Source: Parcubacteria group bacterium GW2011_GWA1_56_13
Lineage (GTDB): Bacteria; Patescibacteriota; Minisyncoccia; Phycocordibacterales; Phycocordibacteraceae
Assembly: GCA_001004905.1 (NCBI GenBank)
Contig: LCRY01000002.1
Location: 269,873 to 333,872, forward strand
Direction of reading: 5' to 3'
Length of the DNA stretch: 64,000 nt
Part shown: positions 1 to 64,000 of the stretch, piece after piece
Layout: every line of letters starts with the position of its first letter
Numbering within the stretch: position 1 is the first letter of the stretch
The notes under the pieces: generated by a model
Seen by the model: the letters and a program-made list of their open reading frames with translations, nothing else
Told to the model about the DNA's origin: nothing
Database searches by the model: none
Program-made: the position numbers and the translations under genes

Positions 1-937
1 GCCGCGGCCGCCGCTTGCGCGGTCGCGGCCGGACCATGCACGATCTCCGTTACGAGCCGCGCCAGGGTTTCCTGGGCCTGCCGGTCGCCCGGGCTGCGCG
101 CGTGCAGTTCCATAAGCGCGGAAATCTCGATAAGCGACAGGAACGTGTACACCTTGAGATACTTCTCGATGCTCTCGTCGGGCAGGTTTATCCAGAATTG
201 GTAGAAGCGGAAGGGCGAGGTCTTCTTCGCGTCGAGCCAGACGGCATTGCCCTCCGACTTGCCGAACTTCTTCCCTGTCGCATCGGTGATGAGCGGCATC
301 GTGAACGCATACACGTCTTTGCCGAGTTTCTTATGGATGAGGTCGACGCCGGAAAGGATGTTCGTCCACTGGTCACTCGCGCCGAACTGCAGGTCGCATC
401 CGTACTTCTCATGCAAGACGAGATAATCAAACCCCTGGAGGAGCGTGTACGAGAATTCAGCATACGAAATGCTCTCGTCAGGGGTTTCGATGCGCTTCCT
501 GACCAGGTCGCGCTTGATGAGGTCGTTGACGGTGAAAAATTTGCCGACCTCGCGCAGGAACGGAAGCAGTTTTACTTTTGAGAGCCAGTCGGCATTGTCC
601 ACTATCTTAAAAGGAACGCTCCCGAGAATCCTTTTAATCTGGGTTTTGATTGCGCGCGTGTTCGCCGCAACCGTCCTCTCGTCTTGCATTGGTCTCTCCC
701 CTTTTTCCTTCGGGTCGCCGATCTGGCCGGTGCCGCCGCCGACGAGGAAGATGAGCGTATGCCCCGCCTCACCAAGGCGCTTCATAGTCAGAATAGAGGC
801 AAGATTACCTATCTGCAGCGAGTCGGCGCTGGGGTCGAATCCGTTGTATGCAACCCGCGGGACGGAGAAAATCTTCTCTGGCGCCGTGGAGGAATGCTCA
901 ATAAGGCCGCGCGCTTTCAGTTCTTCAGCGAGAGTCA
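1..937 (-). CDS. tyrS: tyrosine--tRNA ligase (TyrRS), 3'-partial; ORF runs off the window start and is absent from the ORF track
   Basis: Manual reverse-complement translation from the ATG at 937 gives MTLAEELKARGLIEHSS...FDPSADSLQIGNL (HIGH-like motif) ... KFGKSEGNAVWL (KMSKS-like motif). No stop codon down to position 1. Confidence 0.85.
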
Positions 938-953
938 TGCAAAAACTATACCA

Positions 954-1476
954 CTAGCGGGCGAGGAAGAAGAGGCCAACGGCGGGAGAAACGAACCACC
1001 AGAAGAAATATCTTTCCGGGGCGAACAGGATGTCGAGAGCCGGTGTGAACTGGTACACGGGGGCGACCGGAAACATGTGGTACGCAAGCGCGAGCAGGAA
1101 CGCCGCGCCAAGGAAGGAGAGCGCAATGACTCCGAATATGCCAATGTAGAGGAAATCGGAAACGACAACGCGCCGGAGGACGATGTAGAACAGGAACGCG
1201 AGGCCGGCAAAGAGTCCGGCCTGGGCGAGAAGCGCGGTCATCGCCGGGGCCGTGGGTAGAAGCGACTTGTAAGGAAAGGCGATGTAGAGCGCGTAGGCGC
1301 AATAGAACGAAAGTAGGACCGCGACGAGCTGGCCGCGGCCGACGTACCACGCAAAAAGAAAGAAAACGGAGAGTAGGACGAGAATGATGAGAAAATCGCC
1401 CGCGGCGTTCCACGCCGTGAGCGCGGTGTGCGTTGCGAGCGTATTCACCTGCGCAAGTCCTTCGGTGGCAGTCATG
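954..1476 (-). CDS. hypothetical integral membrane protein (multi-TM)
   Basis: ORF 954..1601; start moved to the internal Met (MTATEGLAQ...) to avoid overlap with dnaJ. Hydrophobic helices throughout. Confidence 0.5.
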
Positions 1477-1491
1477 CCCCCAGTATACGGC

Positions 1492-2592
1492 CTAGAGCCC
1501 TTCGGATTTGAGGTCGTCAACAACCTTGCGGGCTTTGCCGGAGAGCTTCTGCGGAAGCGCGACTTCAAGCCGGATGATAAGGTCGCCCCGGCCGCCTTCA
1601 AGCGGTATTCCCTTTCCTCCCACCCGCAGCAGCTCCTCCGCGCGTTTCATCGGCGGTATCTTCACCTCGAGCGCCTTTCCCTCCAGGGTTTCGATGGAGA
1701 CGGTAGTGCCGAGAAGCGCGTCGGTGAGCTTTACCGGCAAGCTCATAACGAGATTCCCCCCGTCACGACGGAATTGCGGATGCGGCTTCACGTGTATCTT
1801 GACGTACAGGTCGCCCGCAATACCGGTCTTGACCGCCTCCCCCTTCCCCTGCATGCGTATCATTTCCCCGTTATCAATGCCGGAAGGAATGCGAATGTGC
1901 ACTTCTTCCTGCTTGCGCCGTGTGCCATGGCCTCTGCATTCGGGACATTTCTCCTTCGGTATCTTCCCGCTGCCCTCGCAGGCGGAACAGACGCGGACGG
2001 TAGTGAATTGCCCGAGAATGGAATTGCGCGTCTCGTGGACGCGGCCACTGCCGTTGCAGGTGGAACACTTCTCAAGCTCGGTACCCGGCTTCGCTCCCGA
2101 GCCGCGGCAAAGGTCGCAGGTGGAAACTTTTGCGATGAGGACGTTCCGGGTCGTGCCGAAGATAGCGTCCTTGAACGCTATTTCGAGGTCAATAGAAATG
2201 TCGCGTCCCCGGGGAGTCTGCTGACGCGCGGCCCTGCCGGAGAATATGTCGCCGAAGATATCGCCGAAATCTCCGCCGAATGCGGGTCCGCCTTCGGTGG
2301 AGAATTCAAAATTACCGTTCCGGAACATGTCATTGAAATCAAATCCGCCGAATGGATTGCCACCCGCAGGTCCTGAACCCCCGGCGAACGCTTGGCCGTA
2401 CGCGTCGTACTCACGACGCTTTTTGTCGTCGCTTAAGACCGAATAGGCCTCGGTAATTTCTTTGAACTTCGCTTCGTCGGTGCCCCCCTTATCGGGATGG
2501 TATTTATGCGCGAGCTTCCGGAAGGCCTTTTTGATATCCTCCTTGGTGGCCTTCCGGTCCACCCCGAGCACGTTGTAATAGTCCTTGGTCAT
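1492..2592 (-). CDS. dnaJ: molecular chaperone DnaJ
   Basis: J-domain with HPD motif (YHPDKG), Gly-rich linker, four CxxCxGxG zinc-finger repeats, C-terminal domains. Confidence 0.97.
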
Positions 2593-4493
2593 GGTTTTTC
2601 TTTAAATTCCGCGTCGGTCGGACCGGAAGATTCGGGGGGAGGATTCTGCGTCCCTCCTGCGTCGGGACCTGCGGCTGCACCTCCGGTCTGCTGCGCTTTC
2701 ATGACCGCTTCGCCTATCTTCATCATTGCCTGCGAAAGGTTGTCGGTCGCGGTTTTGATGGTCGCGGGGTCCTCGCTGTTGCGAGCGGTCTTGAGGGCGT
2801 CTATCTTGTCCTGCACTTCCTTCACTATCTCGGCCCCTACTTTTTCACCGTTGTCTTTTATCGCCTTCTCGGCGGCATACACGGCCTGGTCGGCGACATT
2901 GCGCGCCTCGACAAGCTCCTTGCGCTTCGCGTCGTCGGAGGCATGCGCCTCGGCATCGGCCGCCATCTTCTCGATGTCGGTCTTCGAGAGGCCCGTGGAG
3001 CCCTCGATGCGGATACTCTGCTCTTTGCCGGTCGTCTTTTCCTTCGCCTTCACCGTGAGGATACCGGAGGCGTCCACATCGAACGTCACTTCGATCTGCG
3101 GCATGCCGCGCGGGGACGGCGGGATGCCGTCGAGCATGAATTTGCCGAGCGACTTGTTGTCGGCGCTCATCGCGCGCTCGCCCTGCGTGATATGGATCTC
3201 GACCGACGGCTGGTTGTCGGCGGCGGTAGAAAATACCTGCGAGCGGCTGGTCGGGATGGCCGTGTTGCGCTCAATGAGCTTGGTCGCCACGCCGCCCATC
3301 GTCTCGATCGCGAGCGACAGCGGGATAACATCAACGAGCAGGATGTCTTTTACGTCGCCCTGCAGGATGCCCGCCTGGATGGCCGCGCCCACCGCAACAA
3401 CCTCGTCGGGATTAACGCTCATGTTCGGCTTCTTGCCGAAGAATTTTTCGACTTCCGCCTGGAGCTTCGGCATGCGGGTCTGGCCGCCGACCAGGATAAC
3501 CTCATTGATATCGGCCACCGTAAACGGCGACGCGTCCATCGCGCGCTTGGTGATGCTCATTGCGCGCTCGATGAATTCCGCAGCAAGGTCTTCGAGCTTC
3601 GCGCGTGTCATCTTGATGAGCATGTGCCGCGGGCCGGAGGCGTCCGAGGTGAGGAACGGGATATTTATCTCGGTCTCCATCGCGCTTGAAAGTTCTATCT
3701 TCGCCTTCTCGGCGGCCTCGTCGAGCCGCTGGCGCGCGAGCGCATCGCCACGCACATCGATGCCGCTCTCTTTTTTGAATTCGTCGGCAAGCCAGTTGAT
3801 TATCTTCTGGTCGATATCCTTGCCGCCCAGGTGCGCGTCGCCGTCGGTACTCTTCACCTCAATGACATCGCCGCCTACATCGAGTACCGAAATGTCGAAT
3901 GTTCCGCCGCCGAAGTCGAAGACCGCTATTTTCTCGTCTTTTTTCTTGTTGAAACCGTATGCAAGCGCGGCCGCCGTCGGCTCGTTGATGATGCGCTTCA
4001 CTTCAAGCCCGGCGATCTGCCCCGCGGCCTTGGTCGCGCTGCGCTGGTCGTCATTGAAGTACGCGGGGACGGTAATAACGGCTTCGGTTATCTTTTCGCC
4101 CAGCCTCGCTTCGGCGTCGGCTTTGAACTTGCCGAGTATCATCGCGGATATCTCTTCCGGCCGGTACCACTTATCCGTCATCTTGACCTCAATGCCGCCA
4201 TTGTCCGCTTTGCGCATTTCGAACGGCACGGCCGCCTTGTCTTTCTGCGCTGCAGGTTCGTCAAAGGAGTGGCCGATGAAGCGCTTGATCTGGAATATGG
4301 TGTTGAGCGGGTTCGTGACCGACTGACGCTTGGCAAGGGTGCCGACGATCCTCTCGCCGGTCTTCCCCACCGCCACAATGGACGGGGTGGTACGGGCGCC
4401 TTCGGCGTTCTCGAGCACGCGTGGCTCGCCGCCTTCGACGATAGCCATCGCGGAATTGGTCGTGCCTAGATCTATACCGAGAATTTTTGCCAT
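2589..4493 (-). CDS. dnaK: molecular chaperone DnaK (Hsp70)
   Basis: [22 protein letters not shown]..., full Hsp70 ATPase and substrate-binding domains. 4-nt overlap with dnaJ. Confidence 0.98.
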
Positions 4494-4548
4494 AGTGTTT
4501 TTAAAGTTAGGAACCTATTTTACGTAAATCTTCATTCTCATGCAACAT

Positions 4549-5112
4549 TCAGGTCTGCTTGCCGGCGACCTGGTCGAAGTGCCCGACGCGAACTTTTGCC
4601 GGACGAATGACAGTGGGGCCTATCCTCCATCCTTTTTCCAAGAGTGCCGTGATGGTGTTGTCTGCCTCCATCGAATCTACCGTGTCTTGTCCGAATGCCT
4701 CGTGAAGCGCAGGGTCGAACATTCCGCCAATGTGGCCCACCTCTTCAAGACCGAGCGCGGCGAAGGCACTCTCAAGCTGGCGCGCGATCGCGAGAAAGCC
4801 CTGTGATATCTCCCCATGCTCCTTGGCGCGCTCGAGGGCGTCAAAGGCCGGCAGAAGCGTCTCCACCGCCTTTATCTTCCCGGCGAGTTCCGCCGTTTTA
4901 ACGTCTCCTTCGAACCGCTTGAGCGCGTTTATGTAATCGGCTTTGGCCCTCTGCCATCCGTCCATGTATTCCTGCTTTTCTTTTCGGCACGCCCCAAGCT
5001 CCTCTCGAAGTTTTTTTACCTTCGCGGACGCTCCCTCGGGGGACTCGGGATCTTCGGACCCGCCAGAAGCTTCTGGGTCCTCGGCTATGATTTTTACTTC
5101 GTCCTCATCCAT
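4549..5112 (-). CDS. grpE: nucleotide exchange factor GrpE (start taken at the MDEDEV Met; the longest ORF would extend to 5223 and overlap the upstream regulator)
   Basis: Acidic N-terminus, coiled-coil, and a C-terminal GrpE domain (FDPALHEA...IRPAKVRVG). Sits in the grpE-dnaK-dnaJ operon. Confidence 0.85.
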   Translation of the reverse strand: MDEDEVKIIAEDPEASGGSEDPESPEGASAKVKKLREELGACRKEKQEYMDGWQRAKADYINALKRFEGDVKTAELAGKIKAVETLLPAFDALERAKEHGEISQGFLAIARQLESAFAALGLEEVGHIGGMFDPALHEAFGQDTVDSMEADNTITALLEKGWRIGPTVIRPAKVRVGHFDQVAGKQT

Positions 5113-5154
5113 TTCCCTACTATGCCCGAAAATGCATGCGGAGTCAAAAAGATA

Positions 5155-5180
5155 ATCGCGGGACCGAACGGCCCCGCGAT
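5155..5180. promoter_or_regulatory. perfect inverted repeat ATCGCGGG-N10-CCCGCGAT in the grpE leader; candidate operator
   Basis: Seen directly: 8-bp perfect arms with a 10-nt spacer, 13 nt after the regulator stop and upstream of the grpE start. No canonical CIRCE (TTAGCACTC-N9-GAGTGCTAA) is present. Confidence 0.4.
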
Positions 5181-5191
5181 CGTTAGCTTTG

Positions 5192-6109
5192 TCATACATG
5201 GACAAGAGAGTAGCCAATCCCACGTTCGGTTTTTATCGCGTAGGGACAGCCATTCAAGAACTTCCTGAGCCGCGTCACAAGCGCGTCCACCGCCCGCTCC
5301 TCAATGAACACGCTCGGTCCCCATACCGCGTCCAGGATGGCTTGCCGGACATGGAGACGGCCGACGGGATTGGCGAGGAAGCGGAGCAGATTATACGAAC
5401 GCGTGCGGATGACGTCCCGCCGAGGATTCGTGACGCCAATTTCCACCTCAAAATTGTCGTAGACGGTTATTCCCTCGAGGATGAGCAGAGGTCTTGACCC
5501 GGGTTTCGGTTCAGGCGCGATAAGAACTGTTTCTTTGTGCTGTTCTTTCGACCTGTCAAGGACCAGAAACCCCCGGCGTACTGCCTCAATTACCGCACAA
5601 ATTCTGTTCGGCGTAGAGAGTTTCCCGAGAATATGCCCCACGTGATTTCTGACCGTTTCCTTGGAGATCTGGAGGATGGAACCGATTTCCGCATTGGTTT
5701 TCCCCTCCGCTATCCACCTCAATACGTCCTGCTCCCGCGATGAAAGCAAGGATGGCATGTTTCCTCCCTGAAGAATTGTTTGCGTAAAGGGTTTGGGTGC
5801 TGATTTTGCTGCGGAGTTTTCATGATCCCTTTGCTGATCCTTCTGTATAGGACAGATCGCGCTCAATGTGCGCTCCAATTCCGCCATGTGCATCTCAACC
5901 TCAGAGCCACGGAAGATAACAAATCCATGGGAGGTCGCTTCCTCCACGACACGGAAACGCTTCCGGACCGAAAACGCCGCAAGGATATTGTGTACATCCT
6001 GGGCAACTTTATTTCTGGAGATGTCGAGGATCTGACTGATTTCGTCATTTGTTTTCCCCTTCGCCATCAGCTCGAAGACCCTGAGGCGGCGGTGTACATA
6101 AGGTTTCAT
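5192..6109 (-). CDS. unusual transcriptional regulator: two LuxR/GerE-type HTH domains plus a C-terminal OmpR/PhoB-type winged-helix domain; sits in the HrcA position
   Basis: First HTH: RLRVFELMAKGKTNDEISQILDISRNKVAQDVHNIL. Second HTH: LSSREQDVLRWIAEGKTNAEIGSILQISKETVRNHVGHILGKL. C-terminus: LLRFLANPVGRLHVRQAILDAVWGP...RLRKFL...IKTERGIGYSL (trans_reg_C-like). GGAGG lies 5 nt before the MKPYV start. Confidence 0.6.
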   Translation of the reverse strand: MKPYVHRRLRVFELMAKGKTNDEISQILDISRNKVAQDVHNILAAFSVRKRFRVVEEATSHGFVIFRGSEVEMHMAELERTLSAICPIQKDQQRDHENSAAKSAPKPFTQTILQGGNMPSLLSSREQDVLRWIAEGKTNAEIGSILQISKETVRNHVGHILGKLSTPNRICAVIEAVRRGFLVLDRSKEQHKETVLIAPEPKPGSRPLLILEGITVYDNFEVEIGVTNPRRDVIRTRSYNLLRFLANPVGRLHVRQAILDAVWGPSVFIEERAVDALVTRLRKFLNGCPYAIKTERGIGYSLVHV

Positions 6110-6205
6110 TACGCCTCCCTGACGAATGTATCCAAGCGGGATTGCCTGGTCTAAGATGAGGTATAGCATAAAAAATCGCCGTGGTCGGTACTAACCGCTG
6201 CACGG

Positions 6206-6238
6206 AGTAAAAAGAAGACCCCCGCTGAAGCGGGGGTT
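6206..6238 (-). terminator. intrinsic terminator after the Cys-rich small gene
   Basis: Stem ACCCCCGC / GCGGGGGT with a tgaa loop, followed by a T-run on the minus strand. Confidence 0.7.
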
Positions 6239-6260
6239 CCCATTAACGGCCGCGCGGTGA

Positions 6261-6488
6261 CTACCCATCGGCGTCGTCCAGTGCGCACTGGTTGGAGCAG
6301 TAGACGGCGAGGTGTGCCGGAGAAAGTGGCACGTCACAAGCTCCGTTCATGCAGTGCCTGCCCGCCGGGTGATTCTGGGGAACGAGCCATCCTCGGCCGA
6401 GGCATACCTCGCACCCATGTCCTCCGCAGGGGTCGCATTGCACGCTATCCGGCGGATAGTTTTTATCCTTCGGAATGCTCGTATCCAT
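6261..6488 (-). CDS. small Cys-rich protein with two DnaJ-type CxxCxGxG zinc-finger motifs plus CxxxxC and CxxxC pairs
   Basis: MDTSIPKDKNYPPDSVQCDPCGGHGCEVCLGRGW...CMNGAC...CSNQC. AGGAG Shine-Dalgarno 7 nt upstream; own terminator. Confidence 0.55.
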   Translation of the reverse strand: MDTSIPKDKNYPPDSVQCDPCGGHGCEVCLGRGWLVPQNHPAGRHCMNGACDVPLSPAHLAVYCSNQCALDDADG

Positions 6489-6501
6489 CTCGGTTCTCCT
6501 C

Positions 6502-6708
6502 TCAAAAAGAGTTTGCTGGGCGAATGAGCGTCGCATCCGGTTTTCCATTGATCTTGGTGCCGACGAGTGCCGACGGTACCGGCTCCCATTTCCCGGTCGT
6601 GGAGTCGTATACGTCGGTTTTCTTCAGCTCTTCCCCGGCGCGAAGACAGCGTCCAAAAACCGCTTCTTCCTGGTTCCGGGGATGCAAATGCAGAATGTTC
6701 ATTCCGTT
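6502..6708 (-). CDS. small hypothetical protein, paralog A (~68 aa)
   Basis: MNGMNILHLHPRNQEEAVFGRCLRAGEELKKTDVYDSTTGKWEP...IRPA, a paralog of ORF 7555..7746. Strong Shine-Dalgarno AGGGAGAG; conserved promoter. Confidence 0.55.
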   Translation of the reverse strand, partial: NGMNILHLHPRNQEEAVFGRCLRAGEELKKTDVYDSTTGKWEPVPSALVGTKINGKPDATLIRPANSF

Positions 6709-6750
6709 CATGCTCTCCCTTTCTTTCAAGGACTGGAACTGTCCAGGCGA

Positions 6751-6779
6751 ACTCTATTCCTGCATTTACACCAAGTCAA
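6751..6779 (-). promoter_or_regulatory. sigma70-like promoter of paralog A (TTGACT-N17-TAGAGT)
   Basis: Same architecture and spacing as the promoter upstream of paralog B. Confidence 0.45.
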
Positions 6780-6781
6780 AT

Positions 6782-6812
6782 CCCATGGCGGGCACGTAGT
6801 GCCCGCCATGGG
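6782..6812. repeat. 31-nt perfect palindrome (14-bp arms) cccatggcgggcac-gta-gtgcccgccatggg
   Basis: Seen directly, between the LUD gene stop and the paralog A promoter. Could be a terminator hairpin or an operator. Confidence 0.5.
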
Positions 6813-6827
6813 ATGCGGTCCAGGAAA

Positions 6828-7448
6828 TTAAAAGCCGAGCTTTTCGTTGACGAAGATAACGTGGACTCGCCTGTTCTGTTTCTCCTGATGCAGTATCACG
6901 GTCTTGCTGTGCGCCGTGTGAGAGCCGTATTTCTTCAGTATATTCACGTCTTCGAGCGGCAGGATGTACGTATCTATCCGTTCAAAAGCATCTGGTAAAT
7001 CCCGGACTATCTTCTGCGTGCCAACGACAAGTATGATGTTCGGCGAGGTATATACCACGTGCGGCAGCTGACTGCCGGTATTGGACGCGATGACGATTTC
7101 CCCGGCCTCGGTGATGGCGTGCGCACTGCCGAGGTAATAGTCCGAAATGACCGATAATTTGCGCAGTTCCTTTTGCCGTTCCGGGTCCTTTTCGACGAGA
7201 ACGGCCGCGTGGAGATTATTCCAGCCGTGCGTGCCGTTTTTCAAGTACTCGACAAAACCGATTTCCTCGAGAGTGCGCGAGGAGCCGTTCATGACCGACG
7301 CCCCCGCCGGAATGAGACGTGTAATACGCGCAAGCGCGTCGGCACTCGTCGGAGCTACCTCAGGCAGGAATCCCCGCCCGGCGAGCCCTTTCGTTACTTT
7401 TGCGAGGACCTCTATCGGTGCCAATACGTCAAATGTTCGTGTTTTCAT
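6828..7448 (-). CDS. LUD-domain protein (LutC / YkgG-like lactate-utilisation family)
   Basis: Domain-level similarity to DUF162/LUD; 206 aa. Confidence 0.6.
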   Translation of the reverse strand: MKTRTFDVLAPIEVLAKVTKGLAGRGFLPEVAPTSADALARITRLIPAGASVMNGSSRTLEEIGFVEYLKNGTHGWNNLHAAVLVEKDPERQKELRKLSVISDYYLGSAHAITEAGEIVIASNTGSQLPHVVYTSPNIILVVGTQKIVRDLPDAFERIDTYILPLEDVNILKKYGSHTAHSKTVILHQEKQNRRVHVIFVNEKLGF

Positions 7449-7502
7449 ATCCCTTCACTATGCCCTATCTAAAAACCGGGGCACCCTGTGGACAACTTTT
7501 GA

Positions 7503-7536
7503 GGGTAAAAAGAAGCCCCGCTGGAAGCGGGGCTTT
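7503..7536 (-). terminator. intrinsic terminator after paralog B
   Basis: Stem AAGCCCCGC / GCGGGGCTT followed by a T-run on the minus strand. Confidence 0.65.
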
Positions 7537-7554
7537 AGTTTTCCGAACTCTGTT

Positions 7555-7746
7555 CTACGCGGGACGAATGAATATCATCTCCGCGTTTTCCGGCACCGGG
7601 GTACCAACAGCTTTCCCGGATATCGACTGCCATCCGCTTATGGAGTCGTATACGTCGCCTGTCTTTCGTAGCTCTCCTGGCCCAAGGCGACGTCCTAGAA
7701 CGACGTCTTCGTCGAAACGTGGATGATGATACTTTCGTGCATCCAT
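7555..7746 (-). CDS. small hypothetical protein, paralog B (63 aa)
   Basis: MDARKYHHPRFDEDVVLGRRLGPGELRKTGDVYDSISGW...IFIRPA. Shine-Dalgarno AGGGAGAGGGAG. Confidence 0.55.
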   Translation of the reverse strand: MDARKYHHPRFDEDVVLGRRLGPGELRKTGDVYDSISGWQSISGKAVGTPVPENAEMIFIRPA

Positions 7747-7784
7747 TTCTCCCTCTCCCTAAAGTGGGCAATTGACCCGTCCTG

Positions 7785-7813
7785 ACTTTATTCTGACCTC
7801 CCCATCAAGTCAA
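7785..7813 (-). promoter_or_regulatory. sigma70-like promoter of paralog B (TTGACT-N17-TAAAGT)
   Basis: Conserved with the paralog A promoter. Confidence 0.45.
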
Positions 7814-8025
7814 ATACCACTTCTTACGCCGCTTGAAATGCGGTATGGTGAGAAAAGACAGATAAAGGAGTATGTCCGTGGAAAATACGCACATCGTCGA
7901 TGGACGAATGTTTATGGAGCAGGCGCGGGCCGAACGAGTAGTGAGCGCTCATCTTGCCTGCCTCCGTTGTGAGCAGGGGGTTTTGAGCAAGGACTACCCT
8001 TGCTCACGACGTTAGGGCCTGTGGA

Positions 8026-8658
8026 TTATAAGATGCCTCTCTTTTTCAGTTCCCGTTCTCGAATCCGTCTCTCAGCTCGGGTTTCTCCCAGATTATTTCT
8101 ATGAGCTTCAGGAATGAAATCGATTTCTCTCAAAGATGGTTGGCAGTAAGAAAATGTTGTTCGTCCATTGAAATTTGTGACAGCAAAGTCACCTGCCCCA
8201 ATAATATCCATACCAATCAGTACCTGTGTATGATCTTTCTCGTCAGCTCCATCGTCTGGGATTAAATCCGCTTCTGTGACACGGACTTGTCCGAACATAG
8301 ACCGACTCGGTAACCCGATATTTATAAGATACGTATTTGTCGAGGACTTTCCTTTGGCATGACGTACCTCTGCTACTCCCGAAGGTTTCAGTCCCAAATC
8401 TCGTACCACCCTTTGAGTGATTGCCGAATTAGTTGCTCCCGTATCCCAAATGGCCGTATATTCTCGAAGTTGATACCCTCCTCTTTCCACCTCCTCTAGC
8501 GTCGCTGCCTCTCCTATCTTCACTTTGTTTGTAAGCACACGCACACGACCTGAGATTTTTGTAGTGAAAGCAAGATGCTGTACCATAACCCGAACTGTTA
8601 ACGGAACAAGGCTCTTGAATGAAATGTTTGGGTGTAGGATTCTTCGCCAGGACGACAC
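8026..8658 (-). CDS. retropepsin-like (clan AA) aspartic protease; start uncertain
   Basis: IWDTGATNSAIT (DTGA active-site motif) and LIGMDIIGAGDF. Lies in a low-GC segment. Confidence 0.6.
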   Translation of the reverse strand: MSSWRRILHPNISFKSLVPLTVRVMVQHLAFTTKISGRVRVLTNKVKIGEAATLEEVERGGYQLREYTAIWDTGATNSAITQRVVRDLGLKPSGVAEVRHAKGKSSTNTYLINIGLPSRSMFGQVRVTEADLIPDDGADEKDHTQVLIGMDIIGAGDFAVTNFNGRTTFSYCQPSLREIDFIPEAHRNNLGETRAERRIRERELKKRGIL

Positions 8659-8846
8659 TCCTGAATAAGGAAAGTACCCAGATCAAATCTCTCCTTGGCT
8701 TCGGTATAAGCTTGGATTTCAGAATCATAATCACCCTTCACTTCCTCGTCCTTGATGACGAGAAATTTCCCTTCATATTTAGAAACCAACTCAGCTTGAT
8801 GTCTCTTAAAATATTCAAGTTCTTTCTGAAGATTTGGTACGTTCAT
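8598..8846 (-). CDS. small hypothetical protein of the kind often paired with retropepsin-like proteases (DUF5678-like; family name from memory)
   Basis: MNVPNLQKELEYFKRHQAELVSKYEGKFLVIKDEEVKGDYDSEIQAYTEAKERFDLGTFLIQ. Confidence 0.4.
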   Translation of the reverse strand: MNVPNLQKELEYFKRHQAELVSKYEGKFLVIKDEEVKGDYDSEIQAYTEAKERFDLGTFLIQECRPGEESYTQTFHSRALFR

Positions 8847-8872
8847 TTTTAGAGAATAGCACAATAGTTGTT

Positions 8873-8901
8873 AACGCTTCGACCACTGCGGGGCGTTGTG
8901 G
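8873..8901. repeat. imperfect direct repeat, copy A: duplicate of the rpsI 3' end; would encode ...APQWSKR*
   Basis: 23/29 identical to 9374..9402, with the same reading frame and peptide as the S9 C-terminus. Confidence 0.7.
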
Positions 8902-8906
8902 ACGAC

Positions 8907-9128
8907 TTACGCCGCAATTGAAAGTCCAGAGGAGATCTTTACTGGAATCCCATTACGCATGTTCTTCTGAAGTTGATTGCCTGCATCGAGAAGTTCAATA
9001 CCCAAAATATTTCCCTTCTTGTCGAGATCAACGATAAGTTGCTCTTTCATTTCCACGGTTCTAGCCACCTTGCCTTTGCGCAAAGTCATATAAATAGCAT
9101 CCGCCACCTTGTCGTAGTTGATGTTCAT
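8907..9128 (-). CDS. DUF2283 family small protein (antitoxin-like partner of DUF4258)
   Basis: MNINYDKVADAIYMTLRKGKVARTVEM...ILGIELLDAG. Confidence 0.65.
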   Translation of the reverse strand: MNINYDKVADAIYMTLRKGKVARTVEMKEQLIVDLDKKGNILGIELLDAGNQLQKNMRNGIPVKISSGLSIAA

Positions 9129-9364
9129 AGATAGTAAGCCGTGCTTATAATGTATTCATTACTTTTGTCTCGAAAACCGTCCTTCCAGTATACCACAACT
9201 ATTGTTTTTGAGCCGATTTTCTTACGAACTCTAGTTCTTCCTTCGAATACAGCTTCTTTTAAATCAGGGTCACGAATTGCCTTTTTTACATGTTCAATCT
9301 GGATATTTCGTTCCTGCATTCGAACTTGAAAGTGATTTGTAAGACGTAATTTCACTTTCGACAT
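9125..9364 (-). CDS. DUF4258 family protein (toxin-like); start at the MSKVKLRL Met
   Basis: MSKVKLRLTNHFQVRMQERNIQIEHVKKAI...; overlaps the DUF2283 gene by 4 nt. Confidence 0.6.
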   Translation of the reverse strand: MSKVKLRLTNHFQVRMQERNIQIEHVKKAIRDPDLKEAVFEGRTRVRKKIGSKTIVVVYWKDGFRDKSNEYIISTAYYL

Positions 9365-9371
9365 ACGAATT

Positions 9372-9767
9372 CTAACGTTTAGACCACTGTGGGGCCTTGC
9401 GAGCCTTTTTGAGACCGGGTTTCTTGCGCTCTTTGGCACGCGGGTCTCGCTTGAGGAAGTGCGCCGCCTTGAGCACTTTGCGGGTCTTCGGCTCCGCCTT
9501 TATTATGGCGCGGCTGATGGCGTGGCGCAGTGCGTCTGCCTGCGCGGCGACGCCGCCGCCCTCCACGTGCGCGACCACCGCGTAGTGTTGTGCGCTCTCC
9601 GCTGTGGCGAGCGCCTCTTCGGCGACCTTGGCTCGCTCGTCCGTCTTAAAATATTCTTTCGGGGTCTTGCCGTTCACCGTCACCGTACCTTTGTCCGCGG
9701 GCGTCATGCGAACCGTCGCGATGGCGGTCTTCCTGCGTCCGACTGCGGTAACAAATTGAGTTGCCAT
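9372..9767 (-). CDS. rpsI: 30S ribosomal protein S9
   Basis: Clear uS9 sequence ending ...KAPQWSKR. Confidence 0.97.
   Translation of the reverse strand: MATQFVTAVGRRKTAIATVRMTPADKGTVTVNGKTPKEYFKTDERAKVAEEALATAESAQHYAVVAHVEGGGVAAQADALRHAISRAIIKAEPKTRKVLKAAHFLKRDPRAKERKKPGLKKARKAPQWSKR
9374..9402. repeat. direct repeat, copy B (the functional 3' end of rpsI)
   Basis: See copy A at 8873..8901. Confidence 0.7.
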
Positions 9768-9768
9768 G

Positions 9769-10140
9769 TTATTCGTTGACGATGAGGTTCTTCATGCGGG
9801 GCGTGCGGAGTTTGTTGCGCGGGATCATCCCGTCCACCGTCTTCTTCACGACTGCCGCGATGCCCTTCTTGGCTATCATTTCTTCCATGCTCATGGAATA
9901 AAGACCGCCCGGATAGCCGGTGTAGCGGGTGTAGACCTTGCCTTTCGTGCGGCGGGCAGGCAGGTGCATCTTGCCCGCATTGTTCACGGTGACTTTGATA
10001 GGCAGCGCCTGATTCTTCGCGAAATGCACGGAACGCTTGCCGAGAAGCGCGTGCGCCGCCTCGCTCGCCACGCGCCCGAGCGTGCGGTCGGTCGCATCTA
10101 TCGTATAGGTGGTTGCTTGCGGTTTCGTGTTGGATGTCAT
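9769..10140 (-). CDS. rplM: 50S ribosomal protein L13
   Basis: uL13 sequence. Confidence 0.95.
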   Translation of the reverse strand: MTSNTKPQATTYTIDATDRTLGRVASEAAHALLGKRSVHFAKNQALPIKVTVNNAGKMHLPARRTKGKVYTRYTGYPGGLYSMSMEEMIAKKGIAAVVKKTVDGMIPRNKLRTPRMKNLIVNE

Positions 10141-10241
10141 ATTAATAATTGAACCTTACACTACGCTCCACTTTTGCGGAAGTGCCCGCAAAAGTCTCGC
10201 TCAGTGTTAAGTGAAATATAGTCGTCATACTCCTTATTTCT

Positions 10242-10595
10242 CTAAACGAACGCGATATACGCAAGTGTGCGGGCGTCGTTGCTGCCGCGTTTCGCGCGCT
10301 TGGTCACGCGAGTGTAGCCGCCGGCTCGGTTGGCGTAACGCGGACCAATGGTCGAAAAAAGCTTTTTCACCGCTTCTTTGTCGCCGAGACGACTCACGGC
10401 GAGCCGACGGCTCGCGAGCGTGTTCTTCTTCGCGTATGTCACGAGGCGCTCCACGAACGGGCGCAGTGCCTTCGCCTTCGCTTCGGTGGTCGAAATACGC
10501 TCCTCAAGCACGAGGGAACGCGCGAGCGAGCGGATAAGCGCGCGCCGCTGTCCGGCCTCTCTATGGAACGTCTGTCCTTTCGTAGTGTACGCCAT
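10242..10595 (-). CDS. rplQ: 50S ribosomal protein L17
   Basis: bL17 sequence. Confidence 0.95.
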   Translation of the reverse strand: MAYTTKGQTFHREAGQRRALIRSLARSLVLEERISTTEAKAKALRPFVERLVTYAKKNTLASRRLAVSRLGDKEAVKKLFSTIGPRYANRAGGYTRVTKRAKRGSNDARTLAYIAFV

Positions 10596-10600
10596 GATGA

Positions 10601-11439
10601 TTATTCGCTCTTGAGAGTGAGGCCATGGCCCGCGAGCGCGACCGAGATCTCCTCGATGGCCTTGTCGCCGATGCCGTCGAGTTCCTTGAGTGCGCTCGCC
10701 GACTTCCTCGCAAGGCCGGCTGCGCTCTTGATACCCGCGTCCTCGAGCGCGGAAGTGATGCGCGCCGAGAGATTGAGGTCGGCTATCTTTATCTTCGCGC
10801 CGGAGGGAGGCGCCGTCTCGGCGGCCGAGGTGCCTTCAAGTGAAACGGTCGGGACGCTCTCCTGGAAGCCGATGATGGCCTGCAGTTGATGGATCATGGT
10901 CTCGATGGACTTCTCAAGCGCCTCGCGCGGAGCAACGGTGCCGTTGGTCTCGATGAGGATGCGCAGACGGTTGAAGTCGGTGCGGTCGCCGACGCGCATG
11001 TTCTCCACTTCGTAATTCACGCGGCGGATGGGAGTGAACGTCGCATCAAGCGCGATGGTGCCGATGTCTACCTTGTCCTTGGTCAGCACTTCCCGCGATA
11101 CGTAGCCAAGCCCGCGCTCAATGGTCGCTTCAAGCTCGAGAGATGCCTTTCCTGAAAGATCGGCGATGTGCTGGTCGGGATTCCGTATCTCGACCTGGCT
11201 CGGAAGTTTGAAATCCTTCGCCGTCACCGCGCCCGTGCCCTTTGCCATAAGCGAAATGACCTGCGGCTCGTCGCCATGGAGCACGAAATGTACGCGCTTG
11301 AGGTTCAAAAGGATTTCCATAACCGTCTCGCGAGCGTATGGCCGTAGCCCGGATAGAGCGAATCTATTTCGTAGACGCCTTGCATGCCTTCTTCAGAAAC
11401 GATACGGGGCTTACTCGGAAGTGTGATGTGGTATTCCAT
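10601..11439 (-). pseudogene. rpoA: RNA polymerase alpha subunit, disrupted. The N-terminal 44 codons (11308..11439) are in one frame and the rest (10601..11320) in another, and about 38 N-terminal-domain codons between the ALRR motif and the ILLNLK motif are missing
   Basis: N-terminal piece: MEYHITLPSKPRIVSEEGMQGVYEIDSLYPGYGHTLARRLWKSF*. Second piece starts MEILLNLKRV... and continues through the alpha C-terminal domain. Compared with E. coli RpoA from memory. Confidence 0.7.
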
Positions 11440-11489
11440 AACGCAATCGTAATTACCAATTATTAATGGGAACGTGCACTGAAATAATA

Positions 11490-12104
11490 CTACCTCGTAT
11501 AGAACGAGAGCACCGCGACCAGATCGCCCGCCGGGTCTGCCGACGCGGCCGTCGGACGCTCCTTGACCTTCCCTTCCATAGACGACGGATTCCACAAAAG
11601 CCATGAAGGCAGGGGGCGCTCCGCGAACCGCTCGGCGAAGCCGACGAGTACGCCATGCTTTTTCGAGCCCTCGCGGATGCTCACGGTGTCGCCGACCGAC
11701 AGCATGTGCGACGGGACGCGTGTCTTTTTCCCGCCGACCATCACGTGCCCGTGCGCGACCATCTGGCGCGCGGCACGGCGCGTCGGCGCAAGGCCGAGCC
11801 GCCAGACGACATTGTCGAGACGGAGCTCGAGAAGCTCGTGGAGGCGTTCCGTCGGCTGGACGGTATGGGCGGCGGCGAGCGACTTGCGCACGTAATTGCG
11901 GAACTGCCGCTCGGGCAGTCCGTACGTCATGCGTACCTTCTGCTTCTCGAGCATCTGCTTGCCGTATTCGCTCTGGCGTCCGCGGCTGCGGCGCTTATTT
12001 TTCGCGCTGCGGTCGGCAGAGAGCGCGAATTTCTGCGTCTGCGCTTTCTCGAAGACGGAGGCGCCGAGGCGTTTCGCTATTTTGTATCGTGGTCCGGTTT
12101 TCAT
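11490..12104 (-). CDS. rpsD: 30S ribosomal protein S4
   Basis: uS4 sequence. Confidence 0.96.
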   Translation of the reverse strand: MKTGPRYKIAKRLGASVFEKAQTQKFALSADRSAKNKRRSRGRQSEYGKQMLEKQKVRMTYGLPERQFRNYVRKSLAAAHTVQPTERLHELLELRLDNVVWRLGLAPTRRAARQMVAHGHVMVGGKKTRVPSHMLSVGDTVSIREGSKKHGVLVGFAERFAERPLPSWLLWNPSSMEGKVKERPTAASADPAGDLVAVLSFYTR

Positions 12105-12107
12105 AGA

Positions 12108-12542
12108 TTAGATGCGGCGGGGCTTCGGCGGACGCGGGCCGTTATGCGGCACCGGCGTCATGTCCTTGATGGAGCGTATCTGCACCCCCTTACCGGAAAA
12201 AGCGCGCAGCACAGACTCGCGGCCGGCACCGACGCCGCAGATAACGACCGACGCCTCTTTGAGCCCTATCATCATGCCCTTCTCGCCGAGGAACTCACCG
12301 ACCTTCGCCGCCGCGTATGGCGTGGACTTCCTCGCACCGGAGAAGCCGAGCGCGCCAGCGCTTGAGGAGACGACGGCATTCCCCTTCTCGTCCGTAAGCG
12401 TGGCCTTCGTATTATTGAACGTCGCCTCGATATGCAGGACGCCCTTTTCCAGATGGCGCTTGGTGACTTTCGAGAGGGCGCGTTCTTTGCGCCCTGCGTC
12501 GAGCCCGCGACCGCTCTTTTTGATGATGCGTTTCTTTCCCAC
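12108..12542 (-). CDS. rpsK: 30S ribosomal protein S11
   Basis: uS11 sequence. Confidence 0.96.
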   Translation of the reverse strand: MGKKRIIKKSGRGLDAGRKERALSKVTKRHLEKGVLHIEATFNNTKATLTDEKGNAVVSSSAGALGFSGARKSTPYAAAKVGEFLGEKGMMIGLKEASVVICGVGAGRESVLRAFSGKGVQIRSIKDMTPVPHNGPRPPKPRRI

Positions 12543-12747
12543 GTTAGTTTTTGTTAGCGAGTCCGCTCGCGTTACTAAAACTTACGCCCCGCCCTACTTT
12601 TGCCTGACAATCGTCCCGGCGACCCGCGGGCGAATAGCCCGCCCCTATTCGGGGCAGGGTCGCCAGGACCTTGTTGGGATATTCGTAATTGTGTTGAGTA
12701 GGTGACATAAGGTTTTGCAAAAGTAGGGCTGGGGTTTCCAAAAACGA
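12543..12747 (-). ncRNA. 205-nt highly structured spacer between rpsM and rpsK: nested hairpins closed by a long outer stem. Candidate regulatory leader or MITE-like element
   Basis: Outer inverted repeat ccccgccctacttttgc / gcaaaagtagggctgggg; inner palindromes gcgggcgaatagcccgc and cccctattcgggg; further pair ggcgaccc / gggtcgcc. Confidence 0.35.
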
Positions 12748-13128
12748 TTACGTTTTCTCCAACGTACGACGGCCCGAGGTCATCGTCTTGCGGACGTTCC
12801 CTCGGCGTGTGCGCGAGTTCGTCTTCGTGCGCTGGCCGCGCACGGGGAGCCCGCGCGCGTGACGGTCGCCGCGGGCCGAATGGATGTCTTTCAAACGCTT
12901 GATGTTCTGACCGATTTCGCGGCGCAACTCGCCCTCGATGGTAAATCCTTCGGCAAGCGAGCGTATTTTCTGCTCTTCTTCACTCGTGAGCTCACTGCCC
13001 TTCTTGGCCGGACTGACGCCGGCGGTTTTCAGGATGTCGCGCGCGCGCGTCGGTCCGATGCCGTAGATAAGCGGCAGCGCATACGCGAGCTGTTTGTTAT
13101 CGGGAATGGTGACTCCGGAAATACGCAT
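12748..13128 (-). CDS. rpsM: 30S ribosomal protein S13
   Basis: uS13 sequence. Confidence 0.96.
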   Translation of the reverse strand: MRISGVTIPDNKQLAYALPLIYGIGPTRARDILKTAGVSPAKKGSELTSEEEQKIRSLAEGFTIEGELRREIGQNIKRLKDIHSARGDRHARGLPVRGQRTKTNSRTRRGNVRKTMTSGRRTLEKT

Positions 13129-13138
13129 GCAAAAAATA

Positions 13139-13255
13139 TTATCCCTGGCGCGCTTTGCGGCGCGGGTTTTTCTTATTGATACGGTACAAATGCCCGCCTC
13201 TGCGGACGAGCTGATCTCCCGGCTGTTGTACCTTGATCGACGCGCGAACTTTCAT
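13139..13255 (-). CDS. rpmJ: 50S ribosomal protein L36, cysteine-free (non-zinc C-minus / YkgO-like form); 38 aa, below the ORF-track length cutoff
   Basis: Manual translation: [38 protein letters not shown]; sits between infA and rpsM as expected. Confidence 0.8.
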
Positions 13256-13272
13256 CTTTGATGGCTTAATTA

Positions 13273-13518
13273 TTATGTTAAACGACGCACTATCCGCGCT
13301 CGGCCGCCATACGGGTCGAGCACCATATCTACCTGATCGCCGACGAGGACGCGGATGCGGTGCAGGCGCATCTTGCCTGCAAGATACGCGAGCACGAGCG
13401 GTTGTTCCGCGCCCTCCTCCCCTTCTGCGGGTTGCAGACGAACCCGGAAGAGCGAATTCGGCAATACTTCCTCAACGGTGCCGACTGCTGTCGGCCTAGC
13501 TTCTTCGCCTTCCTTCAT
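13273..13518 (-). CDS. infA: translation initiation factor IF-1 (with a short insertion)
   Basis: S1-like fold motifs: [14 protein letters not shown]...[28 protein letters not shown]. Confidence 0.85.
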
Positions 13519-13610
13519 TTATCCGTCTCTCTCCATATAGATACCGTATCAATCTAGCAGAGGTCTCTGAAGTCGTCAAACAAGCGATGTTTCATCGTGC
13601 CTTACGGCGT

Positions 13611-14825
13611 CTATGGATTGATCGTCACGACGGATATCGAGGAAGGGTCCTGCGGGAAGGTCTGCCTCCAGAACGGCCGTAGGATGATGACCGCGCGCTT
13701 GACCTCCGGGTAGTTGGAGACGGCGACTTCGGCGCCAGAGCGTGTCTTTCCCGCGACCGCGGCGGCGATGCGGTTAGAATCCACGCTGTAGATAAGCGAC
13801 GCCGTGCCGGCAAGCGTGAACGGGAAGGTCTGTGCATCAGGACCGGGCATAGTCACCGCGGCCAGCATGAGATTATCGGCCGAAACCAGCGTGAGCGGCT
13901 CGCCCTGGTATGAGAGTCCAGCGACCGAAGACGCGATGGTTTTTGCGAGCGCGGGGTTGGGGAAAATAACCGCCGTGATGGTGCCCTGCTCCTTCACTTC
14001 GACCATGCCGGTCGTCGCGGAAGATGTCGGCGTGAGCTCCTCATAGACAGTGGTCGCGGCGCCAGGCAGGAGCACGTACCCGTCGGGAACCTGCGTTTTG
14101 ATGCTTGCGGCAAGATCGGGACCAAGCGCGGCCTGCAAAGCGCTTCGCGTCTGCTGCTCAAGCGCCGCATCAACGACCGGTACGGTCCCCGAAGCGCCGC
14201 CTGTCATAGTACTCGTCGAGCGCGCGTACACCATGGTCTCCTGCGGAGTTCCGGCGAACCCAGGAACGGTGAACGAGGTCGGGCCGACGTTATACGAGGC
14301 ACCCGGCTGATCGGCATAGACCTTTGCCGTTATGCTGCCGGGTTTTGCCGTCGTACCGCCTGGAATGGTTATCGCCGTGCGAATGCGGAAGATAAGCCCC
14401 GCAGCGGTCGCGAAACGCGTATTCGCAACGAGTCGTTGCTCCTTCGCCTGGGTATTGTAGATCGTGATGGTGCCGGATGCCGAAGAATTGACCGTTTTTG
14501 TTCCGCTTCCTTTCACGCTCTGAGACGCGATCTTCTGCGCGGTAATGGTCTCGAACGGGAGAACACCGCTGCTGCGGTTGGCCGTGAAAGAGGTCTGGAC
14601 CGCGGCCGAGACCGCGCTCGGGGTTACTTCGACTTTGGCGGTGGAAAAGTAAAACAGCGCTCCCACGGAAACGACGATGACGAGCAACACGACGACCATC
14701 GTCGTATACGGAAACCGCGGCGGTCGGTCTTGGGAAAGGTCAAGCGATGCTCTGCCCGGAGGACTAATAAGCGGTCCCGCGTCTTTACGGCGGGACGGTG
14801 GGATAATGTCATTGAATGTACGCAT
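13611..14825 (-). CDS. hypothetical bitopic membrane protein, possibly PilN-like (short cytoplasmic N-terminus with an INLLP-like motif FNDIIPP, then a TM helix and a large Thr/Ala/Ser-rich extracytoplasmic domain)
   Basis: N-terminal motif plus TM helix; adjacent to a PilM-like gene. Confidence 0.35.
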   Translation of the reverse strand: MRTFNDIIPPSRRKDAGPLISPPGRASLDLSQDRPPRFPYTTMVVVLLVIVVSVGALFYFSTAKVEVTPSAVSAAVQTSFTANRSSGVLPFETITAQKIASQSVKGSGTKTVNSSASGTITIYNTQAKEQRLVANTRFATAAGLIFRIRTAITIPGGTTAKPGSITAKVYADQPGASYNVGPTSFTVPGFAGTPQETMVYARSTSTMTGGASGTVPVVDAALEQQTRSALQAALGPDLAASIKTQVPDGYVLLPGAATTVYEELTPTSSATTGMVEVKEQGTITAVIFPNPALAKTIASSVAGLSYQGEPLTLVSADNLMLAAVTMPGPDAQTFPFTLAGTASLIYSVDSNRIAAAVAGKTRSGAEVAVSNYPEVKRAVIILRPFWRQTFPQDPSSISVVTINP

Positions 14826-14843
14826 GGAAAAAGTATACCACCT

Positions 14844-15887
14844 TCATTTGTCAAAATGATACCGCCAGTAAAGCGCCATGAAGAGAAGCGGGAGATCGGG
14901 AGAGGCGGGAGCCGCCTGCTGAACGAATTCGCTCAAGTGACTCGGCAGGACTGAGACAATCCTTGGAGGATTATCGGAGAGCCAGAGTCCGCCGAGCCGC
15001 ACCGCCGTCAGCGCCTCCTCAAGCGAAGGAATATCTTGTTCCTGGGCAAGCAGGAATATGGTGCGCGGCAGCGGGTACCGCTCCGCGAGCTTGGTAAGCT
15101 CGCTCACGACCTTTTCCGTCCACCGGTCGGCGCTCTTCACGGAAACGCTCTCTGGCATTTCGGTCACCGCCACCAGAAAACCCTTCCGCACGAGCGCAAT
15201 GGAGAATAGTGGACCGATAATGTCGAAAATGAGCGCGTTGCGCTCATGCGGGAAGGCAGCGCGCATCGCCTGATAGCGCAGTGAACTGCCGGCGATCGAA
15301 AAAAGACTTTTGGTATGAAAGAGGCCTCGCAATATCTGAACGATGCCTTCGGAGACCTTGGCATCTATGAACGAGGTCAGGACGATGATGGTCGCCCGTG
15401 TTACTTTTTTTCCGTAGGGCTCGCGTGTCTCGTATCCGTTGAGGGTGGTACCGATGACGCTTTCGTCCGCGAGAACCTTTTCCGGCACCGTGATGCTTGT
15501 TTTCTCGAGCGCGGTGGTGACCATGCTTTTCGTGAACGTAAACGGGGTCTTGCGCTCGAATGATTCGGTGCGCACTTTCGTTTCCTGCCACGGGGCATCC
15601 ACCGAAAAAAACACTGCGTCGGCGCTTCCGCTTCCCGTGTGGCGCATGAGTATCGGCGCCCCTTCGCTGATAAGCGCGGAACCGAGCGCGTTAAGAGCGC
15701 GCAGCATCGCGCGCTCATGCGGTTCACCTCCCTGTATCTCTATGGGAAGGCGGCGCGAATACAGCAGGGCGGGCGGCGCACCTTCTTGGTAATGGGCATA
15801 TCCCCCGGCGACCGACCCAGAGCTGATGTCTATGAGCACGAGCGACTGCGTGCGCGCGGAATGAAAGAGCTTACCGAAGAAACCCAT
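14844..15887 (-). CDS. actin-like ATPase fold protein, PilM/FtsA-like
   Basis: MGFFGKLF...LVLIDISSGSVAGG resembles the PilM N-terminus. Confidence 0.4.
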   Translation of the reverse strand: MGFFGKLFHSARTQSLVLIDISSGSVAGGYAHYQEGAPPALLYSRRLPIEIQGGEPHERAMLRALNALGSALISEGAPILMRHTGSGSADAVFFSVDAPWQETKVRTESFERKTPFTFTKSMVTTALEKTSITVPEKVLADESVIGTTLNGYETREPYGKKVTRATIIVLTSFIDAKVSEGIVQILRGLFHTKSLFSIAGSSLRYQAMRAAFPHERNALIFDIIGPLFSIALVRKGFLVAVTEMPESVSVKSADRWTEKVVSELTKLAERYPLPRTIFLLAQEQDIPSLEEALTAVRLGGLWLSDNPPRIVSVLPSHLSEFVQQAAPASPDLPLLFMALYWRYHFDK

Positions 15888-15951
15888 CCTCTCATTCTAA
15901 CACCCCATTAGAGACGCTCGCGAACTCGCGCTCTAACGGGACAGGCCGCTT

Positions 15952-17819
15952 TTATTCCAGAACCGCTTTTATTCGCCGCACTCCCGCAGAGGATGCTTCC
16001 TCTTTTAGTATTTTAAAGGTAGCCCTCCGGTCGGAGCCGTCGGGCTCGCGAACACTGCCGAGCTCAGCAGTGTTCGCGACATGCGGCCCGCCGCAAAATT
16101 CTATGGAAAAGGCGTTCTCAAGGGGGCCGACCGAATACACGCTCACCTGCTCCGGGTACGAGGCACCGAATTCATGTTCAGCGCCGAGTTCCTCTGCTTC
16201 CTCCTTCTTCATCACCGTGCGCACGACCGGCAGACCTTCGGCTATCTTCTGATTCACGATACGCTCGACTTCGGCTTTCTGCTCCGGCGTCATCTTCTGC
16301 CCATACGAGAAATCGATGCGGAGCCGCTCACTCGTGATATTGCTCCCCCGCTGGTGCACCTCCGGCCCGAGCACCATTTGAAGCGCTTTGAGAAGCAAGT
16401 GGTGCGCGGTGTGGTAACGGACGGTCTGCTCGGCGTGGTCAGCGAGTCCGCCAGCGAATTTCTGCGCCGCTCCCATCCGGCTTTTCGCTTGATGCTCGTC
16501 TATCCGCTTTTGCACCGTTTCCATGTCTACCTTCTGTCCACGCTCCGCCGCTATTTCTGCGGTAAGTTCTACCGGGAATCCATAGGTAGTGAAGAGCATG
16601 AAGGCATCAATGCTATTCCCCATCTTTTCGAGCTCGCGCATGCCCTGTGCGAGCGTCTTTCGGAACTGCTGCTCCTCTTTTTCGAGTTCTTCCCTTATGC
16701 GACCGGCGCTTTTATATATGAAGGGGTAGTGGTTGCGATAGGCGGCACCGAAGCTCTCGGCGACCTCGGCGAGTACCGTTTCCTTGATGCCGAGCTTGTC
16801 CGCCTCGCGGATGGAGCGGCGGATGAGACGCCGGAGCACATAGCCCTGTTCGGTGTTCGAGGGACGGACGCCGGAAGCGATGATGAACACTGCCGCCCGC
16901 ATATGGTCGAGAATGATGCGAAATGAACGCGTCGCGGAATACAAGGTGGAACCTTGTACGCCAGAATTCAAGGTTCCACCTTGTACTTGGTACTGCTTGC
17001 CGGAGCGTTTTTCAAGCACGGTGCGCGCGGCGTCAAAAGCGTCAATGAGGAACACGTCGGAATTATTGCGCGTCGCGGCAGTAAGGCGCTCGAGGCCGCC
17101 GCCGAAATCCACGTTGCGCTTCGGCAATTTCCCGAACGAGCCACTAGCGTTCTTGATATATTCCATAAAGACGGAATTGCCGATTTCCATGAACCGCCCG
17201 CAGTCGCAATTGGGATGGCACTCCTTCCCAAACGCCGGGTCGTGCTGAACGCTCGTGAATTCATAAAAAATCTCGGAATCGGGGCCCCCGGGTTCCCCCG
17301 CCGGCATCTTATCCGGAGTACCGGAGCGGCTCCACCAATTTTTCGTCGCATCGTAAAAAAGTATCCGTTCCTGTGGCATTCCTATTTTCTTCCATATTTC
17401 CTCCGATTCCGTATCCTTCGGCAACCCAAGAGATTCGTCTCCTACGAAGCAAGTAACCCAAAGACGGTCCTTCGGAAGTTTTAATTCTTCCGTGAGGAAC
17501 TCATAAATCCACGGTAATTGTTCTTTTTTGAAATAATCACCGAGAGACCAGTTGCCGAGCATCTCGAAGAAGGTCGTGTGGCGGTTGTCCCCCACCTCTT
17601 CGATGTCTCCCGCGCGGAACGAGAGCTGGGAATTGGCGAGACGTTTTCCTTCTGGGTGCTCCTGCCCGAGAAGGTATGGCACCAAGGGCTGCATCCCGCT
17701 TGAGGTAAACAGTGTTGTCGGGTCGTTCTCGGGCACGATGGGCGCCGAGGGGATGATGGCGTGCCCCCGCTTGGCGAAGAAATCCAGATATCGCTTACGC
17801 ACCTCGCTGACGGTCATAC
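15952..17819 (-). CDS. alaS: alanine--tRNA ligase, short form lacking the C-Ala domain; start taken at MTVSEVRKRY
   Basis: Class II catalytic core, tRNA-recognition and editing domains (HxxxH...CGGPHV). The ORF-track N-terminal extension to 18033 is judged spurious. Confidence 0.92.
16940..16985. repeat. 46-bp compound palindromic element inside alaS, causing an in-frame ~14-aa insertion (QVQGGTLNSGVQGST)
   Basis: tacaaggtggaaccttgtac-gccagaattc-aaggttccaccttgta; a 17-bp inverted repeat around an EcoRI site. Confidence 0.5.
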
Positions 17820-17840
17820 CGAAAAAGATAGCACAGATCA

Positions 17841-19808
17841 TTATACGCCGATGGATCTGAGGAACGCCTTGTTGTTTGGCTTGCGGCCGAGGAATCCGCG
17901 GACGAGATCTATTTCCTCCTGGCTCGAACCTTTTTCCAATATCCAACGGCGGTAATCTCTGCCGGTCTTTGGATTCAACACACCCTCTTTTGCGAACCGG
18001 CTGAACATATCTTCGGCATAGACCCGAGACCACAGGTAACCGTAATACCCGGCATCGTAGCCATGCGCGATATGGCCGAAACCGGCGAGCATGAGTTGGC
18101 GCCTCGGTGGCGCGATGCCGATCATCTCTCTGCTCAGTTTTGCGTATAGCGCCACGGGGTCTTTAGAACCTTTGGTATGGACGATCATGTCGAGCGAAGC
18201 GAGCACCAACTGACCTCGCACGTTCCATGCCTCGCCGAATGGACGCGCCTTGATAATACGCTTGATAAGGTCCGTCGGTAACGGACGACCGGTTTTATAA
18301 TGTTTCGAAAGGCGCTTCAACATCTGGGGGTCCCACACCCAGTTCTCAAGCATTTGCGACGGCGCTTCTGCGAAGTCCCAGGCCACATTGAAGCCCGCCT
18401 GCGCTCGATAGCGCGCTTTTGTCAGAGTGAAATGCATTACATGTCCGAATTCGTGGAAGAAGGTTTCCACCTCGCCATGGCTCATGAGCGACGGGTTCTC
18501 GGCGCTCGACTTCGGGAAATTCGCGACCATCGCGGCGAGCGGAGCACGATACGATTTTCCCTCTTGGCGTCCGTAGGTTACATCGAAGACGGCTGCATGT
18601 CCGTATTTTCCTTCGCGTGGGTAGAGATCGAGAAGAAAGCTCGAGAGGTACCCGTCGCGTTTGTCGTACACATCGTACATTTGCGCGTCGCGGTGCCAGA
18701 ACTTCACGCCTGACCGCTTTTTGAAAACGACTCCAAGCAATGTCTGGTATGTGGCGAGTGTCGCCTCCTTCACGTGCTCGAACGGAAAATATTCCTTCAC
18801 GAGGTCTGAATCAATATTGAATTTTTCCTTTCTGATCTGCTTGAATAAATACGCGATATCGTGCGAACCCAGAACTGCTTTCGCGTTACCGGTGCGACGG
18901 CGCTTATCAGCGTTAAGCATCGCCACGTCCTTGGCAACCCGCTTCTTCGTTCGTCGCTCAAGGTCGTTGATAAAGCGCCACACATTACGGGCAGATTTTG
19001 CCATGCGAAGCTCTGTTTGAAAGTCCGCATAGGAGCGGTAACCGAGCTGTCGAGCGATTCCACTGCGAAGCTTGAACATTTTCTTGAGGATGGAGATATT
19101 CTCTGGGCCGCCTCTTCGGAGGAATTTCTCGAGAAGTTCACGGCGGCGGTCTTCGTCATGAGCGCCGGCCATGTACGGATGGACGTCCGGATATGCCATC
19201 GTTACTTTGTACTTCCCGTCCACTTTCGTCAGGTTGGCACGATAGCTCTGTGGCAGTCCGTCGAGCTCCGACTCAGTGACGAGAATATAATCCTTGTTTT
19301 CGTTCAGATTTCGGTCGAAGGCGAGAGCCAATTTCCCAAGCATCTTGAGATTCGCCTTCAGTTTACTGAGCTGTGCCCTTGGTAGATCGAGACCCATGCG
19401 GGCGTACCCTTTCATCATATCTTCAAAGAGAATTTTTTCCGGACCGCCCAGCTTCTCTCTTTTCTTCGCATACTCTTTCAGCGCTCGGTACATCCGCGGG
19501 TCAAATTCGATTTCGACAAGTTTCTTCTGCAGTAGTTCGGCGGTCTCGGACGCCGCGGCGCGCACTTTGGGATCGGGGCTGACCTCTTTCAAAAGGCCCA
19601 CGCGATAAATCTCGTCCGTCGTCTGGTCATCGGACGCTTCGAGCGCATATACCGTATTCTCGAACGTACGCTTATCCGCCGGTATAGCGCGAATCCTCGC
19701 ATAATCTCCTTTCTTGCGGCGAACGATTCCGGCAAGAATTTTCCTAAAATCGGACTTGTTCCATTTTACCCATCTAAAATCCGTTCTCGTATACGGTTTA
19801 CGCTTCAT
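17841..19808 (-). CDS. M3-family zinc metallopeptidase (oligopeptidase A / Dcp-like)
   Basis: HEFGH zinc-binding motif (FFHEFGHVMH) and overall M3 architecture. Confidence 0.9.
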   Translation of the reverse strand: MKRKPYTRTDFRWVKWNKSDFRKILAGIVRRKKGDYARIRAIPADKRTFENTVYALEASDDQTTDEIYRVGLLKEVSPDPKVRAAASETAELLQKKLVEIEFDPRMYRALKEYAKKREKLGGPEKILFEDMMKGYARMGLDLPRAQLSKLKANLKMLGKLALAFDRNLNENKDYILVTESELDGLPQSYRANLTKVDGKYKVTMAYPDVHPYMAGAHDEDRRRELLEKFLRRGGPENISILKKMFKLRSGIARQLGYRSYADFQTELRMAKSARNVWRFINDLERRTKKRVAKDVAMLNADKRRRTGNAKAVLGSHDIAYLFKQIRKEKFNIDSDLVKEYFPFEHVKEATLATYQTLLGVVFKKRSGVKFWHRDAQMYDVYDKRDGYLSSFLLDLYPREGKYGHAAVFDVTYGRQEGKSYRAPLAAMVANFPKSSAENPSLMSHGEVETFFHEFGHVMHFTLTKARYRAQAGFNVAWDFAEAPSQMLENWVWDPQMLKRLSKHYKTGRPLPTDLIKRIIKARPFGEAWNVRGQLVLASLDMIVHTKGSKDPVALYAKLSREMIGIAPPRRQLMLAGFGHIAHGYDAGYYGYLWSRVYAEDMFSRFAKEGVLNPKTGRDYRRWILEKGSSQEEIDLVRGFLGRKPNNKAFLRSIGV

Positions 19809-19876
19809 AATTCGAAAAGCATATCACATACCTGTGTACGAAACCATTTTGATAATCTGTAGTATTCTTAGCCCAA

Positions 19877-20245
19877 ATGTACACCTCATCCCCGGTCATC
19901 GCGTTTGATTTCGACGGAGTCATCGCATCATATTCCGGGTTCATAGCGCATGACGATGTGCAGACGCCGAACGCCGAAGTGGTGAAAGCCATGAAACTGC
20001 TACGGGGACAAGGTTGTAAGATACTCATCCATTCCACTCGCGGGGATGAGTTCCTGAGGAAGTACTGCGAAAAATTTTCGATACCGTTCGATTACATAAA
20101 CCGGCGACCGGACCTCGAGGGCGAAAATCCGGGGAAGCCTATCGCATCCGTCTATGTGGATGACCGAACCATCTGCTATCGCGGAGAGGACGCGCAGACG
20201 CTGATAGCAAAGATCGCGCAGTTCAAACCGTATTGGAAAGAATAG
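19877..20245 (+). CDS. small HAD-superfamily hydrolase-like protein
   Basis: Motif I: IAFDFDGVI. Confidence 0.5.
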   Translation: MYTSSPVIAFDFDGVIASYSGFIAHDDVQTPNAEVVKAMKLLRGQGCKILIHSTRGDEFLRKYCEKFSIPFDYINRRPDLEGENPGKPIASVYVDDRTICYRGEDAQTLIAKIAQFKPYWKE

Positions 20246-20278
20246 CCGCCTCACTTGGCGGTGAGACCGCCAAGTGAG

Positions 20279-20974
20279 TTATAGCCAATCAATCGGAGTT
20301 TTGCCGTGAGCGACGAGGTACTCGTTCGCCTTGCTGAAGTGCTTGCAGCCGAAGAAGCCGTTCGCGGCGGAAAAAGGGGACGGATGCGGCGCTTCGAGCA
20401 CGAGATGTTTGTTCCTATCGATGTGCGCGCCTTTTTGCTTCGCATAGTTGCCCCACAGCATGAAAACGAGATGTTCCCGGCAATCGGAGAGCGCGCGGAT
20501 GGCGGCATCGGTGAACAGTTCCCACCCCTTGCCTTGGTGGCTTCCCGCGCTCGCCGCCCGGACGGTCAAAGTCGCATTCAACAACAGAACGCCCTGTCTT
20601 GCCCAGCGCGTGAGGTCGCCCGTTCGGCCTGCTGGCCTCAGGACTTCCTCGCTCTGCGCTCGGTCGCCCCCAACATCGTTTTGTATTTCCTTAAAGATAT
20701 TGTTAAGCGAAGGCGGGATGGGTACATGTTCGTCCACAGCGAACGCAAGGCCGTTGGCCTGCCGCGCGCCATGGTATGGGTCTTGTCCCAGAATAACGAC
20801 TTTTACGTTCTCGAATGGGCACAAGTCGAATGCGCGGAAAATATTCTTCGGCGGCGGATATATCCTGTCTCCCGCATATTCTTTCTTCACGAACGCCGTG
20901 AGTTCGGCAAAATACGGCTTTTCGAACTCTGCCGCGAGCTTCTGCTTCCACGACGGTTCGATTTGTACTTCCAT
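20279..20974 (-). CDS. ung: uracil-DNA glycosylase, family 1
   Basis: GQDPYH and HPSPFSA motifs. Confidence 0.93.
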   Translation of the reverse strand: MEVQIEPSWKQKLAAEFEKPYFAELTAFVKKEYAGDRIYPPPKNIFRAFDLCPFENVKVVILGQDPYHGARQANGLAFAVDEHVPIPPSLNNIFKEIQNDVGGDRAQSEEVLRPAGRTGDLTRWARQGVLLLNATLTVRAASAGSHQGKGWELFTDAAIRALSDCREHLVFMLWGNYAKQKGAHIDRNKHLVLEAPHPSPFSAANGFFGCKHFSKANEYLVAHGKTPIDWL

Positions 20975-20975
20975 G

Positions 20976-21241
20976 CTAGAGGCGCACCCCTTCCGCCTTG
21001 AGCAAGGCGCGTTTTTCGGCGAGGCCGCCGCGATTGTAGCCGCCGAGCGCGCCGTCGGCGCGGATGACGCGGTGGCACGGCACGCTTGGATCGTAGTTAC
21101 GCTTCATCACCATGCCGACCGCACGTGCCGCCCCGGGGTAGCCAGCGGCGCGCGCAACGTCGCCATAGCTCTTCGTCTTCCCTTTCGGGATCTGGCGGAC
21201 GGCATCCCGGACGCGGCGTGCGAACGAAGTTTCTTTCATAT
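20976..21241 (-). CDS. MGMT-family alkyltransferase C-terminal (DNA-binding) domain protein
   Basis: PCHRVI active-site motif and the helix-turn-wing region; start at MKETSF. Confidence 0.75.
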
Positions 21242-21246
21242 TAGAT

Positions 21247-22080
21247 CTATTCCTTCTTTTTGTTCCTGCTGTGAAGCTCGCGCAGTATCCTTCCGGCATT
21301 TTCACGGTACGTGCAGTATTCGCACGGTCCTCCGCCGAACGAAGTGCCGATGGCGGGAATTTCCTCGCTCATGAGCATCTTTTTCAAGTCGAAAATCGCC
21401 GGCTCGACCCACGTGTCGCTCCCGGTATACGGGATAAGCTCTATGTCGAACTCGAGCTTCCCGTCGAAGGCCTTTGCGTCAGATTTTCCGTTCACGTATA
21501 CGAAATAGCTGGTCGGCGAAACCGGAAAACCGCTCTTTCGGAACAGCCACTGATAGATCTCCATTTGCCGCTTGTACGAATCATAGAGGTCGTCCTCGGT
21601 CGTCGGCCCCACCTTTTTACTGGTCGCCTTGTAGTCCACGATGATGAATTCTCCCGCCGGGTTGGTCCAGACGTCGTCGACACCTCCTCGCACCAGAATA
21701 TTCGTCGGCGCGTGCAGGAAGCTCACGCCTCGACGAAGCGCGTCGCGCCATTCTTCCATCCGTTCATCGGCGAGCGGTACCGCATCGAGCCCGTAGCGCT
21801 CCATGAGCGGGTGCTTGGTGCCTTGCGCGCGGTGGGTATCGAATTCGCGTTTGAGGAGTTCATCAACCGCATTGTTGAGCGTGAATGCCGGCATGGAAGG
21901 ACGCTTCACGCCAAGCCGCAGGTCGAGATAGGCGCAGCGCGGGCACTCGGTAAAGAGGTCTATTTTTGAGCGACTCACCCTGAACGGCTCCGGCAGGGAT
22001 GGATCGAACGGTCCGCCCCGACGTCCCTTCGGCGAAGCCGTTTTCGCTGCGTGTTTCGGTTTTGCATGTGATCCCTTCAT
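21247..22080 (-). CDS. PD-(D/E)xK nuclease family protein with Cas4/RecB-like Cys cluster (CPRC ... CEYC)
   Basis: IVDYKAT (D..EXK) plus four Cys in the N- and C-terminal regions. No CRISPR array nearby. Confidence 0.6.
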   Translation of the reverse strand: MKGSHAKPKHAAKTASPKGRRGGPFDPSLPEPFRVSRSKIDLFTECPRCAYLDLRLGVKRPSMPAFTLNNAVDELLKREFDTHRAQGTKHPLMERYGLDAVPLADERMEEWRDALRRGVSFLHAPTNILVRGGVDDVWTNPAGEFIIVDYKATSKKVGPTTEDDLYDSYKRQMEIYQWLFRKSGFPVSPTSYFVYVNGKSDAKAFDGKLEFDIELIPYTGSDTWVEPAIFDLKKMLMSEEIPAIGTSFGGGPCEYCTYRENAGRILRELHSRNKKKE

Positions 22081-22970
22081 ATCATCTGGCGCTGGAGGGG
22101 GGCGCCGGGCATAACATGCACGGGCGCCGCAGGAAGTTCGAGAAGTCCCTCCGCTTCAGCAAGAAGCTCCCCCACTCGTGTGCTTGAAAGGTGAAGAGGG
22201 TTCAGCGTACGACGGTCTTGCACGATCTCATCCACTGCGATGGTGCCGCCTTCGATTAGGATCCGCTTTTCAGCGCGCGAAAGCCCGGTGAGCGTCGTGA
22301 TCGGATATATCCGGGCGCGGCTCATGCGTACAAAAAGGTTATCGTCGGCAGGATGGCCCCAGCCCAAGAGCTCGACTCCGGAGCACTGCGCATACGCGAT
22401 CGCCTCGGAGGTGAATTTCGTGTTGGTGATCAGGATGCCGCGGTCGATGGAACATGCGCGGACCTTGGGGTCGCAGTTGAAAATATCGTCGAAACGGCTT
22501 TTCACGTACAGCGCGACCTTCAGGTCGGTCTTGTAGCCCGGATCGTTATGATACTTGAGCTCGGCGGCGAGGAATTCGTTTTTTTCAGGATGCGAGGCGT
22601 AGAAATCGACTTCATGCGGCACGCATTTCCCCCGGATGACCTTGCGCGTCTCGACCTGCCAACCTTCTGCACGATACAGATGCGAAACAAAATCTTCAAA
22701 AGGGTGCCCCGACGGGCCAAGCTCAAGAAGAGCCCTCCGCAAAGCATATCGAGCGGCAACGGGGCGTGCCTCTCTGCGCAGAAGTGCGAACGCGCGCGTA
22801 TAGACCTCTCTCGAAGAAGTGTCCGGTACGACGCTGCCGGTAATGACCCGGGCGATGCGCTGCGCCGTAAAAGGCCTCGCGCCCGAGCGCTCGAGCGACA
22901 CGATAAGACGCTGCGGATCGAAGATCTCTTTTGAACCGTCCGCTTTGACGATGAGGGGAAGTGCGGTCAT
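22077..22970 (-). CDS. ATP-cone domain fused to an Mrr-like restriction-endonuclease domain; start at MTALPLIV
   Basis: LIVKADGSKEIFDPQRLIVSLERSG (ATP-cone); FEDFVSHLYRAEGWQVE...VDFYA (Mrr_cat-like). Confidence 0.55.
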   Translation of the reverse strand: MTALPLIVKADGSKEIFDPQRLIVSLERSGARPFTAQRIARVITGSVVPDTSSREVYTRAFALLRREARPVAARYALRRALLELGPSGHPFEDFVSHLYRAEGWQVETRKVIRGKCVPHEVDFYASHPEKNEFLAAELKYHNDPGYKTDLKVALYVKSRFDDIFNCDPKVRACSIDRGILITNTKFTSEAIAYAQCSGVELLGWGHPADDNLFVRMSRARIYPITTLTGLSRAEKRILIEGGTIAVDEIVQDRRTLNPLHLSSTRVGELLAEAEGLLELPAAPVHVMPGAPLQRQMI

Positions 22971-23380
22971 GACGGAGTCGTGCTTGCGATGGAACCGTTC
23001 ACTGTCGCCGTTATCGGGAGTGCGGCCGGCGCCGAAACCGTCGTCTTGAAATCGGCGCGCGTGGGAACCTGGAGACAAACGCACGAATCGCTCTCGAGGA
23101 TAAGAGCGACAAGGATCCCCTCGGTGTTCGAGGCGCTGCCGGAAACGCTCGCCGAAGCGGAGACCGTCGTGCATGCATCCGGTGTTTCAACCGAGCCGGT
23201 GATCGTGTGCGTGCCGTTCTTGAACGCATCCCGGAGGGCAACCGTGGGCACCGTTGCCGCAGGAGCGATAGACGCGGATTCCGGCCCCAAATCGCGGGTG
23301 TGCGGAACCGAGAGAGCGAAGGCGACCAGTATCACGAACGCGATAATGGCGGCGGAGATCCAAAGGCGCATGCGATTCAT
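22967..23380 (-). CDS. small secreted hypothetical protein (N-terminal TM/signal, Thr/Ser/Ala-rich)
   Basis: MNRMRLWISAAIIAFVILVAFALS... Confidence 0.4.
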   Translation of the reverse strand: MNRMRLWISAAIIAFVILVAFALSVPHTRDLGPESASIAPAATVPTVALRDAFKNGTHTITGSVETPDACTTVSASASVSGSASNTEGILVALILESDSCVCLQVPTRADFKTTVSAPAALPITATVNGSIASTTPS

Positions 23381-24417
23381 CCCGCTATGATACCACCGCC
23401 GACGAGTTCGTCATCTGTATAGAAAACGACCGATTGGCCGGGGGCGGGAATCTCGGGAAGTGCGGTATCGCTTACAAAATAATTGTCCTCGCTTATATGA
23501 CCTCTCACGCGCGGCCCGCGATAACGGTACTGCGCTTCTTGTGCGAACGCCGGGGACTGAAACCAATTAGCATCCTTGAAACGTATTGTCTGTTCGGAGG
23601 ACGCTCGTGTTTTCGAGACCTGTATCTCTTTTTTCTCGACGTCCTTGCCGACTACGTACCACGGTCCCTTTTTCGCCAGAGCTTCGGAGGGCAGACTTTC
23701 AGAACTGACTCGTTGGCCGATGGTATATAAAAGCGCGGGATTATCGGTTCCGAGCTCCGCCCGTAAGAATTCTTCGATGGAAACGCTGCCGAGAAAACAC
23801 ACTCCCTGGCTGTCCTTTTTCTCGGCAACCGGCAGACGAAACCGTTTTGCAAGCATCCGCACATCTTCTTTTCTATGGTTCCCTACCGGAAATATCGTCG
23901 CGGCCAGGATATCCCTCGGCACGGCCCAGAGGAAATAGCTCTGGTCTTTCTCGCCGCTGCGATAGTGCCCGGTCGCGATGGTGTCCGCGCCGTGCGCTTT
24001 TGCGAAGCGATAAAATGCCCCACATTTCACTTCCCTATTGCACATAACGTCGGGATTCGGCGTCCGTCCGGCGCGGTACTCCTCGACCAAATAATTAATA
24101 ACGCCTGTTTTGTATTCCGCGCTTGCGTCAAGCGTGAGGAACGGAATGTGGAGTCGCGCCGCGACCCGCATCGCGTCGCGTCGTTCCGCCGCCCAGGTGC
24201 AAGGCATTCCGGGCGGATACCACCCCTTGATGAACACGCCTGTTACTTCCGCGCCTGCTTCTTTCAACAGTGCCGCTGACACGGCAGAATCCACCCCGCC
24301 TGACAGTCCCACGAATATCTTCTTCCCTTGTACGTCCACCCCATTAGAAGTCCGGCTCGCATGCGAGTCGGCAGACATTTCCAATGTCTTGCTTCTAACG
24401 GGGTCCATATGCGTCAT
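23377..24417 (-). CDS. mnmA: tRNA-specific 2-thiouridylase MnmA
   Basis: PP-loop SGGVDS; MnmA fold. Confidence 0.92.
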   Translation of the reverse strand: MTHMDPVRSKTLEMSADSHASRTSNGVDVQGKKIFVGLSGGVDSAVSAALLKEAGAEVTGVFIKGWYPPGMPCTWAAERRDAMRVAARLHIPFLTLDASAEYKTGVINYLVEEYRAGRTPNPDVMCNREVKCGAFYRFAKAHGADTIATGHYRSGEKDQSYFLWAVPRDILAATIFPVGNHRKEDVRMLAKRFRLPVAEKKDSQGVCFLGSVSIEEFLRAELGTDNPALLYTIGQRVSSESLPSEALAKKGPWYVVGKDVEKKEIQVSKTRASSEQTIRFKDANWFQSPAFAQEAQYRYRGPRVRGHISEDNYFVSDTALPEIPAPGQSVVFYTDDELVGGGIIAG

Positions 24418-24533
24418 CTAATCACGTGCCGCAGAATTATAAAAGCGAGCCACCGATCCGATGCATGAGAATAAGACTCGGCCAAGCGGTTCGGAGCGGC
24501 TCATGCACAACATATGCGGCGAAGCTGTTTGGT

Positions 24534-25499
24534 TTACCGCAAATACTTCGCTTGGTTCGCCTGATGGGCGGCGTAGGTCATGGCGTAATGCATCACGCCA
24601 TTTCTGTCGGTGAGGTAATACAGGTAATCGGTCTTCGTCGGATGCAGGGCGGCGTTGAGAGCATTGAGCCCGGGATTGTTGATAGGGCCCGGCGGGAGTC
24701 CGACATGGGTATAGGTATTGTAAGGAGAGTCCACGGTGAGATCTGCGAAGGAAGGCGAGTAGGTATCGCGATTGAAGATGTAGCCGAACACAGCATCGAC
24801 TTGGAGCGGCATGCCGAGCGCGAGACGATTCCATAAGACGCCCGCGACGAGACGTCTGTGTTCGGTCGTGCGCGCCTCCTTTTCGATGAGAGATGCCATG
24901 ATAACGACGGATCCGAGTGAGTGCCCCGACGCTCGTATATCGGGAAGCAGTGGGCGTATCTTCGCGTCGAAGTTCTCCCGCATGGTGGCGACTATTTTTT
25001 CAATGGTCGTATCGGGGGGAAACAGATAGGTGTCGGGGAATAGGTATCCTTCGTTCGGCTTTCCCGCTCGTATGAAATCCTCCGCAGGGAGAAGCGGCAA
25101 CGCGCCTGCGACCCGGAGCGCCATCTCACGCACCGTCGTGCCCTCAGGAAAGGTGATGCGTGCCGGAGGGAGGTCATACGCGCCCACGGCCAGCCGGTAC
25201 GCGACAGTGAGCGCATTTTCCGGTGTTCTGAAAAAGTACGCACCCGCCTGCACATGAGAACCGGCGCCCGAGATCCGCAGGACGAAGCGCAGGACCTCGG
25301 GATGCTTGACGATGAGGGCGTCGGAGAGCTGTCGCGCTATGTCGGGCACTGACGCTCCCTGGGAAATGGAAATGATATCGCCGGAGGGAAAGTCCCGCGG
25401 CGGCGCAAGCACGAAGACGTACCCGATAACGAGAACGAAGGCAAGAGCGAGTGCTCCAACCATTCGGATATTCCGCTGTGAAAAATCGAAGCGGTTCAC
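24534..25499 (-). CDS. mltG: endolytic murein transglycosylase MltG (YceG-like)
   Basis: YceG domain with an N-terminal TM helix. Confidence 0.88.
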   Translation of the reverse strand: MNRFDFSQRNIRMVGALALAFVLVIGYVFVLAPPRDFPSGDIISISQGASVPDIARQLSDALIVKHPEVLRFVLRISGAGSHVQAGAYFFRTPENALTVAYRLAVGAYDLPPARITFPEGTTVREMALRVAGALPLLPAEDFIRAGKPNEGYLFPDTYLFPPDTTIEKIVATMRENFDAKIRPLLPDIRASGHSLGSVVIMASLIEKEARTTEHRRLVAGVLWNRLALGMPLQVDAVFGYIFNRDTYSPSFADLTVDSPYNTYTHVGLPPGPINNPGLNALNAALHPTKTDYLYYLTDRNGVMHYAMTYAAHQANQAKYLR

Positions 25500-26866
25500 A
25501 CAGGCAGATCAGGAGGGGCTTCGGCCGTCGGCGACTGAATGCGACGGAGTCCGGGCGTCGCAACGGTGCTCGAAGGAACGTGAAAAACAGTGGCGATCTC
25601 CTCCGTGCTCATGACCATTGCATTGTCCATGGCGAACGGTTCGTGGAAATACTGCCGGCGACGGAATGCCTGCACGATCTGCCTGCGGAAAGCATCCTTG
25701 CGACGCTCATTTCCGAACTCCCAGGGATAATCGCTGAACTCCATGCCGAAGTGGGTCGCTTTGACGCCGTTCCAGCCCTCCGAGTTGAACGCTTTGAAGA
25801 GGCTGATCATGCCGGTGATGAAGGTAGGATTGAAATGCTTCGGTTCAGCGATATAGACACCGCGACCACCGACGTCAAACGCGAGTTTTGACACATTGCG
25901 CTCAATGGCGGCGATGGTCTCCGACTGTCCTTTCGTCGGGTTCGGAAAGCCTTCGGTTTCGATCATTTTTCCGCTCGCCGAATCGAAGTATTTGAATTTC
26001 CTCGTCGTCTCGCGGCGTATCTTGTCCACTTCTTCGAGCGCTTGGTCGCGCCAGGTAAACCGCTTACCTTTCTCGTTTTTCTTATTGTATTTCTCGCCCG
26101 CGTGCACGCGGATGATGAATTGCAACCAGAAATACTGATGCTTTCCTATCGAACCCATGAATTCGACGATGCTTGCGAAAGGGTCTACCTGCTCGGGCTC
26201 CTTCTGCGTCTTGTCGAGGCCGTACTCGACATATGTCTTGATCGGGTACGCGTCGATCGGCTGTGTGTGTTTATAATCGCAGCCCCATACGCCCCACTCT
26301 CCGGGTTCCGCGCTGATGGTGCGCGTATAATCCATCGCCTCGACCATTTGCACGCCGGGATACTGGGAATAAAACGCGTTCTCGACGAGCTTGCGGAAAT
26401 CCGCGCGCGTCCACACGAAAAAATGTATCTCTCCCTCGAACGAAGCGATCTCCAACGACCAATACGGACGTACCTGGCCCTGCCAATATATCTGGAACCA
26501 GTTGCTCTCGCCCTTCGTATAGTGGATGCTGGATAATACCGTTTCCATGGCAAGCGGCGTTTTTACCAAATTTCGCGGCAGCTTGATCTCGAGCAGGACA
26601 TATGGTCGGGTCGCGATGAATTCGGAGCGTATGTACACGAGCCACAGCGTGAATGCGCCGCCCACGAGAAGGAACGGCAGCCACAAGGGCGCAAGGAAAA
26701 GCGCGAGCGAAAGGGACGCGGCGACCTGGGCCGGGAAAAATACGTAGGCGAGGAAGAGGAGAGTTATTCCCGCAATGAGGGGTGGCCACCGGAACGGGCG
26801 GATGCCCACGGTGTCGCGCGCATCGTTGACCAGCTTCGCAAGCTTGTCGTAGAAAGGAAGTAACAT
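25496..26866 (-). CDS. hypothetical membrane protein (2 N-terminal TM helices plus a large domain)
   Basis: ORF only. A TATACT -10 box lies 8 nt upstream of the ATG (possibly leaderless). Confidence 0.45.
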   Translation of the reverse strand: MLLPFYDKLAKLVNDARDTVGIRPFRWPPLIAGITLLFLAYVFFPAQVAASLSLALFLAPLWLPFLLVGGAFTLWLVYIRSEFIATRPYVLLEIKLPRNLVKTPLAMETVLSSIHYTKGESNWFQIYWQGQVRPYWSLEIASFEGEIHFFVWTRADFRKLVENAFYSQYPGVQMVEAMDYTRTISAEPGEWGVWGCDYKHTQPIDAYPIKTYVEYGLDKTQKEPEQVDPFASIVEFMGSIGKHQYFWLQFIIRVHAGEKYNKKNEKGKRFTWRDQALEEVDKIRRETTRKFKYFDSASGKMIETEGFPNPTKGQSETIAAIERNVSKLAFDVGGRGVYIAEPKHFNPTFITGMISLFKAFNSEGWNGVKATHFGMEFSDYPWEFGNERRKDAFRRQIVQAFRRRQYFHEPFAMDNAMVMSTEEIATVFHVPSSTVATPGLRRIQSPTAEAPPDLPV

Positions 26867-26920
26867 GCCGCTTTAGTATACCACCACACTAATTTCAGAA
26901 TCATATTGGTGCGGTGGTAT

Positions 26921-26957
26921 ACCAACAAAATCGGCGGCGCTGAGTAGCGCCGCCGAT
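26921..26957 (-). terminator. intrinsic terminator after the sigma-region-4 gene
   Basis: Stem atcggcggcgc / gcgccgccgat followed by a T-run on the minus strand. Confidence 0.65.
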
Positions 26958-26972
26958 TTGCACGGATAAAAT

Positions 26973-28052
26973 TTATACGGCCGCGTAACGACCGTCGCGC
27001 AAACGCTTGAAGTAGCGTGAATCATTCAGGTTCACGAGGATGGTGTTGTCCTTCACGAAGCGTGCTTTCTTGACGTGCTTGATTATCTCGTCTTTCTTCA
27101 GAGGACCGGTCCGTTCGAGGGTCTCGCGAATGACATCGCGCACGACGCCCGGTGTGTAGCCCCATTCGGTGAGCGCGTACAACCCGCGGCCCACCAGAAC
27201 GAAGCGCGGGTCCTTAATGAGTTCGTTGTGCGTGGTGGCGATATGGGCTTTCTTGGAGAAAAGCGAGCCAATCGCCGCGGCGACAGCGGAAAAGTGCATC
27301 GGAGCGCCGTGACGCTTGATGGCGAGATAGGCGTAGTCGCGAACGCCTTTGATGCGGATGGCGGGTGCCGTGGCGCGCCCCCATTCGGCGAGCGGATTTT
27401 TGCTGATGCGTTTGGAAAGCGAGAGCCAGCGTTTTAGTACTTCTTCGTTCTTGTACGCATCGTTGACGTCTTTAAGCTCCTCAAGAAAGCGGTCGAGGAG
27501 TTCTCCCTCCGGCATGACTTCGTCATCGGACAAAGAAGCATACAGTTTTGAGAGCGCTTCGTGAATATGCTTCGCCGTGGCGTGGTCAACGTGCCAGCGC
27601 GCAAGAAAATCGTTCGTTTCGCGCTCGCGGAAAAATCCCGAATCGAGCATTAGAAAAAAACGGAACCGATTGCGGCTCTTCTCGTCCTTTCCGAGCACGG
27701 ACAAAAGCGTTTCCTCGGGTATGACGGCGCCGAGCGACTCGATGTACCGAGTGAGTTCGCCGAAGGCCGCGTTCGCTTCCTTGAAGGCCTTGCTTGCGCG
27801 TACCGCCTCGAGTCCGGCCGCCTCTATCTGACGGACGCGCTCGCGTGTGATGCCCGTACGGTCGCCGATGGATTCGAGGGTTTCGCGTTCCGGAGCTGCG
27901 CCGAGCCCGAACCGGCGGATAAGTATCTCGCGGGCCCGTTCCGGAGCGGCCGAGAGGAGCTTCTTCGTGAGGGCGGCGCTGTCAAACGAAAACGAGGCGG
28001 CCGGGGCTGTGCGGTTCTTCGCCTGCATGCTTGTTTTGCTGACCTGATTCAT
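26973..28052 (-). CDS. sigma-70 region-4-like HTH plus C-terminal HARE-HTH domain protein
   Basis: RAREILIRRFGL...TLESIGDRTGITRERVRQIE (region-4-like); C-terminus IKRHGAPMHFSAVAAAIGSL...DPRFVLVGRGLYALTEWGY (HARE-HTH-like). Confidence 0.5.
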   Translation of the reverse strand: MNQVSKTSMQAKNRTAPAASFSFDSAALTKKLLSAAPERAREILIRRFGLGAAPERETLESIGDRTGITRERVRQIEAAGLEAVRASKAFKEANAAFGELTRYIESLGAVIPEETLLSVLGKDEKSRNRFRFFLMLDSGFFRERETNDFLARWHVDHATAKHIHEALSKLYASLSDDEVMPEGELLDRFLEELKDVNDAYKNEEVLKRWLSLSKRISKNPLAEWGRATAPAIRIKGVRDYAYLAIKRHGAPMHFSAVAAAIGSLFSKKAHIATTHNELIKDPRFVLVGRGLYALTEWGYTPGVVRDVIRETLERTGPLKKDEIIKHVKKARFVKDNTILVNLNDSRYFKRLRDGRYAAV

Positions 28053-28100
28053 GTGGTCTAATTTATAGCAAACGCACCATAAACAGTCAATGGGTTCGGT

Positions 28101-30941
28101 TTACGCTACGAGATTAACGATTCTGCCCGGCACATACACGACGCGGGAAGGGGTCTTCCCCGCCAAAGCGGCTGCGACGGCTGGAAGTTTCAAAGCTTCA
28201 GCCAACGCGTCAGCTTCGCCGGCCTCGTTCGGTAACCGAATGCTGCCTCGCTTGCGGCCGGCGACTTGTACAACGACTTCCGCCGTATCCGAAACGAGGT
28301 GCGCCGGATCGTATGCGGGCCAGGACGCAAGGTGGATGGAATACGGTTCGCCAAGCCGCTCCCAGAGTTCCTCGGTGATGTGCGGTGCAAATGGCGCCAA
28401 GAGCCGTAAAAACGCGCTCCACTGTTCATGACCGATCTTCCCCTCCTTCTCGACCGCGTTGAGGAAAATCATCGCCTGACTCACCGCCGTATTGAATTTG
28501 AACGTTTCGATATCTTCCCCTATCTTCTTGATGGTTTGGTGGACAAGCGGGTCGAGTGCCGCAACCGGAGCATCAACGACGAGTTCCTGCCCGGCCCACA
28601 GCCGTTCGAGGAAGCGGGCCGTACCCGCGATAGAGGCCATGCTCCATGCCGTCGTGTTCTCGAACGGACCCATGAACATCTCGTAGGCACGGAATGCGTC
28701 GGCGCCGTACTGTGCGACGACGTCGTCAGGATTGATGACGTTCCCGAGCCGCTTGCTCATTTTGCGTCCGTCTTCGGCGAGGATGAAGCCGAGGAATTCG
28801 AGGCGCGCGAACGGCTCGCTAGTGCTCACGACTGCGATGTCGTACAAAAATTTGTGCCAGAAACGCGCGTAGATGAGATGGCGTACGGCGTGGTCGCCGC
28901 CCACATAGACGTCCACCGGCGCCCAATGCTTTTCATTCTTGGCAGAGACCAATTCGTGGTCGTTATGCGGGTCCATGAACCGGAGGTAATACCAGGAGGA
29001 GCCCGCCCACTGCGGCATGGTGTTCGTTTCTCGTGTCGCGGGACCGCCGCATTTTGGGCAAGACGTGTTGACCCAATCATGTATCGCCGCGAGCGGTGAT
29101 TCGCCCGTCCCGGTCGGTTCATACTGGTCGACGTCGGGAAGCTGTACCGGCAGATCTTCATAGGGGACCGCGACAGCGCCATCCTTCTCGCAGTGGATGA
29201 TGGGGATCGGTTCGCCCCAGTAGCGCTGGCGGGAGAACACCCAGTCGCGAAGTTTGTACCGCACGACTTTTTTCCCGCCTACCGCTCCGGTCATTTCCCA
29301 CTTCGCCTCATCGCTGTTCCTGCCGGTATACTCGCCGGAATTAACGAGCGATCCGGTTCCGGTATACGGAGCCGGCCCGTTCTGCAAAAGACGCAACGAG
29401 TGTTGATGCGTCTCCGGCGTGAGGAATTTCGCAAGCTTGTCGGGCGTAAGCCACAATAATTCGTGCTTTGCTCCTTCTTCGGGTACCACGTCTTCCCGAG
29501 CGTCATCGGCAAGCTCGACGGAAAATATATGTGCATGGACGAGCTGATTTTTCTGTTTCGGCACGTGATAGAAAAGCCCGTCCACGACCCCGAGTTTCCC
29601 CGCGATCCTCGCGTGCAGATAGCCCGTTTCTTCACGGATTTCTTTCAGCACGGTTTCTTCGGGGGTCATTCCCTCTTCGACACCGCCGGTAAGAAATGTA
29701 CCCCAGGTGACATCCTTCCATTTGAGCCCGAGATATTTCTTCTCCTTCCAGTGCCGAATGATGGCGATAACGCCATTCTTTTCCAGGATCGGTTCGCCGG
29801 GACGATAGACGCCCGGCTGCGTCGTCTGAGTGTATCGCTGCGCGATGACCTGCCGGATAGGAAGATCCATCGCGCGTGCAAATTCGAAATCGCGCTCGTC
29901 GTGCGCGGGCACGGCCATGATGGCACCCGTGCCGTATGAGCCAAGCACGTAGTCGGCGACGTATATCGGTATTTCCTCCTTGGTCGCCGGATTCGTCGCC
30001 GTGACGCCTTCAAGCTTCACGCCGGTCTTTTTTTTCCCTTCCGCGCCGCGTTCTATCTCCGTTTTTGCCTCGGCGGCTTTGATATACGCCTCAACTTCCC
30101 TTGTATTCGCGATGCGTTCAAGGAGCGCTTGTCCCGTGGGGCCCTGGCGGAGCAGCGGATGCTCGGGCGCGAGTACGAGGTAGGTCGCGCCGAAGATCGT
30201 GTCCGGACGGGTGGTGAAAACCGTCACGGATCCGTCACCTACCACAAACGGTATCTCCGCGCCTTCGGAGCGGCCGATCCAATTGCGCTGCGCCTCCTTG
30301 ATGTGTTCGGGCCAATTGAGCGCGTTCAGGTCATCGAGCATGCGGTCGGCGTACTCGGTGATCTTGAGCACCCACTGCGGCAGGCGCTTCTTGATCACCG
30401 GCGTTCCGCAGCGCTCGCACACGTTCCCGTCAAGGTCTTCGTTGGCGAGTCCGGTCATGCACGACGGACACCAGTTAATGGGCTCGTCCGACTGGTACGC
30501 GAGTCCTTGCTCGAACAGTTTCAGGAATATCCACTGGGTCCATTTGTAATAGGCGGGGTCCGTCGTGTTTATTTCCCGCGTCCAGTCGTAATCGAAGCCG
30601 AGATGCGCAAGCTGCGCCTTGAAGCGGGCGATGTTCTGTTCGACGGCTTGGCGCGGGTGCGTTTTATTCTTGAGAGCGAAGTTCTCCGCGGGCAGGCCGA
30701 ACGCGTCCCAGCCCATGGGATGCAACACCGAGAATCCCTGCATGCGCTTTTTGCGCGAGAAGACGTCGGTTGCGATATATCCCTTCGGATGGCCAACATG
30801 CAGTCCTTCGCCCGACGGATACGGGAACATGTCGAGAACGTACACCTTCTCTTTCTCCGCGTCTTCGTTCGTGCGATAGAGGCCGTCCCGCTCCCAGCGT
30901 TCCTGCCACTTCTTCTCAATAGATGAACGGTCGTAGGCCAT
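28101..30941 (-). CDS. leuS: leucine--tRNA ligase with an inserted NUDIX-like domain
   Basis: HVGHP, editing domain, KMSKR. About 160 extra residues (aa ~368-528) contain a Nudix-box-like GGVEEGMTPEETVLKEIREETGY. Confidence 0.95.
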   Translation of the reverse strand: MAYDRSSIEKKWQERWERDGLYRTNEDAEKEKVYVLDMFPYPSGEGLHVGHPKGYIATDVFSRKKRMQGFSVLHPMGWDAFGLPAENFALKNKTHPRQAVEQNIARFKAQLAHLGFDYDWTREINTTDPAYYKWTQWIFLKLFEQGLAYQSDEPINWCPSCMTGLANEDLDGNVCERCGTPVIKKRLPQWVLKITEYADRMLDDLNALNWPEHIKEAQRNWIGRSEGAEIPFVVGDGSVTVFTTRPDTIFGATYLVLAPEHPLLRQGPTGQALLERIANTREVEAYIKAAEAKTEIERGAEGKKKTGVKLEGVTATNPATKEEIPIYVADYVLGSYGTGAIMAVPAHDERDFEFARAMDLPIRQVIAQRYTQTTQPGVYRPGEPILEKNGVIAIIRHWKEKKYLGLKWKDVTWGTFLTGGVEEGMTPEETVLKEIREETGYLHARIAGKLGVVDGLFYHVPKQKNQLVHAHIFSVELADDAREDVVPEEGAKHELLWLTPDKLAKFLTPETHQHSLRLLQNGPAPYTGTGSLVNSGEYTGRNSDEAKWEMTGAVGGKKVVRYKLRDWVFSRQRYWGEPIPIIHCEKDGAVAVPYEDLPVQLPDVDQYEPTGTGESPLAAIHDWVNTSCPKCGGPATRETNTMPQWAGSSWYYLRFMDPHNDHELVSAKNEKHWAPVDVYVGGDHAVRHLIYARFWHKFLYDIAVVSTSEPFARLEFLGFILAEDGRKMSKRLGNVINPDDVVAQYGADAFRAYEMFMGPFENTTAWSMASIAGTARFLERLWAGQELVVDAPVAALDPLVHQTIKKIGEDIETFKFNTAVSQAMIFLNAVEKEGKIGHEQWSAFLRLLAPFAPHITEELWERLGEPYSIHLASWPAYDPAHLVSDTAEVVVQVAGRKRGSIRLPNEAGEADALAEALKLPAVAAALAGKTPSRVVYVPGRIVNLVA
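29358..29840 (-). other. NUDIX-hydrolase-like domain inserted in LeuRS between the editing domain and the re-entry to the catalytic core
   Basis: Alignment from memory to E. coli LeuRS around ...VPGHDQRDYEFA...IKPVI...GVLFNSGEFNG... shows ~160 inserted residues; the Nudix box resembles MutT GGKIEMGETPEQAVVRELQEEVGI. Confidence 0.6.
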
Positions 30942-30970
30942 TTCGCCAAGTAGGTGACACCAGCCCGCCG

Positions 30971-31915
30971 TTAGAGTTGTTTGGTGAGCGGCGGATAGAA
31001 GCTAGGGTCAATGGTGCGGTCAAAACAGACCTGACCGCTCCCGTGCTGCCAATTGTCCTGCGCCATTCCCTTGATGCCCTCCGGCACTGCCGGAACGGAA
31101 CGCGCATAGTTCACCCGACTTTCCTTGTTGAACTCCGCGCAAAGCTTGAAGGAAAGCGCTCCGGTAGCCTGATAGATATACTGCTTTCCGGTCTGCGGGT
31201 CTGTCGGCAAAGGGCCGTAGGAGAGAGGGTCGCTTAGAGCCGCAAGCGACGACGGCAGCTGCCGCTTCGCCTGCCAATAGCTCGTAACACGCGACTGGAT
31301 GTCTTGGAGACCGGACACCTTCTGCGCATCGAGCCGTGCGAGGCGCGCATCGGCCGGAGTACCGACGATGAAGAAACCCGACAGTATCGTTACGAACGCG
31401 AGAACCCCGACGCCGATGCCCACAAAGCGTTTCCGTCCGGGGAATCGCTCCCAATACCCCTTGAGGTCGGCGCTGAAGTGCATAAAAGCGCCGGCAGCAA
31501 TGAGCAGGATGACAAGTACCTTGAGAAGAAATGCGGTTGTAAGCTCCTCTCCGTTGAGGAACGTGGTGAGGAGCATGATGAGGTCCACCGCTATCGCTAC
31601 GCCAGCGACAAAAAGCGTGAGAATAAGCGCCCAGCGGCGCACCCAAATGTCCTTGCGGGACGGGTCGCGGGCGATATCTGCGCGAATGAGCCGCATGAGG
31701 AACATATAGAGCGGCAGAAGGACGATGACGGATGCCATCTGGTAACTGATACCGCTCTGGTACGGGTCGGAGGGATAGTACGTGAGTACGTTCGGGAACG
31801 TGTAGTCGATGTAATTGAAAACAAGGAAGATGAACGCGATAATGCTCCAGTAAAATGCGACCATCGCGCCCGCCCACAAAAAGAAATCTTTTGCAGTTAT
31901 TTTCGGTTTGTCCAT
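30971..31915 (-). CDS. hypothetical polytopic membrane protein with a C-terminal extracytoplasmic domain
   Basis: ORF only. An extended -10 (TGGTATAAT) lies 9 nt upstream of the ATG (leaderless-like). Confidence 0.5.
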   Translation of the reverse strand: MDKPKITAKDFFLWAGAMVAFYWSIIAFIFLVFNYIDYTFPNVLTYYPSDPYQSGISYQMASVIVLLPLYMFLMRLIRADIARDPSRKDIWVRRWALILTLFVAGVAIAVDLIMLLTTFLNGEELTTAFLLKVLVILLIAAGAFMHFSADLKGYWERFPGRKRFVGIGVGVLAFVTILSGFFIVGTPADARLARLDAQKVSGLQDIQSRVTSYWQAKRQLPSSLAALSDPLSYGPLPTDPQTGKQYIYQATGALSFKLCAEFNKESRVNYARSVPAVPEGIKGMAQDNWQHGSGQVCFDRTIDPSFYPPLTKQL

Positions 31916-32052
31916 AGAGGCGGATTATACCATAAAAATGATTCACCCCACCGTCCGAGTCCCTGTCGGGGGTGGGGTGTTTGCTACTGCGTCTTGCGGC
32001 GAGGGAGCGGGCGGTCATCGTAGGCCGCCCGCGCCCAGCCGGCGCCCGCGGT

Positions 32053-32154
32053 TCAGCGGCGTAAGCCCTGGACGGCGACCGTCATGCCGAAGTTCATCGA
32101 AATAAGGCCTCTGGCGGTGCTGTTGCGCGGCGGATCCGTTGTGTGCCTTTTCAT
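32053..32154 (-). CDS. candidate 33-aa small ORF with a strong Shine-Dalgarno (AAGGAGAG, 5-nt spacing): MKRHTTDPPRNSTARGLISMNFGMTVAVQGLRR
   Basis: Seen directly, in the intergenic region downstream of ychF. No recognisable homology. Confidence 0.25.
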   Translation of the reverse strand: MKRHTTDPPRNSTARGLISMNFGMTVAVQGLRR

Positions 32155-32254
32155 CTTCTCTCCTTGAAAGAAAAAGAACGCCGCTCCTCCCACATGGCGA
32201 TGTGGTAAGCGACGAAGATATAGTACAACGGTCATTACCTATTTGTCAAGTGCG

Positions 32255-33352
32255 TCAGCCGTGGAGAAAAATTACGACGTCGCCGTCCTGTACGATATAG
32301 TCCTTCCCTTCTGTGCGGACTTTCGCCGCTTCGCGCGCGGCAATCCAGCTGCCTGCGGCAAGCAGATCGTCGGTGGAGACGACTTCGGCGCGAATGAACT
32401 TTTCCATGAAGTCGTGGTGGATAGCGGCGCCCGCGACGGGCGCCGCGCTCCCGGCGGGCACTGTCCACGCGCGGGTCTCGTCCTCTCCGGTCGTGAAAAA
32501 TGAGATGAGGCCGAGCGTGTCATACGCGCCGCGGATAAGACCGGCGAGACCGTCCTCATTCACGCCGAGCTCCTGCCGGAAACCCTGCCGGTCGCTGTCG
32601 GCGACATCATTCAGTTCCCGTTCGGTCGCCGCATCAACCATGACGAAACGCGCGTCGAGTGATTTGATGAGTTCATAGGCGCGCTCCGCGCGACCGTCGA
32701 CAAGCTCGTCGAGGTTATGCCCACCGTTCTTCTGATTGAGCGCGTAGAGAACGGGTTTCATCGTGAGGAGATTCAGGTGCGCGACGCTTTTCTTTTCATC
32801 ATCCGTGAGCGCGGCATGAAGCGCGAACGTTCCCATAGAAAACGCCCGTTCGAGTTTCGTGAGTGCGGCGTCTTCAATTATCGCCTTCTTGTCGCCGGAC
32901 CTGAGGTCTCCGGCGAGCTTATCGCGCCGCTTCCTCACCTGCTCCGCATCGGCAAGCACGAGTTCGAGATTGATTATTTCCATGTCCCGATAGGGTTCAA
33001 CATTCTCTTCCACATGGAGCACGTTCGGGTCATCAAAGAAACGGACGACTTGCAGTATCGCGTCCGTCTCGCGGATGTGCGTGAGGAACTGATTCCCGAG
33101 CCCCTGACCTTCTGCGGCACCCTTTACGAGCCCCGCAATATCCACGAATTCTATGGCCGCCGGAATTGTTTTCGCCGATCTGGAAAGTGTTGACAGTTTT
33201 TCCAGCCGCGCATCCGGGACTCCCACTATCCCGACGGACGGGTCGATGGTGCAGAACGGATAGTTCTCCGCCGGTACCGAGGCCTTCGTCAGTGCGTTAA
33301 ACAATGTCGACTTCCCCACGTTGGGAAGTCCTACGATGCCTATTTTCAGCAT
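32255..33352 (-). CDS. ychF: redox-regulated ribosome-binding ATPase YchF (Obg family)
   Basis: GLPNVGKST, G-domain, TGS domain. Confidence 0.95.
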   Translation of the reverse strand: MLKIGIVGLPNVGKSTLFNALTKASVPAENYPFCTIDPSVGIVGVPDARLEKLSTLSRSAKTIPAAIEFVDIAGLVKGAAEGQGLGNQFLTHIRETDAILQVVRFFDDPNVLHVEENVEPYRDMEIINLELVLADAEQVRKRRDKLAGDLRSGDKKAIIEDAALTKLERAFSMGTFALHAALTDDEKKSVAHLNLLTMKPVLYALNQKNGGHNLDELVDGRAERAYELIKSLDARFVMVDAATERELNDVADSDRQGFRQELGVNEDGLAGLIRGAYDTLGLISFFTTGEDETRAWTVPAGSAAPVAGAAIHHDFMEKFIRAEVVSTDDLLAAGSWIAAREAAKVRTEGKDYIVQDGDVVIFLHG

Positions 33353-33449
33353 GGAGCTACTATCTCATACCTTCAGGATTTATTCACCCACTCCCGATCT
33401 ACCGGGGCGGTCGAGTTGCCCGACAGTCGAGCTCGTGAGGACAGAACGA

Positions 33450-33680
33450 CTATTTCTGCATCAGTGCGGTAAGTTCGGAGCGGTATTTTTTCATTACCTC
33501 CATCGCCGCCTTCATTTCGCTCTCGCCGCCCTTTTTGCGCCGCTCAATCTCCTCGCCTATTTTTTTGAAAAGCTGCGGGTCCTTGGTAACGAGCGCGGTC
33601 ATCTGTTCGCGCTGTTCCTTCGGCACGTCTTTCATTTTCCACTTGGCGTACAGGTTGAGAAGAAAACTTTGAAATGACAT
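33450..33680 (-). CDS. small hypothetical protein
   Basis: ORF only. Confidence 0.35.
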   Translation of the reverse strand: MSFQSFLLNLYAKWKMKDVPKEQREQMTALVTKDPQLFKKIGEEIERRKKGGESEMKAAMEVMKKYRSELTALMQK

Positions 33681-33714
33681 AGGGGGATATGGTAGCACGC
33701 GAATCGAAACGGTG

Positions 33715-34131
33715 TTAGAACCTTGGTCGTTGGGTGATGCCGCGAATGGTGCGCGTACTCAAATACAGGGCGACAAGCGAAAGGATCGCGAGTATCTCGA
33801 CGTACAGGAAGGATGGTTCGAACAAACTTATTCCCGCGCGATAGTGACTCACGGCGGCGATACCGAAAATGAGCGTGCCGAGAGCGGCCAGGATCCCGTT
33901 GAACCAGTGAATTCCCCGTTGAGCCGGGTTGGTAACGCCCGCCGCAACGACGAGTATTACGGCCGAGAACACCGCGCCGGTGGTCGAAAGCGGAAGCTCC
34001 GCGCCGGTAGACTGCGCGACGATGATGAGAACCGCGCCGACCACGAACAGCGCCCGGACCCCGTCGCCGTGATAGTGCGGTATCTCCCGTCGCGGTGGGA
34101 CGCTCTCTCCGCCATCTTCGCCGAAGGCCAT
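33715..34131 (-). CDS. small hypothetical membrane protein
   Basis: Four predicted TM helices. Confidence 0.45.
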   Translation of the reverse strand: MAFGEDGGESVPPRREIPHYHGDGVRALFVVGAVLIIVAQSTGAELPLSTTGAVFSAVILVVAAGVTNPAQRGIHWFNGILAALGTLIFGIAAVSHYRAGISLFEPSFLYVEILAILSLVALYLSTRTIRGITQRPRF

Positions 34132-34229
34132 ATCTCCCCAAGTATACGCCTGTCAAGATATGCGCAAGCCCCCATGGGGATAGCCAAAAAAGACCGCGAC
34201 GCGTGGTCGCGGCCCGTCCTCCGAGGATA

Positions 34230-34700
34230 TCAGGCGCTTAGGAATATCCGGTTGTCTTCCCAAGCGAACTGCCCGCCTCTTTTGACGCGAATCCGCCTGC
34301 CAGGTCCGCGCTCGACGACAAGGTACGAGCCTTTCCTTGGGTGCAATTCGGCGACGATGGCCATGAGGAGCGCCCACGCGGCTTTCGAATTGTCCTTCGT
34401 GTAGTTGCAAAGCTGTACTTCGCCCTGCAGGTGAAGGTCCTGCGGCCACGTTTCGGTCCGTACATGCGATTCCTGGATCGATTCGAACACCGACATCGCT
34501 CCCGGTTCCCAGCCATGACCCTCGTCGACGAAACCCGAGCGCCAGGTCATTTCGACCCGTTTGATCGCTTCGCGGATGACCCGGCGGAGATTTTCCCGCT
34601 CGAATATGCCGAAGCGCTTTGCGTCTTCCGCGGTGAAGTACAAGTCGAACAGGATGTTCGTACTGCCGCGCCCGCGTTGGCGCGATGTCCCTTGCTCCAT
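34230..34700 (-). CDS. hypothetical protein
   Basis: ORF only; plausible composition compared with the Arg-rich overlapping frame. Confidence 0.4.
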   Translation of the reverse strand: MEQGTSRQRGRGSTNILFDLYFTAEDAKRFGIFERENLRRVIREAIKRVEMTWRSGFVDEGHGWEPGAMSVFESIQESHVRTETWPQDLHLQGEVQLCNYTKDNSKAAWALLMAIVAELHPRKGSYLVVERGPGRRIRVKRGGQFAWEDNRIFLSA

Positions 34701-34881
34701 GATGTGTCTCCTTCCGTAAGGACATCCGCACCATTGCGGATGCTGACTATACTAAGGAGTAGTATAGGAAAAATTACAGAATACGTATGCCCAAAGGCAA
34801 CGCCTGTGGACAGCGTGTTGCGTATCGCCCAAGGGAGTATACTGTACGGGTCTGTTAGCATTAAGAAATAAACCCTGCACT

Positions 34882-35133
34882 ATGGCAATGAATCCAGCTC
34901 TGTCTAAGCCGCTTAATCTCTCCGCCGACCTCGAAGCGGTCGTCGGCAAGGGACCGCTCCCGAGAACCGAAGTGGTGAAGAAACTGTGGGAGTACATCAA
35001 GAAGAATAACCTTCAGAATCCGCAAAATAAGAGGAATATCCTCGCGGATGACAAATTGAAGGCGATATTCGGCGGCAAGAGCGAAGTTACCATGTTCGAG
35101 ATGACCAAACTCGTCTCGGCGCACATGAAATAG
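34882..35133 (+). CDS. SWIB/MDM2 domain protein
   Basis: LPRTEVVKKLWEYIKKNNLQNPQNKRNILADDKLKAIFGG...MFEMTKLVSAHMK. Confidence 0.85.
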   Translation: MAMNPALSKPLNLSADLEAVVGKGPLPRTEVVKKLWEYIKKNNLQNPQNKRNILADDKLKAIFGGKSEVTMFEMTKLVSAHMK

Positions 35134-35149
35134 CGCCGATAGGCATACG

Positions 35150-35187
35150 GAAGCAAAACCCGCCAAAGGCGGGTTTTGCTTTTACGG
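35150..35187. terminator. bidirectional intrinsic terminator between the SWIB gene (+) and mscL (-)
   Basis: gcaaaacccgcc-aaa-ggcgggttttgc, flanked by A/T runs on both sides. Confidence 0.75.
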
Positions 35188-35583
35188 AACGGCCTGCGTG
35201 CAGAATTTACAGCGCTTTGCGGTGATAGGTATCTCGCTTAGGCACTCCTGGCATTTTTTGGTCGTTGGGTCCGCCGGAGGCCCTTTATGCGAATGGGAAA
35301 TAAGCAGGTTTATCGGTTTTACGATAAAAAAGAAGACGGTTGTGGCGATGAGCAGGAAGGAAATGAGCGCGTTGAGGAAATGTCCGTAGAGGAACTTGCT
35401 GCCATTCACCGTGAAAGAGAGGTCGCTAAAATCAGGGACCATGGCGATAGCCGCGATGAGTGGGGTGATGAAGTCCGAGACGAGCGCCGTCACCACCGCT
35501 CCGAAAGCCGCGCCGATCACGACGCCAACGGCGAGGTCGATCACGTTCCCGCGCAATAGGAATTGTTTCAGTTCTTTCAGCAT
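35182..35583 (-). CDS. mscL: large-conductance mechanosensitive channel MscL with a C-terminal Cys4 zinc-ribbon tail
   Basis: MLKELKQFLLRGNVIDLAVGVVIGAAFG...; C-terminus KKCQEC...RCKFC. Confidence 0.9.
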   Translation of the reverse strand: MLKELKQFLLRGNVIDLAVGVVIGAAFGAVVTALVSDFITPLIAAIAMVPDFSDLSFTVNGSKFLYGHFLNALISFLLIATTVFFFIVKPINLLISHSHKGPPADPTTKKCQECLSEIPITAKRCKFCTQAVP

Positions 35584-35622
35584 GGGGAAAGTATACCAGG
35601 ACCGATCCGTTCACTGAATTTG

Positions 35623-35695
35623 TGGACCCGAGGGGAATCGAACCCCTTGCCTCGTGCATGCCATGCACGCGCTCTACCAAGTGAGCTACGGGCCC
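35623..35695 (-). tRNA. tRNA-Ala (anticodon GGC)
   Basis: Manual cloverleaf: acceptor GGGCCCG with the G3:U70 Ala identity pair; anticodon loop ATGGCAT. Confidence 0.85.
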
Positions 35696-36381
35696 TTTTT
35701 ACTAAAACTCGTCATCACCTGTTGGGCTATTCGTTTCAGTTCCAAATCAACGGCCGAAGAGAAATAATCGATGCGGCATACTCCTTTGTACTCTCTCTTC
35801 TCAGAGACTCGTCCCAAAGTCCGTTTATCGACCCGCGCTCCGTAGAACTGACTAAGAGGAATTCTCGTTGTTTCTGACCAGAACTTTTCAAGTTTTTTGA
35901 TATCCTGGTCGGCCCTACACTGCAGGGTGCAGCGGAACTTTCGTTCGTCTAATTTGTAGCATTCTCTCATTAAGTTTACAAACATAAGCACTATCGCTGG
36001 ATCAGAATTGCCGAACATCAGCGAGCCACGAGATGATTTGGACCCTTCGGCGAGATAAAGGACGGCTAAGACAATCTTTCTTGTGCGATTGTCTGCGGCA
36101 AAAACATGGAGTAAATCCTTATTTTGCGCGTCCAAACTTTCAAAGAAGGCTTGTTGGCGCTCTTTTCTCTTTCTGGAGGAGATCTCCTGGGCTTTGGCGA
36201 AGTTCAACTTGTTCAGCTTTTGTACCTTAACGTGATAACTTCTCGGCAAAGTGATATTCCGGCACCAGTAACTCAATGTGCTCTTGGGAATGTCAATCTT
36301 CAGAAGCCTCTTGATTTCAGAGTACGTCTTGCCTTTCCGACGAAGCTGCGCCGCTCGTTCTTGCGATGATACCGGCAACAT
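35686..36381 (-). CDS. low-GC ORF with an N-terminal HTH and a LAGLIDADG-like motif (LAVLYLAEGS); putative homing-endonuclease-like protein; the stop overlaps the tRNA-Ala(GGC) 5' end by ~10 nt
   Basis: Motif comparison with LAGLIDADG (LAGLIDADGS); local GC ~45% versus ~60% background. Confidence 0.4.
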   Translation of the reverse strand: MLPVSSQERAAQLRRKGKTYSEIKRLLKIDIPKSTLSYWCRNITLPRSYHVKVQKLNKLNFAKAQEISSRKRKERQQAFFESLDAQNKDLLHVFAADNRTRKIVLAVLYLAEGSKSSRGSLMFGNSDPAIVLMFVNLMRECYKLDERKFRCTLQCRADQDIKKLEKFWSETTRIPLSQFYGARVDKRTLGRVSEKREYKGVCRIDYFSSAVDLELKRIAQQVMTSFSKKGP

Positions 36382-36436
36382 GGGAATATTGTACCCCTAA
36401 TACCTCCATCGGCACTTGCGCACCGTGTACAATTTG

Positions 36437-36474
36437 TGGACCGTAGCGGATTTGAACCGCTGACCTCGTCAATG
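36437..36474 (-). repeat. tRNA-Ala 3'-half fragment (anticodon-stem 3' strand, variable loop, T-arm, acceptor 3' strand)
   Basis: CATTGACGAGGTCAGCGGTTCAAATCCGCTACGGTCCA; pairs with the 5' half at 36593..36623, including G3:U70. Confidence 0.7.
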
Positions 36475-36499
36475 TTCACCCCGTTAGATATCTCTTCGG

Positions 36500-36572
36500 T
36501 GGACCTGGGGGGATTTGAACCCCCTACCTCGTCAATGCGAATGACGCGCTCTACCAATTGAGCTACAGGCCC
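36500..36572 (-). tRNA. tRNA-Ala (anticodon CGC), flanked by 12-bp inverted repeats and nested between two halves of another tRNA-Ala
   Basis: Cloverleaf: GGGCCTG...G3:U70; anticodon loop TTCGCAT. Flanks ccccgttagata (36479..36490) and tatctaacgggg (36577..36588). Confidence 0.85.
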
Positions 36573-36592
36573 ATATTATCTAACGGGGCGCG

Positions 36593-36623
36593 TGACGCGC
36601 TCTACCAGCTGAGCTAACGGCCC
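36593..36623 (-). repeat. tRNA-Ala 5'-half fragment (acceptor 5' strand, D-arm, anticodon-stem 5' strand)
   Basis: GGGCCGTTAGCTCAGCTGGTAGAGCGCGTCA. Confidence 0.7.
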
Positions 36624-36744
36624 AAACATGAACAGAACGGACTGGCGGGCAGGCAGGTAAGGATAACGCGCTCTACTGCAAGAAGCGAGGCGAAATAAAA
36701 TTCGATTTATTTCTGCCGAGCGCCGCAGCAGAAAGCCCGCAGGG

Positions 36745-36767
36745 CTTACCAGCTGAGCTAACGGCCC
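36745..36767 (-). repeat. second copy of the tRNA-Ala 5' fragment (GGGCCGTTAGCTCAGCTGGTAAG)
   Basis: 21-nt identity with the 5' half at 36593..36623. Confidence 0.6.
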
Positions 36768-36821
36768 GTGCGAAACATGCTAACACGCTCGAATATTATT
36801 TTCATCGGGCCACCGGGAATC

Positions 36822-36908
36822 GGTCACGGATAATTTTCTCGCCGTCGCTCGAAAATTTCCTCGACCCCGTCTCGCCGTTCGGCTTGCTAGCCGAACAGTG
36901 CTCCGACT
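36822..36908. repeat. ~88-nt structured direct repeat R1 (tRNA-linked)
   Basis: ~90% identical to R2 at 37233..37320; internal hairpin gttcggc-tagcaa-gccgaac. Confidence 0.7.
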
Positions 36909-36919
36909 TTCGATTCCTT

Positions 36920-36990
36920 TCGGGCTACCGGGAATCGAACCCGGACTGCATGACCCCCAGCCACGCGTACTACCACTATACGATAGCCCG
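36920..36990 (-). tRNA. tRNA-Pro (anticodon GGG)
   Basis: Cloverleaf: CGGGCTA (C1:G72), anticodon loop CTGGGGG, T-arm CCGGG-TTCGATT-CCCGG. Confidence 0.7.
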
Positions 36991-37142
36991 TTTTCGGAGA
37001 TGTTCTGTGTCGGGCCGCCGGAAATTGGTCACGCAGAATCCCGTGCTCGGGATTTGCGCGACCCCGCCTCGCGCCGTCGCGCTCCGGCCTTCAATTCCCG
37101 ACGACATGGCGCCCTCTTCGGGAGGTGTTCTCTGTCGGGCCG

Positions 37143-37213
37143 CCGGGAATTGAACCCGGTCTACACGCACCCGAAGCGTGCGTACTACCGGCATACTCCG
37201 GCCCGACACAGAA
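37143..37213 (-). tRNA. tRNA-Pro (anticodon CGG)
   Basis: Cloverleaf: CGGGCCG (C1:G72), anticodon stem CACGC/GCGTG, loop TTCGGGT. Confidence 0.8.
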
Positions 37214-37232
37214 CACCTCCTTGTGGTCACGG

Positions 37233-37320
37233 ATAATTTTCTCGCCGTCGCTCGAAAATTTCCGCGACCCCGCCTCGCGGTTCGGCCTACTGACCGAACA
37301 TCGCTCCGGCTCGCACAAGG
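37233..37320. repeat. ~88-nt structured direct repeat R2
   Basis: See R1. Preceded (minus sense) by a 15-bp perfect hairpin caaggggcacgagaa-gcatgt-ttctcgtgcccttg directly after tRNA-Val. Confidence 0.7.
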
Positions 37321-37350
37321 GCACGAGAAACATGCTTCTCGTGCCCCTTG

Positions 37351-37424
37351 TGCGCTCTGGAGGATTCGAACCTCCGACCTTTCGCGTGTGAAGCGAACGC
37401 TCTAACCAACTGAGCTAAGAGCGC
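37351..37424 (-). tRNA. tRNA-Val (anticodon CAC)
   Basis: Cloverleaf: GCGCTCT..., anticodon loop TTCACAC. Confidence 0.85.
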
Positions 37425-37577
37425 GATGCACGGCTTACCTTAGCAAGAAAAAGAAGCTCCTACAAATCACATGTACCCGCGAGGAGCGCGAAAAATATGA
37501 GTAAGGGAGTCCTGGTGCGCATGGCCATTGTGCGGCGCTTCATGATAGCAAAGAGGCCGTTTGTTATACTCCCTGCC

Positions 37578-38009
37578 ATGAACACAAACGCATGGGCGGT
37601 TCTCACCGTGCTGATTATCCTGGTCGGTCTCGGGATTTGGATCATCGCGCCGCAAATCGCCGGGCAGCCGGGCGGCCCCTCCGCTACGACAACGGCGACC
37701 GGCACGAGCACTTCCCCTACTTCGGCCGATAACGCGCCACCGGGGAGCATCCATAACCTGCCGGTGCCACAGGCGGTTTCCGCAGCGCGCGCTTACGCCG
37801 CCCGAGCGCTCGGCGTCTCCGAAGGGCTCGTCATCGTCATGACCGCGTATGAGAAAGAGTGGACGGATAGCTGTTTGGGCCTTGGCGGGCCGGCCGAGTC
37901 CTGCGCGCAGGTCATCACGCCGGGTTACGAGGTCACCGTTCAGGCGAACGGAAAACAGTACATGTACCGCACGAACGCGACCGGCGAAGTTATCCGTCAG
38001 GCAAAATAA
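37578..38009 (+). CDS. small secreted/membrane-anchored hypothetical protein; start at MNTNAWAV
   Basis: N-terminal TM helix; a TATACT -10 box lies 7 nt upstream of the ATG (leaderless-like). Confidence 0.45.
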   Translation: MNTNAWAVLTVLIILVGLGIWIIAPQIAGQPGGPSATTTATGTSTSPTSADNAPPGSIHNLPVPQAVSAARAYAARALGVSEGLVIVMTAYEKEWTDSCLGLGGPAESCAQVITPGYEVTVQANGKQYMYRTNATGEVIRQAK

Positions 38010-38016
38010 ACTTCAG

Positions 38017-38112
38017 TGGACCCGACCGGACTTGAACCGGTGACCCCTTCATTGCAAATGAGATGCTCTACAGCAAGGAGAGAGGCCGAAGGACTTACCA
38101 GCTGAGCTGGGG
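38017..38112 (-). pseudogene. decayed tRNA-Ala(TGC)-like copy with an insertion after the D-loop and no intact acceptor 5' strand
   Basis: ...GCTCAGCTGGTAAG-[27-nt insertion]-GTAGAGCATCTCATTTGCAATGAAGGGGTCACCGGTTCAAGTCCGGTCGGGTCCA. Confidence 0.55.
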
Positions 38113-38126
38113 ATTCAAAACTTGGG

Positions 38127-38199
38127 TGGACCTGACCGGTTTCGAACCGGTTACCTCCTCATTGCAAATGAGGCGCTCTACCAATTGAGCTACAGGCCC
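38127..38199 (-). tRNA. tRNA-Ala (anticodon TGC)
   Basis: Cloverleaf: GGGCCTG..G3:U70, anticodon loop TTTGCAA. Confidence 0.85.
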
Positions 38200-38260
38200 A
38201 CCCAAGTTTTCAATCTTATTTCTTGATCCTACAATATCATTTTCGGCCGATTATTTGAAG

Positions 38261-38854
38261 CTAATTCTTTCGGCTGATAAAATTGAGGTAATTTTTAGAA
38301 CGGGGCTTAAATTGCTCGAAGTACACGACGGAAAAACCGTGTTCGCGCAGCAGGTCCTCAACCTCTTTTTTTCGATAATAGCTAAACCAGCGCGGCAAAT
38401 GCACTCCTGAACTCTCCTTGTACTGCTCGACGTCACCCTCTATAAGCCCCAATCCGAACGTCCCTCCTTTCACGAGAACACGGGCCACCTCCGAGAGAGC
38501 CGCGCCAACGTTTGCCTTCGGCACATGCAATAAGGTGGTATACGACCACACGCCCCCGAAGCTTTCGCTCGGGAACGGCAGTACGCTGAAATCGCCCAGC
38601 ATGGAATTGAGACCTCTGGACGCTGACAAAGCGACCATCGCCTCGGAGGCGTCAAGACAAACGATGTCCAATCCTTTCTCTTTCAGAATAAGGCCGTCCC
38701 GCCCGGGGCCGCTTCCCACATCCAGCACCCGTCCGTTCGTCATGCGAGCGAACGTGTCTATAACCGTCCGCGGGAACAAATCCCAAAAGCCGGCGGTCTC
38801 GGCGTCATAGGCAAGTGCAGTGCGGTTATAGGTGTCGATCGTAACCTTATCCAT
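38261..38854 (-). CDS. class I SAM-dependent methyltransferase
   Basis: Motif I: VLDVGSGPGRD. Confidence 0.8.
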   Translation of the reverse strand: MDKVTIDTYNRTALAYDAETAGFWDLFPRTVIDTFARMTNGRVLDVGSGPGRDGLILKEKGLDIVCLDASEAMVALSASRGLNSMLGDFSVLPFPSESFGGVWSYTTLLHVPKANVGAALSEVARVLVKGGTFGLGLIEGDVEQYKESSGVHLPRWFSYYRKKEVEDLLREHGFSVVYFEQFKPRSKNYLNFISRKN

Positions 38855-38927
38855 GGCCGCAAACGTTCTGCATAGAAAGCAAGTATACCAGGATGGGATA
38901 CCGCGTGAGAAAATGAGTGACGGCAGA

Positions 38928-39374
38928 TTATCTTCGCAGATAGGCGGTCATGGAGAACGTCGTGCTACCGATCGTAAGCAGCGCCCGTATTCCTTCCGGT
39001 CCCGGTCCCGCGGCAGGGATACCCGTAAACGTGAGATCACTCACGAACACGTTGCTGCTCGTAAGCGGAAGGAAATCGCCGTCTTCTTTCATTTCCACCT
39101 TGGTTCCGTTCAGCTTCACGTTCACGGTCGCGCCGCCATATCTTGTTACGACGAGCTCGTGAGCGTCCGGGATGCTGAAACCGGATGCCGAAGAAAGCGC
39201 CCACCCTATCTTTCGCATGACAAAATCCCCTTCTTCACGCGCGACGGCCATCGCGCTGATGCGCCCGGAACTTCCGGTGAGGTGGTACGCCATAGCCACC
39301 GCGCCGCCGATGATGAACGCGAGGAGCGCGATGTACAGCATGGTCTCTACGAGCGTGAATCCTCGCATATTCAT
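38928..39374 (-). CDS. prepilin-type N-terminal cleavage/methylation domain protein (type IV pilin / pseudopilin)
   Basis: MNMRGFTLVETMLYIALLAF (G/FTLxE class III signal). Confidence 0.85.
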   Translation of the reverse strand: MNMRGFTLVETMLYIALLAFIIGGAVAMAYHLTGSSGRISAMAVAREEGDFVMRKIGWALSSASGFSIPDAHELVVTRYGGATVNVKLNGTKVEMKEDGDFLPLTSSNVFVSDLTFTGIPAAGPGPEGIRALLTIGSTTFSMTAYLRR

Positions 39375-40810
39375 GGAGTGGTAATGACCGATAGTGAACC
39401 ATTGTTGCCCGCATCGTTCGACGCGGCATAGAATGCGTTCCCTTCGCAGTCCATGGACGGTTCGTAGGCACTGCCGCTTGCAGGCAGGGCGACGGAAGAC
39501 AGTTGGGCGGTGCTTGTCGCGCTCACGACCGTGAAAGCCGCGTTTGTCAGGACAAAAGAAAGGAAATCGCGCGTGACGAGCCCGTTTATGCTGCTGCCCG
39601 TTTCCTTGGTGAGCGGGTCCGCGTTCGCACTCTGGATGGCCGAGGGATCCGCTATGTTGAGTTTGTAGTATTCAGGCCCCGCATTCGGTGCGGTCTTCCC
39701 GAGAAAAAGGGACGTACCGATCGCGTACAAGCTCTTGCCATTGCCGCCTCCGACGGGCGCGTTGAATCCCGCGACATACTGCGGAGATGCGGGAACCGCG
39801 ATATTCAGAACCGTGACCTCTTGCGCCGCCGGCGACGCTACGTAGGCGTAATGCCCGCTGATGGCGATGGCATTCACGTCGTGTCCGCCCGAAGCATAGC
39901 CGCCGACCCACACGGGAGCGGAAGGGTCCTGTACGTTGATGATGTCGAACTCGTCGCCGCTGGTGGAAGTGAGACCGAGATAGACGTACCCATCGCGGTA
40001 CGCAAGCGCATTGCCGAGGCCCGCAGAGGGGACATGCGTGAGCGGTATTTTGTAAGTCACCAAAACACGAGGGCGTGCCGCACCCGTTACGTCGAATACT
40101 TGCAGCTGGCCGCTCGCAAAACTGCTCGCGCTTGCGGCAAACGCGTATACGACGCTGGCCGCACGGTCTTCGACAATGCGGACGGCGGCAAGGCCGCCGG
40201 TATTCGCCGGCGCATTATCGAGTGTGCCGAGCAACACCGGATGAGCGGGGTCGGCTATGTCGAAAATGAAAAATGTCGGGTCCGTTTTGTACGGCGTGCG
40301 CGCAACCGACACGTAGAGTTTCCCGCGATACGCATTGACGTCGCTTATCGGGTACGGCCCCGTGCTCGTCGCGATGAGGTCCAAAAACGGAACGCTGGTG
40401 AGGGCGGGGCGTGTCCAATCGCCGGTGACGATGGAGCTGCATGTGTCGTCGGAGAGCGAGCGCGAGTCGGTCAGTATGGTGGCGAGCTCGACGGAGAACG
40501 GGCGTCCCGCGCTTTCCCACGTCACCGTGCTCGTCGCCTGCTTGGTAAAAAAGTCGCTCTGCGATACTGCGACCGATGCGTTGTAGACGAGTGGCCCCGC
40601 CTCCACGACCGTCGTGGTTGAATTTGCCAGGCGGAAATCCTGCCGCGCGAGCGCCCTCTCTTCTTCGAGCATTTTTTGAGCGAGGGAGAGCGCGGGACCG
40701 CTCGCTTCGGCGTCAACGATGAGTGCTTCGTCTCCGAACGCAAGCAGAATGATCGCTGCAAGGCAAAGCGTGAAGACACCGAACGCGATCAGCATCTCTA
40801 ATGTCGACAT
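39371..40810 (-). CDS. pilin-like N-terminal helix plus beta-propeller (LVIVD-like repeats) protein; putative pilus-associated protein
   Basis: MSTLEMLIAFGVFTLCLAAIILLAF; repeated YAYVA / YVYLG strands. Confidence 0.45.
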   Translation of the reverse strand: MSTLEMLIAFGVFTLCLAAIILLAFGDEALIVDAEASGPALSLAQKMLEEERALARQDFRLANSTTTVVEAGPLVYNASVAVSQSDFFTKQATSTVTWESAGRPFSVELATILTDSRSLSDDTCSSIVTGDWTRPALTSVPFLDLIATSTGPYPISDVNAYRGKLYVSVARTPYKTDPTFFIFDIADPAHPVLLGTLDNAPANTGGLAAVRIVEDRAASVVYAFAASASSFASGQLQVFDVTGAARPRVLVTYKIPLTHVPSAGLGNALAYRDGYVYLGLTSTSGDEFDIINVQDPSAPVWVGGYASGGHDVNAIAISGHYAYVASPAAQEVTVLNIAVPASPQYVAGFNAPVGGGNGKSLYAIGTSLFLGKTAPNAGPEYYKLNIADPSAIQSANADPLTKETGSSINGLVTRDFLSFVLTNAAFTVVSATSTAQLSSVALPASGSAYEPSMDCEGNAFYAASNDAGNNGSLSVITTP

Positions 40811-40859
40811 GCGCGCGAATGGACGCCCATCGGGCCATTGTAACGCGGTACCGTTCGCG

Positions 40860-41921
40860 TTATTGATACTGGATATAGATGGGCGCGGGAGTGAGTTTGA
40901 GGACTTCGGCGGGGGTCAGTAGGCCGGTCGAGGGTGGTTTAATATCGTTCTTGTAAAAAAGCTTGATGCCCGTGAACTGCACCGGCTCGGGTGCCACGAC
41001 CCTGTTGTACGTCCCGTACTTCTTCTCCTTCGAGCCGAAACCGTCCATGTCTATCACGATCTGGACCTCCGGCAGAGGCGTTATCTTCTTGTAGTTCGTC
41101 ACCATCGCGGAAGTGAAGCGGTGCACGACGAGTATCTTCGGCGGCAGATGATATTGCGTTACCAGCTCCGCGAGATAGCGCGCGGCGTAGTTCACGTCGG
41201 CCGCGTCGAATGTGCCGATGACCGTTCCGGGCGGGTTGCCGTATTTCATCGAGAATTCCGGGTCGATGGCCAGATGCACCTGCGGCATCCGGAGATACTT
41301 CTCCAAAAGCGGCAGTTCGCGTTCAAGCGAACTCATTCCCACCTGTATATCGAGGAAGACGATGCCATGTATCCGTCGTGCCAGGTCAAGTGCGTGGTCG
41401 ATCTGGTCGTCCGGCATCCGGAGAATATAGTTCCCTTCCCTGCCCGCGCTCGCCTGCGCGACCACCGCGATGTAGTGGATAGCGGGTATGGTCGGCGTCG
41501 CGGGGTCGGCGGCGGCCCACATCTCGCTTGTCGAAGAAAGCCTTGCAAGTACGATGTCTTCCGGATATTCCCCGAGCACTCCCATGCCTCTTGAATAAAA
41601 GTTCCCGTAGTAGGCGACGACGCGTTTGAAAGGCAGAATGGCCCCCGCGTTCGGATACACCGTTTTCACCGGCCAGAGAAACGGTGTGGAGGAAGCGGCT
41701 GGCGCTTTGCCGGTGAATACTGCCGCGGTCGTGGTGCCGGCGTGCGCGAGCGCGAGAAGCCGCGCGTCGTACTCGGCGGTGTCCAGGGTCGGCAACGGGA
41801 AAAAACGTTCGGTGACCTGCGAACGGTACTCGCTTGAAGCGAGCGGCGAGAAACCGAACGCATAGACGAGTGCGAGCGCGCCGACACCCGCCCCCGCCGT
41901 TCGCCACAGTACTACGGACAT
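40860..41921 (-). CDS. hypothetical secreted protein
   Basis: N-terminal signal/TM; no confident family assignment. Confidence 0.4.
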   Translation of the reverse strand: MSVVLWRTAGAGVGALALVYAFGFSPLASSEYRSQVTERFFPLPTLDTAEYDARLLALAHAGTTTAAVFTGKAPAASSTPFLWPVKTVYPNAGAILPFKRVVAYYGNFYSRGMGVLGEYPEDIVLARLSSTSEMWAAADPATPTIPAIHYIAVVAQASAGREGNYILRMPDDQIDHALDLARRIHGIVFLDIQVGMSSLERELPLLEKYLRMPQVHLAIDPEFSMKYGNPPGTVIGTFDAADVNYAARYLAELVTQYHLPPKILVVHRFTSAMVTNYKKITPLPEVQIVIDMDGFGSKEKKYGTYNRVVAPEPVQFTGIKLFYKNDIKPPSTGLLTPAEVLKLTPAPIYIQYQ

Positions 41922-41975
41922 GATGGACCTATTTTAGCGGAAATGCCGCGAAAATGCTAAATAACGGCGTCCGAA

Positions 41976-43226
41976 CTATTCGTATCGCAGGGCGTCGATC
42001 GGATTCTTTCGAGCGGCCTGGCGGGCCGGATACAGGCCGAACGCGATCCCTGCGATGCCCGACACCGCGAGTCCGAGGACAACGGAAGAAAGGGGGAAGG
42101 CGAAGACCCAGCCGATCGAGGGGAAAAACGTCGTGAGAACGAAATACGCCAGGCCAACTACGCCGGCGCCAAGGGCGATGCCGATGATGCCACCGGCGAA
42201 CGTGAGCAGGACCGACTCGATGAGAAATTGCTGCAGAATATCGCCATTGGTCGCGCCAACCGCTTTGCGGAGCCCTATCTCGCGCGTGCGTTCCGTAACG
42301 GCGACCAGCATGATGTTCATGATGCCGATGCCGCCGACGATGAGCGAGATGGATGCTATCGCAGCGAGAAAAAGGGTGAGGACGGAAGTGATGTTGCCGA
42401 GGAGCGAGAGAACGTCTTCCTGGGTCCGTATGTCGAAATCGTCCTTGTTCGGGTTCGTGATGCCGTGATTCTGGCGCAGTACGGAAGTGATGCGTGCTTT
42501 CACGAAGTCCACGTCGTACGCCGCGTCGCCCTCGACGATGATATCGTTGAAATAGGTGATGCCGAGGAGCTGTTTCTGCGCGACCGAGATCGGCATGATG
42601 ACCAGATTGCCCTGGTCAACGCCGAAGGGCCCGCTTCCCCCCTTGCTCAAGACCCCCACGACGCGGAACGACACGTCTTTGAGCCGCACCGTTTTGTTGA
42701 CGGGCGAGACGGTAGTGCCGAATAGCGTCTCCGCGAGCTCGGGACCGAGCACGACGATATGGTTCCCCGAACTGATATCTCCCGCCGAGAGGCGTTGACC
42801 AACTTTCACATCGAGATTCCTGATGGAGAAGAAATCGGACGTCACTCCCTGGTAGCCCACGGTGGCGCTGTTGTTTCCGTATACCACTTCGGCTTGTCCG
42901 CGCACTTCCCCCGCGGCACCGCTTATCGACGGCTCGCGCTTGAGCGTATCAATGTCCCTTTGCACCAAACTGGTGATGATGATGCCCTGAGAGGACGCGG
43001 GCGGCGCGAATTTCCCGTTCGCGGGCGCGCCCGGTATCACGATGATAAGGTTCGATCCGATGCCCTGCACCTGGTTGAGGATGATGTCCTGAGCCGATCG
43101 ACCGATGGACATCAGGATGATGACGGACGCGATGCCGATGACGATGCCGAGCATCGTGAGTATCGAGCGCATCTTGCCGTGCGCCAAACTGCGGGTAGCG
43201 GTTTTGAAAGCGTCTCGTACCAGCAT
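41976..43226 (-). CDS. ABC transporter permease, FtsX/MacB family
   Basis: MacB-like periplasmic domain plus four FtsX TM helices. Confidence 0.9.
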   Translation of the reverse strand: MLVRDAFKTATRSLAHGKMRSILTMLGIVIGIASVIILMSIGRSAQDIILNQVQGIGSNLIIVIPGAPANGKFAPPASSQGIIITSLVQRDIDTLKREPSISGAAGEVRGQAEVVYGNNSATVGYQGVTSDFFSIRNLDVKVGQRLSAGDISSGNHIVVLGPELAETLFGTTVSPVNKTVRLKDVSFRVVGVLSKGGSGPFGVDQGNLVIMPISVAQKQLLGITYFNDIIVEGDAAYDVDFVKARITSVLRQNHGITNPNKDDFDIRTQEDVLSLLGNITSVLTLFLAAIASISLIVGGIGIMNIMLVAVTERTREIGLRKAVGATNGDILQQFLIESVLLTFAGGIIGIALGAGVVGLAYFVLTTFFPSIGWVFAFPLSSVVLGLAVSGIAGIAFGLYPARQAARKNPIDALRYE

Positions 43227-43228
43227 AT

Positions 43229-43936
43229 TTATTTCAGCGTCCCGCGCCGAAGGCGGTCCGCGGTGATTGGATTATCGCTTTCCACCATCCCGTCCTTCAC
43301 CCGGATGATGCGGTCCGCGAACTCCGCGGTTTGGGTTTCGTGCGTCACGAGGACGACCGTCCGCCCCTTTCTGTTGAGTGACGCGAGTATCTCCATGACC
43401 TGCAGGCCCGACTGCGAATCGAGATTGCCGGTCGGTTCGTCCGCGAAAATGACGTTCGGGTCGGTCACCAGGGCGCGGGCGATGGCGACGCGCTGTTTCT
43501 GGCCGCCGGAAAGTTTGCCGGCCTCCGTATACAGTTTTTCTTCAAGACCGACGGAGCGGACGGCTTCCTCGACCAAGGTGCGGCGCTTCTGCGCCGGAAT
43601 GGTGGAATATAGAAGCGGTATCTCGACGTTGTCATAGACGGTCAGGCGGGAGAGCAGATTGAACGATTGGAACACGAACCCCATGTCTTTGTTGCGGACC
43701 TGTGCGAGCTCCCGGTCGGTCATGTCGTCAATACTGCGGCCCAGAAAGGTGTACGAGCCGCCCGTCGGACGGTCAAGGAAGCTTAGAATATGGAGAAGCG
43801 TGGATTTGCCCGAACCGGAAGGCCCCATGACGGAAACGAATTCTCCTTTTTCAATGGAGAACGTCATGCCGCGCAGCGCCCGCGTCGGCGTCTCTTCTTC
43901 CGGATATTCCTTCTGCAGGTCCCGTATCTCTATCAT
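43229..43936 (-). CDS. ABC transporter ATP-binding protein (MacB/LolD-type)
   Basis: Walker A GPSGSGKST, signature LSGGQKQR, Walker B. Confidence 0.95.
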   Translation of the reverse strand: MIEIRDLQKEYPEEETPTRALRGMTFSIEKGEFVSVMGPSGSGKSTLLHILSFLDRPTGGSYTFLGRSIDDMTDRELAQVRNKDMGFVFQSFNLLSRLTVYDNVEIPLLYSTIPAQKRRTLVEEAVRSVGLEEKLYTEAGKLSGGQKQRVAIARALVTDPNVIFADEPTGNLDSQSGLQVMEILASLNRKGRTVVLVTHETQTAEFADRIIRVKDGMVESDNPITADRLRRGTLK

Positions 43937-45360
43937 TGCGACTTGAGTCCGATATTGAGCACCTCTTCCCCGAACCCGACGCCGGAAAGCACTTCCACGT
44001 TCCCGTTCTGGTCCTGGATGCCGAGCACGACGGGATGCTTCTTCACCTCCTTATCTTCAAGCGTTTCGACGAACGTCCCTTCATCGTTCTGAAGGATGGC
44101 GTATTGCGGAAGGATGAGTGCGTCGTTTTTGTGATCTGTCTCTATATCGATATTCGCGGTGAGTCCGCTCTTGAGACGCGGATCGTTCCTGTCGAAGGAA
44201 ATTTTCACCTCGTAGCTCACGACGCCCTGCGTGTTCGTCTCCGCCGGCGCGATGTAAAAGACCTTTCCGGAGAATGTCTCATTGGGGAATGCGTCCAGTG
44301 TCATCATTACCTTGTCCCCCATCATGATCTTTCCTATATCCGTCTCGGACGCACCGGCGTCCACTTCGAAGCCGCCGGTGCCGATGATGGAAACAAGCGG
44401 TGTGCCGGGCGCGGCGAACTGGCCGACCTTCGCGTCCTGCTTCGTGATGATGCCGCTCATGGGCGCGACGATGCGTGTGCCCTGAAAATTCGCCTCCGCA
44501 GCGGCGACGCCGGCCTGCGCCTGCTCGACGCTCGCATCGGCGACCGACGTCGCCTTGGAGCTGTTCGTTCGGTACGTGTCGCGGGCGGTCGAAAGCGTGG
44601 CGAGGAGCGTCGTCACGCTCGAGCGCGCCGTCGCAAGGTCGGTGAGTTGGGCCGCCGTGGCGCCCGAATTGATGTCGGTTGCCGCGACGGCGAGCTTGTC
44701 GAGGAACGTATTCACTTCCTCGGTGACGACGCTCGCCGCATCAAGAAGCGCGAGCGGGTCGGTCGAGCCCGCATTCGGAAGGGCGTCCGTATAGTCGTTC
44801 ATCCGCGCGGCAATGACAGCTCGGTCGCGCGACAATTCGCCAAAGGCATACATGGGCGCGGCGATGAGCAGCTGCGGGCCGTAGGCGCCCGAACTGCCGA
44901 AGAACACATCTACGTCGTTCTCAAGCGCGGTATCGAGCGTCGTGTAGGCGGAAAGATAGGCATTGCGCGCCACCCTCTCGGTTTCGGCAAGCGAAGTCGA
45001 AGAGCGCGATGCGAGCGCGGAATCATACGCGGCTTGTGCCTGCTGGAGCGCCGCATACAAATTCGCCGTATTCAGCACGGCGATGACTTCTCCCGCGCCC
45101 ACCGATTCGCCGAGCCCGCGATACACGCGCGCGATGGTGCCGGCGTTCTGGAATCCGAGCGACACGCTCTGCGTCGGCGCCGTATTCCCCGTGAGCGAAA
45201 CCGTTTCGGTGATGGCTCCGCGTTCCACCGTTATGAATTGATAGTCGGGAGCGTGGCGAAAAAAAGTGAAGTACGCGCCCGTGATGAGGATGAGCGCGCC
45301 TGCTATGCCGAGCGCTATCTTGGACCGCATGAGATCTTGCAAGGCGGAAGGGAGCGCCAT
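43933..45360 (-). CDS. efflux periplasmic adaptor (HlyD/MacA-family membrane fusion protein)
   Basis: N-terminal TM, coiled-coil and beta-barrel domains; its stop overlaps the start of the ABC transporter ATP-binding protein gene (43229..43936). Confidence 0.85.
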   Translation of the reverse strand: MALPSALQDLMRSKIALGIAGALILITGAYFTFFRHAPDYQFITVERGAITETVSLTGNTAPTQSVSLGFQNAGTIARVYRGLGESVGAGEVIAVLNTANLYAALQQAQAAYDSALASRSSTSLAETERVARNAYLSAYTTLDTALENDVDVFFGSSGAYGPQLLIAAPMYAFGELSRDRAVIAARMNDYTDALPNAGSTDPLALLDAASVVTEEVNTFLDKLAVAATDINSGATAAQLTDLATARSSVTTLLATLSTARDTYRTNSSKATSVADASVEQAQAGVAAAEANFQGTRIVAPMSGIITKQDAKVGQFAAPGTPLVSIIGTGGFEVDAGASETDIGKIMMGDKVMMTLDAFPNETFSGKVFYIAPAETNTQGVVSYEVKISFDRNDPRLKSGLTANIDIETDHKNDALILPQYAILQNDEGTFVETLEDKEVKKHPVVLGIQDQNGNVEVLSGVGFGEEVLNIGLKSQ

Positions 45361-45429
45361 AATGCGGAATATTTTATCAGATTATGACGCGAGAGTCAAA
45401 ATTACCTTATCGGGCGGCAGTCCCGTTCT

Positions 45430-46065
45430 CTATTCCTCGTCAGGAAGTATCGGGATCTTCTCTCCCTCATACATCGGCCTCCGGTGCGTGAGGAGGTCGA
45501 ACGCGGCCTTTTCATTCGCGAACACTTCGCGGACGTAGTTGCTGAAGAGGATATGGCCGACATCGGTGTTCACGCCGTACGCTTCCATCCCGAGGCGGCG
45601 CGCAATGAAGATGGCGCGCGGCAGATGGAACGACTGGCTTGCGATGAGAACGGACGAGACGCCGAATATCTCCCGCGCGCGGTACATGGTGCTGTAGGTG
45701 TCGAAGCCCGCGTGGTCGAGGAAAATGTCTTTGTCGGGAATCCCATTCTGAAGCAGGTAGTCGCGGACTGGGTCGACTTCATTGTGGCCCGCCGTTCCGT
45801 TGTCTCCCGACACCAGTATTTTCGGCGCCTTGCCGCGCGTATAGAGCTCGATGGCCGTGTTCACGCGGTCTATAAATACGGGCGCGGGCGCGCCGCTCGG
45901 AAGCACGGGCGCGCCCGGAATGAGTATCACACCGGCGTGCGGTGCGGCCGCCGCGTCGTTATAGAGATACGGCCGCGCCTCGCCGTACACGGCCGCGTTG
46001 ACGGCGAGAATAAGCAGCAGCAACGACCCGAGGCCGAGTGCGGCGAAGGAAGCGAGGCGTTTCAT
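45430..46065 (-). CDS. SanA/YdcF (DUF218) family protein
   Basis: Family-level similarity. Confidence 0.7.
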   Translation of the reverse strand: MKRLASFAALGLGSLLLLILAVNAAVYGEARPYLYNDAAAAPHAGVILIPGAPVLPSGAPAPVFIDRVNTAIELYTRGKAPKILVSGDNGTAGHNEVDPVRDYLLQNGIPDKDIFLDHAGFDTYSTMYRAREIFGVSSVLIASQSFHLPRAIFIARRLGMEAYGVNTDVGHILFSNYVREVFANEKAAFDLLTHRRPMYEGEKIPILPDEE

Positions 46066-46220
46066 CCCGCTAGTATACGCATTTTCCCGGCTGCGGCACC
46101 GGTAAGAAGGGGGTGGGCGTTCCGTCGCCTTGTGTAGAGGTCTGGTTGGGTACGCCCGCGCCGGCCTTGAGGCGGTGCTGCATGCTGCACATTGCCCTTT
46201 ACGAGCTAAATAAAGGAATA

Positions 46221-47168
46221 ATGAAAAACGACACGCTCAGGACGCTGCTCGGCTATGTGCTTGCGGCGTCGCTCGCGCTTTCTCCCGCCATGGCATTTGC
46301 CAAGGAAAACGGACGGGGAAACGCGCGAGCGAGCGTGAGCGCAAGCGAGCGCGCGGACGTGCGTGCGCATACTGACGCGGATGAACAGGAGGATGCGGAT
46401 GAAAACGGACGGAAAGACGGGCGCGCGAACGTCGCTACGTGCCTGACTGCGTTCGGGCATCTCATCGCACCGGGATGGATAAAGCATCATGGAACGACGA
46501 CCGTCGCTTCCCACTGCTTCCTTCCTTTCGGCATTGCCAAGAAACTCGGACTTGAACGCCCGTCTCGCCCGGCAACGACCACTCCGCAGGACATGACCGC
46601 CCCGTCCGTCTTCGTCGTAACGTCGGGCACGGGAACGACCACGGCGACGATAACCTGGTTCACTACCGAACACGCCGATTCGCAAGTCGCGTACGGCACG
46701 ACCACGTCGTATGGCTCGGTGACCGCCCTTAACTCGGGCATGACTTTCCTCCACTCGGTCACCATCACCGGTCTTGCTCCCGCGACGACCTATCACTTCC
46801 AGGTGAAGTCGCGTGACGCAAGCGGCAACCTCGGCACCTCTGCCGACGGCACCTTCACGACCAAATCACTCCCCGACACGGCCGCGCCGGTCCTCTCGGC
46901 GCTCTCGGTCTCCGGCCTCGGCTCCACGACCGCGACGATATCGTGGGCGACCGATGAGCCGGCAACAAGCAAGGTATATGTCGCTTCCGGCACGTCGCTC
47001 GATCTCGCAACTGCCGATGCGGTGCTGAACACCGACCTCGTGACGAATCACGCGATAACGGTGGGCGGCCTCTCGGCTTCGACGACCTACAGCTTCGCTG
47101 TACGGTCGCAGGACGCCGCGGGCAACACTGCCACCTCAGGAACGAGTTCGTTCGTGACTGGCTTATAG
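46221..47168 (+). CDS. secreted protein with two fibronectin type III-like domains; start at MKNDTLRTLLG
   Basis: Signal peptide; repeated TTATITWxT...Y.FxVxSxDAxGN. Confidence 0.6.
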   Translation: MKNDTLRTLLGYVLAASLALSPAMAFAKENGRGNARASVSASERADVRAHTDADEQEDADENGRKDGRANVATCLTAFGHLIAPGWIKHHGTTTVASHCFLPFGIAKKLGLERPSRPATTTPQDMTAPSVFVVTSGTGTTTATITWFTTEHADSQVAYGTTTSYGSVTALNSGMTFLHSVTITGLAPATTYHFQVKSRDASGNLGTSADGTFTTKSLPDTAAPVLSALSVSGLGSTTATISWATDEPATSKVYVASGTSLDLATADAVLNTDLVTNHAITVGGLSASTTYSFAVRSQDAAGNTATSGTSSFVTGL

Positions 47169-47191
47169 TCGGTACCTGAAACGAACGGGAA

Positions 47192-47225
47192 CAGGGCGCC
47201 CTCCGGGCGCCCTGTTTCTTTTTTA
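47192..47225 (+). terminator. intrinsic terminator of the FN3 gene
   Basis: cagggcgccc-tccg-gggcgccctg followed by TTTCTTTTTT. Confidence 0.8.
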
Positions 47226-47229
47226 CTGA

Positions 47230-47264
47230 AAAAATAAAAGAGCGGGAGCCGTGCGGCTCCCGCG
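47230..47264 (-). terminator. intrinsic terminator for the minus-strand gene 47297..47725
   Basis: gcgggagccg-tgc-ggctcccgc followed by a T-run on the minus strand. Confidence 0.7.
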
Positions 47265-47296
47265 AATCACTCGAATTTCGTTCTTTTGAAATGATG

Positions 47297-47725
47297 TTAC
47301 TGCGGCCCTTGGTTCGTGCGCCTCCGCATTTCCAGGATGCTCTCCAGGTGCCGTAGCTGCAGACAGAAGAACCACACGGCCGCGATGACGGATAGCACCG
47401 CGAGCGCCCAGTAGAGCACGGCGACCGGAAGCAGGTCCGGGAAAGCGATGCGGACGTACATTCCCCGGTTGTAGAGGCCGATGGCGAAGGCCATCGCTAC
47501 GCCGAAAAATGTGATCCAGGCCACGTCTTTCAATTTCCACCGCAGGAGGTCCGCAACCGCGAGGGCGACAGCCCACCAGACGGCGTCGGAAAGCGCCATG
47601 ACGGTCATCTTCGTGATGACGGGCGGGTTCGCCCAGACGGCAAGCCCGACGAACGCCAAGAGGACGATCCAACAAACCACGATGCCGTGAATCCAGAAAA
47701 GAACAGCTGTCATCTCCTGCCGCAT
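47297..47725 (-). CDS. hypothetical 4-TM membrane protein
   Basis: ORF only. Confidence 0.45.
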   Translation of the reverse strand: MRQEMTAVLFWIHGIVVCWIVLLAFVGLAVWANPPVITKMTVMALSDAVWWAVALAVADLLRWKLKDVAWITFFGVAMAFAIGLYNRGMYVRIAFPDLLPVAVLYWALAVLSVIAAVWFFCLQLRHLESILEMRRRTNQGPQ

Positions 47726-47843
47726 AAGACCTCCCTTCCGGTTAGGAATACTGGCACGATTTCAGTGCTGTGATTATATTAAAAATTCGCTTGCTGTCAA
47801 CGTTCGCGGTGGCCGGCGCGCCTCACGGGGTATACTTGAGCGA

Positions 47844-49019
47844 ATGCGGAAAAGAAGATCTGCGCCGCCGAAGAAGTTCTTTTGGAGCATTGCGCTTGGC
47901 GGCCTGCTACTCGTGGGCGTCGGCGTGTCCGCGTGGCTTGGTGCCGCGGGCGACACGGAGGAGGCGCTCGGCTCGACAACGCAGGCGGTGCCGTATCCGG
48001 CTCAATATTCCGACGCGCATATCACCGAGAATGCGGTGGTTGCCGATCCGCGATTCAAAGATATCGCTATTCCACGGCGGATAAGTTTTCTGGCAAGCGT
48101 TCTCCCGGGATTCCCGCCGTCCAGGAGTTTCGCGCCGGACACTTCCGAGCCGGAACAAGGCACGTGGCTATGGACCCCGACGCTCGACATCACCCCGCAG
48201 TACCGGGACGCCGTCATCGCCGAAGCGCGCAACAACGGCATCCGGAATATCTATCTCTCGATAGATTCCTATCTGGACATCTACGTCATGCCGGACGGGC
48301 CGGAGAAATACGCAAAGCAAAAAGCGTTCGACAAGGTGCTCGAGGACTTCATCGCCACGGCGCGCGCAAGCGGCATCGCGGTTGACGCGGAGGGAGGGTG
48401 GAGGAATTGGGCGGAAAAGGGGCACGTGTACAAGCCGTTCGCCCTGCTGGAGTACGTCAAAGGATTCAATGCCGCCCATACCGAGAAATTCCGCGGATTC
48501 CAGTACGACATCGAGCCCTATCTCCTCTCCGAATATCAGGGCGATAAGAGACGGGTGTTGAGCGACTATCTCGACCTCATGGGCGAGACGGTGGCGCGGC
48601 TCGACAGCACCGATCTGCTGTTCTCCGTCGTCATCCCCTATTTCTACGATGACGGTGACGAAACACCCCGGTTCGTGTACGGCTTGCGCGCCGGATATGC
48701 GCTCGACCACCTGTTCGCGATACTCGAGCGCCGGCCGGGGAGCAAGCTCATCGTAATGGCGTATCGCAACCATAGCGACGGCGCGGACGGGTCTGTAGAG
48801 ATCTCCCGCGGCGAGATGAAAATGTCGGAACGTTTTGCGACCAAGGTCGTCATCGCACAGGAAACGGGCGATGTCACGCCGTCCTTCGTCACCTTTTACA
48901 ATACGTCGCGTTCGCGCCTGAACGCGCAGCTGCAGAACATACACGACGCATTCGCCGAGAACAAAAGATACGACGGCACCGCCATTCACTATCTCAACGC
49001 CCTGTTGGCGCTCAAATAA
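47844..49019 (+). CDS. hypothetical secreted protein (TIM-barrel-like? no confident family)
   Basis: Signal/TM N-terminus. Confidence 0.45.
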   Translation: MRKRRSAPPKKFFWSIALGGLLLVGVGVSAWLGAAGDTEEALGSTTQAVPYPAQYSDAHITENAVVADPRFKDIAIPRRISFLASVLPGFPPSRSFAPDTSEPEQGTWLWTPTLDITPQYRDAVIAEARNNGIRNIYLSIDSYLDIYVMPDGPEKYAKQKAFDKVLEDFIATARASGIAVDAEGGWRNWAEKGHVYKPFALLEYVKGFNAAHTEKFRGFQYDIEPYLLSEYQGDKRRVLSDYLDLMGETVARLDSTDLLFSVVIPYFYDDGDETPRFVYGLRAGYALDHLFAILERRPGSKLIVMAYRNHSDGADGSVEISRGEMKMSERFATKVVIAQETGDVTPSFVTFYNTSRSRLNAQLQNIHDAFAENKRYDGTAIHYLNALLALK

Positions 49020-49047
49020 AAAAGGGTTCGCCGATGGACCGGGAGGT

Positions 49048-49830
49048 CTAGTATTCGATGACTATCGGGAACGAGACGGAGGCGTCGTTGGCGGGAAGGC
49101 CCGAGGGGTTGTCCTTGTTCAGGACGATGGTTGCCCGGCCGATGTAGGATTCGGGCACCGAGACGTCGACGGCGAACGGTACGAAGTCGGTGGTCATCCA
49201 GTCGCTTCCCGCCTGGGCAACGACGATGGCAAGCCGCTCGCCGTCGTCGCCGAATACTTCTATCGGGAACGACGCTTCGAAGAACCAGTTGCCGCGGGCC
49301 TGTCCCGAGATCCGGAACGTCTTGCCGGTCACCGAGCCCGGCTGGGGCGTATCCACCTTGATAAGGTTTGCGGAAGCATTCCGGTAGGTAAAGGCGCGAG
49401 GTTCGACTTTGAAGGTGAAGCGGTAGTCGGAACTCTTGAGCGATACGGTCGAGACCTTTGCTGGTTCGACCGATACGAGCGTGACCGCCTCCACCTCGGT
49501 CGTGACGGGCTCGCCAACCAGGAATACCTGGTTGGCGGTGCCGAGGCCGCTCGAGAGCGTCGCGCGCAGGCGCACGCGCCCCGCCTGGATGCACTGCACG
49601 TCCGTCGGACAGCGGCTGTCCTCGACTACTTCGCGCGGCGTAAGCGTCACTGCCCCGACCGAGCCGGTCTCGCCGAGCGCAAGCGTGATAAGCCCGCCCT
49701 CTTGCTCGTCGGTACTGGCGGCCGGAGGCGCTTCCCCGCCCTTCCGATATGTATTCCAGGCGGACCATCCGCCGACCACCATCGCGATACCGATCGCCGT
49801 CGCCAACAGTATTTTTACGTTCGGGGTCAT
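49048..49830 (-). CDS. hypothetical membrane-anchored protein with a GerMN/Gmad2-like beta-rich domain
   Basis: Weak family-level similarity only. Confidence 0.4.
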   Translation of the reverse strand: MTPNVKILLATAIGIAMVVGGWSAWNTYRKGGEAPPAASTDEQEGGLITLALGETGSVGAVTLTPREVVEDSRCPTDVQCIQAGRVRLRATLSSGLGTANQVFLVGEPVTTEVEAVTLVSVEPAKVSTVSLKSSDYRFTFKVEPRAFTYRNASANLIKVDTPQPGSVTGKTFRISGQARGNWFFEASFPIEVFGDDGERLAIVVAQAGSDWMTTDFVPFAVDVSVPESYIGRATIVLNKDNPSGLPANDASVSFPIVIEY

Positions 49831-49963
49831 ATGCGGTTATTCTACCAAAAACGTTCCCATATCACACGCGAAGCGTCTCTGGCCTCGACGCGTGACGTGG
49901 GAATGAGCGAATATCGACCGGTCCATTCTCGCCTGTATCGCATGAGATTCGGATGAACTCGAC

Positions 49964-50000
49964 GATTAAAAAAGCCCGCGTCCCTCTTGACGCGGGCTTT
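49964..50000 (-). terminator. intrinsic terminator
   Basis: aagcccgcgtc-cctcttg-acgcgggctt followed by a T-run on the minus strand. Confidence 0.7.
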
Positions 50001-50017
50001 GAGGATGCCTATTGCTT

Positions 50018-50260
50018 TTATTCGACGAGGTGTGCAAGGACTCCCATTTCGTCCGGTTCGAGGAAGACCGTGGCGCCTTCGAGCATTTCAGCGAAAGCAT
50101 GGTCATCGGGAATTTCCGCCTCGAAGGTCTTTTCGTATGGTTCTCCTTCTTTTCTCCCGGCCATTGCCGCTTTCGTTGTCTCAAGCTGTGCATGGTCCCT
50201 GCTGAGGGAAACCACGACTCCCTTGCCGTAGATCTGCCACTGCTGCACTAGGACTCGCAT
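50018..50260 (-). CDS. small hypothetical protein (start at MRVLVQQW)
   Basis: The longer ORF-track version overlaps the PspC gene and is judged spurious. Confidence 0.35.
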   Translation of the reverse strand: MRVLVQQWQIYGKGVVVSLSRDHAQLETTKAAMAGRKEGEPYEKTFEAEIPDDHAFAEMLEGATVFLEPDEMGVLAHLVE

Positions 50261-50417
50261 GGGTTCCCCTCCTTGCGCAATTTCGCATATGTTTCCGACT
50301 TCAAGGTATCGAGCGGATTCACGCGACCTCCTAAGAAGAGTTTGAGTGTACGTATAACCTACTCTGCGTACAGAGATATCACGAGGAAAGCCAGAAATCA
50401 AAGGAGGGCCGGGCGTG

Positions 50418-50612
50418 TCAGAGTGCGCTCTTTTCGGGCGCGAGCGGGACGAATATCCACGCGGCGATGTAGGCGATGAGGAACGCGCCGGAGAACATGA
50501 GGCCGAACGTGACGAGCCGGACGATGATGGGGTCAATGTCGAAATATTCGGCAAGCCCTCCCGCCACTCCGCCGATGATTCTGTTGGTCCGCGAACGATA
50601 AAGTTTTTTCAT
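50418..50612 (-). CDS. PspC-domain membrane protein
   Basis: MKKLYRSRTNRIIGGVAGGLAEYFDIDPIIVRL. Confidence 0.85.
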   Translation of the reverse strand: MKKLYRSRTNRIIGGVAGGLAEYFDIDPIIVRLVTFGLMFSGAFLIAYIAAWIFVPLAPEKSAL

Positions 50613-50911
50613 CCTGTAGTGAAATTTTGGTTTGTTAAATCCTTCGACCTTTCCTTATATAGGAACTCTTTTAATCTCCTCTTTAATAGTCTACCACCTT
50701 GGGTTGTCTTCAAATACCCCTCTCGCCTTTTGGCATCAACGTCATCGAGACAAGCCTCGTAGTAAATAATTTGCCATGGTAGATATCGCTTGGTCGACGG
50801 ATTTAACCCTTGATTATGTTCTGCCAACCTTCTTTTTAGGTCGGTAGTATACCCGACATACAACTCATTATTTTTCTTACTCTGTAGAACGTAGGTATAG
50901 AACATAATCAA
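50609..50911 (-). CDS. GIY-YIG nuclease family protein
   Basis: FYTYVLQS...ELYVGYTTDLKRRLAEHN. Confidence 0.8.
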   Translation of the reverse strand: MIMFYTYVLQSKKNNELYVGYTTDLKRRLAEHNQGLNPSTKRYLPWQIIYYEACLDDVDAKRREGYLKTTQGGRLLKRRLKEFLYKERSKDLTNQNFTTG

Positions 50912-50950
50912 ACCAAAATTCTACTACGGGATTCATGCGTACAGTATACC

Positions 50951-51319
50951 TCAGTCGGCACTCGCTTTATTCGCCTTCGCTTTTGCCTTTAGCATTCGCT
51001 GTATGACTGTCGCCGGAACTTTTTGGTCGAATCGTATCTGTACGGTTTTACTGCCGGTCGTATAGCCCTTCTTTTCAAGCGCTTTGCGGTCTTTGTTTGG
51101 GAGCGCGGAGGCGAAGCCGAATCCGGCGTGATTCTTGAACGCGGCAAATCCGGCAAGAAGCCCGTGATATTTGTAGAACGGTATGCCCCAGCTTATTCCC
51201 TCTTCCGCTTTCGGAATGGCCGACGTTATGACTTTCCGGAGCTCTTTGAGCGTCGGACGGGCTTCTTTGCCCGAACCGGCGATGTAAGCGTCAACATCTT
51301 TTGCGCGATAGTTCCTCAT
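50951..51319 (-). CDS. DUF1801 (YdhG-like) domain protein
   Basis: Family-level similarity. Confidence 0.6.
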   Translation of the reverse strand: MRNYRAKDVDAYIAGSGKEARPTLKELRKVITSAIPKAEEGISWGIPFYKYHGLLAGFAAFKNHAGFGFASALPNKDRKALEKKGYTTGSKTVQIRFDQKVPATVIQRMLKAKAKANKASAD

Positions 51320-51362
51320 ATGCCTGGTCGGGTGATTTTACCATTTTGACCCTCTTCGGAAT

Positions 51363-52139
51363 TTATATTCTTTCAGTGTTCTGAACTAAGTTATTCAGTT
51401 CTGCATATAACCTTACGAAGAATTTTTTCATATCTAATTTGTGAGTTTCGCCAATTGGAACCTTCGACTTCAATATTCCGCCAACTTGTTTACTAAATCT
51501 AGAGTTTGTCTTACCGCCTGAATGTAAAGTAATATTTCTTAAAGCGTTGAGGAGTTTCAGCCTTTCGAGATCCTTCTTAGTTTTAAATATTTTTATGCCA
51601 AAACGTTGTGTCAGAAAAGTGGCCCAAGTATCTATATCTTGGGATTTTTCAATGGCTATGGAATCAATAAAGTAGTTCTTGACCTCTAAAACCTTTTTAA
51701 AATCCTTAACATCTTCAAACTTGAGAACTCTTTCCGACTGAAACGATGACGGGTATTTTTTAAATAATTCTTTTAGTATCTCAAACATAAAACATTCAAA
51801 GTTTGCAAATAACGCTATAAATCCTAGTTCGTAGAGCTTCACCATTTGATTGTCGTTAATTTCCAGGTATTTTTTAAACTGTCCGTATCCCGGGTGAGTT
51901 TTTGCCTTCGTAAAATCAAGTAGTTGCTCGGTTGCTCCAATCTGCGCCTCTAACGCATGAATTAGTAGGTATGTCTCCTGAACCTCTTTTTTTAGGTTGA
52001 TTAAGGATTTTAGATTTTTAGAGTTAATTTTTTCATAAAATTCTTCGGAGTCCGAAACTATCTCAAACGGCACATTCGGCCTACTGGCCTCAGTACACCT
52101 TCGCTCTCGCTCAGTTGCTGCCCGATGGGATTTGGTCAT
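51363..52139 (-). CDS. hypothetical protein with a possible HEPN-like Rx4H motif (ALRNITLH); Abi-like? low GC
   Basis: Motif only. Confidence 0.3.
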   Translation of the reverse strand: MTKSHRAATERERRCTEASRPNVPFEIVSDSEEFYEKINSKNLKSLINLKKEVQETYLLIHALEAQIGATEQLLDFTKAKTHPGYGQFKKYLEINDNQMVKLYELGFIALFANFECFMFEILKELFKKYPSSFQSERVLKFEDVKDFKKVLEVKNYFIDSIAIEKSQDIDTWATFLTQRFGIKIFKTKKDLERLKLLNALRNITLHSGGKTNSRFSKQVGGILKSKVPIGETHKLDMKKFFVRLYAELNNLVQNTERI

Positions 52140-52151
52140 ATATAAGGAGGA

Positions 52152-53084
52152 TTACTGAGAGAAATCTTTTAGTTTGAAACTGATCTCATATAGAAAGACT
52201 TCGATATTGGGGACCATCCGGAGTGCGTAATCTAGACGTTTGTCGTAAGATCCGGCGACTATAACTGCTTTCACATTATCGTCTCCCTTATTGGCCTTTA
52301 TCCAACCCATATATCGCGTAGCTTGCCCAACCGTGTCATCACTTGTTTGATTCCGCTTTAGTTCAATGACCACATGGCTACCAGTCTTTTTATCCTTTGC
52401 GAGAATATCAATCGGACCTATATCCGTTTTGTATTGCTGGCTCATGAGTTCTCCATCTTCAACAATTAAGTCGAAGCGTTTCCCAAGCTCTGTGTTATCC
52501 CAATTATGAATTAGAAAGTCCTCAAGTTGCTTTTCCATGTAAAAAAGACCTTGGCTCGTCGGGGATTTCTCGTCCCGAATCTTAAGAGAAGCTACTTTGC
52601 CATAATATTCGAGCAACGTCTGAAGATCTGATTCAAGTTCTTTATCTCCAGCTAACTCTCCGCTTTTAGCGTATACGATTGCGAAACTATCACTGTGTTT
52701 CGCAAACTGTAATTGATATACCTTGAAAACAAAAGAATCTCCGTATCGAGGAACCTTCTCTCCAAAGAAAGCTTCAATAGTGTTAGCTTCATTTTGTATT
52801 TCCACTGGCCAAGCTTCTGCGTATGCTTCAGTCTCGCTCACTCCATATGCAAGAATTAGTGTTTGACGATCTTTGTAATAAAGATATACGGGGTAAAAAC
52901 CCTTACTCACTTTCATTTCCGGAGTAGTGAACGCAATCCAAGGAACTCTTGCGGGAGATCCCATACCAAATGACACCTGCATCCGGAAATCGGCTAGAGT
53001 TCTAGGGTAAATAGCTGTTTTAAGTTCCGTGGAATTAGCTTGAACGATAAAGTCTCTAAGGGTTTTGGCAAAGCCGTCCATCAT
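52152..53084 (-). CDS. DUF3578 (McrB-N-like modified-DNA-binding) domain fused to a DUF91/NucS-like PD-(D/E)xK nuclease; putative single-chain modification-dependent restriction enzyme
   Basis: N-terminus VPWIAFTTPEMKVSKGFYPVYLYYKD; C-terminus DIGPIDILAKDKKTGSHVVIELKRNQTSDDTVGQATRYMGWI. Confidence 0.55.
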   Translation of the reverse strand: MMDGFAKTLRDFIVQANSTELKTAIYPRTLADFRMQVSFGMGSPARVPWIAFTTPEMKVSKGFYPVYLYYKDRQTLILAYGVSETEAYAEAWPVEIQNEANTIEAFFGEKVPRYGDSFVFKVYQLQFAKHSDSFAIVYAKSGELAGDKELESDLQTLLEYYGKVASLKIRDEKSPTSQGLFYMEKQLEDFLIHNWDNTELGKRFDLIVEDGELMSQQYKTDIGPIDILAKDKKTGSHVVIELKRNQTSDDTVGQATRYMGWIKANKGDDNVKAVIVAGSYDKRLDYALRMVPNIEVFLYEISFKLKDFSQ

Positions 53085-53177
53085 ATAATTTCCAATCTAA
53101 TCCGCCCTAGTCACAGGTACGGTGTCCCGATTTGCTGCCTGCGATTCCTGTATCTGATATCGTCTCCAGCATATGGC

Positions 53178-53214
53178 AAAATCATCCCACAAAATCTTCA
53201 TTTTTGCGACTCCC
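53178..53214. repeat. 37-nt perfect direct repeat, copy A (leader module upstream of the DUF3578-DUF91 gene)
   Basis: Identical to 53926..53962; on the minus strand it reads GGGGAGTCGCAAAAATGAAGATTTTGTGGGATGATTT (Shine-Dalgarno plus the start of a uORF MKILWDD...). Confidence 0.8.
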
Positions 53215-53287
53215 CCGCCCTGCAGCGGGTATCCCCAAGTAGGAGAGTTCACTTGAATTTAAGAATGCTTTTGGCTATAATGGGGGC

Positions 53288-53361
53288 ATCTTTTGGTCCT
53301 CGGACTGAAAGGGTACTACATCCAAGAGCAGCCCTCCTCACGGAGGGCTGCTTCTATTTTT
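53288..53361 (+). ncRNA. candidate ~70-nt small RNA: near-consensus promoter (TTGAAT-N16-TATAAT at 53254..53281) and an intrinsic terminator (53328..53361). Its 3' end converges on the NYN gene stop
   Basis: Seen directly; no + strand ORF in the interval. Confidence 0.35.
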
Positions 53362-53920
53362 GCCGGTGCAGGAGTTGCCTGCCCCAAATATCATCTTCAA
53401 TAGTGAGGATATCGGTATATCCGTCCCCACCGGTTTTGAGTTCGCGCGAAATATTGTTTTTCGAGGAAAAGACATATGTCTTTTTGCCACCGTTGCGAAG
53501 GTATCTGACAAGAGCTAGGAAATCCGAATCGCCGGTAAAGAAAACTGCTGTGCTGTAGGAATCGCGATGATGCATTGCATCGATTGTTATCTCGACATCC
53601 ATGTTCCCTTTTTCTTCAAATGAATCGCCATTCTCGCCATGGATAGCGATGCGCTTCAGTTCTTTCTTTCGGACAATAAAGCCAAGTCCTTTTTTAAGAT
53701 AAGTATAGAATTTATGTTTGCCTTCGAGACTATAAGTCCGTGTCCCTTTTGCTGGGTACGCAGTATAGAAAAATATCCTAACTAATTTTGGTTTGAATCT
53801 ATTTTGGAGATATTTTTGCAATTTCTGATAGTCAAAGACCCGGCCTTTCGCTTTCTGAGCTTCCCACACATTTGCCGCATCAATAAAGACGGCGATGCTA
53901 TCGTGAATTGCCCGCGCCAT
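53354..53920 (-). CDS. NYN-domain (LabA-like) putative ribonuclease
   Basis: IAVFIDAANV...; NYN fold residues. Confidence 0.8.
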   Translation of the reverse strand: MARAIHDSIAVFIDAANVWEAQKAKGRVFDYQKLQKYLQNRFKPKLVRIFFYTAYPAKGTRTYSLEGKHKFYTYLKKGLGFIVRKKELKRIAIHGENGDSFEEKGNMDVEITIDAMHHRDSYSTAVFFTGDSDFLALVRYLRNGGKKTYVFSSKNNISRELKTGGDGYTDILTIEDDIWGRQLLHRQK

Positions 53921-53925
53921 ACATT

Positions 53926-53962
53926 AAATCATCCCACAAAATCTTCATTTTTGCGACTCCCC
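53926..53962. repeat. 37-nt direct repeat, copy B (leader module upstream of the NYN gene)
   Basis: See copy A. Confidence 0.8.
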
Positions 53963-54014
53963 TACTGCCCGACAGGAACCGCGAGTACGCCTTGTGAAGG
54001 TGTCTTCGGCGGAG

Positions 54015-54629
54015 CTACCCTAAGTCCAGCTTTCGGAGAACAGCTTGTGTGTCATCCTCCTGTTTTCTGACTTCCACCCATGGATAACCGTATTTCTCGA
54101 CATCTGCCTTTAGCAGATGGCTGAATAGGGTTGCCCACTCAACCTCTTTTTCCTTTACTTCGTCGGGATACGTCCGTGCGCCATCCCATAAACCACGCTT
54201 AAAGATGACTTCGCGCATCCTGTCCGCATCCTCGTCTACTAGGAAAACCGCTTTAACATGAGGAGTATTGCTGAAGTCCCTTGCGACTAGGTGCGGTAAA
54301 ATGGCGACGCCCTCCACGACAAAACCCTTGCGCCACGGGTATTCCTCTTCAATAAGCTTCTTTACCCCAGGCCACGTTGCCTCTCCCTTCTCCATCTCCA
54401 TGCGCACTATTTCTTGGGCCGAAAATTCGGTGAGGAACTTTTCTCCTGAATAGCCCTCGTCGCTGAAAAGGTTCGGTATTTCCGAGGGGTTAGCAACGGT
54501 CCGCATTATTTCCTGTACTTGGTCCGTTGATATCCAAGGAACATTCAGATGCGCCGCAACTGCTTCGGCAATAGTTGACTTGCCGACCGTAGGAGCACCG
54601 CCTATCAAAATAATCTTTCTGTCTTTCAT
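54015..54629 (-). CDS. P-loop NTPase / kinase-like protein
   Basis: Walker A: GGAPTVGKST. Confidence 0.6.
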   Translation of the reverse strand: MKDRKIILIGGAPTVGKSTIAEAVAAHLNVPWISTDQVQEIMRTVANPSEIPNLFSDEGYSGEKFLTEFSAQEIVRMEMEKGEATWPGVKKLIEEEYPWRKGFVVEGVAILPHLVARDFSNTPHVKAVFLVDEDADRMREVIFKRGLWDGARTYPDEVKEKEVEWATLFSHLLKADVEKYGYPWVEVRKQEDDTQAVLRKLDLG

Positions 54630-54804
54630 ATACGTGATTATATCGCACCACCAAAATCATGTATTTGAACGCGTCTGCAACGCAAGAACCTATCCCAAAC
54701 TGGTACGTTCGGCCTGGGACGGTATTGGAACTTCACCCGAGTCTAATGAATCCTAAGTTAGGATGTTGCTCACGTACCGTGAAATTCTATCGTACGCATA
54801 CATG

Positions 54805-55278
54805 ACGTCAAAAAATACCATTTGCCTCTGGTTTGATAAGGATGCGCAGGGCGCAGCGGACTTTTATGCCGCTACGTTTCCCGACAGCAAAGTAGGTACT
54901 GTTTTCCATGCACCCAGTGATTTTCCTGATGGCAAAAAAGGCGATGTGCTTACGGTAGAATTTACCGTCTGCGGAATTCCGTGTATCGGTCTGAACGGCG
55001 GTCCTGCGTTCAAGCAAAGCGAGGCATTTTCTTTTCAAATCGCGACGGATAATCAGGAAGAGACGGACCGCTATTGGAATGCAATCGTGGAAAACGGCGG
55101 AAAAGAGAGCGCGTGCGGATGGTGCAAGGACCGCTGGGGAGTATCATGGCAGATTACGCCGCGAACGCTCACCGAGGCACTCGCCGCTGGCGGCGCAGAG
55201 GCAGAGTGTGCCTTTAACGCGATGATGACAATGAGAAAAATAGACGTCGCCGCTATTGACGCCGCCCGACGGGGTTAA
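54805..55278 (+). CDS. PhnB/3-demethylubiquinone-9 3-methyltransferase-like (VOC/glyoxalase-fold) protein
   Basis: MTSKNTICLWFDKDAQGAADFYAATFPDSKVG... Confidence 0.65.
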   Translation, partial: TSKNTICLWFDKDAQGAADFYAATFPDSKVGTVFHAPSDFPDGKKGDVLTVEFTVCGIPCIGLNGGPAFKQSEAFSFQIATDNQEETDRYWNAIVENGGKESACGWCKDRWGVSWQITPRTLTEALAAGGAEAECAFNAMMTMRKIDVAAIDAARRG

Positions 55279-55386
55279 GAAGAACGTCCTGGGACGATGT
55301 TTGAACTATGTTAACCAAACGCGAACGAAAAATAAAGGGCGGCCATCTTTCGAGTGGTCGCCCCTTGTCACACGGCGCGTATGGAC

Positions 55387-55665
55387 TTATTTCTTTTTCG
55401 CTCGCCTCCGCGAGTTGGTCACATACTCCCTTTCCGCAACCTCGAGAAGATGTTGGGTCAGCCTCAGTAGCCACTCATTACCATCGGAGCGTCCGTACAA
55501 CTGGAGGAGACGTTGCTGGAACGCCGACAAGCCGTTCCAATTCTTGAACACCTCGTCAGTCGCACTGGGCTCGACGCAATGCTCGAATTGAAACATTGAT
55601 CCGTCGATCGTAAAGCGAAGGCCGAGCCGGTAATTTTCATACTTCAAGAAGAAAGTTTGGGGCAT
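55387..55665 (-). CDS. hypothetical protein
   Basis: ORF only. Confidence 0.3.
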   Translation of the reverse strand: MPQTFFLKYENYRLGLRFTIDGSMFQFEHCVEPSATDEVFKNWNGLSAFQQRLLQLYGRSDGNEWLLRLTQHLLEVAEREYVTNSRRRAKKK

Positions 55666-55770
55666 ATCACCTCCGCAGTTGCCCAATGTTGATAATGAAA
55701 CCCTGCTGTTAGCATACATTATTTAAACATGATGTCAAGTTTTGCTGCCGGGTTTGGATTCGAACCAAAA

Positions 55771-56187
55771 TTAGAGACCTTCAGGGAAAAGCAACTTTAC
55801 GGTCGCTTTAATGATTTCCTGGTGGTCGCCTTGTGCTTGTTCGAGGGTGACGGCAACCTGATCGAGGGTAAATCCCTCGAACCTGGGTTTCAATTCGTTA
55901 ATGTCGCAGAGGGTAAGAAAGCACAGCGTCGCCGTTCTCTTGTTTCCATCGGTAAACAGGTGATCATTGATGAGGAAATAGAGATAGGCAACCGCCTTCT
56001 CCTCGGGAGAGGGATACGCTTCTACTCCGAAATATGAGTTATTTATATTCGCGACGATCGCGTCGGCCTTGGCCTCCGCATCTTGCGTCAGTGGGAACGA
56101 GACAAGGCCTCGGCTATGAAGCAGAGTGTAAATCTTGCAAACGCTGCTTGACGTTAGTAGTTCGAATGTCTTTCTTGCCGGCGTCAT
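55771..56187 (-). CDS. Doc/Fic-family toxin (death-on-curing)
   Basis: Fic/Doc motif HLFTDGNKRTA. Confidence 0.7.
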   Translation of the reverse strand: MTPARKTFELLTSSSVCKIYTLLHSRGLVSFPLTQDAEAKADAIVANINNSYFGVEAYPSPEEKAVAYLYFLINDHLFTDGNKRTATLCFLTLCDINELKPRFEGFTLDQVAVTLEQAQGDHQEIIKATVKLLFPEGL

Positions 56188-56302
56188 AATCACGCAGGGA
56201 TTCAATCACGTCACGGTGCCGATTGAGCTGCCGTTCAGCAACCTTCACGACCTCTTTTTGAGGGGTCTGTTTATTCTTCGTAGATTTGAGGAACCCTAAC
56301 AT
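56114..56302 (-). CDS. putative antitoxin upstream of doc (overlap unusually long; boundaries uncertain)
   Basis: Position only. Confidence 0.25.
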   Translation of the reverse strand: MLGFLKSTKNKQTPQKEVVKVAERQLNRHRDVIESLRDYDAGKKDIRTTNVKQRLQDLHSAS

Positions 56303-56359
56303 GCACTAAGTATACCATAACGCCCTATAACCGCTAAACGAGGGCTCTCCTGCACACAG

Positions 56360-56430
56360 CTGGGGGACTTGGAATCGAACCAAGATACTGGGCTTCAAAG
56401 GCCCATGTCCTACCGTTAGACGATCCCCCA
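56360..56430 (-). tRNA. tRNA-Gln (anticodon TTG)
   Basis: Cloverleaf: U1:A72, anticodon loop CTTTGAA, T-arm CTTGG-TTCGATT-CCAAG. Confidence 0.8.
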
Positions 56431-56473
56431 GCCGTGCGCACGAATTTCAAAGGCCGCTCGGATAAACTCTACA

Positions 56474-57559
56474 CTATTTTTGCTTCTCGTCCGCGAACAG
56501 TTCGAGGACGGCGAGCTCCAAGGGGAGCGCAGGGATGGGCGCGTAGCGGATGCGCTCGGCGGCGGTAAGGAACGCGAGCATCGCCGCGTGCGTAATGCCC
56601 CCTGCCCCGAGCTTTGTCGAGGGGTCCTCTTTGCCTGCACTGAGCGGAGTCGAAGTGGCGAATTTCTCAAGCGCGGAAAATTCGTCCGCGCCGAGCTCGT
56701 CGGCGAGCGAGGCGCGCAGCTCGGGTGCGTAGCGGATGAGGAGCGTGGCGCGCAAGGCCTCAAGCACGAGCTCCAGGAAAATCCTCATATCCACGTCGGC
56801 TTTCGCCGCCTGCTCGATAGCCGCAAGCGCCTTGCCGCGCTCGCCGCGGGCGAGCGCGGCTATGAGCGCGTGTACGTGTTCCCTCCTCGGCGCTCCGGTA
56901 GCGGCTTCCACCGCCTCGCGCGAGAGCGCCTTCCCTTCCGCGCCGGCAAACACTTTCTGCAGTACCGAGAGCGCGTCGCGATAGGAGCCGTCGCCCAGGA
57001 TCGCGATGAGCTCGGCGGCGTCGCTCGCGAGAGCATATCCTTCCTTCTTCGCGACCACCGATGTCATTTTGGCGAGCACGGCGCGCGTCGGCTTCTTGAA
57101 CTCGAACACCTGACAGCGCGATTGCACCGTGTCCGGCACCTTCTCGAGCTCGGTCGTCGCGAGGATGAAGACCGCGTGCGCAGGCGGCTCTTCAAGCGTC
57201 TTCAAAAACGCATTCCACGCGCTCTTCGAGAGCATGTGTGCCTCGTCGAGGATATACACCTTGTAGGGAGAGCGGAACGGCAACGTGTACACGCCCTCGG
57301 TGAGCGCGCGAATATCCTCCACGCTGTTATTGCTCGCCGCGTCTATCTCGTAGAGGTCGTTTTCCTTGCAGCCGATGGCCTCCGCGAAAATGCGCGCGAC
57401 CGAGGTCTTCCCGAGCCCGCGGCTCCCCGCAAACAGATACGCGTGGCCTATTTTTTTTGACTTCGCCGCCTCCTCGAGCGGCTTCGTGACCTGTTCCTGT
57501 CCCAGCACATCGCTAAACGCCGCCGGGCGGTAAACCCTATAGAGTGCCTGATGCGCCAT
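56474..57559 (-). CDS. dnaX: DNA polymerase III subunit gamma/tau (short form)
   Basis: AAA+ Walker A GSRGLGKTS, box VII, SRC motif. Confidence 0.93.
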   Translation of the reverse strand: MAHQALYRVYRPAAFSDVLGQEQVTKPLEEAAKSKKIGHAYLFAGSRGLGKTSVARIFAEAIGCKENDLYEIDAASNNSVEDIRALTEGVYTLPFRSPYKVYILDEAHMLSKSAWNAFLKTLEEPPAHAVFILATTELEKVPDTVQSRCQVFEFKKPTRAVLAKMTSVVAKKEGYALASDAAELIAILGDGSYRDALSVLQKVFAGAEGKALSREAVEAATGAPRREHVHALIAALARGERGKALAAIEQAAKADVDMRIFLELVLEALRATLLIRYAPELRASLADELGADEFSALEKFATSTPLSAGKEDPSTKLGAGGITHAAMLAFLTAAERIRYAPIPALPLELAVLELFADEKQK

Positions 57560-57596
57560 GACGGAAGTATACAGGGCGTCGGCAAAGCAGGATAGG

Positions 57597-57634
57597 CGTA
57601 CAAAGAAGCGGCCGGCTGGTTTTATCCAGTCGGC
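57597..57634 (-). terminator. intrinsic terminator upstream of dnaX
   Basis: ggccgactgg-ataaaa-ccagccggcc followed by GCTTCTTTGT on the minus strand. Confidence 0.65.
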
Positions 57635-57649
57635 CTTGTGCAGGAATGT

Positions 57650-57997
57650 CTAACGGGCGGCCCTGTGGCGCATCTCGGCCAACGTCCCCTCGACAATCGC
57701 GCTTATCTTCTCGACCAGTTCCTCGGCCTCCGCAATTTCTTCCAGGAGCAAGGCTTGGGCCGCCTTGTTGCTTTCCGGGATGTAGTAATGGCCGTTCTGT
57801 TCATCGAACGCTTCAAGGGCCGATAGTTTTGATTTCAGCTCTCTCACTTCCCCATCAAGCCCGTGAAGCTGTGCCTGCTGCACACGAAAGAGATGAGCGA
57901 CATTGCCGACCTGCAGCGGCTCTTCTTTCTGCCCCCTCTCCGACGATAGTGCTTGAGGGATGCGTCCTCGCGTCCGTGTGAAAAACGCCGTCGCCAT
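57650..57997 (-). CDS. hypothetical coiled-coil protein
   Basis: ORF only. Confidence 0.4.
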   Translation of the reverse strand: MATAFFTRTRGRIPQALSSERGQKEEPLQVGNVAHLFRVQQAQLHGLDGEVRELKSKLSALEAFDEQNGHYYIPESNKAAQALLLEEIAEAEELVEKISAIVEGTLAEMRHRAAR

Positions 57998-58116
57998 GAT
58001 GAACCTCCCTAAAATGTTCAGTCGTGCCCGGGGAGAGTGTACGCTCCCCTTATGGGTTCCGCAATATGAATGAAACAGCCGACTGCTCGTGCAGTCGGCC
58101 GCAGTGCAAGCACCGC

Positions 58117-58332
58117 TTAGTTCGAGATCGTCGACTTGACGGGCATGTCCAGTTCGGTAGAGGGGCTGGCGATGCTAAGCGTCCTGCGGATCGCGCCGAC
58201 ATGAAAAGCCATCGTCGCCGCCCACTCCCGCGTCGCACCGGCGACCAGAGTCCTGTCGCTGGTTTCCTCGATGCGTTTGGCAAGCTTATCGAGCTCGCCT
58301 AACGAATGCAGCAGAGTTTCCGTGTTCATCGT
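58117..58332 (-). CDS. small hypothetical protein (start at MNTETLL; strong Shine-Dalgarno GAGAGGAGGG)
   Basis: ORF plus ribosome-binding site. Confidence 0.4.
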   Translation of the reverse strand, partial: TMNTETLLHSLGELDKLAKRIEETSDRTLVAGATREWAATMAFHVGAIRRTLSIASPSTELDMPVKSTISN

Positions 58333-58369
58333 ATTCCCTCCTCTCGTTGTGTACCGTCCGCACCCAACA

Positions 58370-59347
58370 CTATCGGGACGAGGCAGTGGCGTCAAGCACG
58401 ATCTTTTCTATCCCGTCCGCGTCGTCGGCTTCCATCAGTTTCGCGCGCAATTCGGCGGCGCCGGGAAAATCGGCGACGAACGCTTTGGTGTGCTTTTTCA
58501 GGACGGCGAAATGCTTCGGCGGTGAAAGTTTCTCGAAGCCGTGCGCGAGCTCGACAAGCGCGGCGAGCTTTTCGGAAAGCGGTATCTCCGCGCCGTTCTT
58601 GCCCACAAAGACCCATGGATTGCCGAACATGGCGCGGCCGAGCATCGCGCCGTCGCATCCCGATTCGCCTACTTTCAGCCGCGCGTCGCCCAGGTCGCGC
58701 ACGTCGCCATTGCCGATGAGCAACACGTCCGGATTCACCCGGTTGCGTATCGCCACCGCCTTTTTCATCTGCTCCCAGTCGGCCGATACGAGCGACAGCT
58801 CTTTGCGCGTGCGCAAATGGAGCGTGATGGCCGCCGGCGAGGCCTTGAGAAGAACGGTCAGCCACTCATCGAGCGATTCTTTGTTGTATCCGATGCGCGT
58901 CTTCACCGACACCGGCAGCGGGCTCGCCTCTTGCGCCGCGCGGATGATGGTCGCGGCGAGTTCCGGATTCTGTATCATGGCCGCTCCGGCTCCTTGCTTC
59001 TCGATACTGCGGTCCGGACAGCCCATGTTGATATCCACGCCGTCGAAGCCGAGCGCCGCGGCGAGCTTCGTTGCGTAGGAGATCATGTCGGGCTTCGACG
59101 AGAATATCTGCGCGATGATGGGCCGCTGGCCGGCCTCGAACGAGAGTTCCCGCATGAGCGGATTTTCGTCATCCTTCATTTTTTTCACCTCACGCGTGTG
59201 ATACAGGCCGTCCGCCGAGACGAACTCGGTCCAAAACACGTCCGGCTTGCCGCGCGAAGCCACGAGCGCGCGAAAAGCGGCATCGGTGACGTCCGCCATG
59301 GGAGCGGCGACAAAAAACGGCCTTGGGAGCTTTTGCCAGAACGACAT
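58370..59347 (-). CDS. dus: tRNA-dihydrouridine synthase
   Basis: FVAAPMADVTD..., DINMGCP, TIM-barrel FMN-binding motifs; start at MSFWQK. Confidence 0.88.
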   Translation of the reverse strand: MSFWQKLPRPFFVAAPMADVTDAAFRALVASRGKPDVFWTEFVSADGLYHTREVKKMKDDENPLMRELSFEAGQRPIIAQIFSSKPDMISYATKLAAALGFDGVDINMGCPDRSIEKQGAGAAMIQNPELAATIIRAAQEASPLPVSVKTRIGYNKESLDEWLTVLLKASPAAITLHLRTRKELSLVSADWEQMKKAVAIRNRVNPDVLLIGNGDVRDLGDARLKVGESGCDGAMLGRAMFGNPWVFVGKNGAEIPLSEKLAALVELAHGFEKLSPPKHFAVLKKHTKAFVADFPGAAELRAKLMEADDADGIEKIVLDATASSR

Positions 59348-59523
59348 GCCGGTAACACTATCAAAAATCCCCGCCTCGCCTAGTGCCCACCCGATTCCGT
59401 GCCTCCCTGCGGGAGGGGTGCGGGGGCGGCCACCAACGCACGAAACAGCACCGGAGCCGCCGTTTATGGCGGCCTGGCCCAAGGGACAGTGACGACCGGT
59501 TCTCGGTCCTCTCCTGTCCCTTT

Positions 59524-60405
59524 TTATTTTCTTTTTACGTACACTTTGCCGTCGAAACGCAGGTCAACGTATTCAAGAGAACCATCCGAGAGGTTCAGAT
59601 TTTCGCGCGCGGAGACAAGCGCGGTAAAGGCGTCCTGCTCATGCCCGAGCACATAGGTCACGCGGGTACCGCTTGCAAGATAATCATTCACTTCGCCGTC
59701 GTGGATAGCGATGCGCGTTGTCGGTGAACCGAGCGTCGCGAGTTCGCGCGCGAAATCGAACACGGCGGGAAGTTTTTCAGCGTCCGCAATGGTTGCCTCG
59801 AGCGGTTCGGTTTCGCTCGCCGCAGGCGGCCCGCCCCGAGCAGGATCGAGGGGCGCGTATACGGCGAAAGCGTTCACCGTCTGGGTCGAAGACGCGGCGG
59901 CATAGATAAAGCCGCTCGCGTCAAAGACGTAGCACTGCTCTTCGGGCGGCCCCGCCTGTGGCGGGGTCGCCGAACCGCACCAGCGTGCGATGGGAGTCCG
60001 GGTGTCTACTTTTAGCGAGAGGCCGGTAAAGCCGTTCCGGAATATTGAAACGGCGGCGATATTCCGATGAGCGGCGAGGATGCCGGAACGGATGCCGTCT
60101 TCAGGGAAGAAAAAAATCGAATCGCGCGGGATGATGCCCCAATACCACCCATGCATCGCGTCGGTCACGTAGCGCGAAAGCGAGGCATCCGCGCCTGCCT
60201 GCCCTGCATGCGCAGGCATGGCAGACAGGCCGAATATCTCGACATGCGAAATGCGCACGGCGCTCTGCCGCAGGCCGTATACCGTCGCGAAAAGCAGGAC
60301 CAAACACAGTACGAAAAACGCGAAGAGGACGCGGCGCCGCCGGGAGCGGCGGCGCTTAGCAAGCCGTTCGATGCTACGCTCCGCCGATGATGCTCTTCCC
60401 AACAT
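59524..60405 (-). CDS. ftsQ: FtsQ/DivIB-like cell division protein (TM plus POTRA domain)
   Basis: N-terminal Arg-rich region, TM helix, POTRA-like VRISHVEIFG... Confidence 0.6.
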   Translation of the reverse strand: MLGRASSAERSIERLAKRRRSRRRRVLFAFFVLCLVLLFATVYGLRQSAVRISHVEIFGLSAMPAHAGQAGADASLSRYVTDAMHGWYWGIIPRDSIFFFPEDGIRSGILAAHRNIAAVSIFRNGFTGLSLKVDTRTPIARWCGSATPPQAGPPEEQCYVFDASGFIYAAASSTQTVNAFAVYAPLDPARGGPPAASETEPLEATIADAEKLPAVFDFARELATLGSPTTRIAIHDGEVNDYLASGTRVTYVLGHEQDAFTALVSARENLNLSDGSLEYVDLRFDGKVYVKRK

Positions 60406-61639
60406 ACGGCACGAGAGCTTCCGGTACCCTGATGGTGCCGTCTTCCTGTTGATAATTCTCGATAATGGAGACCAGAATGCGCGGTGTAGGAATGGCCGTC
60501 GAATTCAGGGAATGGGGGAACCGCATATTTCCTTCGGAGTCGCGGTAGCGGATGTTAAGCCGGCGTGTCTGGAAGTCGTGGAAGTACGATGCGGAGCTTA
60601 TCTCGCGGTATTTTTTCTCTCCGGGAACCCAAAGCTCGATGTCGTATTTCTTGACCTGCCCAAGTCCCAAATCGCCGCCGCAGTTCGCGACCATGTGATA
60701 CGGGATTTTCAAGAGCTCGATGAATTCTTCGGTATTGCGGTTCAACCATTCGTGCGTGCGGACCGATTCGTCGTGTTCCGCTCTGCAGAGAACGACCTGC
60801 TCCCATTTGAAGAATTCATGCACGCGGATGAGACCCCGCACGTCTTTGCCGTGCGCACCCGCCTCTCGGCGAAAGCAAGGGGAAAATGCGAGAAATTTCA
60901 CGGGAAGCGCGCTCGCCTCAAGCGTCTCGTTCATGTAATATCCCATCGTCGCGACTTCGCCCGTGCCGGCCAGGTATTCGCCGTCCTGCGTTTTGTAAAG
61001 GTCTTCTTCGCCTTGCGGCAGATAACCGGTGCCCATAAATGATTCGCGGCGCACCAAACTGGGCACGCTCATGAGCGCCAGTCCCTTCGCGGAGAAATGC
61101 TTTAACGCCAACTGCCAGACCGCATTCGCCAAGAGGACGCCGTCGCCTTTAAGAAAGTATCCCCGAAAGCCGGCGACTTTCGCGCCCCTCTCAAAATCGG
61201 CGATATCGAGCGCCGTCATGAGCTCCACATGGCTTTTCGGCTCGAACGAGAATTGCGGGAGCGTACCCCACTTCCTGACTTCGAAGTTGTCGGCATCGCT
61301 CTCGCCGTCGGGCACCGACATATCCGGCACGTTCGGCACCATGAGCATCAGCTTTTGCCACTCGGCCATCACTTCCTTCAGCTTCTCCTCCTGCTCGCTC
61401 ATGCCGTTTTTCAGGTGCCGCATCGCCTCGAGCAGTTTTTCGCGCTCCTCCCCTTCTGCGTTCCGCATCTCGCTACTGCGCCGCGTCTGTTCCGCGCGCT
61501 TGGTATCGAGCTCGAGCCGGATGCGTTTGCGCTCGTCGTCGACGGCGAGGAGGCGGTCAATATCGACGTCAATGTGCTTCTTTACGGCGCCCGCTTTCAC
61601 GATGTCCGCGTTCTCCCGGATAAAATGTATGTCGAGCAT
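60374..61639 (-). CDS. serS: serine--tRNA ligase
   Basis: N-terminal coiled-coil; class II motifs 2 and 3. Confidence 0.95.
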   Translation of the reverse strand: MLDIHFIRENADIVKAGAVKKHIDVDIDRLLAVDDERKRIRLELDTKRAEQTRRSSEMRNAEGEEREKLLEAMRHLKNGMSEQEEKLKEVMAEWQKLMLMVPNVPDMSVPDGESDADNFEVRKWGTLPQFSFEPKSHVELMTALDIADFERGAKVAGFRGYFLKGDGVLLANAVWQLALKHFSAKGLALMSVPSLVRRESFMGTGYLPQGEEDLYKTQDGEYLAGTGEVATMGYYMNETLEASALPVKFLAFSPCFRREAGAHGKDVRGLIRVHEFFKWEQVVLCRAEHDESVRTHEWLNRNTEEFIELLKIPYHMVANCGGDLGLGQVKKYDIELWVPGEKKYREISSASYFHDFQTRRLNIRYRDSEGNMRFPHSLNSTAIPTPRILVSIIENYQQEDGTIRVPEALVPYVGKSIIGGA

Positions 61640-61699
61640 GTGCCAACCAGTATAAAACGAAAGCCCACGAGAAGCACGGGGCTTTCGTGGACAGGCGGT

Positions 61700-61963
61700 T
61701 CATCGTACGGCGGGCACGCGGCGCCAAAACGGCGTATCACAGGTAATCGTGATCTTGTGGCCGCCTACGCCTCCTTCTTGCTCGACAACGAGTTTCTCAT
61801 CATCGAGCATGATCTTGCAACGTTTGGGATCAAGACCGTAGCTCGCTACGAACGTACGCCCGGACATACGGCCGGGTATGCGAGAAGCTCTCCACTCCGA
61901 AAGGAGCGCGGTAATGATCTCGAATTCTTCCAACTTGAGCGTCAGATCCGGATCTGGCATCAT
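61700..61963 (-). CDS. small hypothetical protein
   Basis: ORF only; followed by a terminator at 61650..61688. Confidence 0.35.
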   Translation of the reverse strand: MMPDPDLTLKLEEFEIITALLSEWRASRIPGRMSGRTFVASYGLDPKRCKIMLDDEKLVVEQEGGVGGHKITITCDTPFWRRVPAVR

Positions 61964-62135
61964 CGTCTCTCCCGCAACGGCATTTGTTTGAAATAGGAGC
62001 GGATACCTTAAAAGAACTGCTCAGTATCCGCGCACTATGGTAAATAACGCATCATAAATATACGATGAGCTCTCCTACTTGGCGGTTCCACCGCCAAGTA
62101 ACTGCCACGGGGAGGAGATGATTTATACTGGTCGC

Positions 62136-62990
62136 ATGGAAGTACGGGAATTGAGACGAAGCGAATGGCCGAAGCAATTGCAGGAGATTCCGCAGCCGCC
62201 GAAACGGCTCTGGATACGGGGCTCCCTGCCGGCTGCCGGAACGAAGATCCTTGCGGTCGTCGGTAGCCGTGCGATGACGCGCTACGGGCAGGAGGCCTGC
62301 GAAAAGCTCATCGCCGGGCTTGCGGGCTACCCCATTTCCATCGTGAGCGGGCTGGCGCTCGGCGTGGACACCTGCGCGCACAAGGCGGCGCTCTCCGTCG
62401 GCCTCCATACCATCGCCATTCCCGGTTCGGGGCTCGACGATTCGGTCATCAGCCCGCGCACCAACCTGCTCGTGGCGAACAATATTCTCGCAAAAGGCGG
62501 CGCGTTGGTGAGCGAACACGAGCCACGGTACGTTCCGCGCGCGTACGATTTTCCCTCCCGCAATCGCATCATGGTCGGGATGAGCGACGCGGTCCTCATC
62601 GTGGAAGCGGGACCGAAATCCGGCACGCTTATCACCGCGCGCCTCGCCAGCGAATACAATCGAGAACTGTTGTGCATACCTCACCGCATCGGCGATGTAC
62701 ACGGTTTCGGACCGCACCTGTTCATCCGCCTCGGCGCCGCGCTCGCGTCCGACTCGCTGCACATCCTCGAGGCGCTCAAGATACCGCCGCGCGAAGCGCC
62801 TGCGGGCGCGGCGCCGAGCGACCTTGAGGACACGGAGCTCGTTATCTGGAATATGCTCGAAGAGCCGCAGACGCGTGACGAGATACTTCGCGCAAGCAGC
62901 CACGGCGCAGGCGACGCTCTCACCGCGCTTGTCGCGCTCGAGCTCCGAGGCCTTATACGCGAAGAATTCGGCGCATGGCGCAGGATATAG
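62136..62990 (+). CDS. dprA: DNA-processing protein DprA (SMF family)
   Basis: Rossmann-like DprA core: ILAVVGSRAMTRYG...GVDTCAHKAAL. Confidence 0.88.
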   Translation: MEVRELRRSEWPKQLQEIPQPPKRLWIRGSLPAAGTKILAVVGSRAMTRYGQEACEKLIAGLAGYPISIVSGLALGVDTCAHKAALSVGLHTIAIPGSGLDDSVISPRTNLLVANNILAKGGALVSEHEPRYVPRAYDFPSRNRIMVGMSDAVLIVEAGPKSGTLITARLASEYNRELLCIPHRIGDVHGFGPHLFIRLGAALASDSLHILEALKIPPREAPAGAAPSDLEDTELVIWNMLEEPQTRDEILRASSHGAGDALTALVALELRGLIREEFGAWRRI

Positions 62991-63012
62991 TTCGACTACC
63001 CCCACTAATACA

Positions 63013-63786
63013 ATGACCATTTATTCCTGGAACATCCTGTACCGAAATCGCCGACTTGACCGCGTATTCTCATTTATCGCGCAAAGCGATTTCGATATTT
63101 TTTGCCTACAAGAGGTGCCGGAATATTTTCTTAAACGGCTGCAAACCCTTCCCTATTCCATCGCGTACCGCACCGACGTCGAGCGGCTTTTCAAGCGGGA
63201 TATCGTCCGCAATTTCAACGTCATACTGTCTCGGCATCCCATCACTGCGCAGGGTGAAATACCGCATGACGAGTACTGGCCGCTCCTGCCGTTCTATACG
63301 CGCTTTTTCGTGCGCCTCATACCGTCGTTCAGCAAGGTCCGCAACCGCGGCGGCCTGTACGCCGATATAACAGCGAACGCAGTCTCTCTGCGCATCTTCA
63401 ATCTCCACCTCATCCTGGCCCATCCCGCGTGGCGGCTGAAAGAATTCGAAGCGGCGATGGCAAAACGCGATGCGTCCCGGCCGACGATCGTGTGCGGCGA
63501 TTTCAACACGCTTGAGGCGCGGCATATCGCCCCGCTCAACTGGATCCTCGGCGGCCGCATAAGCGATGCGCTGTTCCATAGGCGCGAGCGCATCCGCATT
63601 GAACAGCGCTTCGTCGAACACGAACTGGTCAACGCTCTTTCCGGAGAGATCACTCACCCCTTCTCCCGCTCTCAACTGGACCACATCCTCGTTTCCCAGT
63701 CGCTGTCCATCAAACATGCGGAGGTGTTGCGGGACCGCATGGGCTCCGACCATCATCCGATACGGGTCGAACTTGCTCCGATGTAA
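63013..63786 (+). CDS. endonuclease/exonuclease/phosphatase (EEP) family protein
   Basis: SWNILY, CLQEV, GDFN, SDHHPI catalytic motifs. Confidence 0.85.
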   Translation: MTIYSWNILYRNRRLDRVFSFIAQSDFDIFCLQEVPEYFLKRLQTLPYSIAYRTDVERLFKRDIVRNFNVILSRHPITAQGEIPHDEYWPLLPFYTRFFVRLIPSFSKVRNRGGLYADITANAVSLRIFNLHLILAHPAWRLKEFEAAMAKRDASRPTIVCGDFNTLEARHIAPLNWILGGRISDALFHRRERIRIEQRFVEHELVNALSGEITHPFSRSQLDHILVSQSLSIKHAEVLRDRMGSDHHPIRVELAPM

Positions 63787-63834
63787 CGCGGGCGGGGCTT
63801 GACCATATATAGGTATACGCGCTATGAGTGGATT

Positions 63835-64000
63835 GTGACCAAACGACTGCTTATCGTGGAGTCGCCGACCAAGGCGCACACCATTCAGCATTACTTGAGC
63901 AAGGATTACACCGTCCTTGCTTCGGTCGGCCATATCCGCGACTTGCCGAAATCAAACAAGGACGCCGTTGATATCGAAGGCGGGTTTGTCCCACGGTACG
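63835..64000 (+). CDS. topA: DNA topoisomerase I, 5'-partial at the window end (GTG start); absent from the ORF track
   Basis: [38 protein letters not shown] (TOPRIM N-terminus). Confidence 0.85.

Follow-up and report, generated by a model that had tools for sequence, protein, structure and literature searches.

A duplicated expression cassette for an unannotated family of small, predicted all-β proteins upstream of grpE-dnaK-dnaJ in Parcubacteria

Two paralogous genes, A and B, located upstream of regulator-grpE-dnaK-dnaJ in a 64-kb stretch of Parcubacteria DNA (hereafter, the window), are real, conserved genes that arose by duplication of a single cassette. The duplicated unit is the whole expression cassette, comprising promoter, 5′ UTR with AGGGAGAG, ORF and terminator, and the similarity of A and B in promoter, ribosome-binding site and terminator reflects true homology. 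Their products define an unannotated family of near-neutral proteins of ~65 residues, predicted to be all-β. Small Cys-rich modules, putatively zinc fingers, are frequent neighbours or fusion partners of family members.

Results

Organization of the locus

All genes of the cluster and of the chaperone operon lie on the minus strand of the window. Upstream of the operon, the cluster forms three independent transcription units: promoter, B and terminator; the LUD gene; and promoter, A, Cys-rich gene and terminator. The features are listed below in the order of transcription.

7785..7813, minus strand: promoter of paralog B, TTGACTTG, 15 nt, TAAAGT (TTGACT-17-TAAAGT)
7753..7760, minus strand: ribosome-binding site of B, AGGGAGAG, 6 nt upstream of the ATG
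7555..7746, minus strand: paralog B, 63 aa, small, predicted all-β protein of the unannotated family, B subtype with Y-x5-W
7513..7535, minus strand: intrinsic terminator of B, AAGCCCCGCTTCCAGCGGGGCTT then CTTTTT, dG −22.2 kcal/mol, z −4.0
6828..7448, minus strand: stand-alone LUD-domain protein, 206 aa, PF02589
6780..6814, minus strand: 16-bp perfect hairpin 3′ of the LUD gene, dG −35.6, z −6.5
6751..6779, minus strand: promoter of the operon of A and the Cys-rich gene, TTGACTTG, 15 nt, TAGAGT
6713..6720, minus strand: ribosome-binding site of A, AGGGAGAG, 1 nt from ATG 6711 and 10 nt from ATG 6702
6502..6711, minus strand: paralog A, 69 aa (66 aa with ATG 6702), canonical family subtype (DVYDSTTGKWEPVP)
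6261..6488, minus strand: Cys-rich protein, 75 aa, with a C-x2-C-x4-C-x2-C knuckle and a C-x4-C-x12-C-x3-C site
6218..6237, minus strand: intrinsic terminator of the operon of A and the Cys-rich gene, ACCCCCGCTTCAGCGGGGGT then CTTCTTTTT, dG −19.8, z −3.4
5192..6169, minus strand: 325-aa protein that combines two LuxR-type HTH domains with an OmpR-type winged helix and lacks a receiver domain
5154..5181, minus strand: terminator 3′ of the gene for the 325-aa HTH protein
5119..5147, minus strand: third promoter-type site, TTGACT-17-CATAGT, ending 6 nt upstream of the grpE ATG (5112)

Duplicated cassettes of A and B

A and B are 44% identical (25/57 residues; BLASTP E 3e-14), and the alignment of both proteins reproduced the shared core reported in the initial annotation. 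The same promoter architecture had been assigned to both genes, and this was confirmed: TTGACTTG-15 nt-TAnAGT is present upstream of A (6779-6751) and B (7813-7785), and the full pattern has only these 2 copies in 64 kb, with 0.01 expected. TTGACTTG by itself was not in significant excess in the 64-kb window (3 found versus 1.25 expected). Over 35 nt the two promoters are 71% identical, and the pattern TTGACT-17-nAnAGT has three matches in the window (A, B and grpE; 0.09 expected). Both starts are preceded by an identical AGGGAGAG, as described earlier, whereas the spacing to the ATG differs between the two genes. This sequence is not a generic ribosome-binding site, since none of the five other copies in the window lies at a normal distance upstream of a long ORF, with the possible exception of a copy 12 nt before a 306-aa GTG ORF at 26436. 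The two terminators are near-identical and have a common core, CCCCGCTTC(C)AGCGGGG, found in the window only at the B terminator and at 6220-6235.

Some points of the earlier description required revision. The start of A is not at 6708 but at ATG 6711 or ATG 6702; the former is used in public gene calls and gives an MNG N-terminus that is also present in a homologue. Unlike B, A has no terminator of its own: the terminator at 6237-6218 comes after the Cys-rich gene. Only 13 nt separate the A stop codon from the Cys-rich ATG, with no terminator between A and 6237. The 75-aa Cys-rich gene, which has GAGGAG as its ribosome-binding site, is transcribed together with A.

The cassettes can be followed in other Parcubacteria genomes. 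In L008, the B orthologue (46% identical) retains the promoter as TTGACTTGATGCGGAGGTCGGAATAAAGT and an equivalent of the ribosome-binding site, AGGGAGAGGGAGAGATG; the family member in L012 has the promoter TTGACTTG...GGAATAGAGT. L008 has no A, and an identical copy of the A promoter and 5′ UTR drives the Cys-rich gene directly. The more likely cause is a precise deletion of A, after which the promoter stayed with the Cys-rich gene. Because of its absence from L008 we considered A as a lineage-specific insertion and dropped this candidate, as A is of the canonical subtype and is 57% identical to the grpE-proximal members in L010 and L012. In a strain variant (L005), positions 7767-7895 are deleted, including the B promoter.

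A family of small, predicted all-β proteins

When A and B were used as queries in word-indexed homologue searches, each recovered nothing but itself, and the Cys-rich gene is absent from public annotation on some contigs, as might be seen if these were spurious ORFs with a chance resemblance. However, a HMMER search of 1.84 billion proteins retrieved 249 cluster representatives of the A/B family at E ≤ 1e-3, 27 of them at E ≤ 1e-10. Because of these representatives and of the orthologues elsewhere with conserved promoters and ribosome-binding sites, the lack of conservation that would have spoken against the paralogs does not hold. Together with a structural model at pLDDT 95 from a 106-sequence alignment, these data refute the spurious-ORF reading, whose probability is practically nil.

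Family members are mostly 60-90 aa long. The domain is near full length in 133 of the 149 best representatives (B itself left out), and it is present as one copy in 127 of these 133 and as two in the other six; one protein, P0151, has 4-5 repeats of ~50 aa each. Against a family HMM built on alignment A3, E was 6e-29 for A and 5e-21 for B, by construction, since both are in the alignment; independent members in the examined loci scored between 1e-19 and 1e-27. The consensus reads HxHP-x8-G-x2-L-x2-GE-x5-DVYDSxxGxW...VRP. Residues G18, W39, D31, R61 and H8 are invariant or near-invariant, and all five are present in both A and B; G18 and W39 are found in 100% of members, Y33 in 85% and the first His of HxH in 65%. 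Those members whose source is named, a minority, all come from Parcubacteria/Paceibacterota. The family has no matching model in Pfam, NCBIfam, PHROG or PADLOC; phage records contained no match, and plasmids one at chance level.

AlphaFold2 (AF2) predicted an all-β fold of five strands for B as a monomer (pLDDT 95.2, pTM 0.78) when supplied with the 106-sequence alignment; with the A and B sequences alone, the prediction was uninformative (pLDDT 57). Foldseek found no significant match for the high-confidence model: among the 50 PDB matches shown, the query-normalised TM-score was at most 0.34, and the top matches, cupins and 2OG oxygenases, were not significant (E > 0.7). Cold-shock-like or other nucleic-acid binding was ruled out on the basis of a near-neutral or acidic pI and the lack of a CSD hit. 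Given the median pI of 6.2, the median charge of −1.2 and the Kelch-like motif described below, we prefer a protein-binding to a nucleic-acid-binding function.

Resemblance to a single Kelch blade

Judged by sequence, the sole resemblance of the family to anything outside it appears to be to one Kelch blade. The two-sequence A+B profile matches bona fide Kelch propellers with whole-library E-values of 2e-10 to 1e-5, the 13 best PDB sequence matches are all Kelch-type proteins (E 0.008-0.4), and hhalign aligned the family to Kelch with 92.9% probability over 30 columns, in a test that is circular. Across Pfam, the PDB and the 1.84-billion-protein library, the matches to Kelch proteins are weak but consistent. 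In a pattern resembling the Kelch blade (PF01344 clan), the family motif consists of a hydrophobic strand (V16/F17), a glycine (G18), ~13 residues and (D)VYD-x4-G-x-W-x2-P, including Y33 and W39, in a module of ~50 aa; A has the Y-x6-W spacing of the Kelch_1 consensus, and B has Y-x5-W. In contrast to Kelch proteins, which have 5-7 tandem blades, a 63-69-aa protein carries a single copy, with a single G in place of GG, an extra N-terminal HxHP strand and an extra C-terminal VRP strand. Moreover, the match to Kelch_1 (PF01344) remains under the 20.1-bit cutoff for A (16.7 bits, E 0.005) and is absent for B, matches at E ≤ 0.1 are confined to 8 of 106 family members, and no propeller was among the 50 PDB matches that Foldseek showed for the predicted fold.

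Published work proposes single blades as the origin of β-propellers (PMC9218822, PMC6805158). This proposed origin, the profile matches, the hallmark spacing in A, the chains with two copies and the repeats of P0151 would fit a model in which A and B are Kelch-like blades that oligomerise into a ring or propeller, which the zinc-finger protein binds and regulates. The sub-cutoff and infrequent Kelch_1 matches, the five-strand model with its monomeric pTM and the missing propeller match argue against such a model, and so does the lack of a TrpBP or Anti-TRAP Pfam hit; we consider it quite improbable, and it is put forward by architectural analogy.

The analogy is with TRAP and anti-TRAP of Bacillus subtilis, where TRAP is an all-β, RNA-binding 11-mer of ~75-aa subunits and anti-TRAP (Pfam PF15777) is a small zinc protein with DnaJ-like CxxCxGxG motifs that binds TRAP. 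The window likewise pairs a small, predicted all-β protein with a CxxCxGxG protein. The likeness is one of architecture only: neither family is matched in sequence, and the A/B family is near-neutral or acidic, unlike TRAP, which binds RNA as an 11-mer. A specific form of this idea, with A and B as free-standing single Kelch-like blades that have an extra closing strand, form homo- or hetero-oligomeric rings or propellers and are docked by the co-transcribed zinc-knuckle protein as a TRAP/anti-TRAP-like pair, for regulation or client holding, beside the Hsp70 operon, would be a long shot.

The Cys-rich protein and other small Cys-rich partners

As first reported, the 75-aa protein contains two CxxCxGxG repeats and four more Cys; the repeats (C18-D-P-C-G-G-H-G25 and C26-E-V-C-L-G-R-G33) abut each other. 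Among its 28 homologues, the eight Cys are invariant or near-invariant (C18, C21, C26, G22, G23, G25 and G33 invariant, C29 in at least 90%), and they form two sites within residues 18-68 of 75, leaving no tail. The term “DnaJ-zinc-finger-like” therefore suits the motif but not family membership, as neither the protein nor any of its 28 homologues had a hit to PF00684 at E ≤ 1; PF15777 likewise gave no hit at this threshold. Similarity to the DnaJ of the same genome is at motif level only (pairwise E 0.03-0.05). Like the J-domain-less ZnJ2/BSD2 proteins (PMC5818400), the window protein is small and lacks a J domain. It carries CxxCxGxG twice (CDPCGGHG and CEVCLGRG), and its gene lies next to grpE-dnaK-dnaJ. 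It differs from the DnaJ Cys-rich domain, which has four repeats and two interleaved zinc centres, in having two abutting repeats that form one knuckle and a second, unrelated C-x4-C-x12-C-x3-C site.

In sequence, the profile of the Cys-rich family comes closest to the zinc knuckle of PheS, the α subunit of bacterial phenylalanyl-tRNA synthetase (PDB 4p71, 2rhq; vQCdeCGGhGCevCeekGWl, E 0.002). This is a local motif of 21 residues within a 300-aa enzyme, and as nothing else is similar, no shared function is implied. A functional precedent beside an Hsp70 operon is Ruc (M. tuberculosis Rv0991c), also a small Cys/zinc protein: a redox-regulated zinc-ribbon chaperone that is linked to Hsp70/Hsp60 loci, has dnaK, dnaJ and grpE in its gene neighbourhood in many phyla and promotes Hsp70-dependent refolding (PMC7448276). 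By its published description, Ruc is set apart from the window protein: it has one N-terminal four-Cys zinc ribbon and a disordered hydrophilic tail rather than two compact sites with eight Cys in all, and it has no small all-β partner.

In the loci examined, this Cys-rich family adjoins a β-family member only in the window and in L008, and among the four longest loci with a Cys-rich homologue, those outside the lineage are not near chaperones. Other Cys-rich partners recur. In L030-L032, an unrelated 66-aa protein with nine Cys is encoded 19 nt 3′ of the family member; P0094 is a fusion of a β-family member with CRSCGGSG...CGACNGSG, and other Cys motifs occur in the fusions P0058, P0036, P0041, P0074, P0033 and P0048. 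Extensions with at least three Cys were present in 6 of 20 extended members, and no Pfam domain was found in the fusion partners of ten.

Such recurrent partners and fusions, along with the near-invariant H8 and D31 and the frequent HxHP motif, could also point to a metallochaperone or thiol-redox pair in which His and Asp of the β domain act with the eight-Cys partner, independently of the chaperone operon. Towards its C-terminus, the Cys-rich protein has sub-threshold similarity to treble-clef zinc sites (DUF2116, IBR and zf-MYND) over half its length, and the cupins and 2OG oxygenases among the insignificant fold matches would fit as well. We regard this reading as rather unlikely: H8 is the one near-invariant His, the first His of HxH is not general among members, the fold matches lack significance, and no metal-transport or redox genes occur nearby in the loci read.

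The stand-alone LUD gene

The LUD gene is genuine, as first annotated: residues 16-200 match positions 2-189 of the 189-position PF02589 profile (E 1.9e-27, 96.6 bits versus a cutoff of 22.6). The protein is a full-length LUD domain like LutB/LutC/YkgG (PF02589; PMC3924224); unlike in LutABC, there is no gene for a LutA (CCG-domain) or LutB (Fe-S) partner beside it. Instead, it is flanked by B and A, neither of which has a Pfam family. With the LdhH equivalog model, whose cutoff is 800, the score is only 23 bits. L008 contains a 72% identical orthologue, likewise located after the B homologue, so that the B-LUD-Cys-rich arrangement is repeated there. The hairpin following the LUD gene (6780-6814) abuts the −35 element of the A promoter and has a weak T tail (ATTTGACTT); it is missing from the same position in L008.

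The chaperone neighbourhood across genomes

In six distinct Parcubacteria genomes (the window, L008, L010, L012, L014-16 and L019), the interval between rpsI and grpE-dnaK contains a family member. The accessory appearance of the region, noted at the outset, was borne out: the content of the rpsI-grpE interval differs in every genome, and the β family is the only one common to all. Across this set, the small protein is 36-57% and GrpE 62-76% identical. Upstream of grpE, TTTTC(G/A)GGCATAGT is conserved in L008, L012, L014 and L019, with the ATG 6 nt further on. A stress-related module, as initially suggested for the cluster, is weakly supported. Adjacency to grpE-dnaK in six genomes and the promoter type shared with grpE speak for it; against it, the small genes and grpE are separate transcription units with their own promoters and terminators in related genomes, members occur elsewhere, and the CIRCE inverted repeat TTAGCACTC-N9-GAGTGCTAA of the HrcA regulon had no match with up to three mismatches anywhere in the window. 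The two 5′ UTRs (z +0.6 and −1.3) contained no significant structure of the kind expected of an RNA thermometer, and an Rfam search yielded only sub-threshold terminator look-alikes. No link to chaperones was seen in three cellular genomes outside the clade (L017, L018 and L030) or within ~4 kb on each side of members on two viral contigs.

The six grpE-linked genomes belong to one related clade, so inherited synteny may account for the common location. The rpsI-grpE interval could then be a tolerated insertion site for toxin-antitoxin-like pairs, a retropepsin-like protease, LUD and small cassettes, and the family would be unrelated to chaperones and possibly phage-related. Besides the variable content, this is consistent with the DUF4258/DUF2283 and DUF5678/Asp-protease pairs that adjoin B, the self-contained cassettes, each with promoter and terminator, the clean loss of A in L008, the deletion of the B promoter in the strain variant, and members away from grpE, including those on 107-kb and 144-kb IMG/VR contigs identified by a degenerate DNA pattern search. 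However, a family member is the sole constant of an otherwise variable interval in six genomes whose GrpE proteins have diverged to the extent given above, its promoter sequence is conserved across genomes, and PHROG, PADLOC, phage records and plasmids gave no match beyond chance. Accessory genes with no link to the chaperones are a real possibility, if one short of even probability.

Discussion

We tentatively propose that the β domain is a putative protein-binding module acting in concert with a zinc-binding protein, perhaps with a role in proteostasis, and we hold this to be plausible but somewhat less than an even prospect. For A, the partner in the window would be the co-transcribed 75-aa protein, which is predicted to bind zinc and whose knuckle carries the CxxCxGxG motif that binds clients in DnaJ. 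In this clade, the pair might assist the Hsp70 system as an accessory whose expression is constitutive and strong, and may act as a holdase or adaptor that passes clients to DnaK/DnaJ. The diverged copy would be B, which would have another partner, the LUD protein. There are precedents for both elements of this proposal: small zinc proteins at Hsp70 loci act as chaperones, as does Ruc (PMC7448276), and J-domain-less DnaJ-like zinc-finger proteins act as holdases, as does ZnJ2 (PMC5818400).

With no Pfam entry found, the family merits a definition of its own. Parcubacteria genomes are tiny, yet two strongly signalled copies of an undescribed 65-residue protein have been kept in this one. Should the functional link be real, the family would be a new accessory component of bacterial proteostasis in organisms that are not culturable alone. 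If the Kelch-like resemblance reflects homology, it would also bear on the origin of β-propellers from single blades, and if the single-blade reading is true, A and B would be living examples of the state from which propellers are proposed to have been amplified.

Two duplicated cassettes beside the grpE-dnaK-dnaJ genes

The paralogous small-protein genes A and B, the only family copies within the 64-kb window, lie between rpsI and the chaperone genes in the following order:

Gene layout around A and B (positions in the window)
1492-2592, minus strand, dnaJ
2589-4493, minus strand, dnaK
ATG at 5112, minus strand, grpE
5192-6169, minus strand, 325-aa protein with two LuxR HTH domains and an OmpR winged helix
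6261-6488, minus strand, Cys-rich gene (75 aa)
6502-6711, minus strand, paralog A
6828-7448, minus strand, LUD gene
7555-7746, minus strand, paralog B
From beyond B to rpsI, minus strand, toxin-antitoxin-like and protease genes
9372-9767, minus strand, rpsI

The LUD gene (PF02589) is a genuine stand-alone gene. Parcubacteria group bacterium GW2011_GWB1_57_6 encodes one protein identical to the Cys-rich protein, and paralog B is found on aquifer metagenome contigs with the gene order of the window.

As the initial annotation had held, A and B are paralogs with a common core (44% identity, E 3e-14), and their similarity extends to the flanking signals. The shared promoter TTGACTTG-15-TAnAGT has just two matches in the 64 kb, where 0.01 would be expected, within promoter regions that are 71% identical over 35 nt; a looser pattern, TTGACT-17-nAnAGT, has three matches (0.09 expected), the third upstream of grpE. 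The identical Shine-Dalgarno sequence was likewise borne out: AGGGAGAG precedes both start codons, and the ribosome-binding-site/start regions are 71% identical over 24 nt. Of the five other copies in the window, none has a long ORF beginning at the usual spacing after it; one copy lies 12 nt upstream of a 306-aa GTG ORF. The terminator core CCCCGCTTC(C)AGCGGGG is found only 3' of B and 3' of the Cys-rich gene (0 expected), and both hairpins are stable, that of B at -22.2 kcal/mol (z about -4) and that of the Cys-rich gene at -19.8 kcal/mol (z about -3.4). The likeness of promoter, start region and terminator shows that the duplicated unit was the whole cassette, from promoter and 5' UTR through the ORF to the terminator.

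Two details of the earlier reading needed revision. The start of A is the ATG at 6711 or 6702, not 6708, and of the terminators assigned to each paralog only that of B is its own, the nearest to A following the Cys-rich gene. The Cys-rich ATG lies 13 nt after the A stop codon and has a GAGGAG ribosome-binding site; together with the missing A terminator, this arrangement indicates that A and the Cys-rich gene form one operon.

Several local features accompany these genes. A perfect 16-bp hairpin 3' of the LUD gene (6780-6814, -35.6 kcal/mol) abuts the -35 element of the A promoter; its T tail is weak, and it is missing from the related contig L008. Contigs L005 and L004 represent strain variants of the same organism as the window: one lacks 129 nt (7767-7895), including the entire B promoter, the other has 29 nt replaced just 5' of the -35 hexamer (7814-7842), and the remaining region is 99.9-100% identical. 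The accessory island beside B (8026-9439) holds a toxin-antitoxin-like DUF4258/DUF2283 pair, a DUF5678-like 88-aa gene and a retropepsin-like aspartyl protease. Further along, rpoA (10604-11439) is split into residues 1-42 and 72-312 (L012 RpoA numbering) in different frames, with about 29 codons absent, which reflects either misassembly or the decay of this essential gene into a pseudogene.

A new family of small all-beta proteins

Word-indexed homologue searches with A and with B returned only the queries themselves. An exhaustive HMMER search of 1.84 billion cluster representatives with an A+B profile matched 249 at E <= 1e-3 and 27 at <= 1e-10, establishing that the small genes are real and not spurious. 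The near-full-length domain is present in 133 of the 149 best representatives, B itself excluded. Members are mostly 60-90 aa long, six have two domains and 20 carry extensions of at least 20 aa; the few with known source names all come from Parcubacteria or Paceibacterota. The consensus, HxHP-x8-G-x2-L-x2-GE-x5-DVYDSxxGxW...VRP, contains the invariant G18 and W39 and the near-invariant R61 (99%), D31 (98%), H8 (94%) and G48 (91%). The median pI of 6.2 and median charge of -1.2 argue against nucleic-acid binding.

No model in Pfam, NCBIfam, PHROG or PADLOC matched the family. AlphaFold2 predicted with high confidence (106-sequence alignment, pLDDT 95.2, pTM 0.78) an all-beta domain of five strands, for which Foldseek retrieved no significant match from either the PDB (lowest E 0.75, query-normalised TM-score <= 0.34) or BFVD. 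The evidence shows A and B to be genuine, conserved genes that arose by cassette duplication and belong to a small all-beta family not described before.

The only outside signal for the family comes from Kelch blades. Kelch_1 aligned to A below threshold (16.7 bits, cutoff 20.1), the 13 best PDB sequence matches were all Kelch-type proteins (E 0.008-0.4), and five of the seven long multi-stretch profile matches checked were bona fide Kelch propellers. An hhalign comparison with blades cut from the family's own matches gave 92.9% probability over 30 columns, a circular result because the blades had been selected by the family profile. While the G-x14-Y-x6-W spacing of A agrees with the Kelch consensus, the domain carries one additional strand on either side, which, with the lack of a propeller match in Foldseek, speaks against fold homology. 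We treat the resemblance as a lead, not a classification. Oligomeric rings of single blades (for context, PMC9218822, PMC6805158) would be a less likely reading.

Pairing with Cys-rich partners

The 75-aa protein has 28 homologues (54-81% identity), across which eight Cys are invariant or nearly so. Its N-terminal half forms one C-x2-C-x4-C-x2-C knuckle, best matched by the zinc knuckle of bacterial PheS (E 0.002); the C-terminal half, C-x4-C-x12-C-x3-C, gave only weak treble-clef-type matches. The description of this protein as DnaJ-zinc-finger-like survives at the level of motifs, as comparison with the genome's own full DnaJ showed, but not at that of profiles, with no match to DnaJ_CXXCXGXG or Anti-TRAP.

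Elsewhere, an unrelated nine-Cys protein of 66 aa follows the L030 member by 19 nt. Among the extended members, P0094 ends in two CxxCxGxG motifs (CRSCGGSG...CGACNGSG), and other Cys motifs occur in P0058, P0036, P0041, P0074, P0033 and P0048; six of the 20 extensions contain three or more Cys. With the A/Cys-rich operon added, Cys-rich pairing is the domain's most repeatable association. Metal or redox handling is among the less likely readings.

The related contig L008 carries, in order, a B homologue, LUD (72% identical), the Cys-rich gene (protein 81% identical), a 236-aa unknown protein and grpE. Directly 5' of its Cys-rich gene stands TTTGACTGCGCGCGAATGCGGGAATAGAGTTCGCCCGGGCAGTTCCA, which reads plainly as the A promoter and 5' UTR of the window with the A ORF precisely absent; this relative thereby confirms the A/Cys-rich operon. 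Conservation in L008 extends to the promoter and ribosome-binding site of B.

Linkage to grpE-dnaK

The neighbourhood evidence covers 11 places, nine of them in cellular genomes and two on viral contigs. In six distinct genomes including the window, a member lies between rpsI and grpE-dnaK:

Members in the five other genomes
L008: member in the rpsI-to-grpE interval
L010: member directly before grpE
L012: 109-aa member with a Cys-bearing tail, then a 169-aa gene, then grpE
L014-16: member 68 bp before grpE
L019: member, then a 168-aa gene, then grpE

Identity across these genomes is 36-57% for the small proteins, 62-76% for GrpE and 87-92% for DnaK, and every gene of the interval other than the family member varies. 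A is of the canonical subtype, sharing 57% identity with its counterparts in L010 and L012; B falls together with the LUD-paired copy of L008. In L019, a 318-aa protein with 11 Cys (CTTCDGEG and CLNCNKTG; 5458-6414) is inserted between dnaK and dnaJ.

Outside the clade, the L017 and L018 members have membrane-protein neighbours, and two homologues of the 75-aa protein lie away from chaperone genes. In L030-L032 (6001-6430), the end of the ribosomal spc operon, immediately after map, is taken up by the member and the nine-Cys protein; infA and rpmJ are usually found there. Two members reside on large IMG/VR contigs of 107 and 144 kb (L028, 3983-4207; L029, about 3908-4153), one directly after an Fpg/Nei-like glycosylase and the second near a radical-SAM RlmN/Cfr-like gene and a release-factor-like gene. 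Chaperone adjacency might be synteny inherited within a variable island, a reading about equally likely as a role in the Hsp70 system.

Signals around grpE

The promoter aTTTGACTT(G/C)-N15-TAnAGT also precedes members in L008, L012 and L014, and its type recurs before grpE. This fits a common sigma factor, although co-regulation does not follow; the window's remaining promoter-like sites, few in number, have -AT or -TT in place of the final -GT. A search of the window revealed no CIRCE element, no Rfam family reached threshold, and 5' UTR structure analysis gave nothing significant.

In five genomes (window, L008, L012, L014, L019), TTTTC(G/A)GGCATAGT is kept and ends 6 nt before the grpE ATG, close enough to suggest that the grpE-dnaK mRNA has a very short leader or none. 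Public GrpE calls (216 aa) run upstream across the terminator at 5181-5154. The 325-aa protein 5' of grpE combines two GerE/LuxR HTH domains, an internal duplication marked by a 53-nt repeat whose copies are 79% identical and lie 354 nt apart, with an OmpR-type Trans_reg_C, and has no receiver or sensor domain. Its slot is occupied in L008 (2897-3607) and L019 (1837-2343) by a helical protein directly 5' of grpE (44% identical between the two genomes, no Pfam family recorded); this protein is a candidate for an alternative operon regulator.

Possible role

We infer that the family domain may be a protein-binding module acting with a zinc partner. Ruc offers a precedent for a zinc protein acting in an Hsp70 context (PMC7448276), and J-domain-less DnaJ-like zinc-finger holdases a second (PMC5818400). 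In this clade, such a module could plausibly serve the Hsp70 system in an accessory role.

Follow-up and report, generated by a model that had tools for sequence, protein, structure and literature searches.

Insertion with long target duplication is known from restriction-modification (RM) gene complexes (Nobusato et al. 2000; Furuta, Abe and Kobayashi 2010, PMC2853133). The inserts of that class carry killer-antidote genes and no mobility gene, are flanked by long, variable and imperfect repeats of their target, and are found mostly in naturally competent hosts (PMC2853133). In streptococci, ICEs and IMEs, among them IMESag-rpsI, are documented to integrate at the 3' end of rpsI; these elements encode their own integrase, have a fixed att core, leave the rpsI reading frame intact and place a repeat at their far end (PMC5090054, PMC4701971). 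As for the Patescibacteria, com genes are conserved across the candidate phyla radiation (CPR), and Saccharibacteria have been shown to undergo natural transformation in which the DNA is integrated by homology (PMC10633639); a general background to the flank-mediated exchange of islands in natural transformation is given in PMC6382021. Integron cassettes are small, promoterless units, often toxin-antitoxin (TA) genes, that are stacked by a fixed site behind an upstream promoter, the newest lying nearest the site. Homology-facilitated illegitimate recombination during natural transformation was reportedly described by de Vries and Wackernagel in 2002; it is not known to place its junctions regularly at the stop codon of a cassette, nor to duplicate its targets systematically. 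We report here a TA insertion behind rpsI that is probably a variant of the first of these types.

The window, that is the whole 64-kb stretch of DNA that was analysed, belongs to Candidatus Kaiserbacteria (Patescibacteria/CPR), as judged from the relatives of its ribosomal protein S9. All the genes of the rpsI region lie on the minus strand: rpsD, rpoA, rplQ, rplM (9769-10140) and rpsI (9372-9767). Reading 3' of rpsI, one finds in this order a DUF4258 gene, a DUF2283 gene, the hexanucleotide GTCGTC, a remnant of the S9 end, a DUF5678-like gene, a retropepsin-like gene and an ORF of 63 aa, followed by a terminator, a LUD gene, two small ORFs, a regulator, grpE and dnaK. The features used below are the following.

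9372..9767, minus strand: rpsI, ribosomal protein S9, 131 aa, final gene of rpsD-rpoA-rplQ-rplM-rpsI (Pfam PF00380, E=1.3e-39; ORF list).
9372..9401, minus strand: functional S9 3' end, the upstream repeat copy, CGC AAG GCC CCA CAG TGG TCT AAA CGT TAG (repeat search).
9125..9364, minus strand: DUF4258 toxin gene, 79 aa, BECR/RelE-ParE superfamily (Pfam PF14076, 29.1 bits for a cut-off of 25).
8907..9128, minus strand: DUF2283 putative antitoxin gene, 73 aa, stop at 8907-8909 (Pfam PF10049, 53.6 bits).
8901..8906, minus strand: GTCGTC junction between the antitoxin stop and the S9-end remnant (sequence).
8871..8900, minus strand: S9-end remnant, non-functional, the downstream repeat copy, HNAPQWSKR and stop (repeat search; nhmmer with the S9-end profile, E=0.014).
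8598..8846, minus strand: DUF5678-like small gene, 82 aa, partner of the protease gene (Pfam PF18929, 18.7 bits, below the cut-off of 23.2).
8026..8586, minus strand: retropepsin-like aspartyl protease gene, 186 aa (Pfam PF13650/PF13975, Asp_protease_2, 31.2 bits).
7555-7746, minus strand: ORF of 63 aa, a paralogue of 6502-6729 (ORF list).
7513-7535, minus strand: strong intrinsic terminator, the first on this strand after rpsI (terminator scan).
6828..7448, minus strand: LUD-domain gene, the conserved right flank (Pfam PF02589; L181-L185 contexts).
4549..5112, minus strand: grpE, the conserved far flank of the variable rpsI-grpE interval (gene contexts).

The last 30 nt of rpsI (9372-9401, preceded by GCT and with the stop at 9372-9374) are repeated in the same reading sense at 8871-8900, where they read CAC AAC GCC CCG CAG TGG TCG AAG CGT TAA. 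The two copies are 501 nt apart, are identical at 24 of 30 positions and both encode APQWSKR and a stop; the repeat search aligned 8872-8898 with 9373-9399 at 85% identity. The original prediction, an imperfect 29-bp repeat of the rpsI end with 23 of 29 positions identical, was thus recovered, as was its statement that the two copies bracket exactly the DUF4258 and DUF2283 genes, which both the sequence and the Pfam matches confirmed. It had described the six mismatches as synonymous or conservative. Four of them are indeed synonymous (one being stop for stop), but the R to H and K to N changes at the left edge are not conservative. The C-terminus of S9 is kept intact by the insertion, as had been proposed. 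A third S9-end copy past the retropepsin gene (about 7990-8015), picked out by eye, turned out to be part of a hairpin and had no match in the profile search.

The window repeat is short (30 nt) and imperfect, and one might consider that the second copy has no history in common with rpsI and reflects chance similarity or a chimeric assembly. We regard this as barely credible. A degenerate 22-mer of the S9 end has only two matches in the 64 kb, which are the two copies, where 0.01 are expected (chance had also been dismissed in the original prediction); the peptide and the stop codon are preserved; and the feature recurs in at least eight lineages (see below). Moreover, seven independent assemblies, made with different pipelines from different samples, agree at 100% over 2318 nt, so the arrangement is not an assembly artefact. 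All 14 contigs of this species (14/14) are occupied by the insertion, with neither a circle nor an empty/occupied polymorphism among them.

The genes between the two copies are small and co-oriented, and the same pair is conserved in more than 50 loci. The ATG of the DUF4258 gene lies 7 nt past the rpsI stop, and the start of the DUF2283 gene overlaps the toxin stop by 4 nt (ATGA, 9125-9128); the antitoxin ends in SIAA, and its stop is separated from the remnant by the 6 nt GTCGTC (8901-8906). DUF4258 is listed among the BECR-fold families of TA toxins, with an unknown target (PMC11980606). By profile score and gene layout, the pair is a predicted type II TA module; a literature search found no published experiment on DUF4258/DUF2283 pairing, and PADLOC gave no match for the two proteins. 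The terminator scan detected no terminator between the rpsI stop and the toxin gene and none on the minus strand anywhere between rpsI and 7513-7535, so the cassette would be transcribed from the ribosomal-protein operon.

The original prediction also placed a low-GC block with a retropepsin-like protease and a small partner gene next to the cassette. Both genes are present, the partner with a Pfam match below the cut-off, and the GC content is 0.38-0.47 across about 8000-9380 compared with at least 0.6 in rpsI. The retropepsin-like gene has a weak PADLOC match (PDC-M08B, E=0.0015). The DUF5678-like gene (8598-8846) was absent from all the relatives examined and is part of the extra low-GC block, outside the TA unit; the literature on DUF2283 and DUF5678 yielded nothing usable.

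We looked at the same interval in related genomes, whose loci are designated here by number. The backbone of the Kaiserbacteria is rplM-rpsI-grpE-dnaK, with rplM-rpsI-(LUD)-grpE-dnaK as the ancestral order. In four loci (L009, L012, L013 and L031) rpsI is followed after 66-86 nt by grpE, and this spacer consists of a terminator and a conserved promoter-like box of grpE. In the closest S9 relatives (L181-L185, 89% identity) rpsI is followed by 122-141 nt, LUD, one more gene, grpE and dnaK. Compared with these, the stretch from the rpsI stop to the promoter-like box AAAGTTGTCCACAGG located 5' of the LUD gene (about 7480-7500) is longer in the window by about 1.8 kb, the segment 7513..7746 being the right end of this extra block. 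The empty site that the original prediction suggested looking for in related genomes thus exists in both groups, and the cassette is an insertion relative to them. The rpsI-grpE interval can be as short as 0.07 kb or exceed 4 kb, with a cargo that differs between genomes; it is a recombination hot spot in Kaiserbacteria.

The DUF4258/DUF2283 pair is found between rpsI and grpE in many lineages. For three close toxin homologues (73-89%) this position is either visible or, where the contig ends before grpE, consistent with the data. Extra S9 ends were sought first by a peptide scan and then with nhmmer, using a profile built on the final 66 nt of rpsI. The profile search found them in the window, L008 (two), L023/L133, L088-91, L093-95, L097, L109 (two) and L156, and L104 and L102 were added by eye. 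These copies, 18-105 nt long, occur in at least eight related lineages, and were found only in Kaiserbacteria rpsI loci that have the TA genes or an imported rpsI 3' end with its UTR. The original prediction named related genomes with the same arrangement but no repeat as a finding that would speak against it, and this is partly the case: L010, L022, L092, L099-L101 and L115 have rpsI, the TA genes and grpE without any remnant.

The two boundaries of the extra copies behave differently. On the antitoxin side, in every TA locus with a trailing S9 end, the copy starts 0-6 nt past the antitoxin stop; there are at least five junction types, all within this range, and such regularity hints at a defined cassette end and perhaps at an enzyme. 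On the S9 side, the boundary is at -30/-33 in the window, L093/94 and L104, at about -48 in L097, at -57 in L109, at -60 in L156 and at -65 in L008, the overall range being -18 to -65, and some copies add 47 nt of the 3' UTR. The duplications at rpsI are accordingly 18, 30-33, 57, 60, 65 or 105 nt long. A candidate microhomology between the end of the antitoxin gene (GCA TAA) and S9 (GCC/GTC AAA) fits the -33 and -60 junctions but not the others. We also considered that ribosomes reading through the antitoxin stop might translate the remnant, and rejected this since, by eye, the remnant is in frame at only 3 of 5 junction types.

We then compared the functional copies with the extra ones, which are 67-89% identical. 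Seven independent pairs gave 39 codon differences, of which 35 were synonymous, TCT/AGC serine switches included, and 4 nonsynonymous (P about 1e-20 compared with neutrality, under which about 20% synonymous changes are expected). This bias indicates that the copies are different working alleles and not a decayed duplicate made in situ; to judge from the codon changes, each copy must have served as a working S9 end during most of the time over which it diverged.

These data bear on whether a local tandem duplication of the rpsI 3' end, with or without its UTR, arose by slippage or unequal crossing-over, the TA genes landing between the copies later. Two loci look as such a history would predict: in L088, rpsI is followed after 11 nt by a degenerate second S9 end with no gene between, and in L109, where the 105 nt duplicated around the cassette comprise the last 57 nt of S9 and 47 nt of 3' UTR, the UTR parts are nearly identical (2 differences in 47). 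The coding part of L109, however, has 9 differences that are all synonymous and all upstream of -19. A tandem duplicate would be expected to decay neutrally, whereas 35 of the 39 codon differences are synonymous; in addition, wherever a TA locus has a remnant it lies directly against the antitoxin stop, the remnant moves with the cassette between different rpsI alleles, and the same pattern is found at other genes (see below). We thus hold a tandem duplication to be quite improbable.

The mobility of the remnant is seen in L093 and L094. From position -18 of rpsI onwards, across the TA genes, the remnant and more than 500 nt of downstream sequence, the two loci are 100% identical; upstream of -18 the identity is only about 78%. 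This is the pattern of a recent recombination with a breakpoint inside the S9 C-terminal codons, and the downstream S9-end copy travels there with the cassette. The cassettes of the window and of L093 are homologous from the toxin gene through the remnant, the homology stopping exactly at the remnant stop codon, and the TAA-GTC junction is common to the window and L093/L094. The identities of the TA genes are also incongruent with those of S9/L13: the window and L101 are 84% identical in S9 and 57% in the toxin, the window and L090 66% and 73%, and L010 and L100 73% and 80%, respectively. Such incongruence indicates that the cassette and its trailing S9 end have been exchanged between lineages. 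In these alignments rpsI itself appears to undergo allelic replacement up to the last conserved block.

Which of the two ends in the window is the newcomer? Over the last 21 nt, its functional end (ending CAG TGG TCT AAA CGT TAG) is the allele typical of its closest relatives, matching L184/L185 at 20/21 and L008 at 19/21 positions. The remnant (ending CAG TGG TCG AAG CGT TAA) matches those relatives at only 16/21 positions, and its best match, 20/21, is the functional end of the more distant L010. This match and the junction shared with L093/L094 suggest that the remnant is a passenger; in this small sample, it was likely brought with the cassette from an earlier host and is not the displaced original end. 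An argument from GC3, according to which the functional end was imported and the remnant resident, was dropped: TCT AAA CGT, an ending low in GC3, is common to the clade as a whole, which makes GC3 uninformative here.

Some extra S9 ends are not associated with any cargo. In L008 and L023/L133 (truncated in L020), a functional rpsI end, GCA AGG AAG GC...TGG TCT AAA CGK TAG, leads into a terminator, then a long and stable hairpin (folding z about -8, with compensatory changes) and a 30-nt S9-end remnant. Across species, the insert of about 140 nt shows 87-92% identity where rpsI reaches only 72-75%. In L176 and L183, the native 3' end of rpsI and its UTR are homologous to the 5' part of the insert and to the AGG AAG GC ending. 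The insert is therefore taken to be an imported rpsI end, which shows that such recombination also happens without cargo; we read these events as foreign rpsI 3' ends with their UTR, probably joined illegitimately inside the resident S9 end. We had considered the hairpin insert as a MITE-like mobile element, a view that its homology to the rpsI 3' UTR of L183/L176 led us to reject. Rfam searches of L008, L010, L022 and L023 gave no family for this insert. No copy of it was found in viral contigs, and a search of these contigs for the TA genes returned a single distant match (L175), so that there is no link to phages.

The same TA family is flanked by duplications of other targets. In L105 the TA genes lie between rplB and rpsS, and an 83-nt copy of the C-terminal codons of L2 starts 2 nt past the antitoxin stop; its codon differences from the other L2 end are 12 synonymous and 2 nonsynonymous. 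The TA genes are flanked by a duplicated 47-nt terminator in L125, by the duplicated end of another gene in L138, and by a duplicated 37-nt site in L158-161. Altogether, flanking target repeats were found for 10 of 63 distinct cassettes compared with 3 of 127 position-shifted controls, and in 9 of these 10 cassettes the downstream copy starts at most 14 nt from the antitoxin stop.

The original prediction had seen in the locus the signature of a site-specific insertion, although it noted that no integrase lies between the repeats. The latter point stands, since all the ORFs there are accounted for and the phmmer search was empty; three single-sequence queries (XerD, Hin and the lambda Int catalytic domain) detected no recombinase of the tyrosine or serine type, either in the 64 kb of the window or in the rpsI-linked loci fetched, which number more than 60. 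A XerD-like match in L111 adjoins rpsO, at a non-rpsI locus, and looks like a housekeeping Xer. The site-specific reading itself was not supported: a single site-specific crossover disagrees with left boundaries that vary from -18 to -65 and with copies that include 47 nt of 3' UTR, an att site with an identical core disagrees with copies that are only 67-89% identical, and a specificity for rpsI disagrees with the duplication of the rplB end, a terminator and other gene ends by the same cassette family.

A more elaborate version invokes a CIME/IME-like element with an attP mimicking the S9 3' end, whose integrase was later lost or which was mobilised in trans. The precedent of the streptococcal ICEs and IMEs at the rpsI 3' end speaks for it, as do the topology of the locus, with a regenerated gene end and direct repeats around low-GC cargo, the very regular cassette end, and the agreement within 3-6 nt of the cargo-free insertion points of L008 and L023. 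Yet the recombinase search was negative, the repeat lengths and boundaries vary from 18 to 105 nt, the copies, by eye, have no identical core (those of L023 have no identical run of more than about 5 nt), unrelated targets are duplicated around the same cassette family, and the supposed element of L008/L023 is homologous to the native rpsI 3' UTR. We therefore consider an integrase-driven element unlikely; unlike IMESag-rpsI, the insert has variable boundaries, a minimal cargo of 0.5 kb, no fixed identical core and no detected integrase. Nor does the cassette have the features of a transposon or MITE, as there are no terminal inverted repeats (none at 8901-8910 / 9365-9372 in the repeat search) and the duplication length varies between 18 and 105 nt. 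Like integron cassettes, these units are small and promoterless, carry TA genes and may stand in series next to a fixed site, the newest nearest to it (L008 has two such units), but there is no intI, attI or attC, no attC-like hairpin at the cassette ends and no recombinase detected, and the repeats that separate them are copies of a host gene end.

The class with the most similarities remains that of the RM inserts with long target duplication. Common to both are a post-segregational-killing pair, an empty site in a related genome, direct repeats of a single-copy target that are variable and imperfect and may extend into the upstream gene's 3' end, a lower GC content and the lack of a mobility gene. 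The class requires repeats of more than 30 bp, for which the 30 nt of the window (24/30) are borderline; those of L008, L109 and L156 are 57-105 nt and that of L105 is 83 nt. The differences are that the cargo is a type II TA pair (DUF4258/DUF2283), that the hosts are Patescibacteria, that one target, the rpsI 3' end, was recurrently hit or re-used, with rplB as another, and that the extra copy keeps its coding capacity, the two copies being different alleles.

On balance, we lean towards an integrase-free, recombination-driven insertion, with long target duplication, of a selfish DUF4258/DUF2283 addiction cassette behind rpsI. We infer that DNA of related cells was probably taken up by natural transformation and integrated by the recombination machinery of the host, the conserved S9 3' end serving as homology or microhomology; the outcome could be Campbell-like, with overlapping arms, or a homology-facilitated illegitimate joining. 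As the window repeat, 30 nt at 80%, is a poor RecA substrate, the founding event would need an illegitimate step. This would resemble homology-facilitated illegitimate recombination, in which a conserved gene anchors one side, the other side is joined without homology and breakpoints accumulate where the homology ends. Weighing against the favoured reading are the regularity of the junction at the antitoxin stop, the many rpsI-TA-grpE loci that have no remnant, and the 14 contigs of this species, among which no intermediate was seen. Once formed, the unit made of the TA genes and the trailing S9 end would spread across lineages through ordinary homologous recombination, and later allelic replacement of rpsI, with breakpoints piled up at the last conserved block (about -18, CAGTGG), would produce the synonymous divergence of the copies. 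The TA pair, transcribed by read-through from the ribosomal-protein operon, may stabilise the insertion against loss through recombination between the repeats.

A more tentative proposal, which we regard as possible if rather doubtful, is that such TA cassettes of Patescibacteria are recombinase-free homing addiction modules, each with a coding-competent copy of the 3' end of an essential and highly conserved ribosomal protein gene (rpsI, rplB) as its homology arm for RecA. Once a related cell had taken up the DNA, its own RecA would place the cassette behind that gene; one copy would become the working gene end at each transfer, which would keep the arm under purifying selection and explain the 35:4 bias, while the TA pair would block loss by recombination between the repeats. 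In a stronger version, an activity not yet recognised, perhaps of the cassette's own proteins, possibly creates the long target duplication, and the regular junction would be its trace.

Under the integrase-free insertion favoured here, a mode of gene mobility with long target duplication is extended from restriction-modification to toxin-antitoxin cassettes, and to the candidate phyla radiation, whose gain of genes is believed to depend on natural competence. The 3' ends of ribosomal protein genes appear as recurrent landing pads. Copies of gene ends that seem dead can stay coding-competent through exchange, which calls for caution in annotation and in the inference of att sites from repeats alone. 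Finally, the units of the rpsI-grpE interval are short and its independent events numerous, which makes it a compact natural system for dissecting the mechanism.

The DUF4258/DUF2283 toxin-antitoxin family, whose copy in the window lies directly 3' of rpsI, was also found at other loci, listed here with a DUF2283 relative on a viral contig:

L105:1-800, family cassette inserted in the S10 operon, with rplB and rpsS on either side
L106:2120-2770, cassette identical to that of L105, with both L2-end fragments
L111:970-3240, family member downstream of rpsO (S15) and a gene with an NYN domain
L175 (IMGVR_UViG_3300012202_000004):4001-4237, DUF2283 relative, 49% identity

In L105, a contig of a relative, the C-terminal codons of L2 are present a second time, as an 83-nt copy that comes right after the antitoxin stop, and in L106 the upstream neighbour of the cassette is an unrelated membrane-protein gene. 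The L111 locus adjoins a gene for a XerD-like recombinase, and no flanking duplication was detected around it. L175 was the sole contig of the viral collection with a DUF2283 relative.

We compared the antitoxin C-termini of the window (8907-8921) and of L010, L022, L088, L092, L093, L099, L109, L115 and L133. In nearly all DUF2283 antitoxins of the family the C-terminus reads ...AA*, ...VA* or ...LA* (SIAA, PVAA and PALA are examples), an ending that resembles ssrA-type C-terminal degradation tags; it may be a degron and the source of the antitoxin's lability. One cassette looks like a module in decay, its antitoxin being intact beside a damaged toxin gene:

L109:280-370, toxin gene with an internal deletion (MKLKFTYHSQFRLNQRSLNNEYFIITAYYL*)

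The region around the window's cassette holds further genes:

8026-8846, second low-GC unit of two genes, a small DUF5678-like gene and a retropepsin-like aspartyl protease
7555-7746 and 6502-6729, small paralogous ORFs of 63 and 75 aa, respectively, either side of the LUD-domain gene (phmmer E=8e-09)

The DUF5678-like gene scored under the Pfam cut-off, the protease matched the PADLOC candidate defence component PDC-M08B weakly (E=0.0015), and the two-gene unit was found in none of the relatives examined. No Pfam family was found for the small ORFs; a relative also adjoins rpsI in L176.

Downstream of rpsI, other genomes carry a different insert, a terminator with a long imperfect hairpin:

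L008:5397-5540
L023:5160-5302 (the same as L133:545-690)
L020:5388-5460

Its arms are GAAATGGCAT...ATGCCATTTC, with an inner stem GCGGCC..GCCGC, its folding z is about -8, and compensatory changes occur between species. The insert is conserved at 87-92%, compared with 72-75% for the adjoining rpsI genes, and no Rfam family was found for it. The 5' portion of the insert matches the 3' UTR native to rpsI in L183 and L176, two relatives in which the long hairpin is absent despite this match. Two roles are possible for the insert, that of an RNA element and that of a recombination hot spot.

Short conserved boxes mark where the variable rpsI-grpE interval ends on the right: TTTCAGGCATA(A/G)T 5' of grpE in many Kaiserbacteria (L009, L012, L013, L031, L010 and L088) and AAAGTT(A/G)TCCACAGG 5' of the LUD gene in the window (about 7480-7500), L181 and L183. 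These boxes are probably promoter or operator elements.

Follow-up and report, generated by a model that had tools for sequence, protein, structure and literature searches.

A complete tRNA-Ala gene nested between the halves of another in a Parcubacteria genome: anatomy, relatives and possible origins of a repeat-bounded insertion

The nest and the tRNA array around it

The window analysed here is a stretch of 64,000 nucleotides from the metagenome-assembled genome of Parcubacteria group bacterium GW2011_GWA1_56_13, a member of Candidatus Kaiserbacteria (CPR/Patescibacteria), and carries a tRNA array on its minus strand. Within this array, an earlier note made from the sequence had described a complete tRNA-Ala(CGC) gene lying between the two halves of a second tRNA-Ala gene, and every piece of this nest (36623-36437, minus strand, 187 nt) was confirmed to the base. 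We refer to the interrupted outer gene as A and to the inner gene as B. In the direction of transcription, the pieces are as follows:

36593..36623, minus strand: 5' half of outer gene A, 31 nt, tRNA positions 1-31, with the acceptor strand GGGCCGT, the D arm and the 5' strand CGTCA of the anticodon stem
36589..36592, minus strand: left junction filler CGCG, whose last two bases can lengthen the repeat helix to 14 pairs
36577..36588, minus strand: left inverted-repeat arm CCCCGTTAGATA, which contains CGTTAGAT
36573..36576, minus strand: ATAT spacer between the left arm and inner gene B
36500..36572, minus strand: inner gene B, a complete canonical tRNA-Ala(CGC), called by ARAGORN and scoring 69.6 bits with the Rfam tRNA model (gathering score 29)
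36491..36499, minus strand: trailer of B, CCGAAGAGA, 9 nt
36479..36490, minus strand: right inverted-repeat arm TATCTAACGGGG, reverse-complementary to the left arm without a mismatch and ending 7 nt short of the right junction
36472..36478, minus strand: right junction TGAACAT, whose terminal CAT matches the 3' end of the ancestral loop TTCGCAT
36437..36471, minus strand: 3' half of outer gene A, 35 nt, positions 39-73, with TGACG, the variable loop, the T arm, the acceptor strand ACGGTCC and the discriminator A

The insert between the two halves of A is 121 bp long, of which 73 nt are tRNA, and it has no coding capacity. At the break the outer gene ends in ...GCGCGTCA and resumes with TGACGAGG..., and its 3' half is directly followed by a native trailer, CAAATTGTACAC. 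When the two outer halves are joined by the normal loop TTCGCAT, they form a perfect tRNA-Ala(CGC) cloverleaf with the G3:U70 pair, in agreement with the perfect pairing that had been claimed for them. Gene B has all the canonical features of a bacterial tRNA-Ala, namely the cloverleaf, G3:U70, a 7-nt loop, U33 and the anticodon CGC, and it is the sole Ala(CGC) gene of the window; both ARAGORN and the Rfam tRNA model call B and do not call A. The 12-bp inverted repeat that had been said to bracket the inner gene is indeed perfect (12/12, or 13/14 at the DNA level when the next two bases are included), its arms lie within 4-7 nt of both ends of the insert, and the 12-mer occurs exactly twice in the 64-kb window, where near-matches are found at chance frequency. 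Furthermore, the 187 nt are predicted to fold, much as the earlier note had drawn them, into a cloverleaf inside a cloverleaf (z = -5.4 versus shuffles), in which the repeat helix reaches 14 pairs with C-G and G-U included; an internal loop of 2 + 5 nt then remains. A scan of the minus strand of the tRNA array for promoters and terminators found none. Gene B lacks the space for a separate promoter, so this presumed working copy must be transcribed from upstream.

The nest is 100% identical in three further assemblies, i.e. the NCBI metagenome-assembled genome GCA_003531405.1, one assembly from ENA and one from JGI. Thus four independent assemblies of the same population, produced by different projects, all carry it, which indicates that it is real DNA and not an error of one assembly. 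In a comparison of the window with L002, 12 differences were found, all of them within the Pro repeats, and the nest was invariant. That reads of similar tRNA genes were wrongly joined is hardly credible: tRNA genes do have short identical stretches in common, and the Pro part of the array does vary among assemblies, but the stretches shared here (14 and 9 nt) are far below the k-mer length of assemblers, and the nest does not differ among the four assemblies.

The members of the array follow one another on the minus strand in the order Ala(UGC), a decayed Ala(UGC)-like copy, Val(CAC), Pro(CGG), a Pro 3' fragment, Pro(GGG), a second Pro 3' fragment, a truncated copy of A (F1), the nest, an open reading frame (ORF) and Ala(GGC). 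Those that matter for the present analysis are:

38011..38117, minus strand: decayed tRNA-Ala(UGC)-like copy, which the intact tRNA-Ala(UGC) immediately precedes
36822-36908 and 37225-37311, minus strand: 87-nt repeats, whose copy number varies among assemblies
~36805-36830 and ~37010-37035 (span 36805..37035), minus strand: two tRNA-Pro 3'-end fragments, with Pro(GGG) and one 87-nt repeat between them
36663..36767, minus strand: F1, a second, truncated copy of the 5' part of A, with positions 1-21 and 19-29 identical to A
35686..36381, minus strand: ORF of 231 aa, with a helix-turn-helix at the N terminus, a putative LAGLIDADG-like domain at the C terminus and the stop codon inside tRNA-Ala(GGC)
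35623..35695, minus strand: tRNA-Ala(GGC), found by ARAGORN and Rfam, overlapping the 3' end of the ORF by 10 nt

F1 lies 144 nt upstream of A, has a 70-nt insertion in its D loop and stops in the anticodon stem. In the decayed Ala(UGC)-like copy the 5' acceptor strand is missing, the anticodon stem has one mismatch, and the D loop contains a 24-nt insertion homologous to that of F1. Several members of the array are separated by the 87-nt repeats, and the Pro part shows differences of 108 and 125 nt among assemblies. Taken together, F1, the pseudo-Ala(UGC), the Pro fragments, the 87-nt repeats and the variation in copy number describe an array in which partial tRNA duplications arise and persist, i.e. 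the surroundings of the nest are a hot spot of illegitimate duplication. In addition, the tRNA-Ala paralogues of the window are mosaics. Protein-coding neighbours of the nest are MscL, SWIB, a methyltransferase and the helix-turn-helix/LAGLIDADG-like ORF. We had also considered the Ala(UGC) gene, which has a 16-bp flanking repeat, as a second invading module; this candidate was dropped, since that gene also occurs in the relative L074, where leader start and trailer are the same, and the decayed neighbour copy is no closer to the relatives than to the intact Ala(UGC).

The interrupted gene and the inner gene compared with relatives

The 231-aa ORF next to the nest served as a synteny anchor, and the corresponding loci of relatives were fetched through its homologues. 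In the closest syntenic relative, L076, the order is Pro(CGG), Pro(GGG), a repeat with a Pro fragment, an intact Ala(CGC), the ORF, Ala(GGC), MscL and SWIB, which is the gene order of the window. The intact Ala(CGC) of L076 is identical to A at 30/31 nt of the 5' half and 31/35 nt of the 3' half, and the trailers are alike, CAAAAAGTTGTACAC in L076 and CAAATTGTACAC after A; the trailer of A is conserved in L007, L012, L074 and L076. In L007, L012 and L074 the intact Ala(CGC) lies 56-57 nt before the ORF, with a distance of 57 nt in L007, and the 3' end of A lies 55 nt before it. The L007 gene agrees with the two halves of A at 60/66 nt (91% identity), with one compensatory pair in the acceptor stem. 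As an intact Ala(CGC) occupies the position of A in these syntenic relatives, the comparison shows the nest to be the derived state and A to be, on sequence and position, the resident orthologue of their uninterrupted gene; the 121-bp segment has evidently taken the place of the 7-nt anticodon loop TTCGCAT of A. The earlier proposal that the inner gene sits at the anticodon loop of a once-intact tRNA-Ala, for which an uninterrupted gene in related genomes had been the natural comparison, is thus borne out by L076 and L007. The most likely status of the outer gene A is that of a fresh pseudogene, not of an intron-containing tRNA; the flawless state of its halves means that the event was recent, not that A is in use.

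Genes B and A share only 83% identity, and their differences in the acceptor and T stems are compensatory; B would accordingly represent a separate lineage of a different allelic type. Its closest CGC gene is the Ala(CGC) of L012 (89%), which has the same acceptor stem and lies at the same locus, its closest match overall is the Ala(GGC) of L012 (91.5%), and its first 27 and last 8 nt are those of the window's own Ala(UGC). This pattern of similarity suggests that B came from a related lineage as an allele, or else that it is a mosaic of paralogues; a donor locus carrying B together with its flanks was not found. As for the flanks, the CGTTAGAT of the left arm is also the native leader directly upstream of the intact Ala(CGC) in L076, so the insert appears to open with a native-type leader and to close with the initial 12 nt of that leader, copied in inverted orientation. 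This leader homology covers 8-10 nt only, for which a rough estimate gives p ~0.003-0.005.

Counterparts of the nest were sought in one metagenome scan for the 5' part of a tRNA-Ala followed within 12-42 nt by a new Ala start, which returned 25 loci. Most of them (e.g. L048, L058, L050/L061) are truncated copies before an intact gene, or assembly repeats, and not nests; the three true repeat-bounded Ala-in-Ala nests of the scan are given below with that of the window:

Window nest: Ala(CGC) in Ala(CGC); break 31/32; perfect 12-bp inverted repeat; outer halves intact
L053: Ala(GGC) in Ala(GGC); break 44/45; imperfect inverted repeat of 12-13 bp; outer 3' part present, G3:U70 intact, with extra hairpins in its T loop
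L059: Ala(CGC) in Ala(CGC); break 35/36; inverted repeat 9/11; outer 3' part degenerate
L060: Ala(UGC) in Ala(UGC); break 39/40; perfect 12-bp inverted repeat CCCCGCACTAAA / TTTAGTGCGGGG; outer 3' part cut to GGTCCA

A further locus, L070, has a 5' fragment and the left arm only. The sequences of the repeats and the breakpoints differ from nest to nest, and arms of different nests have short cores in common (CCCCG, CCCGCAC and CTGCCAA). CCCGCAC, which is part of an arm in L059 and L060, is also found in the leader of L074, and TCTGCC of L053 in the leader of L012. In L060 the arms lie directly at the ends of the insert, and the right arm comes after an intrinsic terminator, so that the repeat is there a feature of the DNA and not a helix of the transcript. 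The anticodons of the inner and outer genes are identical in 5/5 cases (~0.004 expected by chance), a match that could reflect selection after random insertion, a local or allelic origin, or targeting. No integrase, transposase or homologue of the ORF was found on the other nest-bearing contigs. As to their hosts, the LeuRS of L053 has its closest matches among proteins ascribed to Falkow-, Komeili-, Doudna- and Uhrbacteria, with a DPANN label on a few of them, and the tRNA-Ala genes of L059 and L060 start with GGGCC, as do most CPR tRNA-Ala genes in our set. Two scans of viral contigs, one for B and one for the nest pattern, returned nothing relevant (L071 proved to be the same contig as L068), and no description of repeat-bounded tRNA-in-tRNA insertions was found in the literature searched. 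The window nest belongs to a small recurrent class of such insertions in CPR-like genomes. What these nests show is that a unit of leader and tRNA with an inverted terminal copy has taken the place of a few bases in the anticodon-loop region of the isoacceptor gene, independently in several lineages and with imprecise breakpoints, and that the outer gene then decayed.

The ORF family next to tRNA genes

The ORF lies 55 nt from the nest and has about 900 homologues across CPR. Its AlphaFold model is of high confidence, with a pLDDT of 92.5, and in the family alignment a helix-turn-helix precedes an LAxLYLxEG motif with the invariant residues E112-G113; searches of Pfam, NCBIfam and PDB sequences, as well as Foldseek, gave no match. 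For comparison, the motif helix of the LAGLIDADG alpha-beta fold finishes with an acidic residue and then Gly. The ORF represents an undescribed, tRNA-linked family with a putative LAGLIDADG-like fold. A tRNA gene was found within 85 nt of the end of the ORF in 37/39 loci from different genomes; in the remaining 2/39 either the contig stops too early or the frame of the ORF is disrupted. In 17 of those 37 loci the overlap with the tRNA is exactly 10 nt, which makes the stop codon of the ORF bases 8-10 of the tRNA. Close homologues precede Ala(GGC), and distant ones precede Gln(UUG), Arg, Gly or Ile. Moreover, most loci have a promoter-like TTGCAC-N17-TACAAT whose end lies 6-10 nt upstream of the start codon. 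In L070, an interval of 71 nt that contains no ORF separates Ala(CGC) from the Ala(GGC) after it, an arrangement compatible with an empty site.

The free-standing homing endonuclease SegB of phage T4, encoded in a tRNA gene cluster (PMC2330249), is likewise a case of a nuclease-like gene wedged among tRNA genes; the ORF differs from it in being LAGLIDADG-like, according to the model, rather than GIY-YIG, in being chromosomal and conserved across CPR classes, and in having its stop inside a tRNA. The finding points to an uncharacterised family with a putative LAGLIDADG-like fold that lies before, and overlaps, specific tRNA genes across CPR.

Possible origins of the nest

The explanation that we favour, somewhat above even confidence, is that the resident gene A was split by the insertion, at the DNA level, of a unit of leader and tRNA, which left A as a non-functional shell and B as the working gene. 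The insert would then consist of a native-type leader of ~16-20 nt, a complete B of the other allelic type, the 9-nt trailer and, in inverted orientation, a second copy of the initial 12 nt of the leader. A break would have occurred in or near the anticodon-loop hairpin, within a recombination-prone tRNA array; its repair would have copied a homologous tRNA-Ala unit, which may have been a paralogue or have come from a related strain as an allele, and a single template switch would have yielded the inverted terminal copy. The outer gene would thereafter have remained as a shell, with B in its place. The 5/5 match of anticodons fits a homologous template, or else selection against the loss of an isoacceptor. 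Against this explanation, terminal inverted repeats are also expected of a transposable element, and the flawless state in which both outer halves persist would be in keeping with a function, too.

The main rival to repair with template switching is a mobile tRNA cassette, i.e. a small non-autonomous element made of a tRNA gene with terminal inverted repeats, which inserts in anticodon regions and survives only if its cargo replaces the gene that it destroys. We regard such an element as possible but rather improbable. The perfect 12-bp repeats 4-7 nt from the insert ends of the window nest (directly at the ends in L060, imperfect in L053 and L059), the short arm cores common to different nests, the agreement of cargo and target anticodons in all five cases and the recurrence of repeat-bounded nests in other contigs are all as such an element would have them. 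However, the flanks CGCG and TGAACAT contain no direct repeat and thus no target-site duplication, and target bases were deleted; the breakpoints are spread over positions 31 to 45; the 64-kb window and the 77 fetched loci contain no additional copy of the repeat; no transposase lies nearby; and the arms match native leaders of ordinary tRNA-Ala genes in relatives. Of the earlier suggestion of a tRNA-carrying miniature element, therefore, the terminal inverted repeats and the recurrence of the nests stand, whereas there is no target-site duplication, extra copies of the 12-bp-flanked unit did not turn up in the window or in the fetched loci, and the arm looks like a leader. The nest resembles miniature inverted-repeat transposable elements in being a short non-coding insert with perfect terminal inverted repeats, and departs from them in the lack of a target-site duplication, the single copy seen in the window and the fetched loci, the tRNA cargo and the leader-like arm.

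In either form, it is conceivable, though we give it a low probability, that repeat-bounded units of leader and tRNA represent a previously unrecognised mode of tRNA gene turnover in CPR bacteria. They could be tiny selfish cassettes homing to the anticodon region of an isoacceptor gene that they can replace, or transcript-shaped units, extending approximately from transcription start to terminator as in L060, which are copied into a break in the anticodon hairpin, with a snap-back producing the inverted repeat. If this were true, the window nest, in which neither half of the victim has yet decayed, would be the freshest case known. As a regular process, it would explain how lineages swap single-copy tRNA genes in minimal genomes without loss of function, would give annotators a reason to seek nested and half tRNA genes in CPR, and would amount to a natural instance of tRNA expression from within another tRNA gene.

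A proposed cause of the break, which we consider distinctly unlikely and which is not an alternative structure, is that the ORF is a homing endonuclease whose cuts in or near tRNA-Ala genes set off rearrangements. The distance of only 55 nt from the nest, the habit of the family of abutting a tRNA gene and the mosaic nature of the tRNA-Ala paralogues in the window are consistent with it, and the family may, if the modelled fold is a guide, create breaks near tRNA-Ala genes. Nuclease activity is, however, only putative for a protein with no match in Pfam, NCBIfam or Foldseek, the other nest-bearing contigs have no homologue of the ORF, and tRNA-Ala fragments are absent from 42 other loci (37 contigs) with the ORF or a relative; in view of these nests without the ORF and these loci without tRNA-Ala debris, a role of the ORF in the nest is unproven.

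That A is a functional interrupted tRNA, with the inner tRNA cut out by RNase P and RNase Z, or the helix by RNase III, and the halves then ligated or used as a split tRNA, is very unlikely. Its halves do pair perfectly, a 14-bp helix joins them, and the predicted fold is strong. The half genes of Nanoarchaeum split tRNAs carry complementary leaders of 12-14 nt, and the nest is like these archaeal split and intron-containing tRNAs in that a helix of 12-14 bp at the anticodon stem joins two halves. It differs from them in occurring in a bacterium, in lacking a bulge-helix-bulge and a known endonuclease/ligase pathway, in having both halves in one locus around another tRNA, and in that the gene is uninterrupted in relatives, which live with it in this form. 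Nor does any joining of the flanks help: all combinations of CGCG... with ...TGAACAT give G33, and none yields an Ala anticodon in a 7-nt loop that has U33; the loop left over would be CG+AACAT, in which position 33 is G and the anticodon that of Val, and ARAGORN reads the combinations as Val(AAC) or odd forms. In addition, a gene with the same anticodon is already at hand in B, decay or deletion has affected the outer 3' half in L059 and L060, and the right arm of L060 lies past the terminator.

The intron-like insertion that had been offered as one option likewise found no support: ARAGORN in intron mode (options to 3000 nt) did not call A, and Rfam applied to the array, at the gathering score and at E <= 1, returned tRNAs only and no intron, ribozyme or other family. 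The bulge-helix-bulge of archaeal-type introns consists of two 3-nt bulges with a 4-bp helix between them at the exon-intron boundaries. The predicted fold has instead a 2 x 5-nt internal loop beside the 14-bp helix, and inspection revealed no alternative pairing that gives the motif; an archaeal-type intron was rejected. Among the ORFs examined, at ~33-40 kb and 49.5-57.4 kb of the window, no splicing endonuclease or RNA ligase was noticed. A group I intron has a conserved catalytic core (P3-P9), which the Rfam Intron_gpI model can detect, and is usually > 200 nt long. This candidate was dismissed as well, since the insert of 121 nt, mostly tRNA, is too short and matches no intron family. Group I introns in anticodon loops are the known kind of tRNA intron in Patescibacteria (PMC13011429), and the nest has the phylum and the tRNA loop in common with them, but it has no ribozyme core and no splice junction that would restore the loop, and the insert is itself a tRNA gene. 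The repeat was also considered as an RNA processing stem and set aside, as helices between leader and trailer are no commoner in 98 CPR tRNAs than in permuted ones (no difference between observed and permuted values).

The last reading, a scar of an integrase acting on the anticodon loop, with duplication of the att site and subsequent deletion of the element, is largely refuted and very improbable. The anticodon loop is a known sublocation of integrases (Williams 2002, as cited in PMC9897764), and tRNA gene fragments usually arise in this way. This reading and the earlier option of serial att duplications would, however, predict direct repeats of a tRNA segment on both sides of an element with a tyrosine or serine recombinase gene, and a gene reconstituted at one end; the repeats here are inverted, the gene is not reconstituted, no integrase or other recombinase is near any nest, and the breakpoints are variable and imprecise. 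The fragments that integrated mobile elements leave with their attL/attR duplications (Williams 2002, as cited in PMC9897764), and the Caldiarchaeum tRNA-Thr case (PMC3293823), resemble the nest in the interrupted resident gene, the incoming full copy, the partial copies beside it and the break in the anticodon-loop region. The nest differs from integrated-element fragments in its size (121 bp and not kilobases), in its content of tRNA only without an integrase, in its inverted rather than direct repeats, in the two old halves that remain in register and in the loss of target bases. Fragments of tRNA genes are normally taken as scars of phage or island integration, and the nest has a different anatomy, with no recombinase nearby and a whole replacement gene, bounded by inverted repeats, within the old one.

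An ORF family linked to tRNA genes

The nested tRNA-Ala(CGC) is neighboured by an ORF that belongs to a family of about 900 homologues distributed across the CPR, for which no match was found in Pfam, and which combines a helix-turn-helix with a putative LAGLIDADG-like fold. The features concerned are as follows.

35686-36381, minus strand: 231-aa ORF; family members also at loci L004-L045 and L072-L077
about 36388-36431, minus strand: promoter-like motif; also at the equivalent position in L004-L037 and L072-L076
L070 5499-5760: tRNA-Ala(CGC) 5' fragment and intact Ala(CGC), then Ala(GGC)

The 3' end of the family genes abuts or overlaps a tRNA gene, which is Ala(GGC) for the close homologues, and Gln(UUG), Arg, Gly or Ile for the distant ones. 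The overlap is exactly 10 nt in 17 of the 39 loci, hence the stop codon of the ORF coincides with bases 8-10 of the tRNA; in an ORF-tRNA co-transcript, this codon would be lost upon cleavage by RNase P. The promoter-like motif is kept among the loci, being TTGCAC-N17-TACAAT in most of them and TTGTACAC ... GGTACAAT in the Kaiserbacteria group. As it ends 6-10 nt before the ATG, the ORF mRNA is suggested to be leaderless or near-leaderless, and the putative promoter would drive the downstream tRNA too. In the metagenome contig L070, Ala(GGC) starts 71 nt after the intact Ala(CGC) with no ORF in between, and this interval is possibly an 'empty site' for the family.

Insertions, repeats and helices around the tRNA genes

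Two truncated or decayed tRNA copies, namely F1, a second copy of the 5' part of the outer gene, and an Ala(UGC)-like copy, carry insertions in the D-loop.

36677-36746, minus strand: D-loop insertion of F1
38070-38093, minus strand: D-loop insertion of the decayed Ala(UGC)-like copy
36805-37311, minus strand: two tRNA-Pro 3'-end fragments and 87-nt repeat copies
37199-37220 / 37121-37142: tRNA-Pro(CGG) leader-trailer helix; also L007 6576-6647 and L076 45-116
38112-38134 / 38193-38215: tRNA-Ala(UGC) leader-trailer helix, 16 bp

The two insertions are homologous and share an identical insertion point, with AGYCCTKCGGSCT...TTGCW lying between GCTCAGCTGGTA and GTAGAGC, and the longer one has an additional internal hairpin. 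The outer genes of the metagenome nests L053 and L059 likewise contain hairpin insertions, located in the T-loop; dead tRNA copies in the window and in these two contigs gather hairpins in their loops.

Each tRNA-Pro fragment is preceded by one repeat copy, and in other assemblies of the same population, L001 and L002, the difference from this region amounts to 108 and 125 nt, respectively; a related repeat and Pro fragment also occur in the relatives L076 and L074. The helix of tRNA-Pro(CGG), 15 bp long, runs on from the acceptor stem, and its sequence is conserved in L007 and L076. The tRNA-Ala(UGC) of L074 is without the 16-bp helix, and such helices are not general among the 98 CPR tRNAs tested.

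Low-GC island and leucyl-tRNA synthetase genes

50000-54700: low-GC island, GC 0.43-0.50 vs about 0.58 elsewhere
L053 242-3237 and L001 15441-18281: leucyl-tRNA synthetase genes of two CPR genomes

A McrB-N/NucS-C-type nuclease and a NYN-domain protein are among the products of the island, together with proteins without a family match, and the region is probably horizontally acquired and of the defence type. The leucyl-tRNA synthetase of L053, whose gene is broken into two ORFs, contains an inserted alpha/beta hydrolase domain, and that of the Kaiserbacteria locus L001 an inserted NUDIX domain.
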